Notes under the pieces: generated by a model
Database searches by the model: none
The model's input: only the letters and a program-made list of their open reading frames with translations
What the model was told of the DNA's origin: nothing
Part shown: positions 1 to 64,000 of the stretch, piece by piece
Position numbering within the stretch: position 1 is the first letter of the stretch
Layout of the letters: the number at the start of each line of letters is the position of its first letter
Position numbers and translations under genes: made by a program
Assembly (NCBI GenBank): GCA_002104945.1
Contig: MCFH01000010.1
Span: 1-64,000 of the forward strand
DNA: 64,000 bases
Direction: 5' to 3'
Source of the DNA: Piromyces finnis finn
Lineage: Eukaryota > Fungi > Neocallimastigomycota

Positions 1-356
1 TGATCAATTTCTTGTTCCACTACACTCGCAATAAATTCCAAATGATCTAAACCTAATGGTCTTCTTTTGATTTTTACTTTAAATTCTGGAACATATCTAC
101 CATCCGGTACATTGTTCAATTTTCCAACAATCTATTTCATGTAATAAATATAAATACACGTATATATTAATAAGGCAATTATACTAATATAAATGATAAT
201 AGTATAGATACTATATCAAATATTTCTACATTTATTATTCATGTATATTTACATGAAACCAACAAACGCTATTTAAATATATGGAATCATTTTTTTCAGT
301 CCAATAGTTGATTCTATGAGCAATGTCACAATTTTTATAACTTATGGTTTGAGTTA
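1..356 (-). CDS. Partial multi-exon gene of unknown function (runs off the window start)
   Basis: Two minus-strand exon-like blocks with GT-AG borders join in phase: 356..253 (TQTISYKNCDIAHRINYWTEKNDSIYLNSVCWFH) and 131..1 (IVGKLNNVPDGRYVPEFKVKIKRRPLGLDHLEFIASVVEQEID). Upstream exons were not resolved and no family was recognised. Confidence 0.5.
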
Positions 357-1826
357 CTAAAAATATATTTAAAATAACTATTAATTTCTTTAATTAATAT
401 CATTGAGGATAATAAATATTTATTTTAATGTAATACCCAATTTCTTATATTTATCATAATACGTTGTTTCATCGTTTACAAATTTTTTTTCATCCTATAA
501 ACAATTATTATATTATAGTTATTTTATTGATAAAAAAACTTATTTATACAAATTTTATAATTTATACCCCTAAAATATTGAAACAATATTTTTTTTTTTT
601 TTTAACAATAATATTTTTTTTTATACTATTACTATTATTTTATTTTTTTCTTTTACCTCTGTATATTTATTATTATTATTAAAAACTCTCTTCCATATAT
701 CAGAACTTTTAAGATTATTATTTAAATATTTACATGTCTTATAAAAAATTGAATTTATATAAATGATAGATAAAATGTTATATTTAGTAATGTATATATA
801 TATATGAAATATATAAATAAAATCCTTTTTTTTCTCCACTATGAATTTAATAGTGAATTTTTGAAGAAATTAAAATAAAGAAATAAAATTCTATTTTTTT
901 TGTTTTTATTTTATGGTTATAGATGTAATAGATATTATTACTTAATATATAAGTTTTTTAATTATACTTGTTCTTATTGGAAATGATAGGTATTATGAAT
1001 GAATCAAAAAAAAAAAAAAAAAAAATAAATATTCTATATTGATTTAACTTTCACACATATAAATACTTTTTTCTTTATTTAATTATTGAATTGATATTAT
1101 AATTTGTATTACATAAAAGACATTTACTGATGTATAATTGATATAATCGTTTAGTTTCATATATTTTGGAATTTCATATATAAGAATTTGATATGGTAAT
1201 TTAAATATTCCTATTTTTTTTTTTTTTTTTAAAAAAAAAGTAATTTTAATAAAGTAAGAATTTGTCTTTTATATTAAAAAATATTATATTATTTACCCTT
1301 TCTTTCCATAATAAAATTTTATTTTCTTTCAAGAAAAAAAAAAAAAGTTTTTATTTTATTTTTCTAAGCTATAATTTAGTTTTATTGTTTTTTAAACAAT
1401 TTGTAGCCATTTAGAAATGTATATTTAATTAAAATTTTTATATTTTAGAAAACTTTAAATTTATTTTTTAAATTAATTTTTTTTTTTTTTTATCTCTCTT
1501 TTTTTTAAAAAAAATATATGGACTCAAAATAACTTTTTAATTATTATTATTATTATTATTTTTTTAAAATATAAATATAATTATAAAAATAAAACAATAA
1601 AAAAAAAGGGAAATAATTTTTTATAAATAATTTAATATAGTATGTCCATTATTTTTATTTTTATTCATTATTATATAATAAATAATTCTAATTTTTTAAC
1701 ATTTTAATATCTTCTATAATAAGTGATAATTGTATATAATGTAATCTTTATTAAATAATTGAATTACAAATTATTGAAATGAAATAAAAAACTTAAATAT
1801 TAATGAAAATGTATAAAAAAAATGTC

Positions 1827-1828
1827 AA

Positions 1829-1874
<46 letters not shown>
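1827..1874. repeat. (AAAT)n microsatellite
   Basis: About 12 perfect AAAT units, read directly. Confidence 0.9.
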
Positions 1875-1875
<1 letters not shown>

Positions 1876-2059
1876 GTAGTAATAATAAAAGATATTTTTA
1901 ATAATTTAATTATTTTAAATTTCTATCCTAATTTATATATTGAGTATATATATATGAAATATGAAAATAATGACTATGAAGAATTTACTTAAAAAATTAT
2001 TTGTAATTGTTAAACTAAATAAATATTAGTTAGGATGAAAAAAAAATAAATAAAAAAAA

Positions 2060-3142
2060 TTATTTTAATAATTCTTCTTCAAAATCTTCATCATCACTAA
2101 AATCATCTTCATCATCAGATTGATTTAATACATTTGCAAGTTCTCTTATACTACCACTTCTACTATTACTACCAGTCATTGGTCCATTAATGGAAAGATT
2201 AGTTATATCTAATATATCATCCTTTATTAAAGCTTTTCTATTTAATAATAACTTTTCTAAATCATCAATATCAAACATGCCATTGTCCATGGTAGGTAAA
2301 TCATCCGTAACACGAACTAAATTAGCTACTAATTCTTTATTACGATAACATAATAAAGTTGGTAAGGCAATTTCATCAAAATTTGGATCTGCTTCGGTAG
2401 AAATAATACATAAAAATTTTGCTAAACGGTATTTTTCTGCTAATACGATTAAATATTGATTGAGTAATTTACATTGTTCGTTATGTGGTTGGAAAAGGTG
2501 AATAATGACAGCAGTGCGACTATCTTCATTATCAATTGCATCAACAAATTGATTTACACCAATTTGATAAAGTGTTCCATAACGAGTTCTACCTGCAATT
2601 CTTTTTAATTCGGTAAGACGTTTTTGACGATATTGAATCATAAATTCATCATCATCTTCTAAAAGTTCATCTAATTCATTATGTTCATCTAATGCATTGT
2701 TAAGCTCCTTCATACTAATAGTATTTTCATTTTTTTTATCTTCTATAGCATCTACAGTTTCTCCAAATTTTTCTCTTTCTTCTTGTTCAATTTGACGCTG
2801 TATCCAACCTGATGCCATAGAACCTTTATTAATATTTGCTTGAATTTCACGTTCATTTTGTTCACGACGTAATGCATTTTGTTTTTGATGGAATTTATAA
2901 TCAGCAATAACACCTTTTGGACCTGTTGCTGCACCTCCTTGATGGGAAAGTGATTGACGAAGTTGTTGGTCTTCTAAAATTCTTTCAATTTCAGGATCCA
3001 TTCTTTGTCTTTCAACTGGTTTAGTTTCTTCTTCTTCTCCATTTGTACTTTCATCATCACTTCCTCTATATGGTTCAATATCAGGATCATTTTGACGCTT
3101 AATTGCGTTTATAATAGCTTCATCACTTGGAGGTAAAGACAT
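2060..3142 (-). CDS. Phosducin-like protein (thioredoxin-like fold; G-beta-gamma/CCT co-chaperone)
   Basis: Intronless 360-aa ORF with the phosducin signature TGPKGVIADY, C-terminal domain motifs (VIIHLF, LAEKYRLAKFLCI, IALPTLLCYRNKELVANLVRV) and an acidic tail. Confidence 0.9.
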   Translation of the reverse strand: MSLPPSDEAIINAIKRQNDPDIEPYRGSDDESTNGEEEETKPVERQRMDPEIERILEDQQLRQSLSHQGGAATGPKGVIADYKFHQKQNALRREQNEREIQANINKGSMASGWIQRQIEQEEREKFGETVDAIEDKKNENTISMKELNNALDEHNELDELLEDDDEFMIQYRQKRLTELKRIAGRTRYGTLYQIGVNQFVDAIDNEDSRTAVIIHLFQPHNEQCKLLNQYLIVLAEKYRLAKFLCIISTEADPNFDEIALPTLLCYRNKELVANLVRVTDDLPTMDNGMFDIDDLEKLLLNRKALIKDDILDITNLSINGPMTGSNSRSGSIRELANVLNQSDDEDDFSDDEDFEEELLK

Positions 3143-3475
3143 TCTTAATTATTATTTAGTAAATTTATATTATGTCATATTGTGTTATGAATATTTATGT
3201 ATTATAATAAGTAATGATAAATTTAAAATAAAAATTAATGAGATTTATATTGAATTAAATAATTATATTAAAAAAGGTATAATTTTTGTTAATTCATAAG
3301 TATTGGATTAATAAATAAATAAATAAATAAATAAATTTTTTAATACTCTTTTTATTTTTATTTATCAAATGATTTTTTATAAAAATTAAAACTTGGTTCT
3401 ATATATTTTTTAGAAACTATTTTTTCGTCTTTTTATTATGTTTAACAAGATGGTTTATATTGTGAATAATTTAAT

Positions 3476-3528
<53 letters not shown>

Positions 3529-3956
3529 CTAAATTAGCATAATTTCAGTGTGATTAATTTCATAAGTTATAAACAATTGTATAATAATCTTATTGTAAAC
3601 CTTTTTTATAACATCAATTTTATTTAATATATTTATTATTAATATTATAAATTAATATATTATTTCAAAATTATTCTTTAATATTTCACTCTTATATAAT
3701 TGTTTCGCAAAATGTGTTAACATTCCATATTCATATGCTGTAGTCTTTTATACATATTTATAATAATCACCATTTTTACTTTTATTCTATTTTTATATAA
3801 TCAAATTATATTTTTTTTTTTTTGAAGATAATTTATTACGAAATCTTTTATTTATTTGTTTTTATTTACTCATTTATATGAATGATTTCTTATTATTAAA
3901 AAAAAAAGATAACATCTTATGTTTTATTTTTTTTAAATTTATTTTAAATAAGTGCC

Positions 3957-3987
<31 letters not shown>

Positions 3988-4678
3988 ATTCATTATTATT
4001 CTTACTTTTGACTATATTGACTTCAGTAAATAATATTCTTTTATAATGATTTATTATTATTTTTTATTTTTATATTTTTATTTACTTTATAAATAAAAAG
4101 TTAATTCTTATTTTATTTAAAAGTTGTATGTTTATGTTTGTATTATAAATTATTATTTATTTAATTAAAATTTTAATTAATTTTATATTACAAATTTAAA
4201 AAAAATTGCTATTTCTTTCGTGCTTAAGTTTAATTTCATAAAAATAAATAATATTTCTATGTGGCTTTATAATTTTAAGGTGAATAATCCATTTACATTT
4301 TCATTGAGTTATAATACATTAAATCAAAATTTAATACATTAAATTCTATATTATCAATAATAGATTTAATTATACCAAAAAAAAAAAAAAAAAAGTGAAT
4401 CAAAAAACTATAATGAATATTTATTTTTATCAAAAAATTTTGACACTTTTTCGTAATATTTAAAAAAAAAATACATCTTTTTAAATCATTATAATTAGAA
4501 AAAAGAATAATCACACATTTACAAACAAATATTTATTCAATATATTCAATATATATTTAAAATAATATTTTAAAAAGAAAGTGAAATATAAAAAGCAACA
4601 ACAACATTATTATTAATACAATATCTCACTCTATTATAGATTATAGTAAATTTATATTGATATAAAATTAATGAAAGA

Positions 4679-11125
<6,447 letters not shown>

Positions 11126-11702
11126 AAAAAAAAATTCATATTATATAAAAAAAATTATTTATTTATTTTTATATCATATATAACTAATATAGAAAAGTAA
11201 ATAAATAAGATTTTTTTTAATTTTATATTTTTACTTTTTCAATATATTTTTTTATTTATTAATGGATTTTATATAAACTTTTTAAAATTTTCACTTTTTT
11301 TTTTTAATTAAACTATACAATAATATTTTTTTTTTTTTTTTTTTTTTAAAAAAAGAATATATTTCATTATATTATTATAATTATAATTATATTTTAAACG
11401 AATACATAGTAATTTTTTCTCCACCATACTTTTTTCTTTTATATATTTATATCAACAAAATCATTTCAAAAAAAAAAAAAAAAAAAAAAAAGTAAAATAT
11501 TAAATAATATCTAATAATAATAATAATTTAAAATAATTTCATATTAAATATATATATTTAATAAAAATAAAAAGACATTTTTCAAGAAATAAAAATAAAT
11601 TTAATAAAATAATAAAATATAAAATCATATATTTAATACTTCAACAACACTTATTAATTTCTTAAATCATAACTAATAATAATTAATTAATTATTTATTT
11701 AT

Positions 11703-11703
<1 letters not shown>

Positions 11704-11792
<89 letters not shown>
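11704..11792. repeat. (AAT)n tract followed by a short (ATT)n tract
   Basis: Read directly in the intergenic region. Confidence 0.85.
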
Positions 11793-11794
<2 letters not shown>

Positions 11795-12666
11795 TGAAAT
11801 TATTTTTAAAATTTATCATATTACAATTGTTTTTTTTATTTGAATTATATAGTAAATCCTTGCTATTTTCTTTTTTACAAAATAAAGAGTAATACCAATA
11901 ATTACAATCAGAAAAATTTTATAATCCTCATATCATTATTTCCCTTTTTTTTTTTTTAAAAAAAAAAATAAAAATGAAGCAACATACAAAAAAAATTAAT
12001 ACTAATCGATAATTTACTTTATCTCCTTAATGAAATTTTCATTAAAAATATAATTATTATGTGTAATGTTTATTAATTAATAATTTTTTTATTTTAAGAA
12101 ATTATTAAATACTCTTTTAATATTTTTGAAAGATTATAATAATCATTATTTTCATTTTTTCATAACTTTTTTAAACATTTTCTAATATTATGATTTCTAC
12201 TATTATTTAAATTCTATTTTATAATTTATAAGAAGAAAAAAATGAAATAAAAAAGTTATTACAAATACATTAATTTTCATTTATCTTTTTTTTAACCAAT
12301 AAAAATTATCTAAATTTGTATATAAAATATATTATGTATTTTCCTTTTCTGTATGTTCTATTTCTAATAATAATGTATACAATTAATTAATAATTGAATT
12401 TATAAGTTTAAGAATATGTAAGAAAAAAAAAAAAGGCTCATCTTAAATTATAGCGTTCAAAAAAAATATATATTATTTTATAATATTTATAATAATAATA
12501 ATAATAATAGTACTATTTAATAATAGTGATATATTTATTCTATTCTATTCATATATAAATTATCTTTTTTTTTCTAAACAGGAATGAATGAATAAAACTA
12601 AGGATTGAATTATTTATAATTCTATTTTATTATTGTAAAAGGTAAAATTCTTTTCTTTATTCAACT

Positions 12667-12715
<49 letters not shown>

Positions 12716-13534
12716 TTAATAGAGTTATTTAATTAAATAAAAAAAAAAATGGTAATAATGTATTACCTTCTATTAAATAAATTGAACCATATATTAATTT
12801 AATATATTACCATTTTTTTAAAAAAATAATTTTTGTTAATACCAAGGATGAAAAAAAAAAATTAATTAAACTTAATATATATATTAAAAAGTTGTAATGA
12901 AAAATAGGTAGAGTTTTTATTTTTTATAAAAAGTTTATAACTTTAAAAGATCTATTTATTAAATCATTCTATAATTATTAATGTTTTATTTCTTATAAAG
13001 TTATTATTCTAATCTATATTAATTGGATATTAATTGGCTGTAAATTTTGCTAAAATAATGTTGTCCTAACTTTTTATATTTAAAATATAATTTTTTTTTG
13101 ATTTGGATATTTATTCTTTAATTATAATAACACAAAAATAAAAAAATGAAAAATGAAAGATTTTTTTTTTTTTTTTGATTAAATATATTTTTTATTTATA
13201 TTTTTCTAAATAATGGTTTAAAATTCTTATTAAAAATAAAAAAAATGATTAATAAAATAAATTTATAAAATAAATATTATTATTATAGATAAAATTAAGT
13301 AATATTAAATGACATTAAAATAAATAATTGATATTAAAACCTTCAATATGTATATAATTCTATATTGCTAATAATTTATTAAAATAATTAAAAGAAAGAG
13401 ATTATATATACTTTTATTAATAGATAAAAAATAATTAAAATATACTACTAATATGATCATATTTTTCTTTATATAATAAAAATCTGATATATTGTAGAAT
13501 ATTATTAACACTATTAATTCGCAAGATATATTCT

Positions 13535-16500
13535 TTATTCTTCCTTAGTTTCATTTTCCTTGGTTGGTTTGTATTTTTTGAAAATTTGTATTTTTCTATT
13601 TTGGTATTTCATTTTTTTTTTAAAAGCTAAAAATTCAGTCACCTCAGATACATTAGCGATAGCTTTTTCAGAATCAGGGATAGTCATAATATCTGGAATG
13701 GTCATGTTACTTATATCTCTTTTCAATGCTCTTTCTTTAATACTATCATTGGTTCTAACAAATGGTAAATAATAAGATAAAGTATAGATAATGGTGGCAA
13801 TTCTACAAAAGTTAGTGGAAAGGATTTGATAAAATATTGGAAATACAACGCAAACTTCAAAAGGTAATTTAATTTTTGGGTTATTTCTTGCGATGATTAA
13901 ATTAAAGATATCTAAGCTAATGAGTGAAATGGCAATGCAAATGCAAACAATCATTAGTGCTGGTAAATAAGAATGCATTAAAAACATAAATACTAATAGC
14001 ACAAGAAAGGCGTAATCGTTTAAGATGGAAATAATAAAATCAAAACAAAATAATTTAGCTGTAAGAGTAGCTCGATGATTCCAACGACATTTATGGAGCA
14101 AACAATAAAGGAATTTAAAAAGAAAACGATGACGTGCTGGTTCCCAATAAGCAACACGTTGACGTGACAATGAATATTGACCACAATCGCAATCTTTCAT
14201 ATTTTCTCCTAGAAAATGTGGAAGATATTCTTTTAAGTGGAAATAGCATCTTGGTACAAGAGTATCTATGATAACATGTGCTATTTCAATTTTATAATTA
14301 CCATCATGTAATTCATTTGGATCACAAAATTGAGGTTTACCATACATGGTATGAAGACGAAGACCAAGTTGTAAATCATCTCCACGGAAAACTGTATCAT
14401 GACGATAAAGACACTCCAATAGGAATGGGGTACTCCAAGTACTCATAGCCCCACTTGGGAATACTACTGTACCAATATCCTTATGTACCTTTTTACTGTA
14501 CATTGAAATAATATATTCAAGATTTTGAAATGCTGAAACTATACCTTCACGACGATTACTTGCAATAATAGGATAGGCTAATGCTTTTACATTTTGATCC
14601 TTTTTAAAGTAGGATAAAATTTCTTCTTCAACCCAATTTTCCGGAATTAATACATCATCATCGATAATTGAAATGTACTTGATATCAATACCCGACCAAA
14701 ACAAATTATTTATTAGACAAAATTGAGCTAAAGTTTTAGAACCTTCATTTAAATTTGCATAAATAATATTTAATCCACAATAATTAGGATGTGTACATCT
14801 AAAGTGATGACTATAACGATCTACAATTTCCTTCATTTTTTGTTTTTCACTTGGAGAGGAACCATTTTCAGCTATGAAAATTGACATTGGCGTAGTAATT
14901 TTCAATAAATTTTCTAAAGTTGCTGGCAACACATCTGAACTATTATGACATACAATAAGAAAAGCATGATTAATACTTTTATACATGGATACAATTTTAG
15001 ATTGTTTATCAGAATAAGAAAAAGCGTTTTTTCTTCTGATATACTCTTTTTGAAATGATATGTTTTCACCATAATTTTTACAACTGAGTTTTTCGTTTAT
15101 TGAATTAGATGCCTCTGATATATCATCCACGTCAGAATGATTGGATTTATTTTTATTTCCATGAACAATGTCAATTTCTATGACATTTCCTATTTCTTCA
15201 TTTGGTATTCCGTCGTTACCCAAATTAATGTTGATGAATGAATTATTTGTGTCTGTGCTATTATGTTTGTTATAGTTAATACCCTTATCCCCATTCGAAT
15301 CCCTATCATGAGTGGAATAGTTATTGGCACTATCTGAATTATTATTGAAAATGATTGTATTATTGGATGCACTACTATTGTCATAAGTATCACTATATAG
15401 GGTAAAACCATCGTCTTCTTCATCATTAATAATGGTTGATGAACTATCCATTTCATTATAAATAGCTAATGATTTCTTATTAAGAGAAGGCCATTTTACA
15501 AAAGGTGCGCCTAATAAAATCATAAAACTTTCTCTATTAAGTAAAAGCCAACATATAATATTAAAGGTTATAAAGGGTATGCTGAAAGTTGCATAATTAT
15601 TAATGATATAATTATATATTTTTCGACAGAGAACTTTGTAATAACTAAACTTTAGATTGGATCCAATTAAAAAATAGGATATTATAATCATGATCACAAG
15701 TTCAAATAAAGCAACCAACCAAAGCTTGAAAAAAGTAAAAGGAAAAAGTCTTGTTTTTTTATTGGAAAAAAAGTACCAAACAAAAGGATTAATGAAAACA
15801 CCGTATAAAAGATGAATAAAGATGATTATGAATGATATTAAGAAAGCATTTGTAAAAATAGAGTAGATACTGAATAAATTAATATTACGATTAGATTTAA
15901 TAATTTCATCTCGCCTTTTTTTAATAAATATTTTCAAAGAGGCATAATCCTTTTCTATATTTGACATTTTATTTATTTGATTATTATTCTTATCAAGGAT
16001 AGGTTCCAGTGAACCGTCCCATTTTAAATCTGCATGAACCATATTGAAAATACTATCCATTCTATCTAAAAATAAGGTAGTTCCAAAAAAATTATTTACT
16101 ATATAATTTATATAATCTCTAGTGTTATGTTTTTCACTTGAATAATTCATTAAATTATCAAATATTGGTCTTCTCGTATCTTGTTTTCCTTTTCCTATAA
16201 AACGAAATTCCTCAAATTCTGTATAGGTATAATTTTTACTCCAATCATTTAATGGTGAAGAAAAATATCCTTCATGATAATTCCATTGGTTTTTTGTCTA
16301 TCGAGTTAAGAAAAAAAAATTTTAAATATTAATTGGTATGTTATCTTTTTTTTTTTTTTAAATAATAACCATTTTATATCTATCTATCTATATATACTAT
16401 ATATAATATTTCATAAAAGATATAACTACTTACTTTATCATAATATAAAAAATAATTGGTTCCATTATATAAATAGCCATGCTGATTATTTAAAATGTAA

Positions 16501-17699
16501 TCTATAGTCATTATTTTTAAAAATGAATCATAATTAAAGTTTTTTTTTAATTGGTCCAAGGAATTAAAATTTTCAGTCATATAGAATAATTTAGCAAGAT
16601 CATTTTTGGAATGAAAAGTTTCAGGAGATTCAATTCCTTGATACCAATAATTTGCATAACTATCTATATTTTCATTAATTAACAGTTTTGGGAATGTTTC
16701 AATTAAATCAAATTCACCATTGTATTTCATTGGAGAAAAGTGACTATTCATTTGGCCATACATTTCAGTAGTGTTAAATTCATTTTTAAAATAATCAATA
16801 TTTGGATTTTCTTTGATTAAATAAAAACCTATAGGGTTATTATTAAAATAAACTCTGGTAAATCCCACTTGAGCAGATGGTACATCCATAACATTACAGA
16901 TATCGGTATACATTTTATGACGAAGCATAAGATTATCAGAAGAAGTAGATACTAATTGAATACTAGTTTTATTAAACAGATTATAATATAATTTATCTGT
17001 GGGAGATGTTTGTGGTTGGGTTAAACTGTACTCTTTATAGGAGAGAAAATAAGAAGTTTTTTTAGGGTTATGATTCTTTTGAAAATAATATTTATTGGAA
17101 TAGTAGGTAGTAAAATAAATATCGGTATTTATATTATCTGCCAATGCATTTATTTCCAATAATAAATTTTCAAACTTTCCCACCGAATATGGAGTAATAA
17201 TAGTAGCACTTACGTTTAATGATGGACTATTTTGTGAATTGGTGTAATGAGCATTTTCTAAATCCTTATAGCCGGAAATGTCACCATTTAAATAAATTGT
17301 TGATATAAAATTATCAGAAAACAATTCTGAATACTTGTTTTGATTTCTGGTTATTTGGTTTCCTACTACCGTAGAAAGATCTGGATGATTATAAATTGAA
17401 TCATTTCTATTGAAAAATTCATTTAACGGTTGGTTAGAATTCATATTCGATGGTTGAGCCAATCTTTTAAAATTTTCTTCTTTTATGATTTTATTTTTAT
17501 CAGTGATACTATAAGAAACATAACTATATGTTTCCTTTTTATCTAATTCATATTCTCCTCTCCAAATAGGATAATCTGTATCATCTAAATCTACTATTTT
17601 ATTATTAATTTTCAGACCTACTTTTGTTGTATTTCTATTCACCGGGAACACTACACTAAATTGATGAACCTCTAATTTTTTATATAACAAATATAACAT
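13535..17699 (-). CDS. CotH-like (pseudo)kinase domain fused to a multi-pass family 2 glycosyltransferase, about 1340 aa, exons 17699..16434 and 16297..13535
   Basis: A phase-0 intron at 16433..16298 (GTAAGT donor, TAG acceptor) joins NYFLYYDK to TKNQWNYHEGYF. The CotH C-lobe (RRPIFDNL...FLDRMDSIFNMVHADLKWDGSL...LKIFIKKR) is in the same open frame as 3 TM helices and the GT2 motifs (CHNSSDVL, AENG, IIDDDVL, FQNLEY, SGA, GDDLQLG, RQRVAYW), followed by more TM helices. The true 5' end and signal-peptide exon were not found. Confidence 0.82.
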
Positions 17700-18688
17700 T
17701 TATATAAATATGTTATAATGTTATAAGTCAATAGGTAAAAATATATTATAAATGTATATTATTATTATGATATTATGATACATGATTATTAATAACAAAA
17801 TTTTACAGCTAAAAAAATTATAATTATAATATAAATAAAAATTAAAGAATATATATATATATTCTTTAAATACTAACTTGAATAAGCATTTGTGAAAAGA
17901 ATTATTAATTCAAATAAATAAGTAACCCTATATATAAAATTCTTCTTTTTCAACATTTTTATTTTACTAATAATAATAATGTATATAAAGACTATTAAGT
18001 AAGTATATCAAGTATATTATTATTTAGTGTTAATACTATAAAGTATTGCTATTTTTGAATAAATAAAAAAAAACAAAAACACTTGATAAACCTTTTTATT
18101 TTTCTTTATTTTTTATATGGGATTTTCAACCAATAAACCTTGAGAAATAAATAAATAAATATTTATTTTATTTTATTTAAATCATCCATTGAATAATTAT
18201 TCCTATTTAAATGAATTTAAATGGGTATTTAAATATATAAAAAATATTAAAATTAAAAATAAATTAAATTTATGAATTTTTTTTTTTAATACCAAAAAAA
18301 TATTTTTTAATAGTAATACTAATGATATTATTTAATATTAAGCAAAAATAAAAGGTAATACTATTTTAATAAGAAATATCATATTTTACTATTTTATATT
18401 CATTCTTTTAATATTACAATTTTATTTTACTTTTTTTTAAAAAAAGCTTTTTTTTTCCTTATTGAATAATCTTCTATTTTTTGATAGCAAACTTTTGGGT
18501 TACTTGACCAATCAAACAAAAAAAAAAATTTAATATTCCTTCTTTTGTATTTTTATAACTCTTGGTGTATTTTTTTTTTTTCTTTTTGGATGCTTTTATT
18601 TCATTTATAAATATATTTTTATATTGACGCTCTTTAACATCGTTTTATACTTTTAATATTTTTTTTTTAAAAAAAATCTTATTTAAAG

Positions 18689-19847
18689 ATGAATATAAAA
18701 TTTTTAATAGCGGTTTTTCTTTTTCTATTCCTGTTGCCTTTTTCTGTGGATAGTTTAAATTCCTGTCGAAAACTGAAAAATCACTTGTGTCCTTCATGCG
18801 GTAAAGAAGACTATCAATGTGAAACCAATGAAAAGGGTGAGATAGATAGATTGTATGTAATATGAAACAATACAATGCTTTAAACTATTTTTATCAAGTT
18901 TTATAGCTATATTATTAATATAATATAATTTGATAATTTGTATATATTCATAAAAATTAATGTATAATAAATATATATTATAGACATATTAATAATCAAG
19001 ATTTTAGTGGTGGTATTCCAGATAAGATTTTCGAAATAACTTCTATAACATCATTGTAAATAATACTTTTTTTTTTCTATTTGAAAAACTTATTAAAATA
19101 ACCTGTACTAACTTTTTATTATTTATAAAAATCAAATGTGTCTATGTCTTTAAAAATAATAAATTTATATATATATATATTTATAGATATTTACTAAATG
19201 ACAAAATTTTTACACTTTCGAATCAAATTAGTAATCTAAAAAATCTTTTAAGACTGTAAAATTTATACCTTTTAATATAAAATATATCACTTAAAACAAT
19301 TTTTTTTATGAAAAAATTTAATTTATAATAATACTAAAAATTATAATATTTTAAATTCACCTTAACTATTTTATTTTATATGATTAATACAGAGATGTTA
19401 GAAAAAATAATTTGAAAACTATTCCTTCAACCATTAGAAATCTTAGTAAACTTAAATACTTGTAATTTTTAAAAATTTTAAAAAGAATTCACATAAATAA
19501 GCTCTTATATTTTTTTTAAATAAAAAAAGCCAAAAAAATTAATTTATATATTTTTACTAACTTCTTATTTCCATTTATCTATAGAAAACTAAGTAATAAT
19601 CCTATAACAGAACTTCCAGAAGAAATTGGAAATTTAAAGGAACTTAGATCATTGTAAATAAAAAATATAAAAGGATTAAAAAGAAAACTTTTTTTTGATA
19701 TTAATTTAAATCCCTCCCTTTTTTTTTAATTGATTTTTTATTTCTATACAAAGATATTTAACAAATTGTAAATTGAAAAAACTGCCATCATCCATTACTC
19801 AACTTTCTAATCTACAAGATTTGTGAGTACTTCTAAAAATTAAAAGA

Positions 19848-19883
<36 letters not shown>

Positions 19884-22495
19884 AATAATTGTATTTTTTA
19901 TATAAATTTTTATTTTAATTTAATAATAGAAAACTTGAAAATAATGAATTATCAGCTATTTCAGAAGAAATTAAAAATATTAGAAATAAAAAACAATTGT
20001 AAGAGTTATTAAAATATATTTAAATATGGTTATAAAAGTTAAAATAATAAATAATTCTTTATTTAACTTTTTTTTTCATAAAGAGTTTTAGATAACAAAT
20101 CGATTGTTGAATCCTCAATTACACATAATGAAACTGATTTTATGTAAGTTAATTTAAAATAAAATTATTAAAATGGTTTTAATTAAAAAAAAATATTGAT
20201 ATCACTATGAAAGTTAACTAATATAGAATGAATCAATTTATTTATTAATAATATTAAAAAAATTTTAACAGGTCCTATAAAATAACTAGTTTGGTTAGAA
20301 AAAAAAATTTATCATTTTATAAGGATGAAGGCGTCTCTTATATTGCCAAAACTAATGGTAGATATCTTTCAGTATATGACGGCTCTACTTTCAAAGATAT
20401 TTATATTCAAGGTGTAAATATTGGATTAGGTTTACCAAATTATTTTCCCGAAGAAACTGGAATTGCTTATGATCAATATTATGATTGGTTTAATAAAATT
20501 GCGGAAATGAATGCTAATTCCATTAGAGTTTATACCATACAATCACCTGAGTTCTATAAAGCCTTTTATAATTATAATAAAAACAATAAGCATAAACCAA
20601 TCTATTTATTTCAGGGTACATGGTATAATGAAGATCGTTGGTTAGAAACTCAAAATGCATTTGATTCAGAGCTACTTTCTAATCTTTATCAAGACACAAG
20701 AGACTTAATAGATATAATCCATGGAAATTCAATTTTACCGAAATTGCCAGGAAGAGCATCAGGTATATATTCATTTGATATATCTCCTTGGTGTATTGGT
20801 TGGATTTTAGGTGTTGAATCGAGTAAACAATTTGTAAATACGACAAATATTTGTAATCCAGATAAAACTCATTATAAAGGGGAATACATTTCAGCCAATA
20901 ATATACAGCCTTTTGAAGTTTTCTGGGCCATGACTGCTGATTATACAGTTTCCTACGAAATGACGAATTATAAAACTCAAAGACCTATTAGTTTCTCCAA
21001 TTGGCTTACAGCCGATGTCATGCGACATCCTAGTGAAACAATGGAAGATGAAGATACCGTTACACTAGATATTCAACGACTTACCCAAGAAGATGCCTTT
21101 AAATGTGGATTTTTCGCTTCTTATCATGTTTATCCGTATTATCCAAATTTTATGTGGACACAAAAAAATTATATTGAACATAAAAATGATGATGGCAAAA
21201 TAGACCCGTACGAAGCGTATTTACAAGATTTGAAATCAGTTCATTTCGATAACATTCCCCTTCTTGTAGCAGAATTTGGAATACCATCTTCTCGTGGAAT
21301 AACCCATCAAAATCCTATTACCGGTTATAATCAAGGAAAAGTTGATGAAAAAACACAAGGACATATGCTTGTTGAAATGGCAAAAAGTATTAAAGCTAAT
21401 AATTACACTGGTTGTTTAATTTTTTCATGGCAAGATGAATGGTTTAAGCGTACTTGGAATACTATGGATAATACAAATGAAACCAGAAGAGCGTATTGGG
21501 ATGATGTTCAAACAAATGAACAAAACTTTGGTATACTTGATTTTGTTTCCTATACCGATGACCATAAGATTATGATACTCGATGGCAAAACAGATGACTG
21601 GACCTCCAATGATAAATTTACTGAAACAAGGAATATCAAGATGTCAGTTAAAAAGGATGCCGCCTATATTTATATTTTACTTGAAGCAAATACTATGGTT
21701 GATTTAACAAAGGATAGAGTATTGATATCTTTTGATGTTACTCCGAAGTCCGGTTCTCACATCTATACCTCCCATGATGGTAAAGATATTTTTAATTTTT
21801 CCGAAGCTGTTGATTTTGTGCTTGAATTAAACGGACGAAATGATACAGAAATATTTACCCATGAATATTATGACAAGTTTGTCTATTCCTATTATCAGTA
21901 TGAAGAAGTGAAAATCAAAGGATTAAAGCCTGCCACTTCACGTAAAAGTTCAGTGTTTAATTCGATTAAACTTTTAAATGAAATAGAACTTCTTCTTCCT
22001 GATAGAAATGAAACGATCAATACACTCTATGATATTACTGGTAAGCTTTTATTTGGAAGTACGGATAAAGCATCTCCAGATTATTCAACAATATCGGATT
22101 TCTATTTAACCCCATCTATTGCTGAAATAAGAATTGCATATGGTTTACTTAATTTTAGAGATCCATCATCTTTAGCAATTGAAGATGATTTCTATGCTCT
22201 TGATAAGAATGTTGATTTAGAAATAGATTCAATTAAAATAGGACTTACTGAAGGCAATAACACCATATTCAAAACCTTCTCATGGGATAAATGGGATACT
22301 GTTGCTTATCAAGAAAGGTTAAAAGATTCCTATTATATTTTACAAGGCTATTTTGCAGAAGAAGAAAATTCCAATCATTCCTATAAGAAAATTATAATAC
22401 TATCTATACTAATGATTATTATACTATTGTTATTATTCTTACTATTTTTTTTTTTCAAAAGAAAAAATATTATTAAAAAAAATATACAACCTTAA
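18689..22495 (+). CDS. Signal peptide - 6 LRR - putative TIM-barrel glycoside hydrolase (clan GH-A-like) - probable beta-sandwich - C-terminal TM; 9 exons, about 954 aa
   Basis: Exons 18689-18852, 18984-19055, 19187-19255, 19393-19461, 19585-19653, 19754-19822, 19930-19998, 20084-20143 and 20272-22495 all join with phase-2 GT-AG introns. The 69-72 nt exons each encode one LRR (e.g. LSNNPITELPEEIGNLKELRSL). The last exon has QGVNIG, MNANSIRVYT, WILGVES, SYHVYPYYP, VAEFGIPSSRG, FSWQDEWFK, then LDGKTDDW and a hydrophobic TM followed by KRK. Confidence 0.82.
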
Positions 22496-23012
22496 AGCAA
22501 AGCAAGACAAAAAAACAAAAAAAAAAAAAATAGTACAAATTTATTATAATATTAAATAATTTCAATATTTATTATTATTATTATTATTTTTAATTATCAT
22601 AGAATATACTATATTATTATTATCTATAATTATTTATTATCCATTATTTATTATTTCTTATTATTTTCATTATCCTAGACTCTCAAACAGTATACTGGAA
22701 GAAAAATAAATACAATAAAATTAATTATAAATTTAATTTTTTATATTTTATAAATAATACTAAAAAAATTATCTTTTTTTTTTTTTTTTTTTTTTTGGTT
22801 TTGTGTTTATTTTTATTAAATTTATTTTAAACTAATAATTATAATACTAATAATAATAATAGCAAAAAATAACATTCTTTTTAGTTTTTGTCTTTATTGA
22901 TGTTTACTGTAATGTCATATATATTTATTATATATGTATTAAACCATATATTAATACTATAAAGTATTATTTTACTACACTATAAGAAAAAATTTAATTA
23001 TTGGATTTTTTT

Positions 23013-23047
<35 letters not shown>

Positions 23048-23099
23048 AAATAGATTTATATAAAAATTAAACTTCAAATTAACTATTACATTTTTCTTT

Positions 23100-24300
23100 T
23101 TTTCTTTTTGTACCTTCACCATTTTCTTTAAAATAGCTATAGGAAGGGTTAAGAAATTACAAATTTCATAAATATATTCTTCATCTACTTTTAATATTAT
23201 TGCTAAATCCGCAGCATTACAGTCGGATCCATTTAAAAATTTATCTATAGTCTTTATTTCATTTTCATTTTTAAATTTGTTTTATTAAAGATAAATTTAA
23301 TTCCGAAAATAAATATATAAATGTATTTTTATTGGCAAATTTCTTTTTATTCCTGTATTCTTTTTGTTCTTTCATTGATACGAACTGATTTTTCAGTTAT
23401 TAGTAAATCTATTCGTATATTTGTATATCATATATTATTTTAAATTTTTCATACTAAAAGTAATAATTCAGACTTGTGTTTTTGTACTTCTGTTTCCTCA
23501 TTTCTGAACATTTAATTATTTAAATTATTTAAAAACTTAATCCAAGAATTTACATCATCTCATCGTCGTCACTAATATCATTATTATTATCATCAATCAT
23601 TACTATTGTCACTATCACTGTTTTTATCTTTGATTTTAAATTTAGGTAACTCGATATAGTGAAATGTCGATAACTTATAATTACAGTTGTGGCTGTTCAT
23701 TATTATTTCATTACCTTTTTTATCTTTGAAAGCATTCATTTTATCATCATGTAATTTCCCCTTTACATTATGATAAAATTTTCCTTTATAAAAGACTACT
23801 CCATTTCTAATAAAATATATCTACCTGATTTTATCTTTAAACATTTTATGATTTAATATATTCATCAAAATGAGTTCTAGAATATCTTCATACTGTTGTT
23901 CTTTTTTACTGAATGAATCATTAATTTTGAAGCATAATATTCAGATTCACTAAACATACTACCAAACTTAAATTTTAGTATTTACAAGTTCTTTCACTTT
24001 CCTTTTGATTCCTTTTGATCTTATTAGCTAATCTTCTGATCTTACTTTTTAAATTTACTTACTAATACATCCACTTTTGGAAAACATTGGTTCATTGATT
24101 CATTATCAAGAGGGCTTACATTACAAAGACTAAAATTGAAATCATAGTAATACTTTATTTAGGAAATGAATTAAAATATCTTTATTATTTTCATAATTAA
24201 ATAATTTATTAAAAACAATATCTTGAGTTGGTTTTATTGTAAGGATTCTCTTATCATTATTATTTAAATACTCTATTTTCTTTTTTCTTTCTTTTTCATA
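23100..24300 (-). pseudogene. Degenerate Rpn / PD-(D/E)XK nuclease family (PDDEXK_2) gene
   Basis: Hand translation across frames gives KPTQDIVFNKLFNYENNKDILIHFLNKVLL (about 24240-24150), VDVLV, YASKL, QYEDILELILMNILNHKMFKD, FHYIELPKF (23664-23638) and SWIKFL (about 23545). The motifs are in the family order, broken by stops and frameshifts. Ends are approximate. Confidence 0.78.
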
Positions 24301-25850
24301 TTCATTATGATAAATATTATATAAACATTTTTTTTTTTTTAAATTATATCATTTTGATTTATATATTTTTCTTTAAATAAATTTATATTTCAATAAGTAT
24401 TTCATTATATCTATTTTTTCAATAAATAGCTAGAAAAGAAGAAGAAAAGAAAAAAAAAAAAAAACACTTTGATGTGTTACAGGTTACAGTCTTTGATTTG
24501 TATTTAATCCATAACAAATGAAATTATTAAAAAGGTTACAATTAAACGGCAAATTTATAAAACAAATTATTTTATTTTTTTTTTTTGCATAATTAATTAA
24601 AAAAATTTTGAAACTTAAATTTATTAATTATTGTTTTAAGTTTATTAAAAACACGATTTATACAATTAAATTAGTATTTTTTTTTTTTTATAATTTCTTT
24701 TTTATATAAAATTATTGAAACTCATCACACAAATTTAACCTATTTAAAATAAAAAAATGTAAATAAATATACATAATTACTAAATTAAATACTATGTATG
24801 AATTACAATAGATAATTATTACTAAATTATTAAAATATTATAAACATTAATATTTATATAATGTTTATATAATATTTATATCTTATTAATTTAAAAAATA
24901 AATTTTTCTTAGAGTATATAAAATTTAATATATAATTTTTATATCCTTTTAAAGTTTTTATTTTTATTAATTTTAATATTAATTAAAAATAAAATTATAA
25001 TAATTATAATTATTAAACTAAATCAGAGTAGATAAAAAATATATTAAAATGCCTTTAATTATGAATTTTATTTATTAATTTTTTATAAATATTTTTGATA
25101 ATTAATATATTTTTAATATTAAATTAATTAAAACATTGTATTATAAATTAAAAAATAAATAAAGTTACACAAAATGTATCAAAGTTAATTTACTATACAA
25201 TTTAAAATTTATTTTTTACTAAAAGAAAATAGGCTAAAGTGATAATACTAAATTTTTAATTTTTAAATAATAGGCAGTCTTTCAATATTTTATTAAAATA
25301 TAATCAAATGAATAATTACTAAACATTAAAATTATATTTAATCTATAGTATATATATATAAAACTTTATTCCTATGAAAAATTAATAGTTTTAACTAACT
25401 CAAATTTTTACCAATAAAAGAAATGAAATTTTATGTGGATTAATTTAAATTTAATTTTATATAATTTTAATTAAAATTGTGATAATTATAGTTTGAGAAA
25501 TTGAAATATTATAAATAATTGAAAAAAGTATTAACATTTTCTTTTTTTTTTTATATTTTTTTTTATTTTTTTTTATAAATATATAATAAAAAAAAAATAA
25601 AAAAAATTAAAAAAAAAAAAAAATAAAAAAAAATTAAATAAAAAATAAAAAAAATTAAATAAAAAATAAAATAAAAAATAAAACTTCTAAAATTAATAAA
25701 AAAATTTATATAAAATAATAATCATAAATTATAAAAATAAAGTAAATATCAATAATACATTGAGACAAAATACACTTCAATAATAATTAATACTAAATAT
25801 TAAAATTTATTGTATAAAAAATTATAAAATTTGATAGAATATTAAACAAA

Positions 25851-27278
25851 ATGAAATTAAATATTTCTAGTATTATTGCTACAGCTTTATTAGCTTGTGC
25901 TGGTATTGAAGCCAAGTTAACAGAATCACAAAAGTCAGAATTATTATCACTTCACAAAAGTGCTAGAAGTGCCGTTCATGCTTCAAATATGAAATCAATT
26001 TCATGGGATAGTAGTCTTGCTGCTGATGCTCAAGTAATTATAATAATAATATTTATTAATAAAAATAATATTAATATTTTATATTATTTTATCCTTTTAA
26101 TTAAAAAGGAATACTCATCACTTTGCAAAGGTATGGTTCATTCTGGTGTTGGTGGTGAAAATTTAGCTGGTAGTACTACTGGTGATGTTTCAAGAATGTT
26201 CAATAATTGGATGAAAGAAAAATCAGGTTTTGATAGATCTGGTTATAGATCAAGCTTTTTAGGAGTTTCTTATGGAGGTGAAGATATTGGTCATTATTCT
26301 CAAATTGTATGGGCAGAAAATACTAAAGTTGGTTGTGGTTTAACATATTGTGAAAACTTTTCAGCAAAATACCTTTTAGTATGTAGATACGGAACCGGTA
26401 ATATATTAAAACAAGAAGTTTATGCTAAAGGTTCTGGATCTGATCATGATGATGAATCCAAAAAAACAACTTCGACTGAAAGAAAGACAACAACTACTAC
26501 CAAAAAAACTACTACAACTACAACTCATCATCATACCACTACAACCACTGTTAAACCAACTACCACAAAGGAACAAAAACCAACTAATGAAAGTGAACCA
26601 AGTACATCTCATGATGATGAAAAGAAAGAAAATGACACCACTACTCAAGAAACATCACAAGAAACTACTATTCCAACACTTGATTCAAATGGTATTGTAG
26701 AAGGTAATAGCACAGTTATTAATACAAATACTACCATTACTACTGATAATAATAATAATGAAAACTCAGTTCCAATTGAAATAAACAATGAAAAAACTGT
26801 TAGTCCTGATGGAACTGTAGAAACAAAAAATATTAATGACAATTACAAAAAGGATGGTATTATTGATGAAGTTGGTCCATCTGGTTATGATGATGGCACA
26901 GGTACTATCATTACAGGTGTTGCATTATCAGGTTCTGTTATTGGTGCTGCAGCTGCTTTTGTTTTCTATAAGAAGAACCCAAAGCAATATCGTCAACTTG
27001 CTAAAAATATGAAAACTATTCAAAGAGGTATTACTAAAAGAGCCAATACAGTTAAACATAGTGCCTCTGCTGTTACTAGAAAGTTTACAACCAAAAGACA
27101 AAATAGTAGTTCTAGAATTCAAAGAAGAGTTCCAAATCAATTAGATTCATCTGATTGTAATATTAACACTTCATCTGATTGTAGTATTGATAATATGCCA
27201 ATGATGACTGAAATGGCTGATTTACCAACAGAAAATGTTAATTACAGATCAGAATTAGCACAAAACCTTGAAAATTAA
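25851..27278 (+). CDS. CAP/SCP/PR-1 domain type-I membrane protein (CAP1)
   Basis: Signal peptide, LHKSAR, GENL, GHYSQIVW, VGCG and LVCRYG motifs, a Thr-rich stalk, TM GVALSGSVIGAAAAFVFY and a basic tail. A 75-nt in-frame intron lies at 26034..26108. Confidence 0.9.
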   Translation: MKLNISSIIATALLACAGIEAKLTESQKSELLSLHKSARSAVHASNMKSISWDSSLAADAQVIIIIIFINKNNINILYYFILLIKKEYSSLCKGMVHSGVGGENLAGSTTGDVSRMFNNWMKEKSGFDRSGYRSSFLGVSYGGEDIGHYSQIVWAENTKVGCGLTYCENFSAKYLLVCRYGTGNILKQEVYAKGSGSDHDDESKKTTSTERKTTTTTKKTTTTTTHHHTTTTTVKPTTTKEQKPTNESEPSTSHDDEKKENDTTTQETSQETTIPTLDSNGIVEGNSTVINTNTTITTDNNNNENSVPIEINNEKTVSPDGTVETKNINDNYKKDGIIDEVGPSGYDDGTGTIITGVALSGSVIGAAAAFVFYKKNPKQYRQLAKNMKTIQRGITKRANTVKHSASAVTRKFTTKRQNSSSRIQRRVPNQLDSSDCNINTSSDCSIDNMPMMTEMADLPTENVNYRSELAQNLEN

Positions 27279-27817
27279 ATATATAAGTGAGAAAAAATAA
27301 CAAAAAAAATAAGATAAAAAAGAAAATATTTAATATATAATGATTATATATTAAATATGTATATAAAATAAAAAATAAGAAATAATATATAATATATATA
27401 ATAATGATTAAGCAAAAAAAAAAAAAAAAAAAAAGGAAAAGAAAAATGTATATATAAATATATATATTTATATATTTATATATAAAAATAAATTAGATTA
27501 ATACAAACTAAATAATTTTATTATTTATTTTCATTTTTAATATTTATATATATTTAAATATTTATATATATTTTGAAGAGATTGAAATACTTATCAAATA
27601 ATATATATTATTATTTAAATGATAATTACTGTATATATAAATATCATCTTTTAATCTTTTAATCATCATTCCAAGTTTTTAAAAAATACACAAGCAAAAT
27701 AATAATAATAATAAAACTGAAAATAATAAAAATAATAAAATAATAAAAAAATATAAAAATATAAAAATCAAAATGAAAAAGAAATTTAAAATAATTTATA
27801 AAAATATCTTTTATAAT

Positions 27818-28091
27818 TGAAAGAATAGAATTTAGCTAGAACTTAAATTACTAATAAAAATTTATATTACTAATATTAAACTTTAATTAATAATAAAATT
27901 ATAATGTAATTACTAATGTAATGTTTCTTAGAATAATCGTAACATATAGTATTACTAATTTACATTAGCCACATACTTTAGTATAAAAAGGAATTTGTAA
28001 ATGTATTATTAAAATCTTTGTAATTACCTTTATTAAATTAAATTTAATAAACATAATAAATAAACTTTATTAAACCTAAATTTACTTTTCA
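27818..28091 (+). repeat. Copia A 5' LTR
   Basis: TGAAAG...CTTTTCA, direct repeat of 33187-33460. Confidence 0.95.
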
Positions 28092-28105
28092 GATTAAGAG
28101 TCTCA
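28092..28105 (+). promoter_or_regulatory. Primer-binding site complementary to the anticodon arm of tRNA-Lys(CUU)
   Basis: GATTAAGAGTCTCA directly abuts the LTR. Its reverse complement TGAGA-CTCTTAA-TC contains the canonical Lys(CUU) anticodon loop. Confidence 0.8.
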
Positions 28106-31100
28106 ATGGCTACCGAATATATTCTTTCTAACCACGGACGTCCACTTAACGGTGACAATTTTAGTGCTTGGAAATTAAGAATTACCAGCATCCTCACCGC
28201 TTTAAATCTCAAGAATTATTTAGACCAAAATATTACTACTAATGAAATTCAAGATCCAGGTGAAATCCTAAGAATACAAAAGGAAAATGCAGCTGCTGTA
28301 TCTATTATACTTAACAATATTGAAGATAAAATCTACCAGCTGATAACCGATACTGATACTGCCCATGAACTTATGGAAAACTTAAAAATCCTCTTTGAGC
28401 AAGACGAAGATGTAACTTTACAAGAATGGATGAACAAATTAAGAGATATGAAGGTCAAAAATCACAAAGAAATACTTAGCGTAACTAGTAAAATGATGTC
28501 CATATTTAAACAAATGGAGAAGAAAAAGTTACCAATTACTGAACAAGAAAAAATAGATTATCTCTTAGGATGTATGCCAAAGGAACTAAAAATCATTTTC
28601 ATTTCTGGAACCACAACTACTGCAAATGACCTTTATGAAGATATTAAAAATAAATACAAATTACTCTACCATATAGGAAAAAATAAAGAAATTAGAAATA
28701 CAAGAAGCTATGATGAAGATATGATGGACATTGACTTAGTTAACAATATAATGAAATTTAACAAGGGCAACAACAATAACTCTAGAATAAGCAAATACTG
28801 TCATATATGCAATATGAAAAATCATAATACTAGTGAATGCGGTTATAACACAAAAAACAAGAATAGATACAACAAATACAACAATAACAGCAACAACAAC
28901 AGAAGGAAACTATATCAAAATAACAAAAGAAATTATAATAGAAACAACATCAATTATTTAAACAAGAAAGAAATGGATGAAATTTTATCAAATGATGGAC
29001 TTGCCTATATTAATAACATCAATAATAAAGAAAATAATGAGAAATCTTCGAACTCTACTACCTGGATATATGACACAGGTGCTTCTGAACACATAACTAA
29101 TGATAAAAGTATTTTAAGAAATTTTGTTGAACAAAAATTAAAAATGAAGTGTGCCAACAATACTACTTGTGAATTTCAGGGATTCGGTACATACGAAGGA
29201 AAACTAAATAATCATAACATAACATTAAAAAGGGTTTTATACTCCAAGGATATAGCACAAAATCTAATAAGTGGAATAAAATTAGCACAATCACACATAA
29301 ATTGTGAAATAATTAATAAAAATTTCAAACCACAGTTAATAATCAAATACAATAATAAAAATATATTTAGAACACATGTCAATAAAAGGAATAATTTCAA
29401 AATTAAAACACAAAATAATAATTTCAATGATAAAAAGATATATTGTATCAATGAAAATTTATCAAATAATATATGGCACAATAGATTAGGACATTACTAT
29501 AACAAAAATCTAGAAAATTTTTTAAAGTCACACAAAATTGAAAATAATGAATGCCTACATTGTAAAATATCAAAATTAAATAGAAAACCACACAATGGAA
29601 TCCCACCCAAAGCGACTAGAAGAAACGAAGTTATTCATTCCGATGTTATGGGACCTTTACCACCATCAATAAATCAATATAAATATATTCTAACTTTTAT
29701 TGACGAAGCTACTAGAAAAGGTTGGGTATTTAATCTAAAAAATAAATCAGATGTTACTAGTACGACTATCAATTTTATTAAATTAATCAACAATAACTAC
29801 CAAAATGAAAAAATTAAAATTTTTAAGTCTGATAATGGAAAAGAATACAATAATAAAAAATTATTAAATTTTTGTAAACGAAATGGTATTAAGAAAGAAT
29901 TTTCCCCACCTTACAATCCTCAAAACAATGGGATAGCTGAACGTTTCAACAGAACTATTACATCGTGCGTTAAAACAATTCTGTTTTGGGCAAAACTTAG
30001 TTTAAACTTTTGGGAATATGCAGTAAAACATGCTGTATATATTTATAATATGATACCACACAGTTGTATTTCCAATAAAATTCCTAATGAAATATACTTC
30101 AATAAAAAGATAAATCTAAACTATTTAAAAACTTTTGGTTGCATTGCATACTATAAGAATTTCAACCAAAACAAAAGAAAATTTGATATAAACTCCAGAA
30201 AAGGAATTTACTTAGGATTTAATAATAATACTCACTGTTTTATAATTATGGATTTCTACGATCATAATATACATTTAGTAAGAGAAGCAATTTTCATAGA
30301 AGAAAAACCAGGCAATCTCAAAATTGTATCCGGCAACAATCCTGGTGTAAAATATTCTTAACTAAGTTCAGGTTTGTATACACTCAATATTCTAAACTAC
30401 ACTCTAAATTATTTTTAATTTTTTATATTTTATTTATTAAATTATTTTAAAATAACTAAACTAAAACAACCGTTGATTACTTTACCGTGAAGGATATTTT
30501 ACCAGAGCCCTCACTAAGTAATCAATTTATTTTATTTAAAACTAAAATTATTAATCTAAACTATAAACTAATGTTAATTTATCTATACTAAATTAACCTA
30601 TACGATTTTCCAACTATCGTTTCAATAGTTGAAAAATTTTCTTTATTTATACTTTTTAAATAAATTGAATAAATTCTAATATACATGATTTAATATTATA
30701 ATTTTACATTGTTTACATTTATACATTTATTAAAAGAAATTATTTGTATTAAACTATTTAAATTCAATTTATTTACTACAGAATTTTCTAAACTTAAAAT
30801 AAAGTTTTGATTTATTTACTATATGGTTGATTATATTTCAAACATATATTCAATTTATTTATTTCTAATTTTGAGGCTTAGTTTATAAAAAAATTTTTTA
30901 TTATCTAAAATATTTATTGGTTAAAATTTATTTAATTTAAAATTTTATTTTATCATCAAAAACTTTATCTTATCATAAAATTATATTTTACATAAATTTA
31001 TGTTAATGTATTGTGATATAAATTTTTGTAATTAAAAAATAAAATTTACGGTACATTAATTTAATACATTATACATTATTTTAAATACGTATTAAATACA

Positions 31101-33169
31101 TTATTCTATTAATACAATATTTTACACCTGGTTACTCTAATATTTCAAAAACAAAAATTTCTAATGGTACAATGGTATATAAACATGATCAGGAATCTAA
31201 CTATGAGGAGATCGATACCAACCACTATCCTACCATAATTAAAATCAAGAATAATTTTGACAATAATTATAATAATATCAGTGAGGATAGTTACACAGAA
31301 GAAATTTTTCAACAAAATAATAATCATGAAAATAGTGATGATGGTTACACAGAAGAAATTTTTCAAGATGAAAATAATCTTAACATTTATGAAAATGATG
31401 TAATTATTCAAAATAAAAAATTAGTTACCGAGAATTCCAACAAAGATAATAATGAAAATATCAGCAATAACAATAATAAAAGACCACTTTCACCTACTGA
31501 AGATACACATATTAGCAAATATAGAATTACAAATACAACTGAAGAAGAAAATACTTCTGAAAATATTGTAAACAACACTATTTATAATATTGACAATAAT
31601 GATAAAAATTCTGATTGTAACACATTATTTTCTATTAATACTGAGGTTCCACTTACTTTCAATGATATATTTAAAAGAGAAGATTGGAAAGAATGGAGAC
31701 GCGCTATTAGAAATGAACTTTTTAATCTATACAATAATAAAGTTATGATATTTACCAAAAATATTCCAGAAAATACAAATGTTATCTCTACAAAATGGGT
31801 TTTTAACATAAAACGTGATTCGAACAATAAAATTTCAACATATAAAGCTAGACTTGTTGCTAGAGGATACAAACAAAAATACGGAATTGATTATGACAAT
31901 ATCTACTCACCTACATTAGACATTGTTTGCATTAGACTCATTCTATCTTTAGCTGCAAAATTTAAATGGAACACCTACCAGCTAGATATTAAGGCCGTGT
32001 ATTTAAATGCTCCATTAGACAAAAATGTTTATGTTTCTATTCCCCAAGGTGATAAAAACTACAATAAAGGTTTCTGGCTTCTTAAGAAATCGTTATATGG
32101 ATTAAAACAATCAGGCCGTAATTGGAATATCACTATCTCTGAATTTCTCTCAAAAATTGGATTTACTCAATGCAAATCGGAATCTTGTTTATTTTATAAA
32201 ACTTTTGATAATTCTTTAACTTGTTTAATAGGTCTATACGTAGATGACATGATTATTTCTGGCACTAATCAGGAACTTATTAGCACTATATTAAAAATTA
32301 AAAATAAATTTTCTATTTCAAAATGTGAAACTATTAATTTCATTTTAGGCATTCAGGTTGTACAGAAAAACTTCAGTTACACTATTTCCCAAAAATCATA
32401 TATTGAAAACATTTTATCAAAATATAATTTTAACAATATTAAAAAATCTAAAACCCCTTGTACTGGTGAAAATTATGTTTCTAAGAACAATTCTTTATTC
32501 GATAAAACTATCTACAAATCGGCTATTGGTTCTTTAATTCACTTAGCTAAATGCACTCGCCCTGACATTGCTTATGCTGTTAATAATGCCGCCAGATATT
32601 GTGAAAATCCTACTGTTAGTGACTGGCATAAAATCATTAATATATTTAAATATCTCAATTTTTCTATGGAATACTCTATCACTTATGATGGATCTGGTGA
32701 ATTTATTGCTTATTCTGATGCTGATTTTGGGGGAGACAAAAATGATAGAAAATCTACATCAGGCAATCTAATTTGTATGGGAAATAAACCAATCTTTTGG
32801 TCATCAAAGAAACAAAAAGTAGTTGCTCTTTCAACAGCTGAAGCGGAACTTATAAGTACTTCAGAACTAACAAGAAAAATCTTATGGCTAAGAAACATTT
32901 TTAAAGAAATTTTGAACAAAAATATAACAATAAAAATATATTCAGATAATTTATCCAGCAAAAAGACAATTGAAAATGGACAATTCAACAACAATATGAA
33001 ACACATAGACTTAAGAGAACACTTTATCTTTGACGCTTTTAAAAATAATAAAATAATTTTAGAATATATAAAATCTGAAAATATGCTTGCTGATACATTA
33101 ACCAAAAATACTAATGGGCCAAAAATGACTAAATTCACAAACTTAATTTTTAATAAACAAAATAAATAA
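28106..33169 (+). pseudogene. Copia A gag-pol polyprotein interrupted by a solo LTR
   Basis: CCHC knuckle CHICNMKNHNTSEC, protease WIYDTGASEH, WHNRLGH, integrase HSDVMGP/SDNGKEY/NGIAERFN, RT YKARLVARG/YVDD, RNase H YSDADFGG/TAEAEL/MLADTLTK. Removing 30346-31131 restores one continuous frame (GNNPG-YSNISK). Confidence 0.93.
30346..31126. mobile_element. 781-bp solo LTR inserted in copia A pol
   Basis: Ends TGTAAAATATT...AATATTTTACA (11-bp inverted termini), flanked by a CCTGG duplication (30341-30345 and 31127-31131); no ORF. Confidence 0.85.
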
Positions 33170-33186
33170 TTAAGTTTGAGGGGAAG

Positions 33187-33460
33187 TGAAAGAATAGAAT
33201 TTAGCTAGAACTTAAATTACTAATAAAAATTTATATTACTAATATTAAACTTTAATTAATAATAAAATTATAATGTAATTACTAATGTAATGTTTCTTAG
33301 AATAATCGTAACATATAGTATTACTAATTTACATTAGCCACATACTTTAGTATAAAAAGGAATTTGTAAATGTATTATTAAAATCTTTGTAATTACCTTT
33401 ATTAAATTAAATTTAATAAACATAATAAATAAACTTTATTAAACCTAAATTTACTTTTCA
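33187..33460 (+). repeat. Copia A 3' LTR
   Basis: Direct repeat of the 5' LTR, followed by TSD ATAAT. Confidence 0.95.
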
Positions 33461-34220
33461 ATAATATTGATATTTAATAATCACTATTTAATTATTATTT
33501 AAATAATGATAAATGAGTTAAAAAATAAAATAAACCTTTTTTCAAAACTAATATTGATTATTTTTTTTTTAAATATTATATCAATGTGTCACTAATAAAA
33601 TATGTAAGAAAGCAATATTTTTTTTTTTTTAAAAAAAAAAAAAAAAGAAACCATACAGATTAAAAAGTAAAAATTATAAATATATAACAATGTTTAGATT
33701 TTGTATTAATTACTTCAATTAATCTTTTGATGTTAAAAATACAAACTGTTTGTTATTAATATTAGAATTTATAATAGTAATCATGTATTTTACAAAAAAA
33801 ATAGTAAAACTTTTATAAAGATATTTTGTTCTTTTTTTTTTTTTTGAATTTTGTTAATATTCTATTTCAAGATTAATTCTTTTGTAGGATAAAATTAATA
33901 TTAAAGGTTATTTACTTGGCTATTTTCCTTTTCTTATAATAGTATATTAAATTTTAAATTTTATTAAATATATTATTTAATAACTATTAATGGATCAACT
34001 TTAATTATTATTATTTTCAAAACATTTTTAATTTGAATAAATTAAAATTCCCTAAACTTTATTTTAATGCTTAATATATTATTATAAAATTTATTAAATT
34101 GATTTTTTATTGAAGTATTATTATACATATAAAATAAATATAAAATTGTTATTCTTTTTAATAATTTTTTTATTTGTACTACATAAAATTAAATAGTATA
34201 ATATATTTAACAATACATAT

Positions 34221-34477
34221 TATTAACAACCAAAAGAATTAAATTAAATTTATATTATTAATTTATTACATTGTTCTACAAACCCATCAATTTATGTATT
34301 TGTATTAATTTAATGTATTTGTATTCAATATTTAGTGGTCTAGAATCAAGCCACAAATTGTATATAAGAAAGAAATTTTTTTTGTATTTTAAATTTTCAT
34401 AGCTATCATATATTAATAATTTTAATATATTAATAAACTTTAAATATTATAAAACAAAATATAATATACAGTTTATA
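34221..34477 (+). repeat. Copia B 5' LTR
   Basis: TATTAACAACC...CAGTTTATA, repeated at 45819-46075. Confidence 0.93.
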
Positions 34478-34602
34478 GATTAAGAGTCTCAACTTACTGA
34501 AAAGGAAATGTTTTCCGAAAACCAATTATCCCAAAGCGACCGCTTGAACAAGAACAACTATGATGAATGGCAGTTCCTCATCGGCAACATCCTGAAGTCC
34601 AA

Positions 34603-35208
34603 TGTAAAGATATCAAACGCCTCTGTTTGATATCTTTAATGTAACTTAAGCCACAAGTATTATTGTTTAAGTTACACAAATTATATTCAGAAAAAGAAAA
34701 TGAGACATAATTTATTTATTAATAATTAAAGTTTAAAACAAAATAAATTATTAATTTATTTTTAATGTTTAACAAGCAAATTAATATTCTCAATTTAAAT
34801 CCCTAGCTTTAGTATTGTTTTTTTATAGAAATAGATAAATAATAAATGATTAATATATCAATAATACATGGGCACATATTCAAATTAAATAGTACTTAAT
34901 TTGAATTGCCAATTGTATTTTACTAAAAATAGTTATAGTTTAAATATTTATTAATAATTAAGATTTTAGTGTAGATTTTAAATAATAATATATAAGAAAT
35001 AAATAGTTATAATATAATATAAATGTATTTAGGAAAAATATAAATAGAAGATATTTTTCATCATTTTATCGATGTAATTGTTATTATTAAAATTCTATTA
35101 TAATAAAAGATATTTTATAAAACAATTTTTTATTTTATTTTTTCAAAATCTTGTGTTATTGTAATAGAATAGATATCCTAATCTATTCTTTCAGTGTTCA
35201 ACATTACA
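34603..35208 (+). repeat. Chromovirus 5' LTR
   Basis: Direct repeat of 40299-40904. Confidence 0.95.
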
Positions 35209-35219
35209 ATAACAATTAC
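35209..35219 (+). promoter_or_regulatory. Putative self-priming PBS (Tf1 type)
   Basis: ATAACAATTAC directly after the LTR is the exact reverse complement of LTR-internal GTAATTGTTAT (35074-35084), which lies about 35 nt downstream of TATAAAT at 35039. Confidence 0.78.
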
Positions 35220-35239
35220 CTAACATACAAATAAGAGTA

Positions 35240-35392
35240 CGTTAGGATATCTTGGATAACTACTGATAACTTTGGGAACTACCAGGTATTTTGGATAACT
35301 ACTGATATCTTTTGAAACTACCAGATATTTTGGATAACTACTGATATCTTTTGGAACTACCGGATATCTTGGATAACTACTAGTGTCTTTGT
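35240..35392 (+). repeat. About 39-bp tandem repeat (about 4 copies, 19-20 bp subunits) in the chromovirus leader
   Basis: Recurring TTGGATAACTACTGATATCTTTTGGAACTACCAGATAT-like units, followed by an A46 tract at 35502-35547. Confidence 0.8.
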
Positions 35393-35497
35393 GAGCTACC
35401 ATTTTTATAAATTTATTCTATTATCTTGCTCGACACTGTAACATACAGAGAGAGTCTGAAGCAACGTTTTAGTATAGATTTTTCTTTAGTTACTTTG

Positions 35498-35549
<52 letters not shown>

Positions 35550-35618
35550 ACTTGCTTGTAATAGTAGCAGGAAACAATCGGTAATCTTAATTTTTTCATT
35601 TAGTGTCTAGTTGGTGAA

Positions 35619-38600
35619 TTGGAGGAATTAATAAATATATTTGATAATTGGAATTTGGAGGAAATGACGGATAGAATGGAGAATGCTGCTGGGAATCATG
35701 GAAGCATTATTAATGCTCCACCATTATTCACTGGTAGGCAAAGGGAATTAGATGGTTTTTTAACCAGAGTGGAATTGGTTTTCCGAACTCGACCGGCACT
35801 GTATAATACAGATCGCGTCCGGGTTGACTTCGTTATTTCCTACTTCTCTGGGAAACCGTTGGAATGGGCTTCATCACTAATGCGGAATAATAGTGGGATA
35901 TTAAACAATCATGATGAATTTATAGATCGTTTGAGGGCTAATTTCGGATGTGACCGTTATGATACTGTTGTTGCGAATGGTAAATTAGACAACATCCGAC
36001 AAAAAAAACTTGGATATGTTGTTGATTATATTACCGAGTTTCAAAGAATAAGCCAAAATTCAAACTTTAATGAAAGTGCAAAGATCTATATGTTTCTGAA
36101 AGGTTTAAACCCACAGTTAAGAGAAAAGTTGGCTTTTGTTGAAACCAATCCAAATTCAATGGAACAGTTAATATCTTCAACAATTTTGGTTGAAGATATG
36201 ATGAAAAGAAATTCTTTAAGTGAATTCTATTTTAACAATAGGATTGCGGGAGATCCTATGGATGTTGATGTTTTTAAAATTAGTGCGGATAGGAAACGTA
36301 AGCGTTATATCAACATTCAAGGATCCAGCGGTCGTTATGAGGAGAGATCAAATAATTTTGAAGAAGAAAGAAAAAAGGGTGTTTGTTTTCTTTGCAAGAA
36401 ACCAGGACATTTGAAATTCAATTGTCCTAATAGAGTTAAACCAAAAAGAGTATTCCGGATTATTAAGGAAAAGACTCCTAGAATTGCTAATCCAAGGATT
36501 TATAAAGTGGGAGTCATGGATAGCAAAAAAGACGTAAATATTATCGATTTTTATTTAAGTACAAACAATATTCCGGAAGTTAAAGTTAGAGTGTTAGTTG
36601 ATTCAGGATCCGAATTAAGTTTTATTAATCCTGAACTTGCTAAAGAAATTGGAATTCATTTTGAAACTGTTGAGCCTTTCCGAGTTTCAGGAGTTAACGA
36701 TGGGATTTCTTGTGTAATGGAACGGAGTGAAAAGTGCATATTAAGATGTAGAAATCATTTTGAAACTATTCAATTATATAGTTTAAAGGTTCCTGGTGTC
36801 GACGTAATTCTTGGACTACCATGGATTTAAAAGCACAATCCTGAGGCTTTTTATGATTCCAAGAAAATCAATTTTAGTTCGGGATATTGCGCTAGACACT
36901 GTAACCATGGGAAAAGAAATAGAAAAAGTAAGAAGAAATCTAAGAAGGACGAATTAGACCATGAAGTCCTCGACAAAAGTATTATGAAAAAATCGGCTAA
37001 ATCCATCGGTCTCTCGGATAATGCAAACACCTCGAATAATGAAGACAAGGAGTACGTTAGAGGACGCCTAGTAAGAACTATTAATGATGAAGAAGACAGC
37101 GAAGATGACGGAGACAATTATAATAAAAAAGTTAAATGTATAATTAGTAAAATTAGTGAAACATGTAATAGTAATAATAAATGTAATTATGAATGTAATG
37201 AAAATAGTCTTAGTTTAATAGAAACAAAGATTAAGAATAATGAATTAAATAAAGAAAAAATGGTCACCGTACCATCCGAATATATTGAATTTTTAGAAGT
37301 GTTTAACGAAAAAAATTGTGAAGTGTTACCTCCTCATAGACCTTATGATTGTGAAATCAAGCTTAAGGATGATTCAACTTTATTTTATGGACCCTTGTAT
37401 CCATTAACTGAAGTTGAAAGAGAGGAACTTAAAAAATATATAGATGAAAATTTAAATAAGGGTTTTATTAGGAAATCATCGTCTCCTGCAGGGGCTCCAA
37501 TTTTGTTTGTTAAAAAGAAGGATGGCTCCCTGAGACTTTGTATTGATTATAGAAAGTTGAATGACATTACCATTCGTAATTCATATCCTTTACCTTTAAT
37601 TAGTGACCTTCTGGAAAGAGTGAAAAATGCTAAAATTTTCACTAAATTAGATCTCAAATCTGCTTATAATCTTATTCGTATTAAAGAAGGTGACGAATAC
37701 AAAACAGCTTTTCGTACTAGGTATGGTCATTATGAATATCTAGTTATGCCTTTTGGATTAAAGAATGCACCTGCAACTTTTCAACACTTTATTAACGATG
37801 TTCTCAGTGATTACTTAGACGATTTTGTTATCTCGTATATTGATGATATCCTTATTTATTCTAATAATATCGAAGAGCATCATGAGCATGTTAAAAAGGT
37901 ACTTAAGAAACTACTTGAAAATAATCTTTATGTTAAATTAGAAAAATGTGAGTTTGATGTTGAGAAAACCACTTTTCTTGGTTATGTCATTTCAAAGGAT
38001 GGATTGCAAATGGATGAAAATAAAGTTAAAGCAATTCTCGATTGGCCGGTTCCCAAGAATGTTAAAGAGGTTCAGTCTTTTATTGGTTTATGCAACTATT
38101 ACAGAATTTTTATTAAAGACTTTGCTAAAATTGCAAACCCTCTTCACAAACTCACTAGAAAGAATGTTGCTTTTAACTGGGTGAAAGAAGATCAGGACGC
38201 TTTTATTTTATTAAAATCTCTGTTCACGTCAGCTCCTATTCTGAAACATGCGGATAGTAATAAACAATTTATTGTAGAAACTGATGCTAGTAATTATGCT
38301 GTCGGTGCTATTCTCTCTCAAGAATTTGATGGCAAATTACATCCTATTGCATTTCTTTCTAAAAGTTTGACGAGTTGTCAAAGAAACTATCCTATATATG
38401 ACAAGGAACTTTTAGCTATTGTAATTGCTCTTGAAGAATGGCGTCATTATTTAGAAGGTGCACGCCATCCGTTCATAATTTATACTGATCACAAGAATTT
38501 AACATTTCCTAGAAAACCTGAAATGTTATCTCAGAGACAAATTAGATGGAATTTGTTCTTATCCAGATTTGATTTTAAACTCATTTATAGAGCTGGAAAG

Positions 38601-40262
38601 AAATCCGGTAAGCCTGATATCCTGTCTCGTAGAAGTGACCATTTAGAGAATAATATTAATTCTGATGTTTCTTGTCTTACTATTTCGTTTCATCATAGCG
38701 ATAACAAACCGTTAATCGATTCTATTTTATTAGAACTTAAAAATGACGATTTGTATAATTCTATTGTCCAATTTAAAATGAATGGTTCTGCATGTAATGC
38801 ACCTATTAAAAATATTGATAAAGTTATTATTGATAATGAAGGATTTTTGTTATATAATAATCTTATTTATGTTCCTAAATCTCTTAGGACAAGAGTTTTG
38901 GAACTTCATCATGATTCTGTTGCTGCTGGTCATTTCGGTATTAAGAAAACCACTGAACTGATTTCCAGAAACTTTTGGTGGCCAAGGTTTCATTCAGACG
39001 TTAAATCTTTTATCAAATCTTGCGTGACTTGTTGAAAATCCAAAGTCCCCAGACATAAGCCTTATGGACTATTATCCCCCTTGGGCACTCCCAGTAGGCC
39101 CTGGTCTGATATTTCTATTGATTTTATTGTTGATCTTCCTAAGTCCAGAGATATGACAACTCTCATGGTTGTTGTCGATAGATTTACTAAATTTGCTCAC
39201 GCCATTCCTTTACGTTGTCTTCCTACTGCTTCGATTGCTGCTGATGCTTTTATTGCTAATGTCTTCCGTTTGCATGGTCTTCCTGATTCCATCATTTCTG
39301 ATAGAGGCTCGCAATTTACTTCTGACTTTTGGTCAAGACTTTGTGACCTTCTTAATATCAATCATTCATTATCGACTGCCAACCATCCGCAGACAGATGG
39401 TCAAACGGAGAGGGTGAACGGCATATTAGAACAATATTTCCGTTGTTTTATAAATAAAAAGCAGAATAACTGGGTTGATCTTATCCCATTTGCTGAATTT
39501 GCATATAATAATACTTTACAACAATCTATAAATCAATCCCCATTCTTTGCTAATTATGGTTTTCATCCAAAGTTCAGCTTAGAAATTCCAGCTAATGATA
39601 GACCTAGTAGAGCTGAACAAAGAGTAATTGATATGAATGAAAACTTTAAATTATTAAAAGAAAACTTAGAAAAAGCAAAAGAAACATATAAGAAATATGC
39701 CGATATGAAGAGAATGATTCCCCCGGAGTTCGAAGTAGGAAAGAAGGTATGGTTATTGAAAGATTCTCCTGGAACTAACCTAAAGAGAAAATTAGCACCT
39801 CAAATGCTTGGTCCATTTGAGATAATTGAAAAAGTTAGTTCTCTCGCTTTCAAATTGAAACTTCCAAAGACAATGAGATGTCATCCAGTCTTTCATGTTT
39901 CATTGTTAGAACCATATTTTGAAAACAAGTTTAACGACAGGTCTAATCGTAGGAAGAGGAACATTCACCTTAACACAGATTTAATTGAAAAAATTCCAGA
40001 GAAAATTGAAAAGATGAAATCTGTTAATGGTGAAACATTTTATAAGTTATCATGGAAAGGATTTGACAAATCCACTTGGATTTCTGAAGATCAGATTCCA
40101 GATAAACAATTAATACAAGAGTTTGAAAGAAACTCTAAAAAGTCAAAATATAAGTCGAACGACTCCTCCATGAAAATTAGAGAGAATAAAGTTGGTAATC
40201 TAATCAAGCATAGATACCAACCATTTGTAATTGAAATTCCTTCGAGAAAAGATTCCTTATAA
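35619..40262 (+). pseudogene. Chromovirus single-frame gag-pol with two in-frame stops
   Basis: ORFs 35619, 36984 and 39081 share one frame, separated only by TAA (GLPWI*KHNP) and TGA (CVTC*KSK). Motifs: CCHC CFLCKKPGHLKFNC, protease LVDSGS, RT YIDD, RNase H ETDAS, integrase SIDF/SDRGSQF/ERVN, GPF, chromodomain YKLSWKGFDKSTW. The true start may be the ATG at 35664. Confidence 0.93.
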
Positions 40263-40298
40263 ATTAATCTCGCAGGAGCTCGACTTAGAGAGAGAGAT

Positions 40299-40904
40299 TG
40301 TAAAGATATCAAACGCCTCTGTTTGATATCTTTAATGTAACTTAAGCCACAAGTATTATTGTTTAAGTTACACAAATTATATTCAGAAAAAGAAAATGAG
40401 ACATAATTTATTTATTAATAATTAAAGTTTAAAACAAAATAAATTATTAATTTATTTTTAATGTTTAACAAGCAAATTAATATTCTCAATTTAAATCCCT
40501 AGTTTTAGTATTGTTTTTTTATAGAAATAGATAAATAATAAATGATTAATATATCAATAATACATGGGCACATATTCAAATTAAATAGTACTTAATTTGA
40601 ATTGCCAATTGTATTTTACTAAAAATAGTTATAGTTTAAATATTTATTAATAATTAAGATTTTAGTGTAGATTTTAAATAATAATATATAAGAAATAAAT
40701 AGTTATAATATAATATAAATGTATTTAGGAAAAATATAAATAGAAGATATTTTTCATCATTTTATCGATGTAATTGTTATTATTAAAATTCTATTATAAT
40801 AAAAGATATTTTATAAAACAATTTTTTATTTTATTTTTTCAAAATCTTGTGTTATTGTAATAGAATAGATATCCTAATCTATTCTTTCAGTGTTCAACAT
40901 TACA
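40299..40904 (+). repeat. Chromovirus 3' LTR
   Basis: Direct repeat of the 5' LTR, followed by TSD TCCAA. Confidence 0.95.
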
Positions 40905-43015
40905 TCCAAGAAGATTTTTATCTACGCAAAGGAAGATGTTATAAGCTCCTTACGTGCGAAGGTCGAAGAATCAAAGCACAAGAACGGAGGAGTAGCCGAG
41001 AAAAATCTCTTAACGGAACTAGAAGATGCAGAAGCACAAGATGCTTTAGCTGCATCAATCATCAGCACCAATGTGTCCAGAGAATGCCTGGAACACATTA
41101 AAACCCTTGATACTGCATTTGAGATAATGCAAAAGTTGAAAACACTTTATCAAGGTAGTGAATCATCTGATATCCAACATTGGATGAAGAAGCTTTATTC
41201 CTTAAAGGCCAAAAGTCTAACTGATTGTAAGGATGTGCTCCACCAAATCAGTGAAATATTCTCCGTGTTGGAATCCAATAATTCTAACTTAGGAGACTGG
41301 GAAAAAACAAGGATTATTTATTATTCCTTGCCTCAATGTATGAGAACCCAGATACACCCTGATGGAACGAAGAAGATTAAGGATTTTTTAACTGAAGTCA
41401 ATAACAAAGTTAATTTCCAAATCTACCTCCAAAAGAATATCAAATACAATCAGTCGATTATCAACAACGAACAAGATGACTTGATGGACATTGACTTTGT
41501 AGGCCGAAGAAGCAAGAATGATTCCTCAAATCAATATTCCTCCAAAGCCAACCAGCAAGGTAACCAGAAACAATTATTATGCGCTATCTGCGGTAGGCAC
41601 GGTCATAAACTCGAAGATTGTGAATATAATTTATTCACAAAGAAAAACAAAGGAAAGAAGCCCACCGAACAAACTTCCAAGTCTTCCAAACCAAAGAAAT
41701 CGAAGAACAACAAAGCTAAAAACGAAAATATTAAAAAGGGAAAATCTATATCTAATATCGAGTACGACACCGAAGAAGACTCAGGGGAAATCTCTTTCGA
41801 CGAAATAAGAGCTATGTATCCAAACAATATGGATAGCATAGAAACCATAAAACCTGAGGAAGTAATGGAGGAAAAGGAAACCAATGTTTCCACAATTAAG
41901 TCCATTCAAAACTGTGAAATCGCCGACCACACAGTATGGACTTATGATACAGGTGCATCAGAACATATCACCTGTAATAAAGGAATTCTTAAAAACTATA
42001 AGGAGAATTCCATTACCATGAAATGTGCCAATAATTCAGTCTGTGAATTCGAAGGAGTAGGCACATATGATGGAACAATCAATGGTTTTGAAGTACATCT
42101 TGATAACGTGTACTATTCAAAACAAATCAATAAAAATCTTCTCAGTGGTACCAAGCTCGTTAGAAATGGAATATTTTGTTATCTCAGCTCCCAAGATAAC
42201 ACACCTATTCTCAGTTTAAACTACCACGACAACAAGAAGAATAAACAGTTCAATATTGGAAAATACACAGCCAACGAAAATAATATATTCAACATTCCAA
42301 TAATGAACAATACTAAAAAGGATCTTTCAATTGATACATTGGATGCTGTATCAGGAAAAGACGAAAACAGGATGTTGTGGCACAGAAGACTTGGACACTT
42401 CTACTTCAATGACATCAATAAGTATGTCAAGCTACACAATGAGTCGGCACCATCATGCATGGACTGCCGAATTGCAAAACTTAACAAGAAACCCAATAAT
42501 GGAATTACACCCAAAGCAAAAGATATACTTGAAATAATCCATGCAGATGTTATTGGGCCAGTCAAAACATCGTATACTGGCAAGAAATACATCCTATCAC
42601 TTATCGATGTATTCTCAAGAAAATGTTGGGTATATCTCACGGAATCCAAATCTGAAATTCCCTCAACAGTTATAAACTTCTTTAAATTCGTTTTAAACCA
42701 ATATAATAAAAATATTAAAGTGTTCAAAACAGATCAAGGCAAGGAATTCAATAATAAATTAATTAACCAATTCTGCGAAGAACATGGGATTTTAAAGTCT
42801 TTCTCACCTCCATACAATCCAGCCAACAATGGCATGATCGAAAGATATAATTATACTTTAGTAAGTTGTGCTAAAACACTCTTACTATGGAGCAAATTAA
42901 ATAATGACTTTTGGGACTTTGCGGTTATGCACGCAAACTTTATTTATAACAAAATTCCACACAGCGGTATAGGATTCCAAATTCCAGATGAAGTATTTTT
43001 CAACAATAAGGTTGA

Positions 43016-43424
43016 TGTAAAGAACTAATGTTCAATAAATAAAAACACAAATATATAAAAAGGAAAATAATAAAAGCAAATAAAAATTTTATTATTGAAC
43101 ACTTAACAAAATTATAACAGGTTAGTGTTTAATAATTTTATTTTTATTATAAAATTTCTTTGTTAATAAAAACTCGAATTCAAAATAATTTTTTGAGAAA
43201 TTTCACTCGTATTTATATAAATGTTTTTAAAAGTAAATTTATAAAAATTTTACAACTTAATTTTTTAAGCCAATCAGAAATTATCTTCTTTGGTAAAATT
43301 TCGTTATAAAATATTTTAATAATTAAAAAAAAGATATTAATGAGGTTTCGAACTCGAGTAGTTCAAACCAAGGTCTTAGTTACTAACCACTAAGACAGGT
43401 TACTAATTTCTATGATTCGTTACA
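43016..43424. mobile_element. 409-bp solo LTR inserted in the copia B integrase region
   Basis: Ends TGTAAAG...TTCGTTACA, flanked by a GTTGA duplication (43011-43015 and 43425-43429). Confidence 0.87.
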
Positions 43425-45818
43425 GTTGATCTCCGATATGTCAAGGTTTTTGGATGCGCAGCTTATTTCAAGGTCAATAAACAAAACAGAAGTAAGTTCC
43501 AAAGCAACTCCAAAATGGGGATCTTTATTGGATTCAACGAAAAATCACACTGCTACAATATCCTTGATCCAGAAACACAAAATATTCATCAAGTACGTGA
43601 AGTGGTTTTTGATGAAGCTACACCAGGAGGGGAAATTTTCAAGCAAATAACTAAAGGAGACAATAATACAATATCACACTTTTACCTTCATAACTTGAAC
43701 TCCTACAACTCTTCTCTTCCGCGCGGTCCAAAGGACCGCGCGGATCTCGGTGAAGTCTCAGTCAATGCCAAGACTTCCATAAATGGAAGTAGCAGCGCCA
43801 CCACCACCACAGGAAATATGACTACTAATACCAAAACTACTATTACCAGTAAGAAGGATTGTTCAAATAATTATTCAAAGTTCAATCCTGTAAATGAATC
43901 TGACAATGAAATTGAGGAACTAACCTCTGATTTTAGTTCTTTTTCCCTCAACGAATCGGATTATCCTGATTCACACTCAACATTTTCATTGAAAAATTCA
44001 ACCAATTCCAAAAGAAAATCCTCTTCTTCCAATAACCCTTATATTAAAAGAATGAATAATGGTCAATATTTTCCAAATCCAGCTTTTAAACGTAAATTTT
44101 CTAAGGATGACTCTTCTATTTATCATAAAAAATCTAAAACCGATTTATTTGTTACTCCATCAAAAAGAAGATTCTCTGATCCCGACTTATTCTCTCTTAA
44201 GAAAAGGATTCTACTTGATGATGTTTCTAAAAATTCTTTGAAAACTTCTGATAACCCTTCCATAAATATTATCACCGATAGTCCCCTTACCTATAAACAA
44301 GCTATTTCTGGGAAAAACAAAAAGGAATGGGTTGGGGCTATTAATAATGAATTAGATAATCTTTACTCTAACAATATTATGGAAGTTGTCAAAAGTGTGC
44401 CATATAGTAAAACCCCCATATCTACAAAATGGGTTTTTACTATTAAAAAAGATGCCTTTGGCCGTATCGATAAATACAAGGCTCGCCTAGTTGCCAGAGG
44501 TTTTACCCAAAAACTTGGCATAGATTACGAATTGACGTTTTCTCCTACTCTTAGTATTGATAGCCTAAAACTTCTAATTGCCTTAGCTTCTAAGTTTAAA
44601 TGGAACATTATGCAACTCGATATCAAGGCTGCATATCTAAACGCTCCTCTCGACTTTGCCATCTATACACACATTCCCCAAGGTGATCGCAACTATGGCA
44701 AAGGATACTGGAAACTAAATAAGGCACTCTATGGCCTTAAACAATCTGGCCGTCAATGGAACAATACTTTTTCTTCTTTTCTATTAAATAACAAGTTTCT
44801 ACAATTATCGTCAGAACCTTGTATATTTATAAAAAAGGCTGGTAGTAGACCTCCTTCATGTATAATCGGGTTATATGTTGATGATTTAATCATCACAGGT
44901 ATCGATAAAGAAATAAAATGGATTGTCGGAAAAATCAAATCAAAATTCAAAATCTCAAAATGCAACCCAATCGATTATATTTTAGGTATAAAAGTAGAAA
45001 AAGAAAATTTTAGCTACCATATATCCCAAGAAAATTTCATAAAGGAAATATTAAGAAAATTCAATATTAACAAAACAAGAAAATCCAGAACTCCATGCAC
45101 CGGAGAAAACTTCAAGAATCAAAATAATACGCCATTCAACAAAACAACCTATAAAAGCGCGGTTGGTTCCCTAATTTACCTTTCAAAATGCACTAGACCG
45201 GACATTTCATATGCAGTAAATAAGGCTGCTAGATACTCCGAAAACCCAACTGCAACCAATTGGAAGAGTGTTACAAATATTTTAAAATATTTAAACGCTA
45301 CAAGCCAATACAAAATTTGCTACGACGGAAAGGGTTCAATACAAGCCTATACAGATTCCGATTTTGGCGGTGATACATCTGATAGAAAATCAACTTCAGG
45401 ATGTATCATTTTAATGGGAAAAGGTCCCATATTATGGCAATCTAAAAAAACAAACAACGGTTGCCACTTCGACTGCAGAAGCTGAATATGTAAGCACAGC
45501 CGAATGCACAAAGAAAGTTCTTTGGGTTAGAAATATTCTCAAAGAAATTTTCAATTATAACAAACCAATTACCATTTTCACTGATAATTTGTCAAGCAAA
45601 ACAGCAATTGAAAATGGTCACTTAAATTCAAAATTAAAACATATTGATATAAAATATCATTTTAACAAAGATAATATAAAAAACAAAAAGATAATTCTTG
45701 AATACATTCACACTACTAAAATGCTAGCTGATGCATTAACCAAAGATGTGAACGGTCCAAAAATGGATAACTTTACAAACCAAATATTTAATAAATGAAA
45801 TATTGGTTTGAGGAGGAC

Positions 45819-46075
45819 TATTAACAACCAAAAGAATTAAATTAAATTTATATTATTAATTTATTACATTGTTCTACAAACCCATCAATTTATGTATTTG
45901 TATTAATTTAATGTATTTGTATTCAATATTTAGTGGTCTAGAATCAAGCCACAAATTGTATATAAGAAAGAAATTTTTTTTGTATTTTAAATTTTCATAG
46001 CTATCATATATTAATAATTTTAATATATTAATAAACTTTAAATATTATAAAACAAAATATAATATACAGTTTATA
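45819..46075 (+). repeat. Copia B 3' LTR
   Basis: Direct repeat of 34221-34477, followed by TSD CATAT. Confidence 0.93.
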
Positions 46076-46591
46076 CATATTAATATATATGACCTAGTAA
46101 CTAGAAAAAAAAAACAAAAAAGATTGACTAGGATAAATTAAATATTTTAAAATTATATAAAATTTTAAATAATTATTATTTTTTAATAATCATTATTATT
46201 ATAGTATTATTAATAATACTTATGTGTGGAAATTTTAATTTTATGATAGATATAAAAGTAAAAAAAAAAAGACAATTTTATTCTTGATATTATTTTTTTT
46301 TTTAAAAAAGTAAAAAGAAAAAAAAATAAATAAAGGATTAAATAATATTAAAGGCTATAGACCTTTAAAATTTAAAACATGCATATATAAAAATAAACAT
46401 TTAAATTAATTTTAATAAAAAAAAAATTCATTTTAAAGTTACCAAACTATTTTAATAAAATATATATCTTTATTTTATCTTTATTTTAAATACTATATTA
46501 CAAATTTAAATATTTAAAAATAATTGATAATAGAAAAAAACGACTATATAATAGTAATATTAACAGAATAAGAATGTATAATTAAACAAAA

Positions 46592-48361
46592 ATGAAACTA
46601 AATATATCAACTTACTTGTTAATTGCTGCATCATTATTCACTAGTATAAATACCAAATTAACCGAAAATGAAAGAAAAATATTATTAAGTCTTCATAAAT
46701 GTAATGAGGTATATCTAATGATAAGGGTTAGACTAGAAAATCATTAAGGTTAGATTAATGAAAATTTCATAATTATATTTTTATAACCAATCATTAAGTA
46801 ATTAATTCACTTATCAAATTGTATTAAAAAAAAAAAAAATAATTTTCATGTATAAAAGAGAGAATAAGAAAGATAAAATAGTTCTTTAGTGTTTTTATTA
46901 ATAATTAATAAAAATTAGTTTTTTTTTTTGTTTCGTCTTTAGTTTGATAATACACTGACCTAGCGAGTTAGTCGTATTATAATAATAAATTTAATAAATA
47001 AACATTATTAAAAAAAATACATATATTTGATACATTAGAGTGTGTGTGTTTATTATTATAATATTTCGTTACAATAAAATTGCTAGAAATTCTGTTGGTG
47101 CTTCTGATATGAAAAAAATTTCATGGAGTGATAAACTTGAAAATGATGCACAAGTATGTATTTAATTTTCAAATTAAAAAGAAAAGAAATATATCTTTTT
47201 GAATTCATTATTTTATACATTATTTATAATAAAAAAAAAAGTTATTTTTATATATAATATTGTTTCTTCTATCTTTTTTTCATTTTTAATAATTATAATA
47301 TATATGTGTGTTATTAATACTTATTTATTAATTTTATGTTAAAATTAAAAAAGAAATATGTAGATGGATGTCCCGGATTAAATCACTCAGATAGAGATTC
47401 AAGAGATGGTCACGGTGAAAATATTTCTTTTGGTAGTGGAAGTATTGAATCATTATTTAATCTTTGGACAGATGAAAAAAATAACTTTTTAAAATCAAAT
47501 TATGCTAGTAATTTTAAAGGTATTGTTTTTAATGGAAAACAAATAGGTCATTATAGTCAAGTTGTTTGGGCTGAAAATACTCAAGTAGGTTGTGGTTTGG
47601 CTGATTGTAATGGCTCTAAAAATTTAGTATGTAGATATGGAAATGGTAATAAAATTGGTGAAAAGGTTTACAGCATTTCAATAGAAAATAAAGAAGAAGA
47701 TCCGAAAATAGAAACAAAACATGAATCAAAATTAGAAACAAAAGTTGAAATAAAATCAACTACTACTATCAAAAGAACTACCACTACTATGATTAAAAAG
47801 AAAACTACAACTACTACAACTACCATAGATGTCACTATCACAAAACCTGTTGTTTCCGCCACTAACATTGAAAATGATCTTAATGATTCTTCTAATAAAC
47901 TTGCATATATTGCTACAGAACTTCCAGTAGTTACTAACACTACTATTACTCTAACAACTAATAAAACAAATATTGTTAACCAAGTTGTTTCTGAAAAACC
48001 AAAGAAATCTGAAAAAACTAATAATGTTAAAATTTCTAGCCATCCTTCAAATAATTCTTATAAAGAAATACAAGTTAATGAAAATGAAGGTGATGGTGGT
48101 ATTGTTATTACTGGTGTAGCTCTTACTGGTTCAGTTATTGGTGCTGCAGCTGCTTTTGCTTTTGTTAAAAAGAATCCAAGGCAATATGAAGAACTCAAGA
48201 GAAATATTTCCAAAAAAGCCACTAATGTTAAACGTGGTGCAACTATTCTTACTAGAAAATTAACAACAAAGAAAGTTACTCCACCTTCAACTCATAATAA
48301 TTCTGCTAATGATTATGAGTTTAACTATAGAGCTACTTTTGCTGATTCAATGGTTGTATAG
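46592..48361 (+). pseudogene. CAP/PR-1 membrane protein (CAP2) disrupted in exon 1 by a solo LTR
   Basis: The signal peptide exon (MKLNIST...LLSLHK) resumes as IARNSVGASDM after the insertion. Intron at 47154..47353. Exon 2 encodes GENI, GHYSQVVW, a stalk, TM and tail. Confidence 0.85.
46700..47073. mobile_element. 374-bp solo LTR in CAP2 exon 1
   Basis: Ends TGTAATG...TTTCGTTACA with an ATAAA duplication (46695-46699 and 47074-47078); excision restores CAT AAA ATT GCT AGA. Confidence 0.87.
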
Positions 48362-49256
48362 ATATATAAAATAATTTTTGTAAATAATCTTTGTTGTATA
48401 AAAGTTAAAAGCTATCATATTTTATATTTTATTCATAATCCTCCTATCAATCTACATGTAATTATATAAATATTTATGTTAATATTAATAAAGAAAATCC
48501 TAAATTTTTAGTATCTAAAAACAAAAACTTACAGTTAGTTTTATTTTAATTTAAAATGATAGAATGATAGAATATTAATAGATGTTATCATAAAATATTA
48601 GAAATCGAAAATCAAATAATTTCTGAAATATTTATAGCATAAACTAAGATAAAAACTAAAACAAAAATTTCATATTATAAAACTAATTTTAAAAATTAAT
48701 AGTACAATTTTTATGATAAAAATATTTTTTTATTTTCATTTTTTTTTTTAAATATACAAAAAGGAATATATACTATGAATAGTTAATAGCATAAATAGTA
48801 TGAACAACACAAGTAATACTATAAAATATATTAAAATAACTAAGTACTTTTTCTTATTAATACTTATTTAAATTATTTAAATGAATATTATAAAATCCAA
48901 CAGAAAATTTTAATATTTAATAGAATGTTACACATTTATATATGTATTATATATAAAATATTATATATTATACATTATATATTTACATTATAATATAAAT
49001 TATAAAATAATTATAAAAAAGCTTGTACTACCTATAATTAATAAATTTAAAACAGCTGTAGAATACAAAAAAAGAGAAATCTTAAAATTTTATTGGTTTT
49101 ATATTATATAAACTTTTTTTTTGTTATTATATTAATTTCTTTTTTAAAAAAAAAATTATTACTAAAAAATAATTAAGAAAAAAATGGTATAACTAATTTA
49201 TATATAAATAAAGAATTTTACTTAAAAATAAAAATTCTTTTCTACATAAAAATAAA

Positions 49257-49294
<38 letters not shown>

Positions 49295-49582
49295 AAAATT
49301 AATAAAATAAAAATAAAATGAAATATAATTATTTCATTTAAAAATAGTAAAAATAAAATAAATTAATTAATTATTTAAGGTAAATGTTCTATTGAATTTA
49401 GACAATAAACAAACAAACAAACAAAAAAAAAAATAAAAAATAAAACTAATTCTTTAATCAATATTAATGTTAAAATACTTAAATAATAAACATTTAAAGT
49501 ATTAAATTTCTAATATATTAAAATTTTATTGCTATTATACAATCAAACTATTTTACAGATTTAAAAAATATATTTAATCAAC

Positions 49583-51447
49583 ATGAAATTAAATATTTCA
49601 TCTTTATTATCTGTTGCTGTACTTTTATGTGCTGATGTTAATGCTAGCTTAACTCAAAGTGAAAAAAATACTTTATTAAGTCTTCATAAAAGTACTAGAA
49701 ATAGTGTTGGTGCTTCTGATATGAAATCACTTTCATGGAGTGATAGTCTTGCTAGTGGTGCACAAGTAATTTTTTTTTTTTTAATTTAATTTTATTATTT
49801 TATTATTATTTTATTTTTTTTTATATGTATTTCTTTATAATTATTTTATATAAAAATAAAAATTTAAAACCAAATATTTTGGTTTTGTGGAGATTTCTTA
49901 CAAATAGTAATTAATTAAATAAAATAGTAACTTGGAAAATTTATTTAATGGAATATATAATATTGATATTAGTATTAAATGAAATATTTAATAATTCATG
50001 ATTAATATATACAATAATATTAATAAAGATAATACGAAGATAAAACAATAATTAAATTAGTTTATTATGTAAAAAAAATAATAATAAAAATATTTTATTA
50101 TAGAAATAATATAAAATGGTTGATTCTAAATAATTCAAAATCATTTAATATTTAAACTTTATAAATTAATTTTTTTATTAAAATAATTAGAATTATGCTA
50201 ATTCCTGTCCAGGTTTAAATCATTCAAGCAATAGAAATGGAGCTGGTGAAAATATTTCAATTGGTAGTACTAATAGTATTTCATCATTATATCAAGGATG
50301 GGCTGATGAAAAGAGTGATTTCTTAAAATCTGGATATGCTTCCGATTTTAAGGGAGTTGAATGGAACGGTAAAAAAATTGGTCATTATAGTCAAATTGTA
50401 TGGTCTGAAAATACTCAAGTAGGTTGTGGTATAGCAAAATGTGATAGTACATATCAATTAATTTGTAGATATGGAACAGGAAACATTAGAAATAAAATGG
50501 TATACAAGGCTAGTCCACCAAAGACAACAACTACAGTAAAGAAAACAACAACTACTACAGTAAAGAAAACAACCACTACTACTGTAGAAAAGCCAAAAAC
50601 AACTAAGGTCCCAGTTCAAACCCCAGCTAAAACTTCAGCTAAAACCCCAATTCAAACACCAGCCCATAATACCAAAACTAATGCAACTAAACTTCCATTT
50701 GTTGCTCCAACTGAAAATAATAAAACTTCAAATTCATCCACTAAAAGTTTAAATGCTGCTAATAGTCCAAATGCTGCTAATAGTCCAAATGCTGCCAATG
50801 GTCCAAATGCTGCCAATGGTCCAAATGCTGTTAATGGTCCAAATGCTGTTAATGGTCCAAATGCTGTTAATGGTCCAAATGCTGCCAATGGTCCAAATGC
50901 TGTTAACGGTCCAAATGCTGTTAACGGTCCAAATGCTGTTAATGGTCCAAATGCTGTTAACGGTCCAAATGCTGTTAACGGTCCAAATGCTGTTAATGGT
51001 CCAAATGCTGTTAATGGTCCAAATGCTGTTAATGGTCCAAATGCTGTTAATGGTCCAAATGCTGTTAACGGTCCAAATGCTGCTAATAAGGAAACAAAAA
51101 GTAAATCTGATGAAAGCAATAATAAAGAAGTTCAAAATAACAAAGAAAATGACAAAGAAAAAAGTAATACTGGCTCCATAGTTGCAGGTGTTGCCATATC
51201 TGGTTCAGTTGCTGGTGCAGCAGCTGCTTTTGGCTTTATTAAAAAGAACCCAAAAAAATATGAAGAACTTAAAAGAAATATTTCTAGAAAGGCTACCCAT
51301 GTTAAACGTGGTGCAACTGTTCTTACTAGAAAATTTACTACTAAAAATTTAAAAGAAACATCTTTACCAAGTTCTAACGCTGAAGATTATGATATTAATA
51401 AGATTGGAATTAATAATTCTGAAACAAGTGACGCTATGAAAGTTTAA
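49583..51447 (+). CDS. CAP/PR-1 type-I membrane protein (CAP3) with an NA(A/V)NGP repeat stalk
   Basis: Exon 1 at 49583-49766 and exon 2 at 50191-51447 (NYANSCPGLNHS...GENI...GHYSQIVW...LICRYG); TM GVAISGSVAGAAAAF. Confidence 0.88.
50752..51087 (+). repeat. 18-bp coding minisatellite, 18 full units plus a partial unit
   Basis: AATGCTG(C/T)(T/C)AA(T/C)(G/A)GTCCA units encoding NA(A/V)N(G/S)P. Confidence 0.95.
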
Positions 51448-53210
51448 AGGACTTAAAAGCAAATATTTATATAAATAAATATATAACCATATAAACATGT
51501 TTATTAAAAAGTAAAAAAAAAAAGATAATAAGCAATAAACATTTTCTTCTCCCTTTAATATTACTTTAATAAAAAAAAAGTAAACGAGAAGGATTTAATA
51601 ATTATTTTTTATTATCTTTTTTTTTCAAAATATAGAATATTAAAAAAGAAAAAACTAAAACTAAAACTAAAAACGGGGGAAATCTTATATATATATATAT
51701 ACAATTTAGAAATAATAAAAATTAAAGAAAAGTATAAAAAAAAAAGTATTTCTCATGATAAAAAGTTATAAATAGATTTATCATGTAATAATTATTAATC
51801 TTTCTATATATATTAGTTTAATATTTTTTTAAAGATTGTAAATTATTTACTTTTTTTTTTTCTTCTATATATATCGTTTTAATATTTCAAAATTTAATAA
51901 AATATTATTGAATTTTCTTTATTATTACTTTATCCAATGTATAAAAATACGTTTGATGTTTATAATAATAATAAAAAAATAATCATAGAATGAATAGGTA
52001 TAAAAAAAAAAATTATATTTTTAACCATTAAACACTTTTTTTTTATTGTTTACATTGTTTACATTTAATGTTACATTAATCATCATGTAAATGAATATCA
52101 TTTCTCCTATAATAAATTAAAAAATTTACAAAAATAATTCTAGGTATTTATTTATTTATGAATTTATTTATTTACATAATTATTAATAAATAGTTGAAAT
52201 CAAATATTAATTTTTCGTTTTAATAAATAAGAGTATTTATAATATTTATATCTTTATAGTATTTCTAATATGCCTAATATACAGTAATGAAATTGAAATA
52301 TTATCAAAACATAGCAAATATGAAAAATTCTTTTTATTATTTAAAACTGTTGAAAATAGGTATTCAAATACAATAACCTTTTCTATACATTTACATTATG
52401 TACTATTATGTAAGAATGTATGAATATATTATTGATTTGCTATTTTTTATACTAAACTTTAAGTGAATGAATAAAATTTAATAAATTAATAAATAACCCT
52501 TTAAATTATTAAAATTTTAATAAGTGAAAAAAAAATATATTAAATTTTATAATCTTTTTAAAAAGTAATTTTTTTTTTTTTTTAATATAAAATGATTAAA
52601 AATTGTTTTTTTTAACTTTTTGTATATTTTTTAATAATAATTTAGGTTACTGTATTATTAATTTAATTAAACCTTTATTTATCTAATAAATATATAATAC
52701 TATATACATATATATGGTAGAATAATATAGATATATATAATTTATATAGGATCAATTTTAAAAATTTGATTTTTCCATATAATGTATTATATTCTTTTAA
52801 ATGGAAAAAACTTATATTTTTATATTGAAAATATTGTACTACAATAAATTAATTAATACTAGAATTATTATAGAACTTTAAATAATAACAAAAAATAATA
52901 ATATGAATTCTTAATGCCAATATTTTTATATATAAATAAACTAAAAGAATTTTTTTTTTCTTTTATAATGAACATTTGGTATTTTATATATATAAATTAA
53001 TATAAAAAATAAGCCAAAAAAAAAAAAAGAAAAAAAGAAGGAAAAATCAAGTGAATGAGAGATTAAAATATAAAATATTAATAAATAAATAAACAAATAA
53101 AATTAAAAATAAAATAAAAAATAAATAAATAAATAAATAAAATTGAAATAAATCAATTAGATTATAAAAACTCATAAAATATAAATAAACATAGATATAT
53201 ATAATTCAAA

Positions 53211-54547
53211 ATGAAATTTAATTTCTCAACTTTATTATCTGTTGCAGCTTTATTAGCTGGTGTCAATGCTAAGTTATCTGACAGTGAAAAGAGTAAATTA
53301 TTACAACTTCACAAAGAAGCTAGAAGTCGTGTTGGAGCTTCTAATATGAAATCTATTCAATGGAATGAAAAGCTTGCTGCTGAAGCTGAAGTAATTTTTT
53401 GATTATTTATATTATAGATTAAATATATAAATTAAATAAAATAGAATAAAATTAGTTTCTTATAAATATTTATTTTAAAATTAAATAGGCTTATGCCACA
53501 AAATGTTCAGTTACTGTTCACTCTAGCAGAAGTTCAAGATTAAGTGAAAGTAATGGTGAAAATCTTTCTTGGGGTGGTGGTTCTATTTCAGAATTATTCT
53601 CTCTTTGGACTGATGAAAGAAAAGATTTATTAAATGCTGGATATGTTAAAAAATTTGGTGGTGCTTTAATTGGTAAAGTACAAGTTGGTCATTACTCTCA
53701 AGTTGTTTGGGCTAAGAACGATCAAGTTGGTTGTGGTGCCCACAGTTGTGGTTCAGCTACTCAATTAGTCTGTAGATATGGTACTGGTAACAATATTGGT
53801 GAACCAGTTTACGTTGGTGGTGAGGGTTATTCTGATTCAAAATCTGAAAAGGATAAAGAACCAAAGCATGAAGAAAAGAAACCAGAACCAAAACCAACTA
53901 CTAGAAAGACCACTACTACCACTACTACCACTACTACCACTATTAAAAGAACTACCACTACCACTACTAAGGCTCCAGTAACCACCAAGGTTGCTCAAGC
54001 TACCAAGAATGTTGTTTCTACTAAGGTTCCAGCTGCTACTAAGGTCCCAGGTAGTGTTACTACTTCTAAGGTCCCAGCTGTTACTCCAGCTGTAAAACAA
54101 GTTAACCCATTTGTTGTACCAGCAACTAAACAAGCTGAAAATCCAGTTACTAAACAAGTTGAAAACCCAGTTACTAAGCAAGTTGAAAAGTCAGCTACTA
54201 AGAAGGTTAATGAAAAAACTGAAAAGAAGGATAATGAAACCAATAATAAAGAAATCGAAGGTAGTGAAAAGAGTGAAAATAAGGATGAAGGAGGCAATGG
54301 CATCGTTACTGGTGTTGCCATTTCTGGTTCTGTTGTTGGTGCTGCCGCAGCCTTTGCTTTTGTTAAGAAGAACCCAAAGAAGTATGAAGACATTAAGAGA
54401 AGTATCAGTAGAGGTACTACTACTATTAAGCGCGGTGCTACTTCCATTACAAGAAGAGTTACTTCCAAGAAAACTACTCCACCAGTTAACGCCAACATGA
54501 ATGATTACACCTATAGAGCTGACTTATCTAATATTTTAACTGCTTAA
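53211..54547 (+). CDS. CAP/PR-1 type-I membrane protein (CAP4)
   Basis: Exon 1 at 53211-53390 and exon 2 at 53489-54547 (AYATKCSVTVHS...GENLSW...GHYSQVVW...LVCRYG), Thr-rich stalk, TM GVAISGSVVGAAAAF, tail ending YTYRADLSNILTA. The ORF track missed exon 2 because it has no start codon. Confidence 0.9.
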
Positions 54548-56960
54548 AAAGTAGTAAATTTAAAATTTTCAAAAAATTAATAATATATATATTTACATAC
54601 ATATATATATAATTAAGATGAAAAAGCTATGTATATATTTTTTTATGAATTAATAATATCTCTTTCTACAGCTAAAAACCTTTTTTTTAAAAATATTTTT
54701 ATTATGGTATATAATTAGAGAATACAAAAAGAAGTATTGAAATAAAAAATTTTTTATAAAAAAGTTTTGATATTGTGAAGTAAAAGGAGAGATTATTATT
54801 AATTAAACAATACTAATATAGATTTTTTTAAAGGAAAAAAAAACACTTTAAATACAAACGGTAATTATCGTAAAAAGCTTTATTATACAATTATTCATAA
54901 TAACAAGGATCCTCATTAATTCACAAAAATACCTCATTCACATAGTAAATGCAAAAAAAACATAAATAATAATAAGAATTTAAAAAAAAAAATAAAAATT
55001 CTTACTACAAAAAAAAACAACACATTACATAACCAAACAATTTATAATTTCATAATAATAATAATAAATTTATTAGTAAAAAAAAAAATTTTTTTTTATG
55101 CATTTTTCTTTATTTAAACCTAATTATTTTTTTTTATATAATCCTATAAATAAATAAAAATTGTTTTTTTTTTTTAAAAAAAATATAATTAAATTTATAA
55201 TAGAACATTTTAGTTTCTTAGTTTTAACAAATAAATAGTTTATTTAATTTAAAATCATGTTAATACAAATCAACAGAAACTAATAAAAAGAATATATTAT
55301 TATTAGTATTATGAATTATAAAGGAATCAAAATTTCAAATAATAATTTGATTATCGAAACATAAATATTTTTAAAAATAATAATAATAGCATTAAAAATG
55401 AAATAAAATAAAAACTCTATTAAAACAAAAGTTTTATTATTTATTTATTTTTTATATTTCTTAATATGTTTCTATTTTAAGAAAAAGTGAAAAAGGATGA
55501 ACCATCTTTAACAAATTAAAAAAAAAAATCTTTTATTTTTAATTCTAAAATATTATTAAAAATTAAGAATAAATTCTCAGTTCTTTTTACAGCATTGTTA
55601 AAGTAGCTGTGAAATAATTTTTAAACTTTTTAAATTTTTATTAAATACCTATATTAAATTTTTTTTATTTATTTCCTATAATTAATAATAAAATCTACTT
55701 TTTTTTTTAACTCTTTTTTTAATCATATATATTACAATTAATTGATTATATGTTAATATAATGGATTACAAAAATATGAAACAGGATGAATCCTTTCAAC
55801 TATGTATCCAATAATCTAAAAGAAAATTTTATATAACAATTCAAATTAATATATGACTAATATGTAGATCAATATAAAATAGAAAGATTCAATATCGTTC
55901 TTTATTTTTACAAGATTTCTTATAATTAAATGATATATATATTTATGGTAAAGGGAAAAAGAAAATTATACAAAAAAAGTAAAACAATAAATGGAAATAG
56001 TATTACTAAATTTGTTTAAAAATTAATCCATATATCATCAATTCGCTTATTGTATTATTATTTAATAAAAAAATAAAATTATATTCCAAAGTTAATAGTT
56101 ATTATCAATTACTAAAATCACAAGTAATGATAAAGCCTTTTAAAGTTTAATTCATTCTACCTAAAAAAAAAAAAAAACTTTAACATTTTAAATATCATGT
56201 GATCAGATAGTTTTATATATATTTTTTTTTAAAAAAAAAAGATATTATTTTTGTTGAGAGACTTTTTTTTTTTTTTATCGTGTAACCATAATAATTAGGT
56301 AGAAAGAAATTCTTTTTTTTTTTTTTTTTTTATATATATATAATTTCATATCATTTTAAAATAATACTTTATTATGCCGTAAAAACAAAAGATCGTTGGT
56401 AATTTTTGAAATTTTAACCCATTATTAAATATATATAGTAATATATACTAATTGCTATTGAAACTACACTTTCATAATCAAGTATAGATCAATAGAATAT
56501 TTGGTTTTTAAAGTGAAATATCTTGTAATTTCATATATTTTTTTTATATAAAAATAAGAAATAGTTTTTTATTTATTATTTATTTTGTTAAATTTTTTTT
56601 TTAAAATAAAAAAGTATAAAAAATTTTAGATAAATGCAATGCTGATTATCTATTAATTCTTGTAAAAAATAAAAGATAATGTCAAATATTATTTAAAAAT
56701 AAAGATAAAATTAAATATTGCATATAGTTTTTTAATTGCTTTAATATGGGGAGAAATAATAATATTCAATTGAAAAAAATAACTATTAAAAAAAAAATAG
56801 AAAAAAAAATTATATATACATGATTTTTTTTTTTTTTACTATTAAATTGTTATATTTATATAAATTTGAATTTTGAATTTTATTGATCCCAATTATTATT
56901 AATATATCTTTTTACATCTAAATCTCCCCTATTTTTGAAAAACTTAAAATCATATATTTC

Positions 56961-59413
56961 TTATATCATACTACTACAAGCACTTGGACAATTAATCTTC
57001 ATTAGTGGTTTCTTTGAACAATCTAAACATCCCATACACATTGGGCAGTATACATTACTACTTCTCTTACATACATTTGGACAAGCATCAATGTATTCTG
57101 GTTTCTTTTCACAATCTATACAATTTATACATTTTGGACATGCAACGATTTTCTTTTCTTTTTTATTGTTAATCTTTTCTTTAATTCCAACATTTGTGTT
57201 TTCCTTTTCTTCTTCAACCTTTATAGCTTCAGTGATTTTTTCTTTGTTTACTTCTATTTCATCTAAAACTTCAGTAAAAGCTTCAGTAACGTCTTCGTCA
57301 TTTTCATTATCTTCAATATCATTATCGGTTATACAAACTTCTGGACAAGAACTTAAATAATCAGGGAATTCTTTACAATCAATGCATTTAATACATCTTG
57401 GACAATTAGTAAGGCTTTTAGTTTCTTCTTCCTTAATTTCATCCTTAGTATTATATGATTCGTCTTCAACGTTTATTGCTGATGTTTTAGTTGGTGCTTC
57501 AGTTATTTCTTCAACATTAACTTCAACAGTTGACTTTGACATGTCTTCAATTTTTTCTTCAATAATTTCATCAACATCAATTTCTCTTATATCGGCTTTT
57601 TTATCTTTGCATACAGATGGACAAGCATTTAAGTATGGGGAATCAGATTCACATTCAATACATCCAATGCAGTATGGGCATGCAACAGGGGATTCAACTA
57701 TTTCTTCTTCTTCTTCTATAACTATATTAACAGCATTATTTATGGCTTGTTCGGCAACACCATTATTAACATTAGCATCAACGGAAACAGCAACATTAGT
57801 AGCTACAGCAGCATTTGTTGCAACAGCAGCATTTGTAGCTTCAGAGGTATTAGTAGCAACAACAGCTGTTATTTCTTCTGGATTTTCTAAAATTGTAGTA
57901 GGAGATTCAGTAATAGTCATAGTAGCTTCTTCTGCTAAATCTAATGTAGTAACCTTTTCATTTTCAACAGCATTACTAATGTTTTCGGTTTCATTTTCAT
58001 CAATAACAATAACATTTCTACAAACATTTGGACAATCAATTAAATACTCTGGATGTTTAGTACAATCAATACATTCAATACACTTTGGACATTTAGCTTC
58101 TTTCTTTTCTACTTCATCAATAATTGTAGTACTACTGGTATCTTCAGTATCAACTTGACAAACATGTGGACAATTATCAATGTATTCTGGATGAGAAGAG
58201 CAATCAATACATTCTACACATGATGGACAAATTACTGATTCATCCTTTTCTGTTGTATTAGCTTCTATTTCTAATTCAGTCATACAAACTTCTGGACAAA
58301 TATCTTTGTAAATTGGAGTATCATCACAATCAACACAGTGCTTACAAGTTGGACAGGTAATAATTGGTTCTTCAATTGATGGTTCTTCACTTTCTTCAAT
58401 GCTAATAGTAATAGAAAATTCTTCGCTAATACAAGCAGCTGGACATTCAATTAAATATTCTGGATGTTCATCACAGTCAATGCAATTTTCACATAAAGGA
58501 CAAACAATGAGATTATCGTTATCTCCACCATTATCAATAATTTCACCATTTTCATCAATCATACAAGATGATGGGCAATTCTTTTGAAGAGTTGGTCTTC
58601 CTGAACAATCTATACAATTTTCACAGTATGGACATATAACATCAACATCTTCTTCAACAATTTTACAAACTTCTGGACAATCTTCTTGATATTTTGGATG
58701 TTTTGAACAGTCTATACAACCAATACAAGTTGGGCAACCTTCTTCTTCTTCAGACTTAATGATACAAACATTTGGACATACATCAAGATATTCTGGGTTT
58801 TCTTCACAATCAATGCAATTTTCGCAAGTTGGACATTGAATTACCTTAACTTCATCTAATTTACTTTCAACTTCAATAACCTCAGTTGTCACTTCTATAT
58901 CTTCTTGCTCAAATATTTTATTATCAACCATAAACATTTTATTGTTAATTGAAATTGTATCCATACAAACTTCTGGACAATTTGCACGGAATTGTGGAAT
59001 TTCATCACAATTATAACATTTTCTACAACGTGGACAAGGAACCATTGCTGGCTCAAAAGCTTGTGAAATTGGTGTATTTGAAGTATTTTCTTGAATATTA
59101 AATGATTTTTTTATTTTACGACATTCATAACGTTGACATGAAACACAAGTTCTTGGTATAAAAGTACACTTTTCATCCTCAGCACATCCTCCAGGACATA
59201 CTGCATTCTTATAATTTTTTTTTAAAAATAATATTTCATTTTAGTATATCATTAGCAAAATACAATATTTTTATTTTAAAAATAATAATTTTAATTATTA
59301 TGTATTTTTTTATTTACAATTTCTGATGGGCATTTAGCACAACTGACTGGTCCAGCCCAAGCGTATTGAAGTAATAAGACTTCTACTAATATAATAAATA
59401 TATAATTTTTCAT
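56961..59413 (-). CDS. Secreted acidic cysteine-repeat protein (Opy2-like Cys domain plus 12 six-Cys repeats)
   Basis: Exon 1 at 59413..59318 encodes a signal peptide (MKNYIFIILVEVLLLQYAWAGP). A phase-0 intron runs to 59208. Exon 2 at 59207..56961 is in frame with the 694-aa ORF and holds 12 x CPxCxxCxxC-x9-CPxxC. Confidence 0.85.
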
Positions 59414-60962
59414 ATTTATCTTCAACTTTCTATTTATTTAATTTATTAATGTCAATATATCTCTAAAAAAGCAAAAATTATATATTTTAATTTAAATTGT
59501 ATTTTTTGATATTATCTTTTATTTTTATTATTAAATATGTAATTCTATTCTTATTGTTTGAATCAACTTATTTTATTAATTAAAATTGAAAATTTCCACC
59601 TTTTGATTTATATTATAAAATTGATTTTAATTTATATACTGATATAATTAATAAAAAGATCTAAATATGATTATAATAATAAGAATAATAAAAATATAGA
59701 AAATTTATCAATATTAACAAAAATAAAAGAAATAAAGCAAAAAAAAAAAAAACAATTTTTTTTTTTAAATTTTTTTATTAATTTAAAACTATTTGATTAT
59801 TATTGTTTTATTATTGAAACTTTAATAAATATAGAATAATATAATATTAATAACTTAATAAATTAAATAAAGAATGTTCAAATCTTAATTATTAACAATA
59901 TTTCATTAATGTTTTATTGAATTTATATATATATTTGATAGTATCTTGTTAATAAATGTATAACAAAATATATGAATTTAATTTATTTAGTCATATATTA
60001 AGTTGAAGAAATATATAAATTATTATATGTTAAATATTAGTCTTAAGAATTTAATTTGTCGAATTCTAAATTAATAAAATTGAAGATATTTTAATTTATA
60101 CAGTTATAATTATTATATTAAAAAATATATTAATTTTTATCAAATTTTAAATATAACAAAGTTTAAATATATTAATTATTACTAAATTATAAATGAAATT
60201 GAAATATAAATTTACCATATATTATAATATACAGCAATATACTGTATTTATTTTTTTCAATAACAAGAAATCCATAAATTAATAAAGAAAAATTTCACAT
60301 TACATTTTTGTGTTACAATACTTTTCAAGTTTTTGTTCCGCACCTTTCTACTATTTCTAATGTATATTATTTATTGCTTTATTTTTCAATTGTTAAATAT
60401 AATCATATTTTATTCTAATTATTTTAACATAATATATATGACATTTATGGCATATAAATTTAAAATATATATATATATATATATAAACTGCTTTTTTTTT
60501 TTTTTTATATTTAAACACTTAAACCGTATATCATAAATTTTAGGATAAAGATTAAATATAATTTTTTCTTTTTCTTAATGTTCTTTATAATAAAAAATTT
60601 TATAGCAAAATAATTATAATAAAAAGTGATAGTATAATAGTTTATAATTTTTTTTAGTAATTTGAAAATTGATTTATTATCTCTTTAAATATTCATATTA
60701 ATAATTATAAGATTATATAATTGCTTATTTTTATTTAGATGAAGATAAAGATAAAAATAAAAAAATTATTTCTTTTTAATTCTTTCTTTACATAAATATG
60801 ATAACTTGTTTTTTTATTTATCTAAAAAAAAAAAAAAAAAAAAAAGGAAAAATAAAAAATAAAAAATTTAAAATATTATTTTAAAAATATATATATGTTT
60901 TTGTATTTTCATTTTATAATTTTGAATTTATATAATATTATATAGATACTATTTTATACTAT

Positions 60963-62201
60963 TTAATAATTGTTAAGTTGAAGTTGTTTAACAACAAAAA
61001 GTTTGAATATTAGTGCTAAATCTTTTATAGTATCCTCATCAAGAGCATTTGCATTATCATCAACTTTATGCCAAACATTTGGGAATGGATATGGAATTAT
61101 ATGTAAAATTGGAACATTCTTGCGTAAAAATGGTTTATGATCATCATCAATAAATAATTTAGTTGTTCCAATTAATCCTTCACTTTTGGAAAAATATTTA
61201 TTATTATTAATATCAGATGATGTTAAAAGTTGCTTTTGATCATTAAGCATACTTTCAACTTCAGCTAAGCTATTGAAATAAGCTTCTGAGCTTTTATAAT
61301 AATTTGTAAATGTTGGGTTTTTTGTTCCAAGTAAATCTAAAAGAACAAGAACATCAATACTTTGTAATTTTGTTGAAGTTGTTCCATACAAAGTTTCTTT
61401 ATCCCATTTTTCGGCTAAATGTTTAGAGCCATATATAGAATCAGTATTAGTCCAGTCTTGAAAAGCTTCCTCACCATCGAAAAATATCATTTGAAGTGTT
61501 GTTGATTTCTTGAGACCTTCTTCACCCTGTTCTTTAAGAATCTTTTCATCTCTACTTTCTAATGCAAAGTTCAAATTTTCTGCAATATCCATTAAAATTG
61601 CACATGGAACTGAAGAATCTGTAGCACCAATAAATTTTATATTATTAAAATATTTAGAATCATAATGAGCAGCAAGAACTAGTCTTCTTTCTGCTTTTGG
61701 ATTTTTAGTAAATATATAATTAGTAAAAGGCTTTACACCCAATGGAGTATAATCTTCAAAAGAATCTTTTTCAACATCCCAATTTAATCCAGTAAAATGA
61801 TTAAGTATAAATTCCTGTACTTTTTGGTGAGATTCAGTTCCAACAACTCTCTCGACTAATAATGGTGTCAAAAGAGCACCATCGGCAATATTTAAATTTG
61901 TATTTTTTGAATGTTTTTCTACTACATTAACATATTTTTCAATTGAAACATTATTTTCACTATTTCCACCTATACCAACAAGTCTAAGAAGAATTAAAAT
62001 TAAAAATATTGAGCCAATTCCTAAAATACTAAATGAAATTCCATAAAATATTTTTTTTAAAAATCCAGTTTTTGATTTAAATTGACCTTTATGTCTTTCC
62101 ATATAACGTACATTTTCAAAATTCTGTTCATTAAGTAATCCTTCCTCTTCTGCATCTCCTGTTCTTTTTTTTATATTAACCAATTGAATAGAATCGTTCA
62201 T
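60963..62201 (-). CDS. QPCT: Glutaminyl-peptide cyclotransferase (M28 fold), N-terminal membrane anchor
   Basis: Motifs AAHYDSK, GATDSSVPC, FFDGEEAF, IYGSKHLA, LLDLLG, DDDHKPF, IIPYPFPNVWH; TM near the N-terminus. Confidence 0.92.
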   Translation of the reverse strand: MNDSIQLVNIKKRTGDAEEEGLLNEQNFENVRYMERHKGQFKSKTGFLKKIFYGISFSILGIGSIFLILILLRLVGIGGNSENNVSIEKYVNVVEKHSKNTNLNIADGALLTPLLVERVVGTESHQKVQEFILNHFTGLNWDVEKDSFEDYTPLGVKPFTNYIFTKNPKAERRLVLAAHYDSKYFNNIKFIGATDSSVPCAILMDIAENLNFALESRDEKILKEQGEEGLKKSTTLQMIFFDGEEAFQDWTNTDSIYGSKHLAEKWDKETLYGTTSTKLQSIDVLVLLDLLGTKNPTFTNYYKSSEAYFNSLAEVESMLNDQKQLLTSSDINNNKYFSKSEGLIGTTKLFIDDDHKPFLRKNVPILHIIPYPFPNVWHKVDDNANALDEDTIKDLALIFKLFVVKQLQLNNY

Positions 62202-63181
62202 TATTAAATTTAAAGTTATTAGAATTTTTTATATATATTATTTTATCTTAGTTTTACTGTAAATTAGATTATACTTTGAGAAATCAATATATTTGATTAT
62301 TTTATAAACTTTTTTTATTGACAATGATTTATTATTATTATGGATTTATCATAAATATTGTATATAATTTATTTTATTTTTATATTTTTATTTTATGTTT
62401 AAATGTATATATATTTGATTTTTATTTGTTTTATTTATTTTATTTTTTTTTAAATTTAATATTATTTTATTTATTTTATAATAATTATTATTTAACCTGA
62501 CTATGAAAATCCTTAAAATATATGGTAAATTATAAAATAAAAATAAATAATAAAATCTTGAATAAATTAATAATTAAAAAGTTACCCAAACCACTATAAT
62601 TCAAATTATTGATGGAAGGATTTTATAATAATTTAAATTACTATAGATAATTTACAAATTTATTAAATAATTAATCATAAATTTATAATTTATTTTCTAT
62701 TAATAAATTAAAATATTCCGATTTTATGTTTTAAAATATTTTAAAAAATAGTAATAATAAAGTTAATCCATTTTTAATTTTTTTTTTTATTTTTTATTTT
62801 AGGAATAATAACAGTAATAATAAAAAAGAAAAAGAAAAGAATAGGAAATAGTAATGTATAATATATAATAAATTTTGAATTGAAATTTAACTTTTATAAT
62901 AATTTTTTTTTTTGAAAAAATAAATTAAAAAATTATAATATACATAAACATTACATAATGTCATAATACAGAAACTGACTTTTTTTTTTTTTTTTTTACT
63001 ATTATTAGAAGTGATATCTCTTAAATATTATATAACATTAAAATAATAATTTCAGAATAATAAGAAATTTATTAAAGTAAAAATAATAATAGATATATAT
63101 AAGTGGGAAAGTTTAATAGAAGAAACATAATTTTTTTTAAAAAAAAAAAAAAAAAGAAAAGAAAAAAGGAAAAAAAATAAA

Positions 63182-64000
63182 ATGAGTGAAGAATACGCAC
63201 ACATTTTAAGAAATGCAATTGCTGAACATAATTTAATTACAGTAAAAAAATTAATTAGTGAAAAAAAAGCAACCATTCAATGTCCAAATCCAGAAAATGG
63301 ATGGTACATAAGTATATGTTTTATATATTCAATATTTGTTAAAAATAGTTTTATAAGATACTTAAAATTCTCAACAATTATCATTTTTATATTGCATAAA
63401 TAGGAATTCATTGTTCTATGCTATACGATACAATGCTCAGGAAATATTTAATTACTTAATGTTTGATGCAAAACATGAAATAAATGGTTGTTCAAAAGTA
63501 AAGTTCAATTTTATATTTAATAACAAGGTGAAAAAATAAAAATAACCCTTTTTATTTAATAAATATAGGATTTTCAAAAAAATAACGCTGCAATTATAGC
63601 TGCAAAATATAAAAATCTTGATGTATGTAAATATATATTACAATATCATCTATTTTTTTTAAATATTAAATTGGAAAAAAATAATAAAAATTTAAGGAAT
63701 TTTATAATAAATTTCAACAAAATTCAAATCTTAATAGGCATTTAATGTGTATGTTGAATTATTCCCAGATATTGTATATGAAGTAAATAATGATGGTTGT
63801 TCACCTTTACACATTGCTGCACAAAATGGAATGAGAGATATGGTTATTGTAAGAATATATTATTTTTTTAAAGGTTTAATTAAAGATAAAACTGAATAAA
63901 ATTAATTTATCTATTATTACATTTTAATAAAGAAACTATTAGATATGAACATTCCAGGTTCAATAAAAGATAAAGAAGGAAATACCCCTTTGCATTAGTA
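63182..64000 (+). CDS. AVO2: Ankyrin-repeat protein, Avo2-like (TORC2-associated), partial and multi-exon
   Basis: Exons read LRNAIAEHNLITVKKL...NPENGW|NSLFYA, then NNDGCSPLHIAAQNG and KDKEGNTPLH. The N-terminus resembles yeast Avo2 as I recall it. The gene runs off the window end. Confidence 0.6.

Follow-up and report, generated by a model that had tools for sequence, protein, structure and literature searches.

A divergent pair of genes encoding chimeric membrane proteins was found in the analysed stretch of Piromyces finnis DNA (64 kb, referred to as the window). Gene A, on the minus strand, encodes a CotH ectodomain joined to a GT2 synthase domain, while gene B, on the plus strand, encodes LRRs joined to a GH domain. 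ORFs, Pfam matches and splice models agree that both genes are real and have these architectures, as had been proposed in the original prediction. The two enzymes may build and trim a surface polysaccharide. That they form a functional synthase-glycosidase module on one extracellular glycan is given a probability of roughly 0.45.

In such a module, both would be plasma-membrane proteins working on the same extracellular glycan. Gene A would be a synthase-dependent polymerase, in which a GT2 domain of the IcaA/HAS/NodC/chitin-synthase-like type on the cytosolic side polymerises a UDP-sugar (perhaps HexNAc) and the TM bundle extrudes the chain beside the protein's own CotH ectodomain. Gene B would be a retaining clan GH-A glycosidase or transglycosylase on the outer face of the same membrane, trimming the growing polymer, releasing it or cross-linking it in the manner of BcsZ, PgaB or PssZ from bacterial EPS systems. 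According to the predicted topology, the extruded polymer and the GH domain are located on the same side of the same membrane. We infer that gene B acts on the product of gene A, as we do the sugar chemistry; CotH and the LRRs would serve as tethering or recognition modules.

Gene A and its GT2 domain

Gene A comprises three exons (17878-17956, 16434-17671 and 13535-16297) and encodes 1359 amino acids in the order signal peptide, CotH ectodomain, three TM segments, disordered linker, processive GT2 domain and C-terminal TM bundle. The spliced coding sequence is in frame, the splice model agrees with the NCBI protein BCR36DRAFT_347596, and the exon 1 product matches the N-terminus of the NCBI protein P0121. 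The head-to-head arrangement with gene B stands, but the spacer measures 732 bp from start codon to start codon and not about 1 kb, because the upstream signal-peptide exon of gene A is located inside the supposed spacer. The features of the spacer and of gene A are as follows.

17957-18688, no strand: divergent intergenic spacer, 732 bp between the start codons, 14-21% GC
17878-17956, minus: gene A exon 1, holding the start codon and the signal peptide (26 codons plus 1 nt), with donor GTTAGT, read from the sequence
16434-17671, minus: gene A exon 2, CotH ectodomain, Pfam match at about 16434-17063
13535-16297, minus: gene A exon 3, last part of the ectodomain, then TM cluster, N/S/D-rich linker, GT2, C-terminal TM bundle and tail
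15524-15877, minus: N-terminal TM cluster, about three helices (hydropathy scan, model helices)
14351-14965, minus: GT2 catalytic domain (PF13641, E 1e-11)
14855-14872, minus: DNGS-like motif AENGSS, invariant columns in the family alignment
14651-14665, minus: DxD motif (IDDDV), invariant columns in the family alignment
14369-14386, minus: GDD, catalytic-base motif (RGDD in the window), invariant columns in the family alignment
14144-14161, minus: QRVAYW, variant of the processive-GT2 QxxRW motif (family alignment)
13754-14053, minus: C-terminal TM bundle, putative translocation channel helices (hydropathy scan, model helices 594-698)

The two long ORFs of the gene span 16380-17699 (with CotH) and 13535-16150 (with GT2). 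Exon 3 was delimited by the ORF and a splice acceptor; since 0.99 of its sampled words are present in run X1 (apparently RNA), a further intron is not needed. The ORF of exon 2 matches the CotH profile PF08757 (E 3e-10, 40.5 bits versus a gathering score of 23.8) over profile positions 12-200 of 322, and a precomputed match to this profile is carried by gene A orthologues. No CotH match at E up to 0.01 was listed when the whole annotated protein P0121 was scanned likewise, and a profile of seven fungal CotH ectodomains matched no solved CotH chain. CotH is much expanded in anaerobic fungi, which probably acquired it from bacteria (PMC11291939, PMC6712302). The extracellular CotH domain is shared with cellulosomal and Mucorales CotH proteins, but is joined there to dockerins or a GPI signal and in gene A to a multi-pass GT2 synthase. 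Given an extracellular N-terminus, the TM cluster places the GT2 domain in the cytosol. In a hydropathy scan, chytrid homologues likewise showed three TM segments ahead of GT2, but they lack CotH.

The GT2 domain belongs to an uncharacterised eukaryotic family (chytrids, Capsaspora), found only among chytrid-like fungi, in Capsaspora and Barthelona and in unnamed metagenomic proteins. The invariant columns of the 37-sequence family alignment are DNGS-like, DDD, G(E/D)D and QRxxxW, with N330-G331-S332, D398-D400 and G491/D493 among the invariant positions. The last motif has the family consensus QRxRSW, in which Q, R and W are invariant and which is one residue longer than QxxRW; gene A (QRVAYW) lacks the second R of the consensus. 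Neither an NCBIfam match nor a PDB sequence match was obtained for this domain, and its identity to the structural matches (IcaA/PgaC, HAS, NodC, chitin synthases) is 12-18%.

In the structural model (pLDDT 79), gene A has the form of a membrane-embedded synthase of the processive GT2 type. The model aligns with HAS from Xenopus and from a Chlorella virus, with chitin synthases and with BcsA, TM regions included, and its C-terminal TM region aligns to those of HAS, CHS and BcsA. The TM helices are mostly confident, with pLDDT values of 82-96 by 10-residue block for helices 594-698. Apart from a single untitled membrane-integrated glycosyltransferase, the top 36 Foldseek PDB matches are all chains of HAS, chitin synthase or BcsA. 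Among Swiss-Prot models, IcaA, HAS and NodC lead, with IcaA first (TM by hit 0.65-0.69). GT-A motifs, TM bundle and a synthase-like fold in the model fit the putative polymer synthase with a CotH ectodomain proposed originally. The GT-A domain, the TM bundle and the D, DxD and ED-type motifs are common to gene A and IcaA/PgaC, HAS, NodC and chitin synthases; gene A differs from these in QRxxxW instead of QxxRW, in the CotH ectodomain and in a long disordered N/S/D-rich linker.

Gene B and its glycosidase domain

Gene B comprises nine exons encoding 954 amino acids in frame, with every intron of the GT..AG type. The protein consists of a signal peptide, a Cys cap, six LRRs encoded by one exon each, a clan GH-A barrel, a beta-sandwich, a TM segment and a 12-residue tail, with the following features.

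18689-18852, plus: gene B exon 1, signal peptide (18689-18754) and Cys-rich LRR N-cap, aligning to the N-termini of Anaeromyces robustus P0004 and P0006
18984-19998, plus: six LRR exons, one repeat each (18984-19055, 19187-19255, 19393-19461, 19585-19653, 19754-19822 and 19930-19998), introns of 100-137 nt, all in the same phase
20084-20143, plus: linker exon, 60 nt, from the match to A. robustus and in-frame splicing
20272-22495, plus: last exon, intronless and of bacterial origin, with GH-A barrel, beta-sandwich, TM and tail
20390-21562, plus: predicted (beta/alpha)8 clan GH-A catalytic barrel (model pLDDT 89, pTM 0.88)
20816-20818, plus: putative acid/base E182, invariant, end of strand 4
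21272-21274, plus: putative nucleophile E334, invariant, end of strand 7
21590-22321, plus: beta-sandwich region (secondary structure of the model), possibly CBM9-like, as a lead only
22391-22456, plus: C-terminal TM anchor, followed by the 12-residue cytoplasmic tail

The N-terminal 215 amino acids align with annotated Anaeromyces LRR-GH proteins. Six repeats of 23-24 residues (LxxLxLxxNxL type) are readable directly in the sequence, encoded by one exon of 72 nt and five of 69 nt. The LRR profile matches (LRR_8, E 1e-17; LRR_14, E 3e-23) were obtained with the A. robustus orthologue P0004. With its extracellular LRRs, Cys-rich cap and single TM pass, gene B resembles receptor-like proteins and might on this account be mainly a sensor, whose LRRs and GH-like barrel bind a ligand (glycan or partner protein) and relay the signal into the cell, the pair being a sensing module. 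We consider this improbable. The cytoplasmic tail of 12 residues holds no signalling domain, so that the originally proposed sensing role of the pair finds little support, and the putative catalytic residues are conserved. All 30 fungal and bacterial sequences keep E182 and E334, and the barrel signature residues R85, H150, N243, H285, Y287 and W386 are likewise invariant in both groups. This speaks for an enzyme and against a binding-only pseudoenzyme.

The core of gene B models as a clan GH-A barrel with both putative catalytic Glu residues invariant. These were assigned by their position in the model, E182 just after strand 174-179 and E334 within strand 330-335, and not by residue-level superposition. 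All top structural matches belong to GH-A, GH157 being the first, followed by GH2, GH5 and GH72. For the GH157 endo-beta-1,3-glucanase of Labilibaculum antarcticum (PDB 9g4n), a Foldseek E value of 4e-12 and a VIA Z of 32.7 (rmsd 2.4 A over 317 residues) were obtained. Gene B shares the barrel and the strand-4/strand-7 Glu with this enzyme and with GH2, GH5 and GH72, but differs from GH157 and other GH-A members in having I or V before the acid/base, an extra beta-sandwich and a membrane anchor. In clan GH-A, the acid/base Glu usually follows directly on an Asn; this NE motif is absent from the 30 sequences, in which residue 181 is I in 24 cases, V in 5 and M in 1. The extracellular glycosidase with an LRR ectodomain envisaged for this gene is in line with the modelled GH-A fold and the repeats found. 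CBM9, the lead for the beta-sandwich region, was among the weaker Atlas feature neighbours (scores 0.79-0.85).

No Pfam model matches the GH domain of gene B and no Pfam or NCBIfam model its bacterial relatives, and a phmmer search of PDB chains at E up to 10 returned chance matches only. Assignment to CAZy family GH157 was rejected, as there is no sequence-level match (12-14% identity in the structural alignments) and the relation is one of fold only.

The matches include the beta-1,3-glucanosyltransferases of GH72 (Gas1, Gel1) besides the GH157 endo-beta-1,3-glucanase, and membrane or GPI anchoring is typical of wall-remodelling GH72/GH17-type enzymes. Gene B could then be a transglycosylase remodelling standard fungal glucan or chitin (GH72 Gas/Gel- or GH17-like) with no link to gene A. 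This, too, is unlikely: the GH72 matches are weak (TM 0.26-0.28 by query), no better than GH5 or GH2, and the bacterial family context is one of GT2 EPS loci and not of beta-glucan use.

Bacterial relatives of gene B

The last exon of gene B is 41-51% identical to Bacillota proteins of 700-780 amino acids over more than 90% of the length, and the fungal clade is nested in Lachnospiraceae. By this phylogenetic placement, the intronless core is the product of one horizontal transfer from Lachnospiraceae (rumen bacteria). In the module proposed here, the catalytic core would have been captured once from a Lachnospiraceae EPS locus, the bacterial signal anchor swapped for a eukaryotic signal peptide and six exon-sized LRRs, and the C-terminal TM anchor gained. 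The bacterial homologues stop short of the TM segment and have an N-terminal signal anchor or lipobox instead.

These homologues bear the database name 'family 2 glycosyl transferase', as the original prediction had stated. The label is a misannotation, because the relatives have no GT2 profile match and the fold is a GH-A barrel; gene B itself was likewise rejected as a GT2 (no Pfam or NCBIfam GT2 match). GT2 neighbours, also mentioned there, were indeed present: a GT2 gene is located within 8 kb of the gene B homologue at 67 of 82 genome loci and at 22 of the 27 metagenome loci that extend 5 kb or more to each side. In the metagenome loci, the gap has a median of 1.1 kb. The neighbouring GT2 is PgaC/IcaA-like and part of EPS loci (about 80% of the relatives), some of which also hold HEAT, c-di-GMP/two-component (GGDEF-REC, histidine kinase) or XrtG exosortase genes.

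The GT2 of gene A was rejected as a descendant of this bacterial partner (22-23% pairwise BLASTP identity; tblastn, 0 of 162 bacterial loci). The fungal pairing would have to be a new association. The bacterial partner GT2 family and the eukaryotic GT2 family are homologous at the profile level (hhalign 99.3%, E 1e-20).

Linkage in anaerobic fungi and known systems

In A. robustus, a GT2 copy is located 9.3 kb upstream of an LRR-GH copy, in tandem and with a LINE-like RT between them. Of the synteny expected in relatives, this locus shows the neighbourhood of the two genes but not the head-to-head orientation. Nothing further at this locus matches the window and no other synteny is shared. The C-terminus of the linked GT2 is the closest to that of gene A among the three A. 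robustus paralogues. At the four other CotH-GT2 paralogue loci of the five examined (P. finnis, Neocallimastix californiae and two in A. robustus), no GH-like partner was found within 10 kb, nor was a GT2 within 10 kb of the second A. robustus LRR-GH copy. Common descent alone could account for the adjacency seen in two genera.

A possible but less probable reading is that shared descent alone explains why the two genes are adjacent. Gene A would make a wall or cyst-coat polymer alone, and gene B would be a surface-anchored enzyme aimed at foreign glycans, e.g. the EPS of rumen Lachnospiraceae, from which the enzyme stems, or a plant polymer, and would serve to clear biofilms, to compete or to feed. 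The donors of the GH core were Lachnospiraceae of the rumen type, whose EPS is presumably its native substrate, and the fungal GT2 shares no more than the superfamily with the bacterial partner. Most paralogues of either gene are unpaired, and orientation varies between the genera, with a retroelement between the genes in A. robustus. On the other hand, the linkage persists in two genera though no other neighbourhood gene is common to both, and adjacency within 10 kb by chance is estimated to be on the order of 0.002 for the three GT2 copies found and two GH copies in a genome of about 70 Mb. Gene B is membrane-anchored and not secreted and has no Pfam-recognised dockerin, unlike typical degradative enzymes of anaerobic fungi, and the IcaA/HAS-like type of GT2 is common to the fungal protein and the bacterial partners.

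Adjacent genes for a membrane GT2 synthase and an outward-facing GH are also found in BcsA/BcsZ, PgaC/PgaB, Listeria PssC/PssZ and Bacillus subtilis YdaM/YdaJ. Unlike these bacterial EPS pairs, the P. finnis pair is eukaryotic, with two separate promoters and spliced genes, and combines a synthase of eukaryotic descent, a hydrolase of bacterial descent and extra CotH/LRR ectodomains. The fold family of gene B differs from GH8 (BcsZ, PssZ, YdaJ) and GH153 (PgaB). YdaN and YdaL were rejected as members of the gene B family, as no Swiss-Prot entry has gene B's whole fold. In the galactosaminogalactan cluster of Aspergillus (Gtb3, Sph3, Ega3, Agd3, Uge3), a membrane glycosyltransferase and membrane-anchored GHs act on the same exopolysaccharide. 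The families involved (GT4-type Gtb3, GH135, GH114, CE18) differ from those of the P. finnis pair, which consists of just two genes, with no deacetylase or epimerase gene found in the window.

Three apparent transcriptomes, whose RNA nature was guessed, each contain both genes. The share of words found in them is 0.51-0.69 for 16300-22299, which is about the exon fraction, and 0.75-0.99 for gene A exon 3.

Gene structure and apparent expression of the divergent pair

Gene A encodes a CotH ectodomain fused to a probable membrane-bound GT2 synthase, gene B an LRR ectodomain followed by a GH-A core and a transmembrane (TM) segment. The two-gene observation of the original prediction was confirmed apart from the spacer, which had been given as about 1 kb; the actual distance between the start codons is 732 bp (17957-18688), and the longer value had included the first exon and intron of gene A. 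The products are 99-100% identical to the NCBI proteins BCR36DRAFT_347596 (gene A) and BCR36DRAFT_9650 (gene B). The region is very AT-rich, with 22-35% GC in coding parts compared to 9-20% elsewhere. The exons are as follows.

17878-17956, minus strand: gene A exon 1, signal peptide, donor GTTAGT (sequence reading, in-frame CDS)
16434-17671, minus strand: gene A exon 2 (in-frame CDS)
13535-16297, minus strand: gene A exon 3 (in-frame CDS)
18689-18852, plus strand: gene B exon 1, signal peptide and Cys-rich cap
18984-19998, plus strand: six gene B LRR exons of 72 or 69 nt, all in one phase
60 nt, plus strand: gene B linker exon
2224 nt, plus strand: last exon of gene B, intronless

The spliced CDS of gene A is in frame and encodes 1359 aa. 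The NCBI model agrees with it except for one extra intron in the low-complexity linker, which removes approximately 47 aa. This intron was rejected and the continuous ORF kept, since there is no GT donor at this place in the window and run X1, one of three apparent RNA data sets, contains 0.99 of the words sampled from exon 3. Gene B has nine exons, all eight introns being of the GT..AG type (85-137 nt), and its product comprises 954 aa. Residues 1-215 align over their full length with the annotated 'L domain-like' proteins P0004 and P0006, two LRR-GH proteins of Anaeromyces robustus. The NCBI model of gene B (759 aa) begins at the last exon and is devoid of the signal peptide, the Cys cap and the six LRR exons (window 18689-20271), a result that does not depend on whether the pair is functional. 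Its C-terminal tail (…FFFSKEKILLKK…) is unlike that of the window (…FFFFKRKNIIKKNIQP), as though an indel close to the 3' end of the coding sequence distinguished the two assemblies. In the LRR part (18984-19998), one repeat corresponds to one exon of 69-72 nt in the same phase, with introns of 100-137 nt, a layout that would allow gain or loss of repeats via exon duplication.

The same material appears to contain transcripts of both genes, as judged indirectly from the word content of the three data sets, which are only guessed to be RNA. Of the words sampled from 16300-22299, these contain 0.69, 0.53 and 0.51; exons represent approximately 0.66 of this stretch, and gene B by itself can explain at most 0.45. 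For gene A exon 3, the values are 0.99, 0.75 and 0.82.

The putative synthase encoded by gene A

The Pfam matches of gene A are CotH (PF08757, E 3e-10; exon 2) and GT2 (PF13641, E 1e-11; exon 3). According to hydropathy and the structural model, the ectodomain is followed by about three TM helices, a disordered N/S/D-rich linker of approximately 135 residues, the GT domain and a C-terminal TM bundle. If the signal peptide is cleaved, CotH faces outward and GT2 the cytosol. Single-sequence and profile searches found no solved CotH structure on which the catalytic residues of this domain could be located. In an alignment of 37 sequences of the GT2 family, N-G-S (DNGS-like), DDD, G-x-D and Q-R-x-x-x-W are invariant; gene A carries GDD where the family consensus is GED, and QRVAYW where it is QRxRSW. 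The AlphaFold model (pLDDT 78.7, low in the linker only) matches hyaluronan synthases (HAS), chitin synthases and BcsA in the PDB, while among the Swiss-Prot models IcaA ranks first (TM by hit 0.65-0.69), followed by HAS, NodC and chitin synthase. Because of the conserved motifs and these structural matches, gene A very probably encodes a processive, membrane-translocating synthase. The closest structural kin of its family all transfer GlcNAc, and the sugar used by gene A is possibly a HexNAc.

Relatives of the GT2 domain were sought by word-based and exhaustive searches. They are found in Neocallimastigomycota (57-81% identity, many with CotH) and in the chytrids Spizellomyces, Gaertneriomyces, Powellomyces and Caulochytrium (approximately 30-40% identity), which share the core of three TM helices, GT2 and TM but are devoid of CotH. 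Capsaspora, Barthelona and unnamed metagenomic proteins complete the source set. The family comprises 375 clusters at E <= 0.001, often within proteins of 1000-3000 aa. It is eukaryotic and uncharacterised, and such an IcaA/HAS-like synthase family exists in chytrids, Capsaspora and others whether or not the pair described here is functional.

In N. californiae and P. finnis, stand-alone CotH genes immediately precede the CotH-GT2 paralogues (loci L005:809-6019, L006:4057-6026 and L008:5032-6765), their products being 23-25% identical to the fused CotH. A Polysacc_deac_1 (CE4 deacetylase) gene starts approximately 10 kb downstream of the gene for P0282, a CotH-GT2 paralogue of A. robustus (L089:25002-25155, MCFG01000305). 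It would be of interest if the polymer were HexNAc-based; CE4 deacetylase genes are common in fungi.

The GH-A core of gene B, its bacterial relatives and its origin

No sequence match to the 740-residue product of the last exon was found in Pfam, NCBIfam or the PDB. Bacterial relatives are numerous (4905 proteins at E <= 0.001 among 8000 candidates scored) and 700-780 aa in length, with 41-51% identity in alignments that span more than 90% of the length. The name 'family 2 glycosyl transferase', which the original prediction had given for them, is indeed used in NCBI and UniRef. It has to be regarded as a misannotation, since the core is modelled as a clan GH-A barrel with a conserved pair of glutamates. 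The confident model (pLDDT 89.3, pTM 0.88) consists of a (beta/alpha)8 barrel (residues 40-430, approximately), a beta-sandwich (approximately 440-683) and a terminal helix. Foldseek returned only clan GH-A enzymes, with GH157 on top, followed by GH2, GH5 and GH72; VIA-align gave Z 32.7 for GH157 (rmsd 2.4 A, 317 residues) and approximately 28 for GH2. E182, just past strand 4, and E334, within strand 7, are invariant among 30 aligned sequences, as are R85, H150, N243/W244, H285, Y287 and W386, a set resembling the signature residues of GH5-type barrels. The position preceding the putative acid/base Glu is occupied by I or V in this family; Asn is usual there in clan GH-A. Gene B thus encodes a putative glycosidase or transglycosylase of the retaining type, whose family matches no Pfam or NCBIfam model and no solved structure. 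That a very large bacterial family named as GT2 adopts a clan GH-A barrel stands regardless of the fungal pairing.

YdaN and YdaL of B. subtilis, which are reviewed Swiss-Prot entries for strain 168, were rejected as relatives of the core, since no AlphaFold model in Swiss-Prot has the whole fold (the best matches are mannanases, TM 0.3). YdaN has been described as a 'putative glycosyltransferase' (PMC5422440). In an Atlas search, the gene B fold was seen joined to TPR arrays in proteins of Gemmatimonadota and Acidobacteriota, and to T9SS tails in those of Bacteroidota.

The stated proximity of the bacterial homologues to GT2 genes was borne out, and the neighbourhoods proved to be synthase-dependent exopolysaccharide (EPS) loci. 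A GT2 gene lies within 8 kb of the gene B relative in 67 of 82 genome loci and a HEAT-repeat gene in 50 of them. Among metagenome loci, GT2 was found in 52 of 80, and in 22 of the 27 with both flanks longer than 5 kb; the median GT2-to-GH gap of the metagenome loci is 1.1 kb. The usual orders are HEAT, GT2, (x), GH or GH, HEAT, GT2. A locus of Bacillus sp. RAR_GA_16 (L056:2710-13403) encodes, in this order, a GGDEF-receiver protein, HEAT, GT2, an ORF of 1115 aa (GH-A domain with an N-terminal extension), another, small ORF and a hybrid histidine kinase, which suggests a c-di-GMP-controlled EPS operon; no characterised counterpart was found. The closest, donor-like loci of Lachnospiraceae (L002:4718-11487; L009, L012) harbor PTPS-related membrane proteins, small PTPS proteins, an EpsH-type exosortase and a GT2 scoring 618 bits (cut-off 364) against TIGR03111, the 'XrtG-associated glycosyltransferase'. 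These loci are XrtG-type exosortase systems, of which the GH-A protein, for which Pfam and NCBIfam have no model, appears to be a component. NCBIfam PgaC_IcaA is the best match of the HEAT-type partner GT2 and the second-best of the XrtG-type GT2, below threshold in both cases. Given the neighbourhood counts and locus contents, the GH-A family is a regular part of synthase-dependent EPS loci, and its tie to PgaC/IcaA-like and XrtG-associated GT2 loci, together with the lack of a Pfam or NCBIfam model, makes it a candidate new GH family.

A maximum likelihood tree was computed for 89 sequences by quick search. All seven fungal members group in one clade (SH-aLRT 100) nested within a Lachnospiraceae clade (97 and 100) that includes rumen MAGs from goat, sheep and water-deer. 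This nesting indicates a single transfer into anaerobic fungi. After the transfer, a signal peptide and LRR exons took the place of the bacterial N-terminal signal anchor or lipobox, and a C-terminal TM segment with a 12-residue tail was gained. Introns are still absent from the part derived from bacteria; the LRRs are each encoded by a separate exon. A metagenome scan for further fungal loci yielded bacterial contigs only, at most 43% identical. An LRR plus CotH gene lies 8.4 kb downstream of the second LRR-GH gene of A. robustus (L004:22365-23976, MCFG01000067); shuffling of the two ectodomains seems to occur among the surface proteins of these fungi.

A joint origin of GT2 and GH by transfer of a single bacterial operon was rejected. 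The GT2 of gene A is only 22-23% identical to the GT2s beside the bacterial gene B relatives, tblastn gave no match to it in 162 bacterial loci, and it is most closely related to eukaryotic sequences. Between the two GT2 families, homology exists at the profile level only (hhalign 99.3%, E 1e-20, 18% identity). Judged by these comparisons, the GT2 of gene A is not the bacterial partner GT2.

Linkage in relatives and the possible function of the pair

The original prediction had proposed to look for the divergent pair in other Neocallimastigomycota. Linkage is conserved in part: it was found in A. robustus (MCFG01000214), but the head-to-head orientation is not kept. Both genes are on one strand there, the GT2 gene (product of 1628 aa) ending 9.3 kb upstream of the LRR-GH gene, and a LINE-like reverse transcriptase ORF is located between them. 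A tblastx comparison of this locus with the 64-kb window revealed nothing else shared. Among the three A. robustus paralogues, the linked copy has the C-terminus closest to that of the GT2 in the window (68%, compared to 65% and 64% for the other two). Most paralogues are unpaired: no GH-like sequence was detected within 10 kb of four other CotH-GT2 loci (a P. finnis paralogue, one N. californiae locus in two assemblies, and two of A. robustus), and no GT2 near the second LRR-GH gene of A. robustus.

The lack of a conserved bidirectional layout and the unpaired paralogues speak against a functional synthase-glycosidase module. The main alternative, that the adjacency is inherited and gene B acts on foreign glycans of bacteria or plants, is given a chance of roughly one in three. 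In favour of a module are the sound logic of combining a synthase with a glycosidase, the derivation of the glycosidase from exactly such a bacterial system, the structural identity in type of gene A and the bacterial partner synthases, the compatible membrane topologies and the persistence of linkage in a second genus. On balance, a functional module is given a probability of about 45%. The interpretation of the original prediction is supported in part, and little speaks for a role of the pair in sensing.

If the pair is functional, anaerobic gut fungi would probably make an extracellular polysaccharide that is still undescribed; little is known of the cell wall and adhesion of these fungi, although both govern the colonisation of plant fibre. 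A functional pair would also show that an EPS-processing enzyme gained horizontally from bacteria can be coupled to a synthase native to the eukaryotic host. A more far-reaching and rather unlikely extension is that these fungi reassembled a bacterial-style synthase-dependent EPS machine of mixed ancestry. An ancient opisthokont IcaA/HAS-like synthase and a glycosidase from a Lachnospiraceae XrtG/EPS locus would each have gained a recognition ectodomain (CotH and LRR, respectively), so that a new surface glycan, which may be HexNAc-based, is secreted and remodelled in step with contact to plant fibre or rumen bacteria. Under this reading, the bacterial relatives would represent a large, misannotated and unclassified GH family dedicated to EPS processing. 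Neither the pair nor the CotH-GT2 fusion nor the GH family of gene B was found described in the literature searched, including that on horizontal gene transfer in Neocallimastigomycota.

No additional polysaccharide genes were found in the 64-kb window. Besides the pair, it harbors a phosducin-like gene and, downstream of gene B, a block of copia and gypsy retroelements (approximately 28-46 kb) with one CAP (cysteine-rich secretory protein) family ORF on either side (25851-27278 and 47336-48361).

Follow-up and report, generated by a model that had tools for sequence, protein, structure and literature searches.

On the minus strand of a Piromyces finnis contig, three exons are spliced into a single gene that joins a CotH-like ectodomain to a family 2 glycosyltransferase (GT2), as judged from comparison with other loci, a public gene model and RNA-labelled sequencing runs. 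The window, by which we mean the whole stretch of 64,000 nucleotides that was analysed, comprises positions 1–64,000 of the forward strand of contig MCFH01000010.1 (GCA_002104945.1). Splicing merges two open reading frames (ORFs) into one encoding a protein of 1359 amino acids, which from N- to C-terminus contains a signal peptide, the CotH-like ectodomain, three transmembrane (TM) helices, a low-complexity linker, the GT2 domain and C-terminal TM helices (Table 1). We consider it fairly probable, taking the reading as a whole, that this three-exon gene encodes a polymer synthase and that its CotH ectodomain is a non-catalytic module on the outer face.

Gene structure and the splice within the CotH domain

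Table 1. Features of the CotH-GT2 gene and its head-to-head neighbour, in window positions
Feature	Position	Strand	Basis
Exon 1: start codon and signal peptide MLKKKNFIYRVTYLFELIILFTNAYS, phase 1 end	17878..17956	-	Sequence; same exon in public model P0001
Intron 1, GTTAGT...TTAG, 206 nt	17672..17877	-	Sequence; splice product ...YSK/VHQF... as in P0001
Exon 2: beta-rich N-terminal part of ectodomain and CotH N-lobe to ...NYFLYYDK	16434..17671	-	Pfam CotH, orthologue profile
His424 codon, in the alignment column of the Bacillus CotH catalytic Asp (B. subtilis D228; 5JD9 D224)	16479..16481	-	Alignment chain
Intron 2, GTAAGT...TAG, 136 nt, phase 0, inside CotH domain	16298..16433	-	Sequence and orthologue comparison
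Exon 3 start: CotH C-lobe and helical tail, residues 440–579	15878..16297	-	Orthologue profile positions 392–537
Tyr450 codon, in the alignment column of the metal-binding Asp (B. subtilis D251; 5JD9 D247)	16265..16267	-	Alignment chain
Three N-terminal TM helices (residues 580–608, 628–651, 679–702), amphipathic helix between TM2 and TM3	15509..15877	-	Hydropathy, AF2 pLDDT 75–97
Asn/Ser/Asp-rich low-complexity cytosolic linker, residues ~703–868	15011..15508	-	pLDDT <50
GT2 (GT-A) catalytic domain and interface helices, residues 869–1174	14093..15010	-	Pfam PF13641 E 1.1e-11; AF2 pLDDT >90; fold matches
Three long C-terminal membrane helices (residues 1181–1212, 1216–1241, 1252–1285), first begins RATLTAK	13760..14074	-	Hydropathy, AF2
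Lys/Arg-rich C-terminal tail, long amphipathic helix, then stop codon	13535..13759	-	Sequence, AF2
Neighbour gene, head-to-head: ~700-aa extracellular domain and C-terminal TM anchor	20291..22495	+	BLASTP, alignment

An earlier note on this DNA had joined the two ORFs through a phase 0 intron, and its coordinates proved exact. The minus-strand junction reads ...TAT GAT AAA / GTAAGT ... TCGATAG / ACA AAA AAC CAA TGG. Exon 2 ends on a codon boundary and exon 3 carries on in the frame of the GT2 ORF with no stop in between, while reading the intron unspliced brings a stop after 18 codons. The CotH domain itself spans the junction, as expected from the claim that C-lobe sequence runs on in the GT2 frame. 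A profile of orthologous ectodomains matches the exon 2 ORF at positions 2–395 and the exon 3 ORF at positions 392–537, and is thus split at the intron. The Pfam CotH profile matches exon 2 at positions 12–199 of 322 and runs unbroken from 12 to 321 in the cDNA-derived orthologues P0002, P0003 and P0012. The last two of these also start with hydrophobic leaders resembling exon 1.

Other gut-fungal loci have a GT...AG intron at the same codon (L007, L009/L010 and L012), and an AG acceptor lies at the equivalent exon 3 start in L011. Four poly(A) metatranscriptome contigs (L001–L004) encode CotH and GT2 as single ORFs, as does an intronless 1397-aa paralogue, P0061, on genomic contig L005. The public P. 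finnis model P0001, named “hypothetical protein”, uses the same splice (YYDK/TKNQW), and RNA-labelled sequencing runs contain 64–90% of the sampled words. Each ORF does have an ATG of its own, and prokaryote-style gene callers report the CotH part alone on other gut-fungal contigs, where every call ends at the site of intron 2. These observations could be accommodated by two separate genes, one for a truncated secreted CotH protein and one for a GT2 protein starting at 16150, the first ATG of the downstream ORF. That ATG lies within the C-lobe, and the arrangement would cut the CotH domain midway; it is also opposed by the recurrence of the intron at the same codon and by the cDNA-like contigs and the paralogue P0061 that read through. 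We therefore regard two genes as very improbable and treat CotH and GT2 as products of one.

The GT2 half and its membrane topology

The GT2 half appears to be a membrane-embedded glycosyltransferase of the hyaluronan, chitin and cellulose synthase type; both its processivity and its product we infer. It contains the motifs HNSS, ENGS, GSKT, DDD (14662–14654), QNLEY, GDD (14383–14375) and QRVAYW (14161–14144), and its columns average 80% identity across gut-fungal genera. The DxD motif lies in IDDDV (residues 984–988), and 90 family members all have D985 and D987. The catalytic base is placed in RGDDLQ (residues 1077–1082), which follows a family consensus G-E/D-D-L-Q with an invariant second D. 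QRVAYW occupies residues 1152–1157 and corresponds to a family motif QRx(R/K)(S/G)W that is one residue longer than the canonical form, with invariant Q, R and W. DDD, G(E/D)D and Q-R...W are thus kept throughout the 90 members. Canonical synthases use an Arg beside the Trp of their QxxRW-type motif. The clade of the window reads QR[VI][AV][YF]W, without a basic residue before the Trp, and so lacks the Arg of the family's QRxRSW. The earlier note had listed DDD, GDD and QRVAYW as a QxxRW variant. All three are present, and the third is more precisely a derivative of the family motif in which the Arg beside the Trp is gone.

An AlphaFold2 (AF2) model of this half (pLDDT 83.9, pTM 0.83) places TM and interface helices on either side of the GT domain as in solved synthases. 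Its best solved structural matches are CvHAS (Z 17.7, 375 residues, 3.3 Å), BcsA (17.1), XlHAS1 (16.6) and Chs1 (15.2), and the best Swiss-Prot models are IcaA, HasA, NodC and HAS2. In VIA-align the predicted model aligns with CvHAS over residues 106–710 and with BcsA over residues 3–709, TM helices included. The fold and most of the motifs agree with the earlier description of a processive polysaccharide-synthase-like enzyme.

A non-processive transferase, adding a single sugar onto a lipid, protein or primer with CotH in an unrelated lumenal role, would share much of this fold. PcManGT, a minimal non-processive GT2 of the same fold linked to N-glycan synthesis, reaches Z 17.5, near the scores of the synthases. 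The loss of the motif Arg in the clade points the same way, and a PDB sequence search with single sequences and with profiles of 7 and 90 sequences found no relative, solved synthases included, for either the GT2 or the CotH domain. However, the matches to hyaluronan synthase (HAS) and BcsA take in TM and interface helices besides the GT-A core, the motifs Q-R...W, G(E/D)D and DDD persist in the family, and its bacterial relatives lie in exopolysaccharide-type operons and have the canonical QRxRW. On this balance we judge a single-sugar transferase to be improbable, and a polymer synthase remains the preferred assignment.

Hydropathy and the AF2 model both show the three TM helices that had been proposed between the two domains. 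From residue 680 the protein can be aligned with CvHAS, whose matching stretch starts at residue 38, and the three-helix module corresponds collinearly to the extreme N-terminus, the first 170 residues, of a Caulochytrium homologue. We infer a topology with the ectodomain outside and the GT2 domain in the cytosol, as the earlier note had it, which fits the signal peptide and the three TM helices, matched in alignment by the N-terminal helices of hyaluronan and cellulose synthases. The linker that follows differs among orthologues in length and sequence. Beyond the GT2 domain, the C-terminal helices can be matched to those of both CvHAS and BcsA as far as model residue ~710. A count of three long membrane crossings there is at odds with the basic tail, which is expected to be cytosolic.

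The CotH ectodomain

CotH proteins are known as spore-coat kinases of bacteria, as invasins of Mucorales and as cellulosome components. Exon 2 alone matches PF08757 with 39.9 bits, above the Pfam gathering score of 23.8, and orthologues score 39–59 bits across profile positions 12–321. Pfam finds only CotH and GT2 families in both pieces of the gene and in the orthologues, with no fungal dockerin (CBM10) beside CotH. Sequence searches for a canonical CotH returned only orthologue fragments or chance plasmid matches, and the PDB sequence search missed 5JD9 even for the stand-alone CotH of L005. An AF2 model of the ectodomain from seven sequences was unusable (pLDDT 43).

Active-site residues were mapped from 5JD9 to P0061 and on to the orthologue profile, together with MAFFT blocks, a chain that passes through P0061 as its single bridging sequence. 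The two Asp residues are 23 residues apart in both 5JD9 (D224/D247) and B. subtilis CotH (D228/D251), and the B. subtilis variants D228Q and D251A are inactive (PMC7821199). In the clade of the window, the column of the catalytic Asp holds H, Y or N in 13 members, unlike CotH kinases. The column of the metal-binding Asp likewise departs from them, with Tyr in all eight full-length rows that cover it; five exon 2 fragments end before this column. P0061 keeps the catalytic Asp and has Glu at the metal site, and three stand-alone gut-fungal CotH genes have Asp at both. The ectodomain is therefore read as a pseudokinase: both Asp residues essential in Bacillus CotH are replaced (His424 and Tyr450), and on this sequence comparison it is probably not a kinase. 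The kinase fold given to it in the earlier note probably does not carry over to kinase function.

It could still be an enzyme, a kinase or phosphotransferase working through non-canonical residues (invariant D417/N421–N422 and H447/E448) and modifying the emerging glycan or wall proteins, either in the secretory pathway or at the surface. The domain is conserved and assigned to CotH by Pfam, many residues around the former active site are invariant (NNxxxYLYN..NYFLY, WN[YF]HEGY), and the catalytic Asp persists in the related fusion P0061 and in the stand-alone neighbouring CotH genes. Both residues whose mutation kills B. subtilis CotH are nevertheless replaced, and the first site varies among H, Y and N, which would be unexpected for a catalytic residue. 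Catalysis by this ectodomain thus seems unlikely to us, and a non-catalytic module is the reading carried forward here.

Family distribution, proposed role and comparison with known systems

The GT2 family is uncharacterised and eukaryotic, with 443 proteins among 1.84 billion. Its members come from gut fungi, chytrids, Capsaspora, ichthyosporeans and Barthelona, and none of the named matches is from Dikarya. The chytrid relatives have no ectodomain; in Capsaspora the position of CotH is taken by an ectodomain of another kind, with a signal peptide. A search for hidden CotH domains in chytrid and holozoan N-termini gave hhalign probabilities below 3% and no Pfam match. CotH-bearing GT2 domains fall in two subfamilies, and a single clade of them is rejected by the AU test (p 4e-6). 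Stand-alone CotH genes adjoin a synthase gene in L005, L009/L010 and L011. The CotH-synthase fusion is conserved, and possibly it arose repeatedly. The earlier note knew of no CotH-GT2 architecture. Proteins of this layout already stand as “hypothetical protein” in public models of Piromyces, Anaeromyces and Neocallimastix; in the literature on CotH with GT2, glycosyltransferase or synthase, we found no paper describing the fusion.

The gene head-to-head with the synthase bears on the same position of the protein. Its product is homologous to the ectodomain of the holozoan GT2 proteins (BLASTP E 6e-77 and 1e-70, and alignment) and up to 47% identical to bacterial homologues, although Pfam, NCBIfam and the PDB give it no family. 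In Bacillota the homologue is the operon partner of GT2 synthases: a GT2 that fits the profile of the family lies within 8 kb in 57 of 80 bacterial loci and is adjacent or overlapping in 29. The synthase genes of Anaeromyces, Neocallimastix, Powellomyces, L005 and the second Piromyces copy have no such hydrolase-like gene within 10 kb, so that among the loci checked the head-to-head pairing is seen only at the P. finnis window.

We propose that the ancestral synthase had three N-terminal TM helices with its N-terminus outside, and that anaerobic gut fungi extended that N-terminus with a signal peptide and a complete CotH domain of the fungal type. The GT2 half would take a cytosolic nucleotide sugar, elongate a polymer and export it via a channel that its own TM helices make up. 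Because CotH would have been added to an outward-facing N-terminus, it would sit on the outer face beside the expected exit of the polymer, where it may bind or guide the nascent chain or tie the synthase to a wall partner.

Pseudokinase domains often serve as binding or regulatory modules. The ectodomain might accordingly be a receptor, in which a ligand from outside, for example a host glycan, plant wall material or a partner protein, switches the synthase on or off via the TM helices; the earlier note had raised this idea as an extracellular cue coupled to glycan synthesis. The ectodomain leads straight into TM1 of the ancestral three-helix module, and CotH proteins of Mucorales bind host GRP78 (PMC9973265). 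The holozoan relatives, however, have a hydrolase-like domain at the same position, which suggests processing of the polymer over sensing, and we think a receptor quite improbable. The partnership of CotH and synthase may extend beyond this protein. CotH on two subfamilies, stand-alone CotH genes beside synthases and the holozoan hydrolase-like domain together raise the idea, tentative and somewhat doubtful as yet, that fungal CotH domains are outer-face partners of cell-surface polysaccharide synthases. If so, the fusions would serve as a Rosetta stone for what CotH proteins natively do, the Mucorales invasins included, and would define a modular system that makes an unknown polymer, built from a synthase and an extracellular processing domain that can be exchanged.

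Being conserved, and possibly repeated, the fusion offers a testable link between CotH and cell-surface glycan synthesis, one that fits the altered spore-wall chitin seen on loss of Mucor cotH4 (PMC9973265). The GT2 family may make an unknown wall or coat polymer. Since lineages differ in what occupies the ectodomain position, be it CotH, a hydrolase-like domain or nothing, they provide a natural experiment on the link between a synthase and what becomes of its product outside the cell. The anaerobic fungal wall is relevant both to rumen biology and to biomass conversion, and a synthase specific to fungi could be a target or marker.

Among known systems, the closest structural match is class I HAS (CvHAS, PDB 8SNE/7SP6; Xenopus HAS1, 8SMM). 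It starts at the last N-terminal TM helix, continues across the GT-A domain and interface helices, and reaches into the TM helices of the C-terminus. Motifs of the DxD, GDD and Q...W types occur in both, and both hold a cytosolic catalytic domain between TM helices. Identity is nevertheless 12–15% with no sequence-level match, and the P. finnis protein differs in its outward N-terminus, an extra TM helix, the 550-aa ectodomain, the 165-aa disordered linker and QRVAYW in place of QxxRW. Chitin synthases (S. cerevisiae Chs1, 8K3T; Phytophthora PsChs1, 7WJO; Candida Chs2, 7STM) share the membrane GT2 synthase fold (Z 13.5–15.2) but differ in N-terminal architecture, and the P. finnis protein lacks QRRRW, with QRVAYW instead, and has no match to the Pfam chitin-synthase profiles (PF01644, PF03142) at E 0.1. 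IcaA/PgaC (PNAG), streptococcal HasA and NodC score best among models of reviewed proteins (TM by hit 0.56–0.69), and PgaC_IcaA is the sole NCBIfam hint, at 17 bits against a cutoff of 422. These enzymes have ~400 amino acids and no ectodomain.

Bacillus CotH (B. cereus 5JD9; B. subtilis) shares PF08757 with the P. finnis ectodomain and can be aligned to it through P0061. The former is a soluble coat protein with D228/D251, whereas the latter is tethered to a membrane synthase and has His424/Tyr450. Mucorales CotH proteins (CotH2/3, Mucor CotH4) are the clusters nearest to the 550-aa ectodomain by language-model features (0.96, 201–204 of 256 features), a likeness to be taken as a lead only. 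Both have a signal peptide and face outward, but the Mucorales proteins are stand-alone and partly GPI-anchored. The Bacillota operons pair a GT2 synthase of ~470 amino acids, with canonical QRxRW and no CotH, with a ~700-aa protein of no known family. They are possibly of the B. subtilis ydaLMN type, an equation with ydaM/ydaN that we presume from gene sizes. Genes like cotH also accompany pel operons (PMC7112168). Capsaspora (CAOG_05310, CAOG_06260) and Chromosphaera belong to the same GT2 family and share the layout of signal peptide, large ectodomain, three TM helices, linker and GT2 domain, but their ectodomain is not CotH and is homologous to the head-to-head neighbour in the P. finnis window.

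Structure of the CotH-GT2 gene

The window is very AT-rich, with a G+C content of 22.6% overall and ~10% between genes, and its two minus-strand ORFs, 16380-17699 and 13535-16150, form a single gene whose hydrophobic leader lies on a short first exon (table). When unspliced, the CotH ORF hits a stop 18 codons inside intron 2, and the second ORF's first ATG falls within the CotH C-lobe. The splice 16433/16298 proposed by the earlier note is identical in the public P. finnis model of this gene, P0001 (BCR36DRAFT_347596). Compared with P0001, the spliced product of 1359 residues shows seven substitutions and a two-residue gap, and P0001 is additionally without 47 linker residues (823-869; window 15008-15148, minus strand) owing to an extra model intron. 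These residues are kept in the window and conserved in orthologues (SEKLS..NY.E...KN.PSYTD.Q), and the extra intron is probably wrong.

Coordinates of the CotH-GT2 gene and of stand-alone CotH genes at related loci
Feature	Contig or locus	Position	Strand	Remarks
Exon 1, hydrophobic leader	window	17956-17878	minus	79 nt, from sequence
Intron 1	window	17877-17672	minus	GTTAGT...TAG borders
Exon 2 end	window	16434	minus	final codons ...TAT GAT AAA
Intron 2	window	16433-16298	minus	GTAAGT...TAG, 136 nt
Exon 3 start	window	16297	minus	GT2 ORF frame kept, stop-free up to GT2
Stand-alone full-length CotH gene	L005	1945-3849	minus	both catalytic aspartates; adjoins CotH-GT2 gene
Stand-alone full-length CotH gene	L009	4349-5698	plus	both catalytic aspartates; adjoins CotH-GT2 gene
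Stand-alone full-length CotH gene	L011	5338-6726	minus	both catalytic aspartates; adjoins CotH-GT2 gene

That one fused gene is joined across the second intron, as the earlier note had claimed, agrees with five lines of comparison. The ectodomain profile of the orthologues is divided between the two ORFs, positions 2-395 matching that of exon 2 and positions 392-537 that of exon 3, and the Pfam CotH match in orthologues (profile positions 12-321 of 322) spans the exon junction. Both copies of Anaeromyces robustus, as well as Neocallimastix californiae, have a GT...AG intron at this very codon, and the second P. finnis copy (L011) has an AG acceptor at the identical exon-3 start; at each of these loci, the full ectodomain is encoded 5′ of GT2 in the same orientation. 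On further gut-fungal contigs, every prokaryote-style gene call terminates at ...YFLYYD, which is the intron site. Three metatranscriptome samples contain contigs of 4.3-4.4 kb that have short UTRs, and in one case a poly(A) end, and that carry a single 1434-aa CotH and GT2 ORF, and a fourth metatranscriptome contig carries a single such ORF of a 1548-aa relative. A paralogue, P0061, is encoded on contig L005 (12.9 kb, 19% G+C) by an intronless 1397-aa ORF that combines CotH (95 bits, a stronger match) with a GT2 domain of the same family. Of the words sampled from the stretch, RNA-labelled runs contain 64-90%, near the exon share of 92%, which is suggestive at most.

The annotated protein of the second P. 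finnis copy, P0006 (BCR36DRAFT_440018), comprises 763 aa and GT2 only, and a full CotH ectodomain is encoded 5′ of it on the same strand (L011, 8203-10036, plus), with an intron in the corresponding position. This public model is truncated, and so are P0007 of A. robustus (L012) and P0004 of N. californiae (L009), each with the ectodomain upstream.

The GT2 half and its predicted membrane topology

The GT2 half matches Pfam Glyco_tranf_2_3 (E 1.1e-11). When 1.84 billion representatives were searched with a profile, only 443 proteins were retrieved at E up to 0.001; the family is small, distinct and outside mainstream GT2. Its named members, all annotated as hypothetical, come from chytrids (Caulochytrium, Powellomyces, Rhizophlyctis, and Gaertneriomyces), Capsaspora, the ichthyosporeans Chromosphaera and Sphaeroforma, and Barthelona. 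Residues invariant in 90 members include N917, K960, D985, D987, D1080, Q1152, R1153, and W1157, and the family motifs are (D/E)NGS, G(N/S)KT, DDD, QxxEY, SGA, G(E/D)DLQ, and QRx(R/K)(S/G)W. In the gut-fungal orthologues that group with the window's protein (hereafter the window's clade), the last motif reads QR[VI][AV][YF]W (window 14144-14161, minus strand) rather than the family form. Outside this motif, the GT2 domain is ~80% conserved in the gut-fungal clade.

A sequence-based search of solved structures gave no match for the GT2 half. Residues 575-1359 yielded a confident AF2 model (pLDDT 83.9, pTM 0.83). Foldseek ranked hyaluronan synthases first, followed by chitin synthases and BcsA. 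With VIA-align, in alignments that include the transmembrane and interface helices, the best match was CvHAS (Z 17.7; 375 residues, 3.3 Å), followed by PcManGT (17.5), BcsA (17.1), XlHAS1 (16.6), and Chs1 (15.2). The best reviewed-protein models were IcaA, HasA, NodC, and HAS2, and a search of AFDB clusters found unnamed relatives only. The best-supported picture is of a membrane synthase from an uncharacterised eukaryotic GT2 family, which would presumably be processive. At the A. robustus locus L007, a polysaccharide deacetylase gene (PF01522; 25002-25155, minus strand) starts ~10 kb downstream of the orthologue, a weak hint of an N-acetylated product.

By hydropathy and in the model, CotH and GT2 are separated by three helices (580-608, 628-651, and 679-702), and three long helices lie C-terminal to the GT2 domain. 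A signal peptide followed by three crossings predicts that CotH lies outside and GT2 in the cytosol, and the topology drawn in the earlier note fits. The three-helix module is collinear in alignment with residues 26-170 of a Caulochytrium protein, which has no ectodomain and begins directly with this module, arguing that the N-terminus of the ancestral synthase already faced outward. Gut fungi would then have attached the leader and CotH to this N-terminus. In the Capsaspora and Chromosphaera proteins, the position of CotH is taken by an ectodomain of 750-900 aa, and a signal peptide is present.

The ectodomain and the origin of the fusion

Compared by language-model features, the 550-aa ectodomain as a whole is closest to Mucoromycota CotH clusters (0.96), a lead to kinship that comes from features and not from alignment; its AF2 model was unusable, with a pLDDT of 43. 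The sole bridge between this ectodomain and a solved kinase is P0061, which phmmer aligned with B. cereus CotH (PDB 5JD9) at E 4e-6 and hhalign with the orthologue profile at a probability of 99.8% (E 1.6e-28). The 23-residue distance from D224 (in QNFD) to D247 (in PWD) of 5JD9 equals that between D228 and D251 of B. subtilis CotH, where the mutants D228Q and D251A are inactive (PMC7821199). In hhalign and MAFFT blocks, the first site corresponds to His424 in the window (H/Y/N across the clade) and the second to Tyr450 (Tyr in all 8 clade sequences covering that column). P0061 has Asp at the first site and Glu at the second, and three stand-alone gut-fungal CotH genes have Asp at both. The kinase-fold ectodomain of the earlier note matches the CotH profile, but both aspartates essential in Bacillus CotH are replaced. 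Since both sites are lost, we read the window's ectodomain as a pseudokinase, on a mapping by sequence alignment through one bridging sequence. The clade without these aspartates is the same clade that has the altered QR...W motif, and the P0061 type retains both QRIRSW and the first CotH aspartate.

In a maximum likelihood tree of 57 GT2 domains (a quick search, with a long P0061 branch), the window's clade comprises 11 rows with support 100, and its sister group (support 96) is made up of chytrid sequences that lack CotH. P0061 falls in a different subfamily with Gaertneriomyces and Sphaeroforma. An AU test performed after inspection of the tree rejected the grouping of all CotH-bearing domains in one clade (lnL difference 80, p 3.9e-6). 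CotH was either attached on two occasions or passed from one paralogue to another. Stand-alone CotH genes lie beside the synthase gene at L005, L009/L010 (N. californiae), and L011, and none is present in this 64-kb window. These adjoining genes are a plausible source of the fused domain and a sign that the functions are linked.

The neighbouring gene and comparison with known systems

Head-to-head with the synthase gene lies an ORF (20291-22495, plus strand) of 734 aa with a C-terminal transmembrane anchor and no match in Pfam, NCBIfam or the PDB. Its product aligns over ~700 residues with the Capsaspora and Chromosphaera synthase ectodomains (E 6e-77 and 1e-70). Over its full length the product is up to 47% identical to proteins from rumen Lachnospiraceae and from many further Bacillota, against 26% for its holozoan homologues, and a bacterial origin of the gene is suggested by this difference. 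The bacterial homologues, or partners, are found in operons with a GT2 synthase: a GT2 matching the family profile (~470 aa, 30-96 bits, canonical QRxRW) lies ≤8 kb from the partner gene in 57 of 80 loci, on the same strand in 52 of those and adjacent or overlapping in 29. By its gene sizes, this operon may be of the ydaLMN type (for the operon type, PMC13274460). One bacterial operon (L049, 11-11031, plus strand) encodes an HD-GYP-like protein, a 1052-aa familyless protein, a HEAT-repeat protein, a GT2 synthase (470 aa, QRRRW), and a 739-aa partner; in Bacillaceae, the partner forms the C-terminal portion of a ~1085-aa protein. The pairing was not found within 10 kb at the other fungal loci examined, so the adjacency in the window could be chance.

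The CotH-GT2 architecture, unfamiliar to the earlier note, is already present in public gene models as hypothetical proteins with both Pfam domains. A full-text literature search found no paper describing the fusion. The best-supported picture is that the outward N-terminus of this GT2-family synthase accepts varying extracellular domains, with the gut-fungal one CotH-like and, in the window's clade, probably catalytically dead. Most likely, the ectodomain would bind or guide the emerging polymer, or anchor the enzyme to wall partners. Two findings in the literature point in this direction: spore-wall chitin is altered in Mucor cotH4 mutants (PMC9973265), and in streptococci and clostridia cotH-like genes are contiguous with pel operons (PMC7112168).

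Follow-up and report, generated by a model that had tools for sequence, protein, structure and literature searches.

Many carbohydrate enzymes of anaerobic gut fungi are known to have been taken over from rumen bacteria and then fitted with modules of fungal origin. Another point of reference for the gene discussed here is PslG, a membrane-anchored barrel plus β-sandwich of family GH39 in clan GH-A, which serves as the hydrolase of a synthase-dependent exopolysaccharide (EPS) system. Post-transfer fusion xenologues in early-diverging fungi are described by Ciach et al. 2024 (PMC11291939), an example being a Piromyces finnis GH48 joined to a fungal CBM10 (ORX60185.1). As for the enzyme fold, GH157 endo-β-1,3-glucanase has been described in the form of LaGH157 (PDB 9g4n/9fz9) and of Bacteroides GH157 (PMC10229575).

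Here we describe one expressed gene of P. finnis which, in our judgement, quite probably encodes a type-I surface protein, with a Lachnospiraceae-derived barrel plus β-sandwich carried on a fungal LRR cassette and a transmembrane anchor. It lies on the + strand of a 64,000-nt stretch ("the window") of contig MCFH01000010.1; no further copy of the gene was found within the window. The gene product is identical to the P. finnis "L domain-like protein" of 954 aa in GenBank (ORX54642.1); the gene model had thus been deposited before. In addition, the P. finnis protein is one of four, from Piromyces and Anaeromyces only, that make up HGT Cluster_374 of Ciach et al. 2024 (PMC11291939), where they appear in a supplementary table only, labelled 'hgt' with Neocallimastigaceae as recipient and Eubacteriales/Bacillota as donor. 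This cluster carries the flag 'No', its accessions were not found in the other supplement sheets examined, and the main text holds no discussion of the LRR-enzyme fusion. A literature search found no characterised member of the family and no LRR-GH fusion in gut fungi, and neither subject is mentioned in the text and one supplement of Murphy et al. 2019 (bioRxiv 10.1101/487215).

The gene comprises nine exons (18689-18852, 18984-19055, 19187-19255, 19393-19461, 19585-19653, 19754-19822, 19930-19998, 20084-20143 and 20272-22495, all on the + strand). The eight introns between them measure 85-137 nt, and every one has GT..AG borders, lies in phase 2 and splits a Leu codon; their GC content is 7-16%, versus 16-32% in the exons. 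In one run (X1), a single 2,916-nt contig carries exons 1-9 spliced together, and the joints found in two runs of other studies (X2 and X3) are identical to those of X1. That is, the nine exons proposed by the initial annotation are all joined in contigs from three studies, including the joint 20143->20272 leading into the enzyme exon, which is present in 3/3 runs. The joint of intron 2 falls inside a masked TA repeat and rests on contiguous record positions (X1 record 500-568; X3 record 6). We conclude that the nine-exon gene is real and transcribed, with transcription read from intron-less contigs rather than from raw stranded reads and the run label 'RNA?' being a guess, and that an LRR module and a predicted glycanase derived from Lachnospiraceae are fused in it.

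Upstream of the start codon, the transcript has a 5′ untranslated part that extends at minimum over 18461..18688 (+), record 1 of X1 beginning at 18461. Exon 1 (18689..18852, +) provides the start codon, a signal peptide (MNIKFLIAVFLFLFLLPFSVDS), whose N-terminal hydrophobic stretch scores 2.36, and a four-Cys cap (C-x6-C-x2-C-x6-C). Exons 2 to 7 and their introns (18984..19998, +) follow, each exon coding for one LRR of 23-24 residues, as delimited by the spliced joints and the phase-2 flanking introns; with lengths of 72, 69, 69, 69, 69 and 69 nt, these exons fit the arrangement of six LRRs, one per phase-2 exon of 69-72 nt, that had been read from the sequence beforehand. Exon 8 (60 nt; 20084..20143, +), which is set by the joints 19998->20084 and 20143->20272, would encode a degenerate seventh LRR or a C-cap (VLDNKSIVESSITHNETDFM). 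Intron 8 (128 nt, GTAAGT..AACAG, phase 2; 20144..20271, +), spliced in X1, X2 and X3, is the seam at which the native LRR exons meet the exon of bacterial derivation; bacterial homology starts ~15 residues into exon 9.

This last exon (2,224 nt; 20272..22495, +) runs from a linker through the stop codon. It is intronless both as a listed ORF and in the contigs, which are colinear with it across 20272-22283, 20272-22407 and 20272-22492, in agreement with the ~2.2-kb intronless enzyme exon suggested earlier. Within it, the AF2 model and structural matches delimit a clan GH-A-type (β/α)8 barrel (ORF residues ~10-410; 20318..21520, +), and the AF2 model a β-sandwich (ORF residues 411-692; 21521..22366, +) with LDGKTDDW at its start. 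The protein ends in a 22-residue transmembrane helix (IIILSILMIIILLLLFLLFFFF; hydropathy 3.61; 22391..22456, +) and a basic 12-residue cytoplasmic tail (KRKNIIKKNIQP), which together with the stop codon occupies 22457..22495 (+); the initial annotation had called both this helix and a tail of ~12 aa.

Two parts of this architecture are fungal additions. Six LRR units of 23-24 residues are readable in the translation, and Pfam matches on the identical public protein (P0121:1-225) were obtained for LRR_14 (1.7e-19), LRR_8 (8.5e-17) and LRR_1 (3.5e-9). The LRR region and the C-terminal transmembrane helix were each absent from 93/93 bacterial homologues, which reach only 0-15 aa beyond the β-sandwich domain. 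With LRRs and such an anchor missing throughout the bacterial homologues, both are additions made by the fungus; the anchor, like the LRRs, was thus gained after the transfer, a part of the story that the initial annotation overlooked.

Similarity was uninformative as to the origin of the LRRs, the nearest Atlas clusters being a mixture of Bacteroidota, archaea, animals and plants, and for this reason the shared exon cassette was used as origin evidence. In an Anaeromyces robustus gene (L087:22365 onwards), the same cassette of signal, Cys cap and one LRR per exon precedes a CotH domain. The signal/Cys-cap/INNQDFSxGIP start of the two genes is identical, and each LRR in A. robustus is again a 69-nt exon with a split Leu codon at its end, followed by GTAAG. 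What differs is the C-terminal partner, which in P. finnis is the bacterial-derived GH-A-like enzyme rather than CotH/chitin-binding modules. Reuse of the one-repeat-per-exon cassette before CotH bears out the idea of a native LRR module. In addition, lineages differ in the number of LRRs: P0122, a 915-aa protein derived from a transcript, has ~4, and L083, a metagenomic relative, has one exon less. The symmetric phase-2 exons, the occurrence of the same cassette before CotH and this lineage-variable repeat number together point to a clean post-transfer fusion by exon cassette.

The exon translations are colinear with A. robustus ORX78336.1 and ORX83716.1, and also with P0122 and L083. A second P. 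finnis copy, ORX54681.1 (JGI model, 759 aa), is 98% identical; its model is without the LRR half, and LRR exons are found upstream in this copy as well as in L083. Head-to-head with the gene lies, as context only, a neighbouring gene with CotH and membrane GT2 synthase-like parts (13535..17699, -), recognised by Pfam matches to CotH (3.1e-10; ORF 16380-17699, -) and Glyco_tranf_2_3 (1e-11; ORF 13535-16150, -). This CotH-GT2 neighbourhood is also conserved around the second P. finnis copy and, in A. robustus, next to one of the copies, the gene for P0004.

As for the enzyme, exon 9 gave no Pfam match at E<=1 except a spurious one to DUF3377, and nothing was returned by NCBIfam, by phmmer versus PDB or by a profile versus PDB. 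The AF2 model of the barrel has a pLDDT of 88 and matches GH157 entry 9g4n (Z 32.6, rmsd 2.3 A, 315 residues) and GH2 glucuronidase catalytic domains (Z ~27); Foldseek, which the initial annotation had named for family assignment, returned clan GH-A-type barrels with E-values of 1e-12 to 1e-9 and a probability of 1.00. Membership in GH157, GH2 or GH5 was considered and rejected, there being no significant sequence similarity and 10-19% identity in the structural alignments. Likewise, exon 9 does not group with the vertically inherited fungal family GH72: no Glyco_hydro_72 Pfam match was found, and the relatives among the best hits are gut fungi and Bacillota only.

Residue conservation follows the predicted fold. 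R79, E176, H279, Y281 and E328 are invariant in 103/103 homologues, position 380 is Trp in 101 of the 103 (W380), and in the model these conserved residues sit on strands β-2, 4, 6, 7 and 8, as in clan GH-A. E176 (GVES; codon 20816-20818, +), the putative acid/base, comes just after strand 168-173 of the AF2 model and E328 (AEFG; codon 21272-21274, +), the putative nucleophile, lies within strand 324-329, an assignment that reflects position in the model rather than residue-level superposition. The Asn that normally precedes the acid/base Glu in clan GH-A was seen in 0/103 homologues, which carry V (22), I (72), M (5), L (1) or T (3) at this position. Some GH-A families also deviate from the N-E motif, so the absence of the Asn weakens the clan GH-A claim rather than excluding it. 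By its model, the N-terminal domain of exon 9 is a confidently folded clan GH-A-type TIM barrel, from which, together with its residues, we infer glycoside-hydrolase activity. Of the TIM-barrel GH-like domain originally proposed, the fold holds up and both Glu residues are invariant, whereas the canonical Asn is missing.

The β-sandwich is likewise without a Pfam match. Its AF2 model (pLDDT 92) resembles CBM74 of Sas6 (Z 10.7, 176 residues), for which Foldseek gave an E of 2.5e-4 but a TM score of only 0.35, the putative carbohydrate-binding protein 4jpq (Z 8.7) and CBM9 (1i82; Z 7.5, 130 residues, 22% identity), and DOMON-type domains score similarly. The domain starting at LDGKTDDW, predicted beforehand as a β-sandwich, is CBM9/CBM74/DOMON-like in the model and probably binds carbohydrate.

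Both domains have their relatives in bacteria. Among the best 120 homologue hits, eukaryotes are represented by gut fungi only, the others being Bacillota at <=51% identity, and whole-architecture matches in the Atlas are all bacterial; absence elsewhere in eukaryotes refers to these best 120 hits, the Atlas clusters and one published cluster. We confirmed 590 bacterial loci, the best 80 of which are almost all Bacillota. Quick trees, which preceded a careful one, placed the fungal clade within Bacillota homologues. The careful tree places the fungal clade (support 100/100) inside a Lachnospiraceae clade, with 97/95, 99/94 and 100/99 at the enclosing nodes; among the members of this enclosing clade are MAGs obtained from the rumen of goat, sheep and water deer, bacterial family labels having been taken from the MAG titles. 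Support for the immediate sister of the fungal clade is weak (80/53), and the fungal stem is long, at 0.9 changes per site. From this nesting, the unit of barrel plus sandwich was horizontally acquired from a Lachnospiraceae-like rumen bacterium. A horizontal acquisition had been suspected from the gene's split structure; the listing by Ciach et al. is independent.

The bacterial homologues consist of an N-terminal anchor or signal, then the barrel, then the β-sandwich. In the Bacilli homologues the N terminus is extended by ~320 aa; this extension, examined for a hint of the substrate (e.g., a deacetylase), matched no Pfam family. Of 82 bacterial loci, 62 hold a GT2 and 52 a HEAT-repeat protein, and XrtG-type loci (TIGR03111, 617 bits) were found in the donor clade. 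Judged by gene content, the bacterial gene lies in exopolysaccharide loci with a PgaC/XrtG-type GT2 synthase. Co-transfer of the synthase was rejected, the GT2 next to the fungal gene being only 23% identical to the operon GT2; moreover, when the CotH-GT2 neighbour was compared with the 756 proteins encoded around the gene in all 82 bacterial loci, no match better than E 0.01 came up. The two GT2s are related at family level only.

Gene structure and transcription are shown above, as are the fold, the conserved residues, the bacterial descent of the enzyme part and the fungal provenance of the LRRs and the anchor; we picture the history of the gene as follows. The ancestral bacterial protein would have been N-terminally anchored or secreted, and encoded in an EPS locus around a PgaC/IcaA-like or XrtG-associated GT2 synthase. 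The transferred barrel plus sandwich unit is still contained in one intronless exon. The fungal cassette, with its signal peptide, its Cys cap and LRRs at one to an exon, would have taken the place of the bacterial signal or lipobox region, joined to the enzyme via a new phase-2 intron; at the 3′ end, the fungus would have lengthened the gene with a transmembrane anchor. From N to C terminus, the predicted product would thus read signal peptide, four-Cys cap, six LRRs plus a degenerate seventh, barrel, β-sandwich, transmembrane helix and 12-residue tail. We infer that it could function as a membrane-tethered, outward-facing retaining β-glycanase or transglycosylase, with E176 on β-4 as acid/base and E328 on β-7 as nucleophile. 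By analogy with EPS-system hydrolases such as PslG, the enzyme might cut or remodel a surface or matrix polysaccharide, the β-sandwich holding the glycan and the LRRs offering a docking surface for a protein or ligand.

The glycan concerned might belong to other organisms. As a membrane-anchored glycanase, the protein could be turned on the EPS of neighbouring Lachnospiraceae, produced by XrtG- or PgaC-type loci, for biofilm dispersal or feeding, and not on a fungal glycan. The active-site invariants are all kept at ~50% identity, which makes conserved linkage specificity likely; the nearest relatives are rumen Lachnospiraceae with an EPS locus; and because the GT2 next to the fungal gene is not the operon GT2, the polymer on which the enzyme originally acted is perhaps not produced by the fungus. 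Two things speak against such a target: the transmembrane tether, which limits reach to glycans touching the fungal surface, and the protein's lack of a dockerin and of a secreted form; moreover, in P. finnis and at one of the A. robustus copies the gene adjoins that of a GT2 synthase, which would suit a synthase and hydrolase paired to act on the fungus's own glycan. We regard this use as possible yet doubtful. A further proposal, which strikes us as unlikely, is that the bacterial protein founds an undescribed clan GH-A family, acting as the dedicated hydrolase of a widespread, uncharacterised Bacillota EPS system, and that gut fungi use their LRR-mounted, membrane-anchored version as a weapon or harvesting tool against the matrix of the donor. 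Such a system would pair the PgaC/XrtG-type GT2 with either a HEAT-repeat protein or exosortase G and, in Bacilli, be controlled by c-di-GMP. More than 4,400 clusters at 90% identity make up the bacterial family, which lacks a Pfam model and goes under the wrong name of 'family 2 glycosyl transferase'.

The layout of signal peptide, LRRs, transmembrane helix and 12-aa tail would also be compatible with a receptor-like sensor, in which an LRR and glycan-binding ectodomain signals via a partner as in plant LRR RLPs and catalysis is secondary or lost. Yet the catalytic-type residues are all invariant in 10/10 fungal sequences, which argues for retained enzymology, the protein has no kinase or other signalling domain and no known partner, the repeat number varies among lineages (as noted for P0122 and L083), and the LRR cassette, which also stands before CotH, looks more like a general-purpose surface module than a specific sensor. 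A sensor thus seems improbable to us; of the receptor-like layout put forward in the initial annotation, the topology stands, whereas a receptor function is unsupported with a tail of 12 aa and no signalling domain. An artefact, be it two separate genes in a mis-joined model, bacterial contamination or a transfer from fungus to bacteria, would agree with the JGI model of the second copy (ORX54681.1) being without the LRR half and with prokaryote-style gene calls on metagenome contigs yielding the big ORF only. It is hardly credible, given that single contigs in three studies cross 20143->20272, that LRR exons stand upstream in the second copy and in L083, that exon 9 has a gut-fungal composition (GC 0.31) and is set among spliceosomal introns and AT-rich fungal DNA, and that the fungal clade nests within Bacillota homologues drawn from the 590 confirmed loci.

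Our preferred reading, a bacterial enzyme unit remounted on the fungal surface, would extend the pattern known from gut fungi, in that a whole signal/LRR exon cassette and a membrane anchor turn a component of a bacterial operon into a type-I surface protein. Its seam is a clean natural case of exon-cassette fusion to an intronless xenologue. In addition, a large bacterial family without a family model is here placed in clan GH-A by structure and in GT2-based EPS loci by context, and the enzyme is a concrete target for finding a new glycoside-hydrolase family and its polymer. The LRR-enzyme could also be relevant to how fungi and bacteria interact in the rumen.

Compared with the known systems, the P. 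finnis barrel resembles the GH157 and GH2 β-glucuronidase/galacturonidase domains in its (β/α)8 architecture with Glu at the ends of β-4 and β-7, and likewise shares the H-x-Y motif on β-6 and the Trp on β-8. It differs from them by an identity of 12-19%, the lack of an HMM/profile link, [VIM]-E in place of N-E and another accessory domain. Similar to PslG, the bacterial family lies beside a processive-type GT2 synthase in EPS loci and combines an N-terminal anchor/signal with a barrel and a β-sandwich, but it is another sequence family, with a HEAT-repeat protein or the XrtG exosortase set instead of Psl as partners; the fungal copy departs further, being out of the operon and re-anchored through a C-terminal transmembrane helix. 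With the xenologues of Ciach et al., the P. finnis protein shares an intronless bacterial enzyme domain joined to fungal modules, although what the fungus added is an LRR exon cassette with a transmembrane anchor rather than a CBM or dockerin. Plant LRR RLPs, finally, have the same signal peptide, extracellular LRRs, single transmembrane helix and very short tail, with one LRR per small exon. Unlike in plant RLPs, a 680-residue enzyme plus CBM unit stands between LRRs and helix in P. finnis, and the repeats, each 23 residues long and of the LRR_8/LRR_14 type, number just 6-7; the resemblance is one of layout only.

The window is extremely AT-rich (GC 14-34%), and its open reading frame at 20291-22495 shares 99-100% identity with Piromyces finnis proteins, identifying the DNA as that of this anaerobic gut fungus. 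Upstream of this frame, tblastn with two Anaeromyces robustus proteins (927-940 aa), both carrying LRR Pfam domains N-terminal to the same exon-9 domain, revealed colinear short exons. Contigs from four public runs were then aligned to 18400-22800. In run X1, a single 2,916-nt contig splices 18461-18852, 18984-19055, 69 nt ending at 19255, 19393-19461, 19585-19653, 19754-19822, 19930-19998, 20084-20143, and 20272-22283. Identical joints were found in runs of two further studies, with GT..AG at every skipped segment; the joint of intron 2, lying within a masked TA repeat, is evidenced by contiguous record positions only. The joint from 20143 to 20272, on which the initial annotation had hinged, was present in three runs. 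Since these contigs lack introns, we take them as processed transcripts, even though their run type, "RNA?", is a guessed label.

The resulting nine-exon gene, here called LRR-GH (18689-22495, plus strand), has a coding length of 2,865 nt and eight introns, all phase 2, of 85-137 nt and 7-16% GC. Exon 1 encodes a signal peptide and a four-Cys cap; exons 2 to 7 (72, 69, 69, 69, 69, and 69 nt) encode one LRR apiece, just as initially proposed, and exon 8 (60 nt) a last, degenerate repeat. Profile matches in this region were strong (LRR_14, 1.7e-19; LRR_8, 8.5e-17). Exon 9 is the anticipated single intronless exon (2,224 nt) and encodes at its C terminus a 22-residue transmembrane (TM) helix followed by the tail KRKNIIKKNIQP, in line with the helix and ∼12-aa tail expected there. 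The exons are 100% identical to GenBank ORX54642.1 ("L domain-like protein [Piromyces finnis]," 954 aa; reached via cluster look-up), one HSP overrunning two residues into intron 1, so the gene model is already public. Within one LRR exon (19613-19648), contigs of all four runs also gave partial matches that run on into other LRR sequence (e.g., ...ELELNNNKIQV); such contigs come from transcripts of further LRR genes with a common repeat motif.

Exon 9 had no match in Pfam, NCBIfam, or PDB, the last searched by phmmer and by profile. Its AlphaFold2 model, built with 25 homologues in the alignment, is confident (pLDDT 88, pTM 0.87), and Foldseek ranked GH157, GH2 glucuronidases, and GH5 mannanases best (E 3.5e-12 and weaker; probability 1.00). 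By VIA-align, the model matched GH157 entry 9g4n with Z 32.6 (315 residues, 2.3 Å, 14% identity) and GH2 catalytic domains with Z ∼27, which bears out, for a predicted structure, the proposed TIM-barrel glycoside hydrolase-like domain. GH157 is a family of endo-beta-1,3-glucanases (PMC10229575). Across 103 homologues, R79, E176, H279, Y281, and E328 are invariant, E176 and E328 being the glutamates of the GVES and AEFG motifs previously singled out as putatively catalytic, and W380 is Trp in 101. These six residues fall on model strands beta-2, 4, 6, 7, and 8, a placement that, on the model, is the clan GH-A pattern, so the two glutamates had been rightly chosen. The position preceding E176 is Val, Ile, Met, Leu, or Thr, the usual Asn occurring in none of the 103. 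Modelled separately, the C-terminal 283 residues form a beta-sandwich (pLDDT 92) resembling CBM74 of Ruminococcus Sas6 (Z 10.7), a putative carbohydrate-binding protein of Bacteroides (Z 8.7), and CBM9 (Z 7.5, 22% identity); DOMON-type domains are also similar. The suggested carbohydrate-binding sandwich around LDGKTDDW thus holds at the level of fold only.

A word-index search returned more than 4,472 related 90%-identity clusters. Among the matches listed, seven gut-fungal sequences came first (69-99% identity), followed exclusively by bacterial ones (≤51%), the named ones from Lachnospiraceae, Roseburia, Ruminococcus, Clostridium, or Eubacterium and mislabelled "family 2 glycosyl transferase." In the ESM Atlas, matches to the whole architecture were bacterial without exception. 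A scan of bacterial genomes, one set of species representatives, confirmed 590 loci, of which the best 80 were almost all from Bacillota, with Lachnospiraceae MAGs in the top ranks, several from the rumen of goat, sheep, and water-deer. The seven fungal rows of a 100-row tree group as a single clade (support 100) within a 32-row Lachnospiraceae-dominated clade (100; further nodes 95 and 85). A more careful 47-row tree placed the fungal clade (100/100) within nodes of 97/95, 99/94, and 100/99, its immediate sister being weakly resolved (80/53). This nesting is what the initial annotation had named as the mark of horizontal acquisition. The bacteria-to-fungus transfer is not new, as it is already listed by Ciach et al. 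2024 (PMC11291939): in their supplementary "Cluster summary," Cluster_374 (ORX54642.1, ORX54681.1, ORX78336.1, and ORX83716.1) is of type "hgt," with recipient taxid 29007 (Neocallimastigaceae), donor 186802/1239 (Eubacteriales/Bacillota), and the flag "No." The accessions are absent from the other supplementary sheets examined, so Cluster_374 was apparently left out of the authors' well-supported set of xenologues; we take the flag "No" in that sense.

Each of the 93 bacterial sequences inspected starts with a hydrophobic signal or lipobox region and ends 0-15 residues past the conserved domain. LRRs and a C-terminal TM helix are absent from all of them, so the LRR half, the TM helix, and the tail were added after transfer. 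In A. robustus (MCFG01000067.1), the LRR-GH gene ORX83716.1 is followed, 8 kb downstream, by an LRR-CotH gene (L087:22365-23976). The latter starts in the same way, with a signal peptide, a Cys cap, and a "INNQDFSDGIPDSIFNITSLTDL" repeat, and continues with further LRRs, one per 69-nt exon ending TTG|GTAAG, before the CotH domain. The LRR half is therefore a native fungal cassette, as initially proposed, and is prefixed to two different domains. LRR number, which the symmetric phase-2 exons permit to vary, is six plus one in P. finnis LRR-GH, one exon fewer in a metagenomic relative (L083), and ∼4 in a 915-aa transcript-derived relative. Similarity searches for the ultimate source of the LRRs were uninformative.

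The bacterial genes have characteristic neighbours: a GT2 of ∼470 aa in 62 of 82 loci, a HEAT-repeat protein of ∼356 aa in 52 of 82, and, in Bacilli, additionally a response regulator (RR)-GGDEF protein and a hybrid histidine kinase. The best NCBIfam matches of this GT2 were PgaC/IcaA, under cut-off. The Lachnospiraceae clade containing the fungi has an exosortase-G type locus, with a TIGR03111 XrtG-associated GT2 (617 bits, over cut-off), an EpsH-type exosortase, PTPS, and PTPS_related. Judged by these neighbours, the family is the component of synthase-type exopolysaccharide loci that lies outside the cell and is probably hydrolytic, which in known exopolysaccharide systems is the place of PslG, BcsZ, or PgaB; no characterised member was found in the literature. 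In Bacilli, the operon order is fixed (RR-GGDEF, HEAT, GT2, exon-9 homologue, RR, hybrid histidine kinase), and the homologues (loci L033, L037, L049, L053, and others, e.g., L053:4846-5865; ∼1,070-1,119 aa) have an additional N-terminal region of ∼320 aa with no Pfam match. Some Paenibacillaceae and Clostridia (L016, L024, and L044) have two or three tandem paralogues adjoining HEAT and GT2.

In P. finnis, too, a GT2 is close by: a CotH plus GT2 membrane gene (13535-17699, minus strand) stands head-to-head with LRR-GH. We considered whether it is the synthase of the bacterial operon and rejected this, the two being unrelated beyond family level, so the operon was not co-transferred. A 12-kb segment spanning both genes (10918-23023) recurs, ∼98% identical, as a second copy on the same 1.2-Mb scaffold (L088:872-12846; MCFH01000010.1:166121-188528). 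The public model of this copy, ORX54681.1 (759 aa), is truncated, and the LRR exons of the copy are intact at L088:8530-10003. The C-terminal tail of ORX54681.1 differs through a frameshift in the T-run encoding TM helix and tail, in which run X3 shows a 2-nt deletion and several substitutions (22445 and 22433-22460); this poly-T tract makes tail length unstable among copies and strains. In A. robustus, ORX78336.1 is preceded 9.5 kb upstream by a homologue of the GT2 C terminus (L086:3-500; 68% identical), encoded on the same strand. This partial conservation of the neighbourhood weakly favours a synthase/hydrolase pairing in the fungus.

Most of the initial interpretation stands, the exception being "receptor-like," which describes topology only and was over-read: every catalytic-type residue is kept in 10 of 10 fungal sequences, arguing that enzyme function is retained. 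The best-supported reading is that LRR-GH would encode a retaining beta-glycanase or transglycosylase that is tethered to the membrane and faces outward, its predicted enzyme part originating from an exopolysaccharide-locus enzyme of Lachnospiraceae and mounted behind native LRRs. It may act on a glycan of the fungal surface, which the neighbouring GT2 might produce, or else on a bacterial matrix. Beyond the public gene model and transfer listing, what is new is that structure places a large bacterial family, hitherto without annotation, in clan GH-A and shows a CBM9/74-like domain in it, that this family has an exopolysaccharide-locus context, and that both LRR cassette and TM anchor were added by the fungus through exon-cassette fusion.
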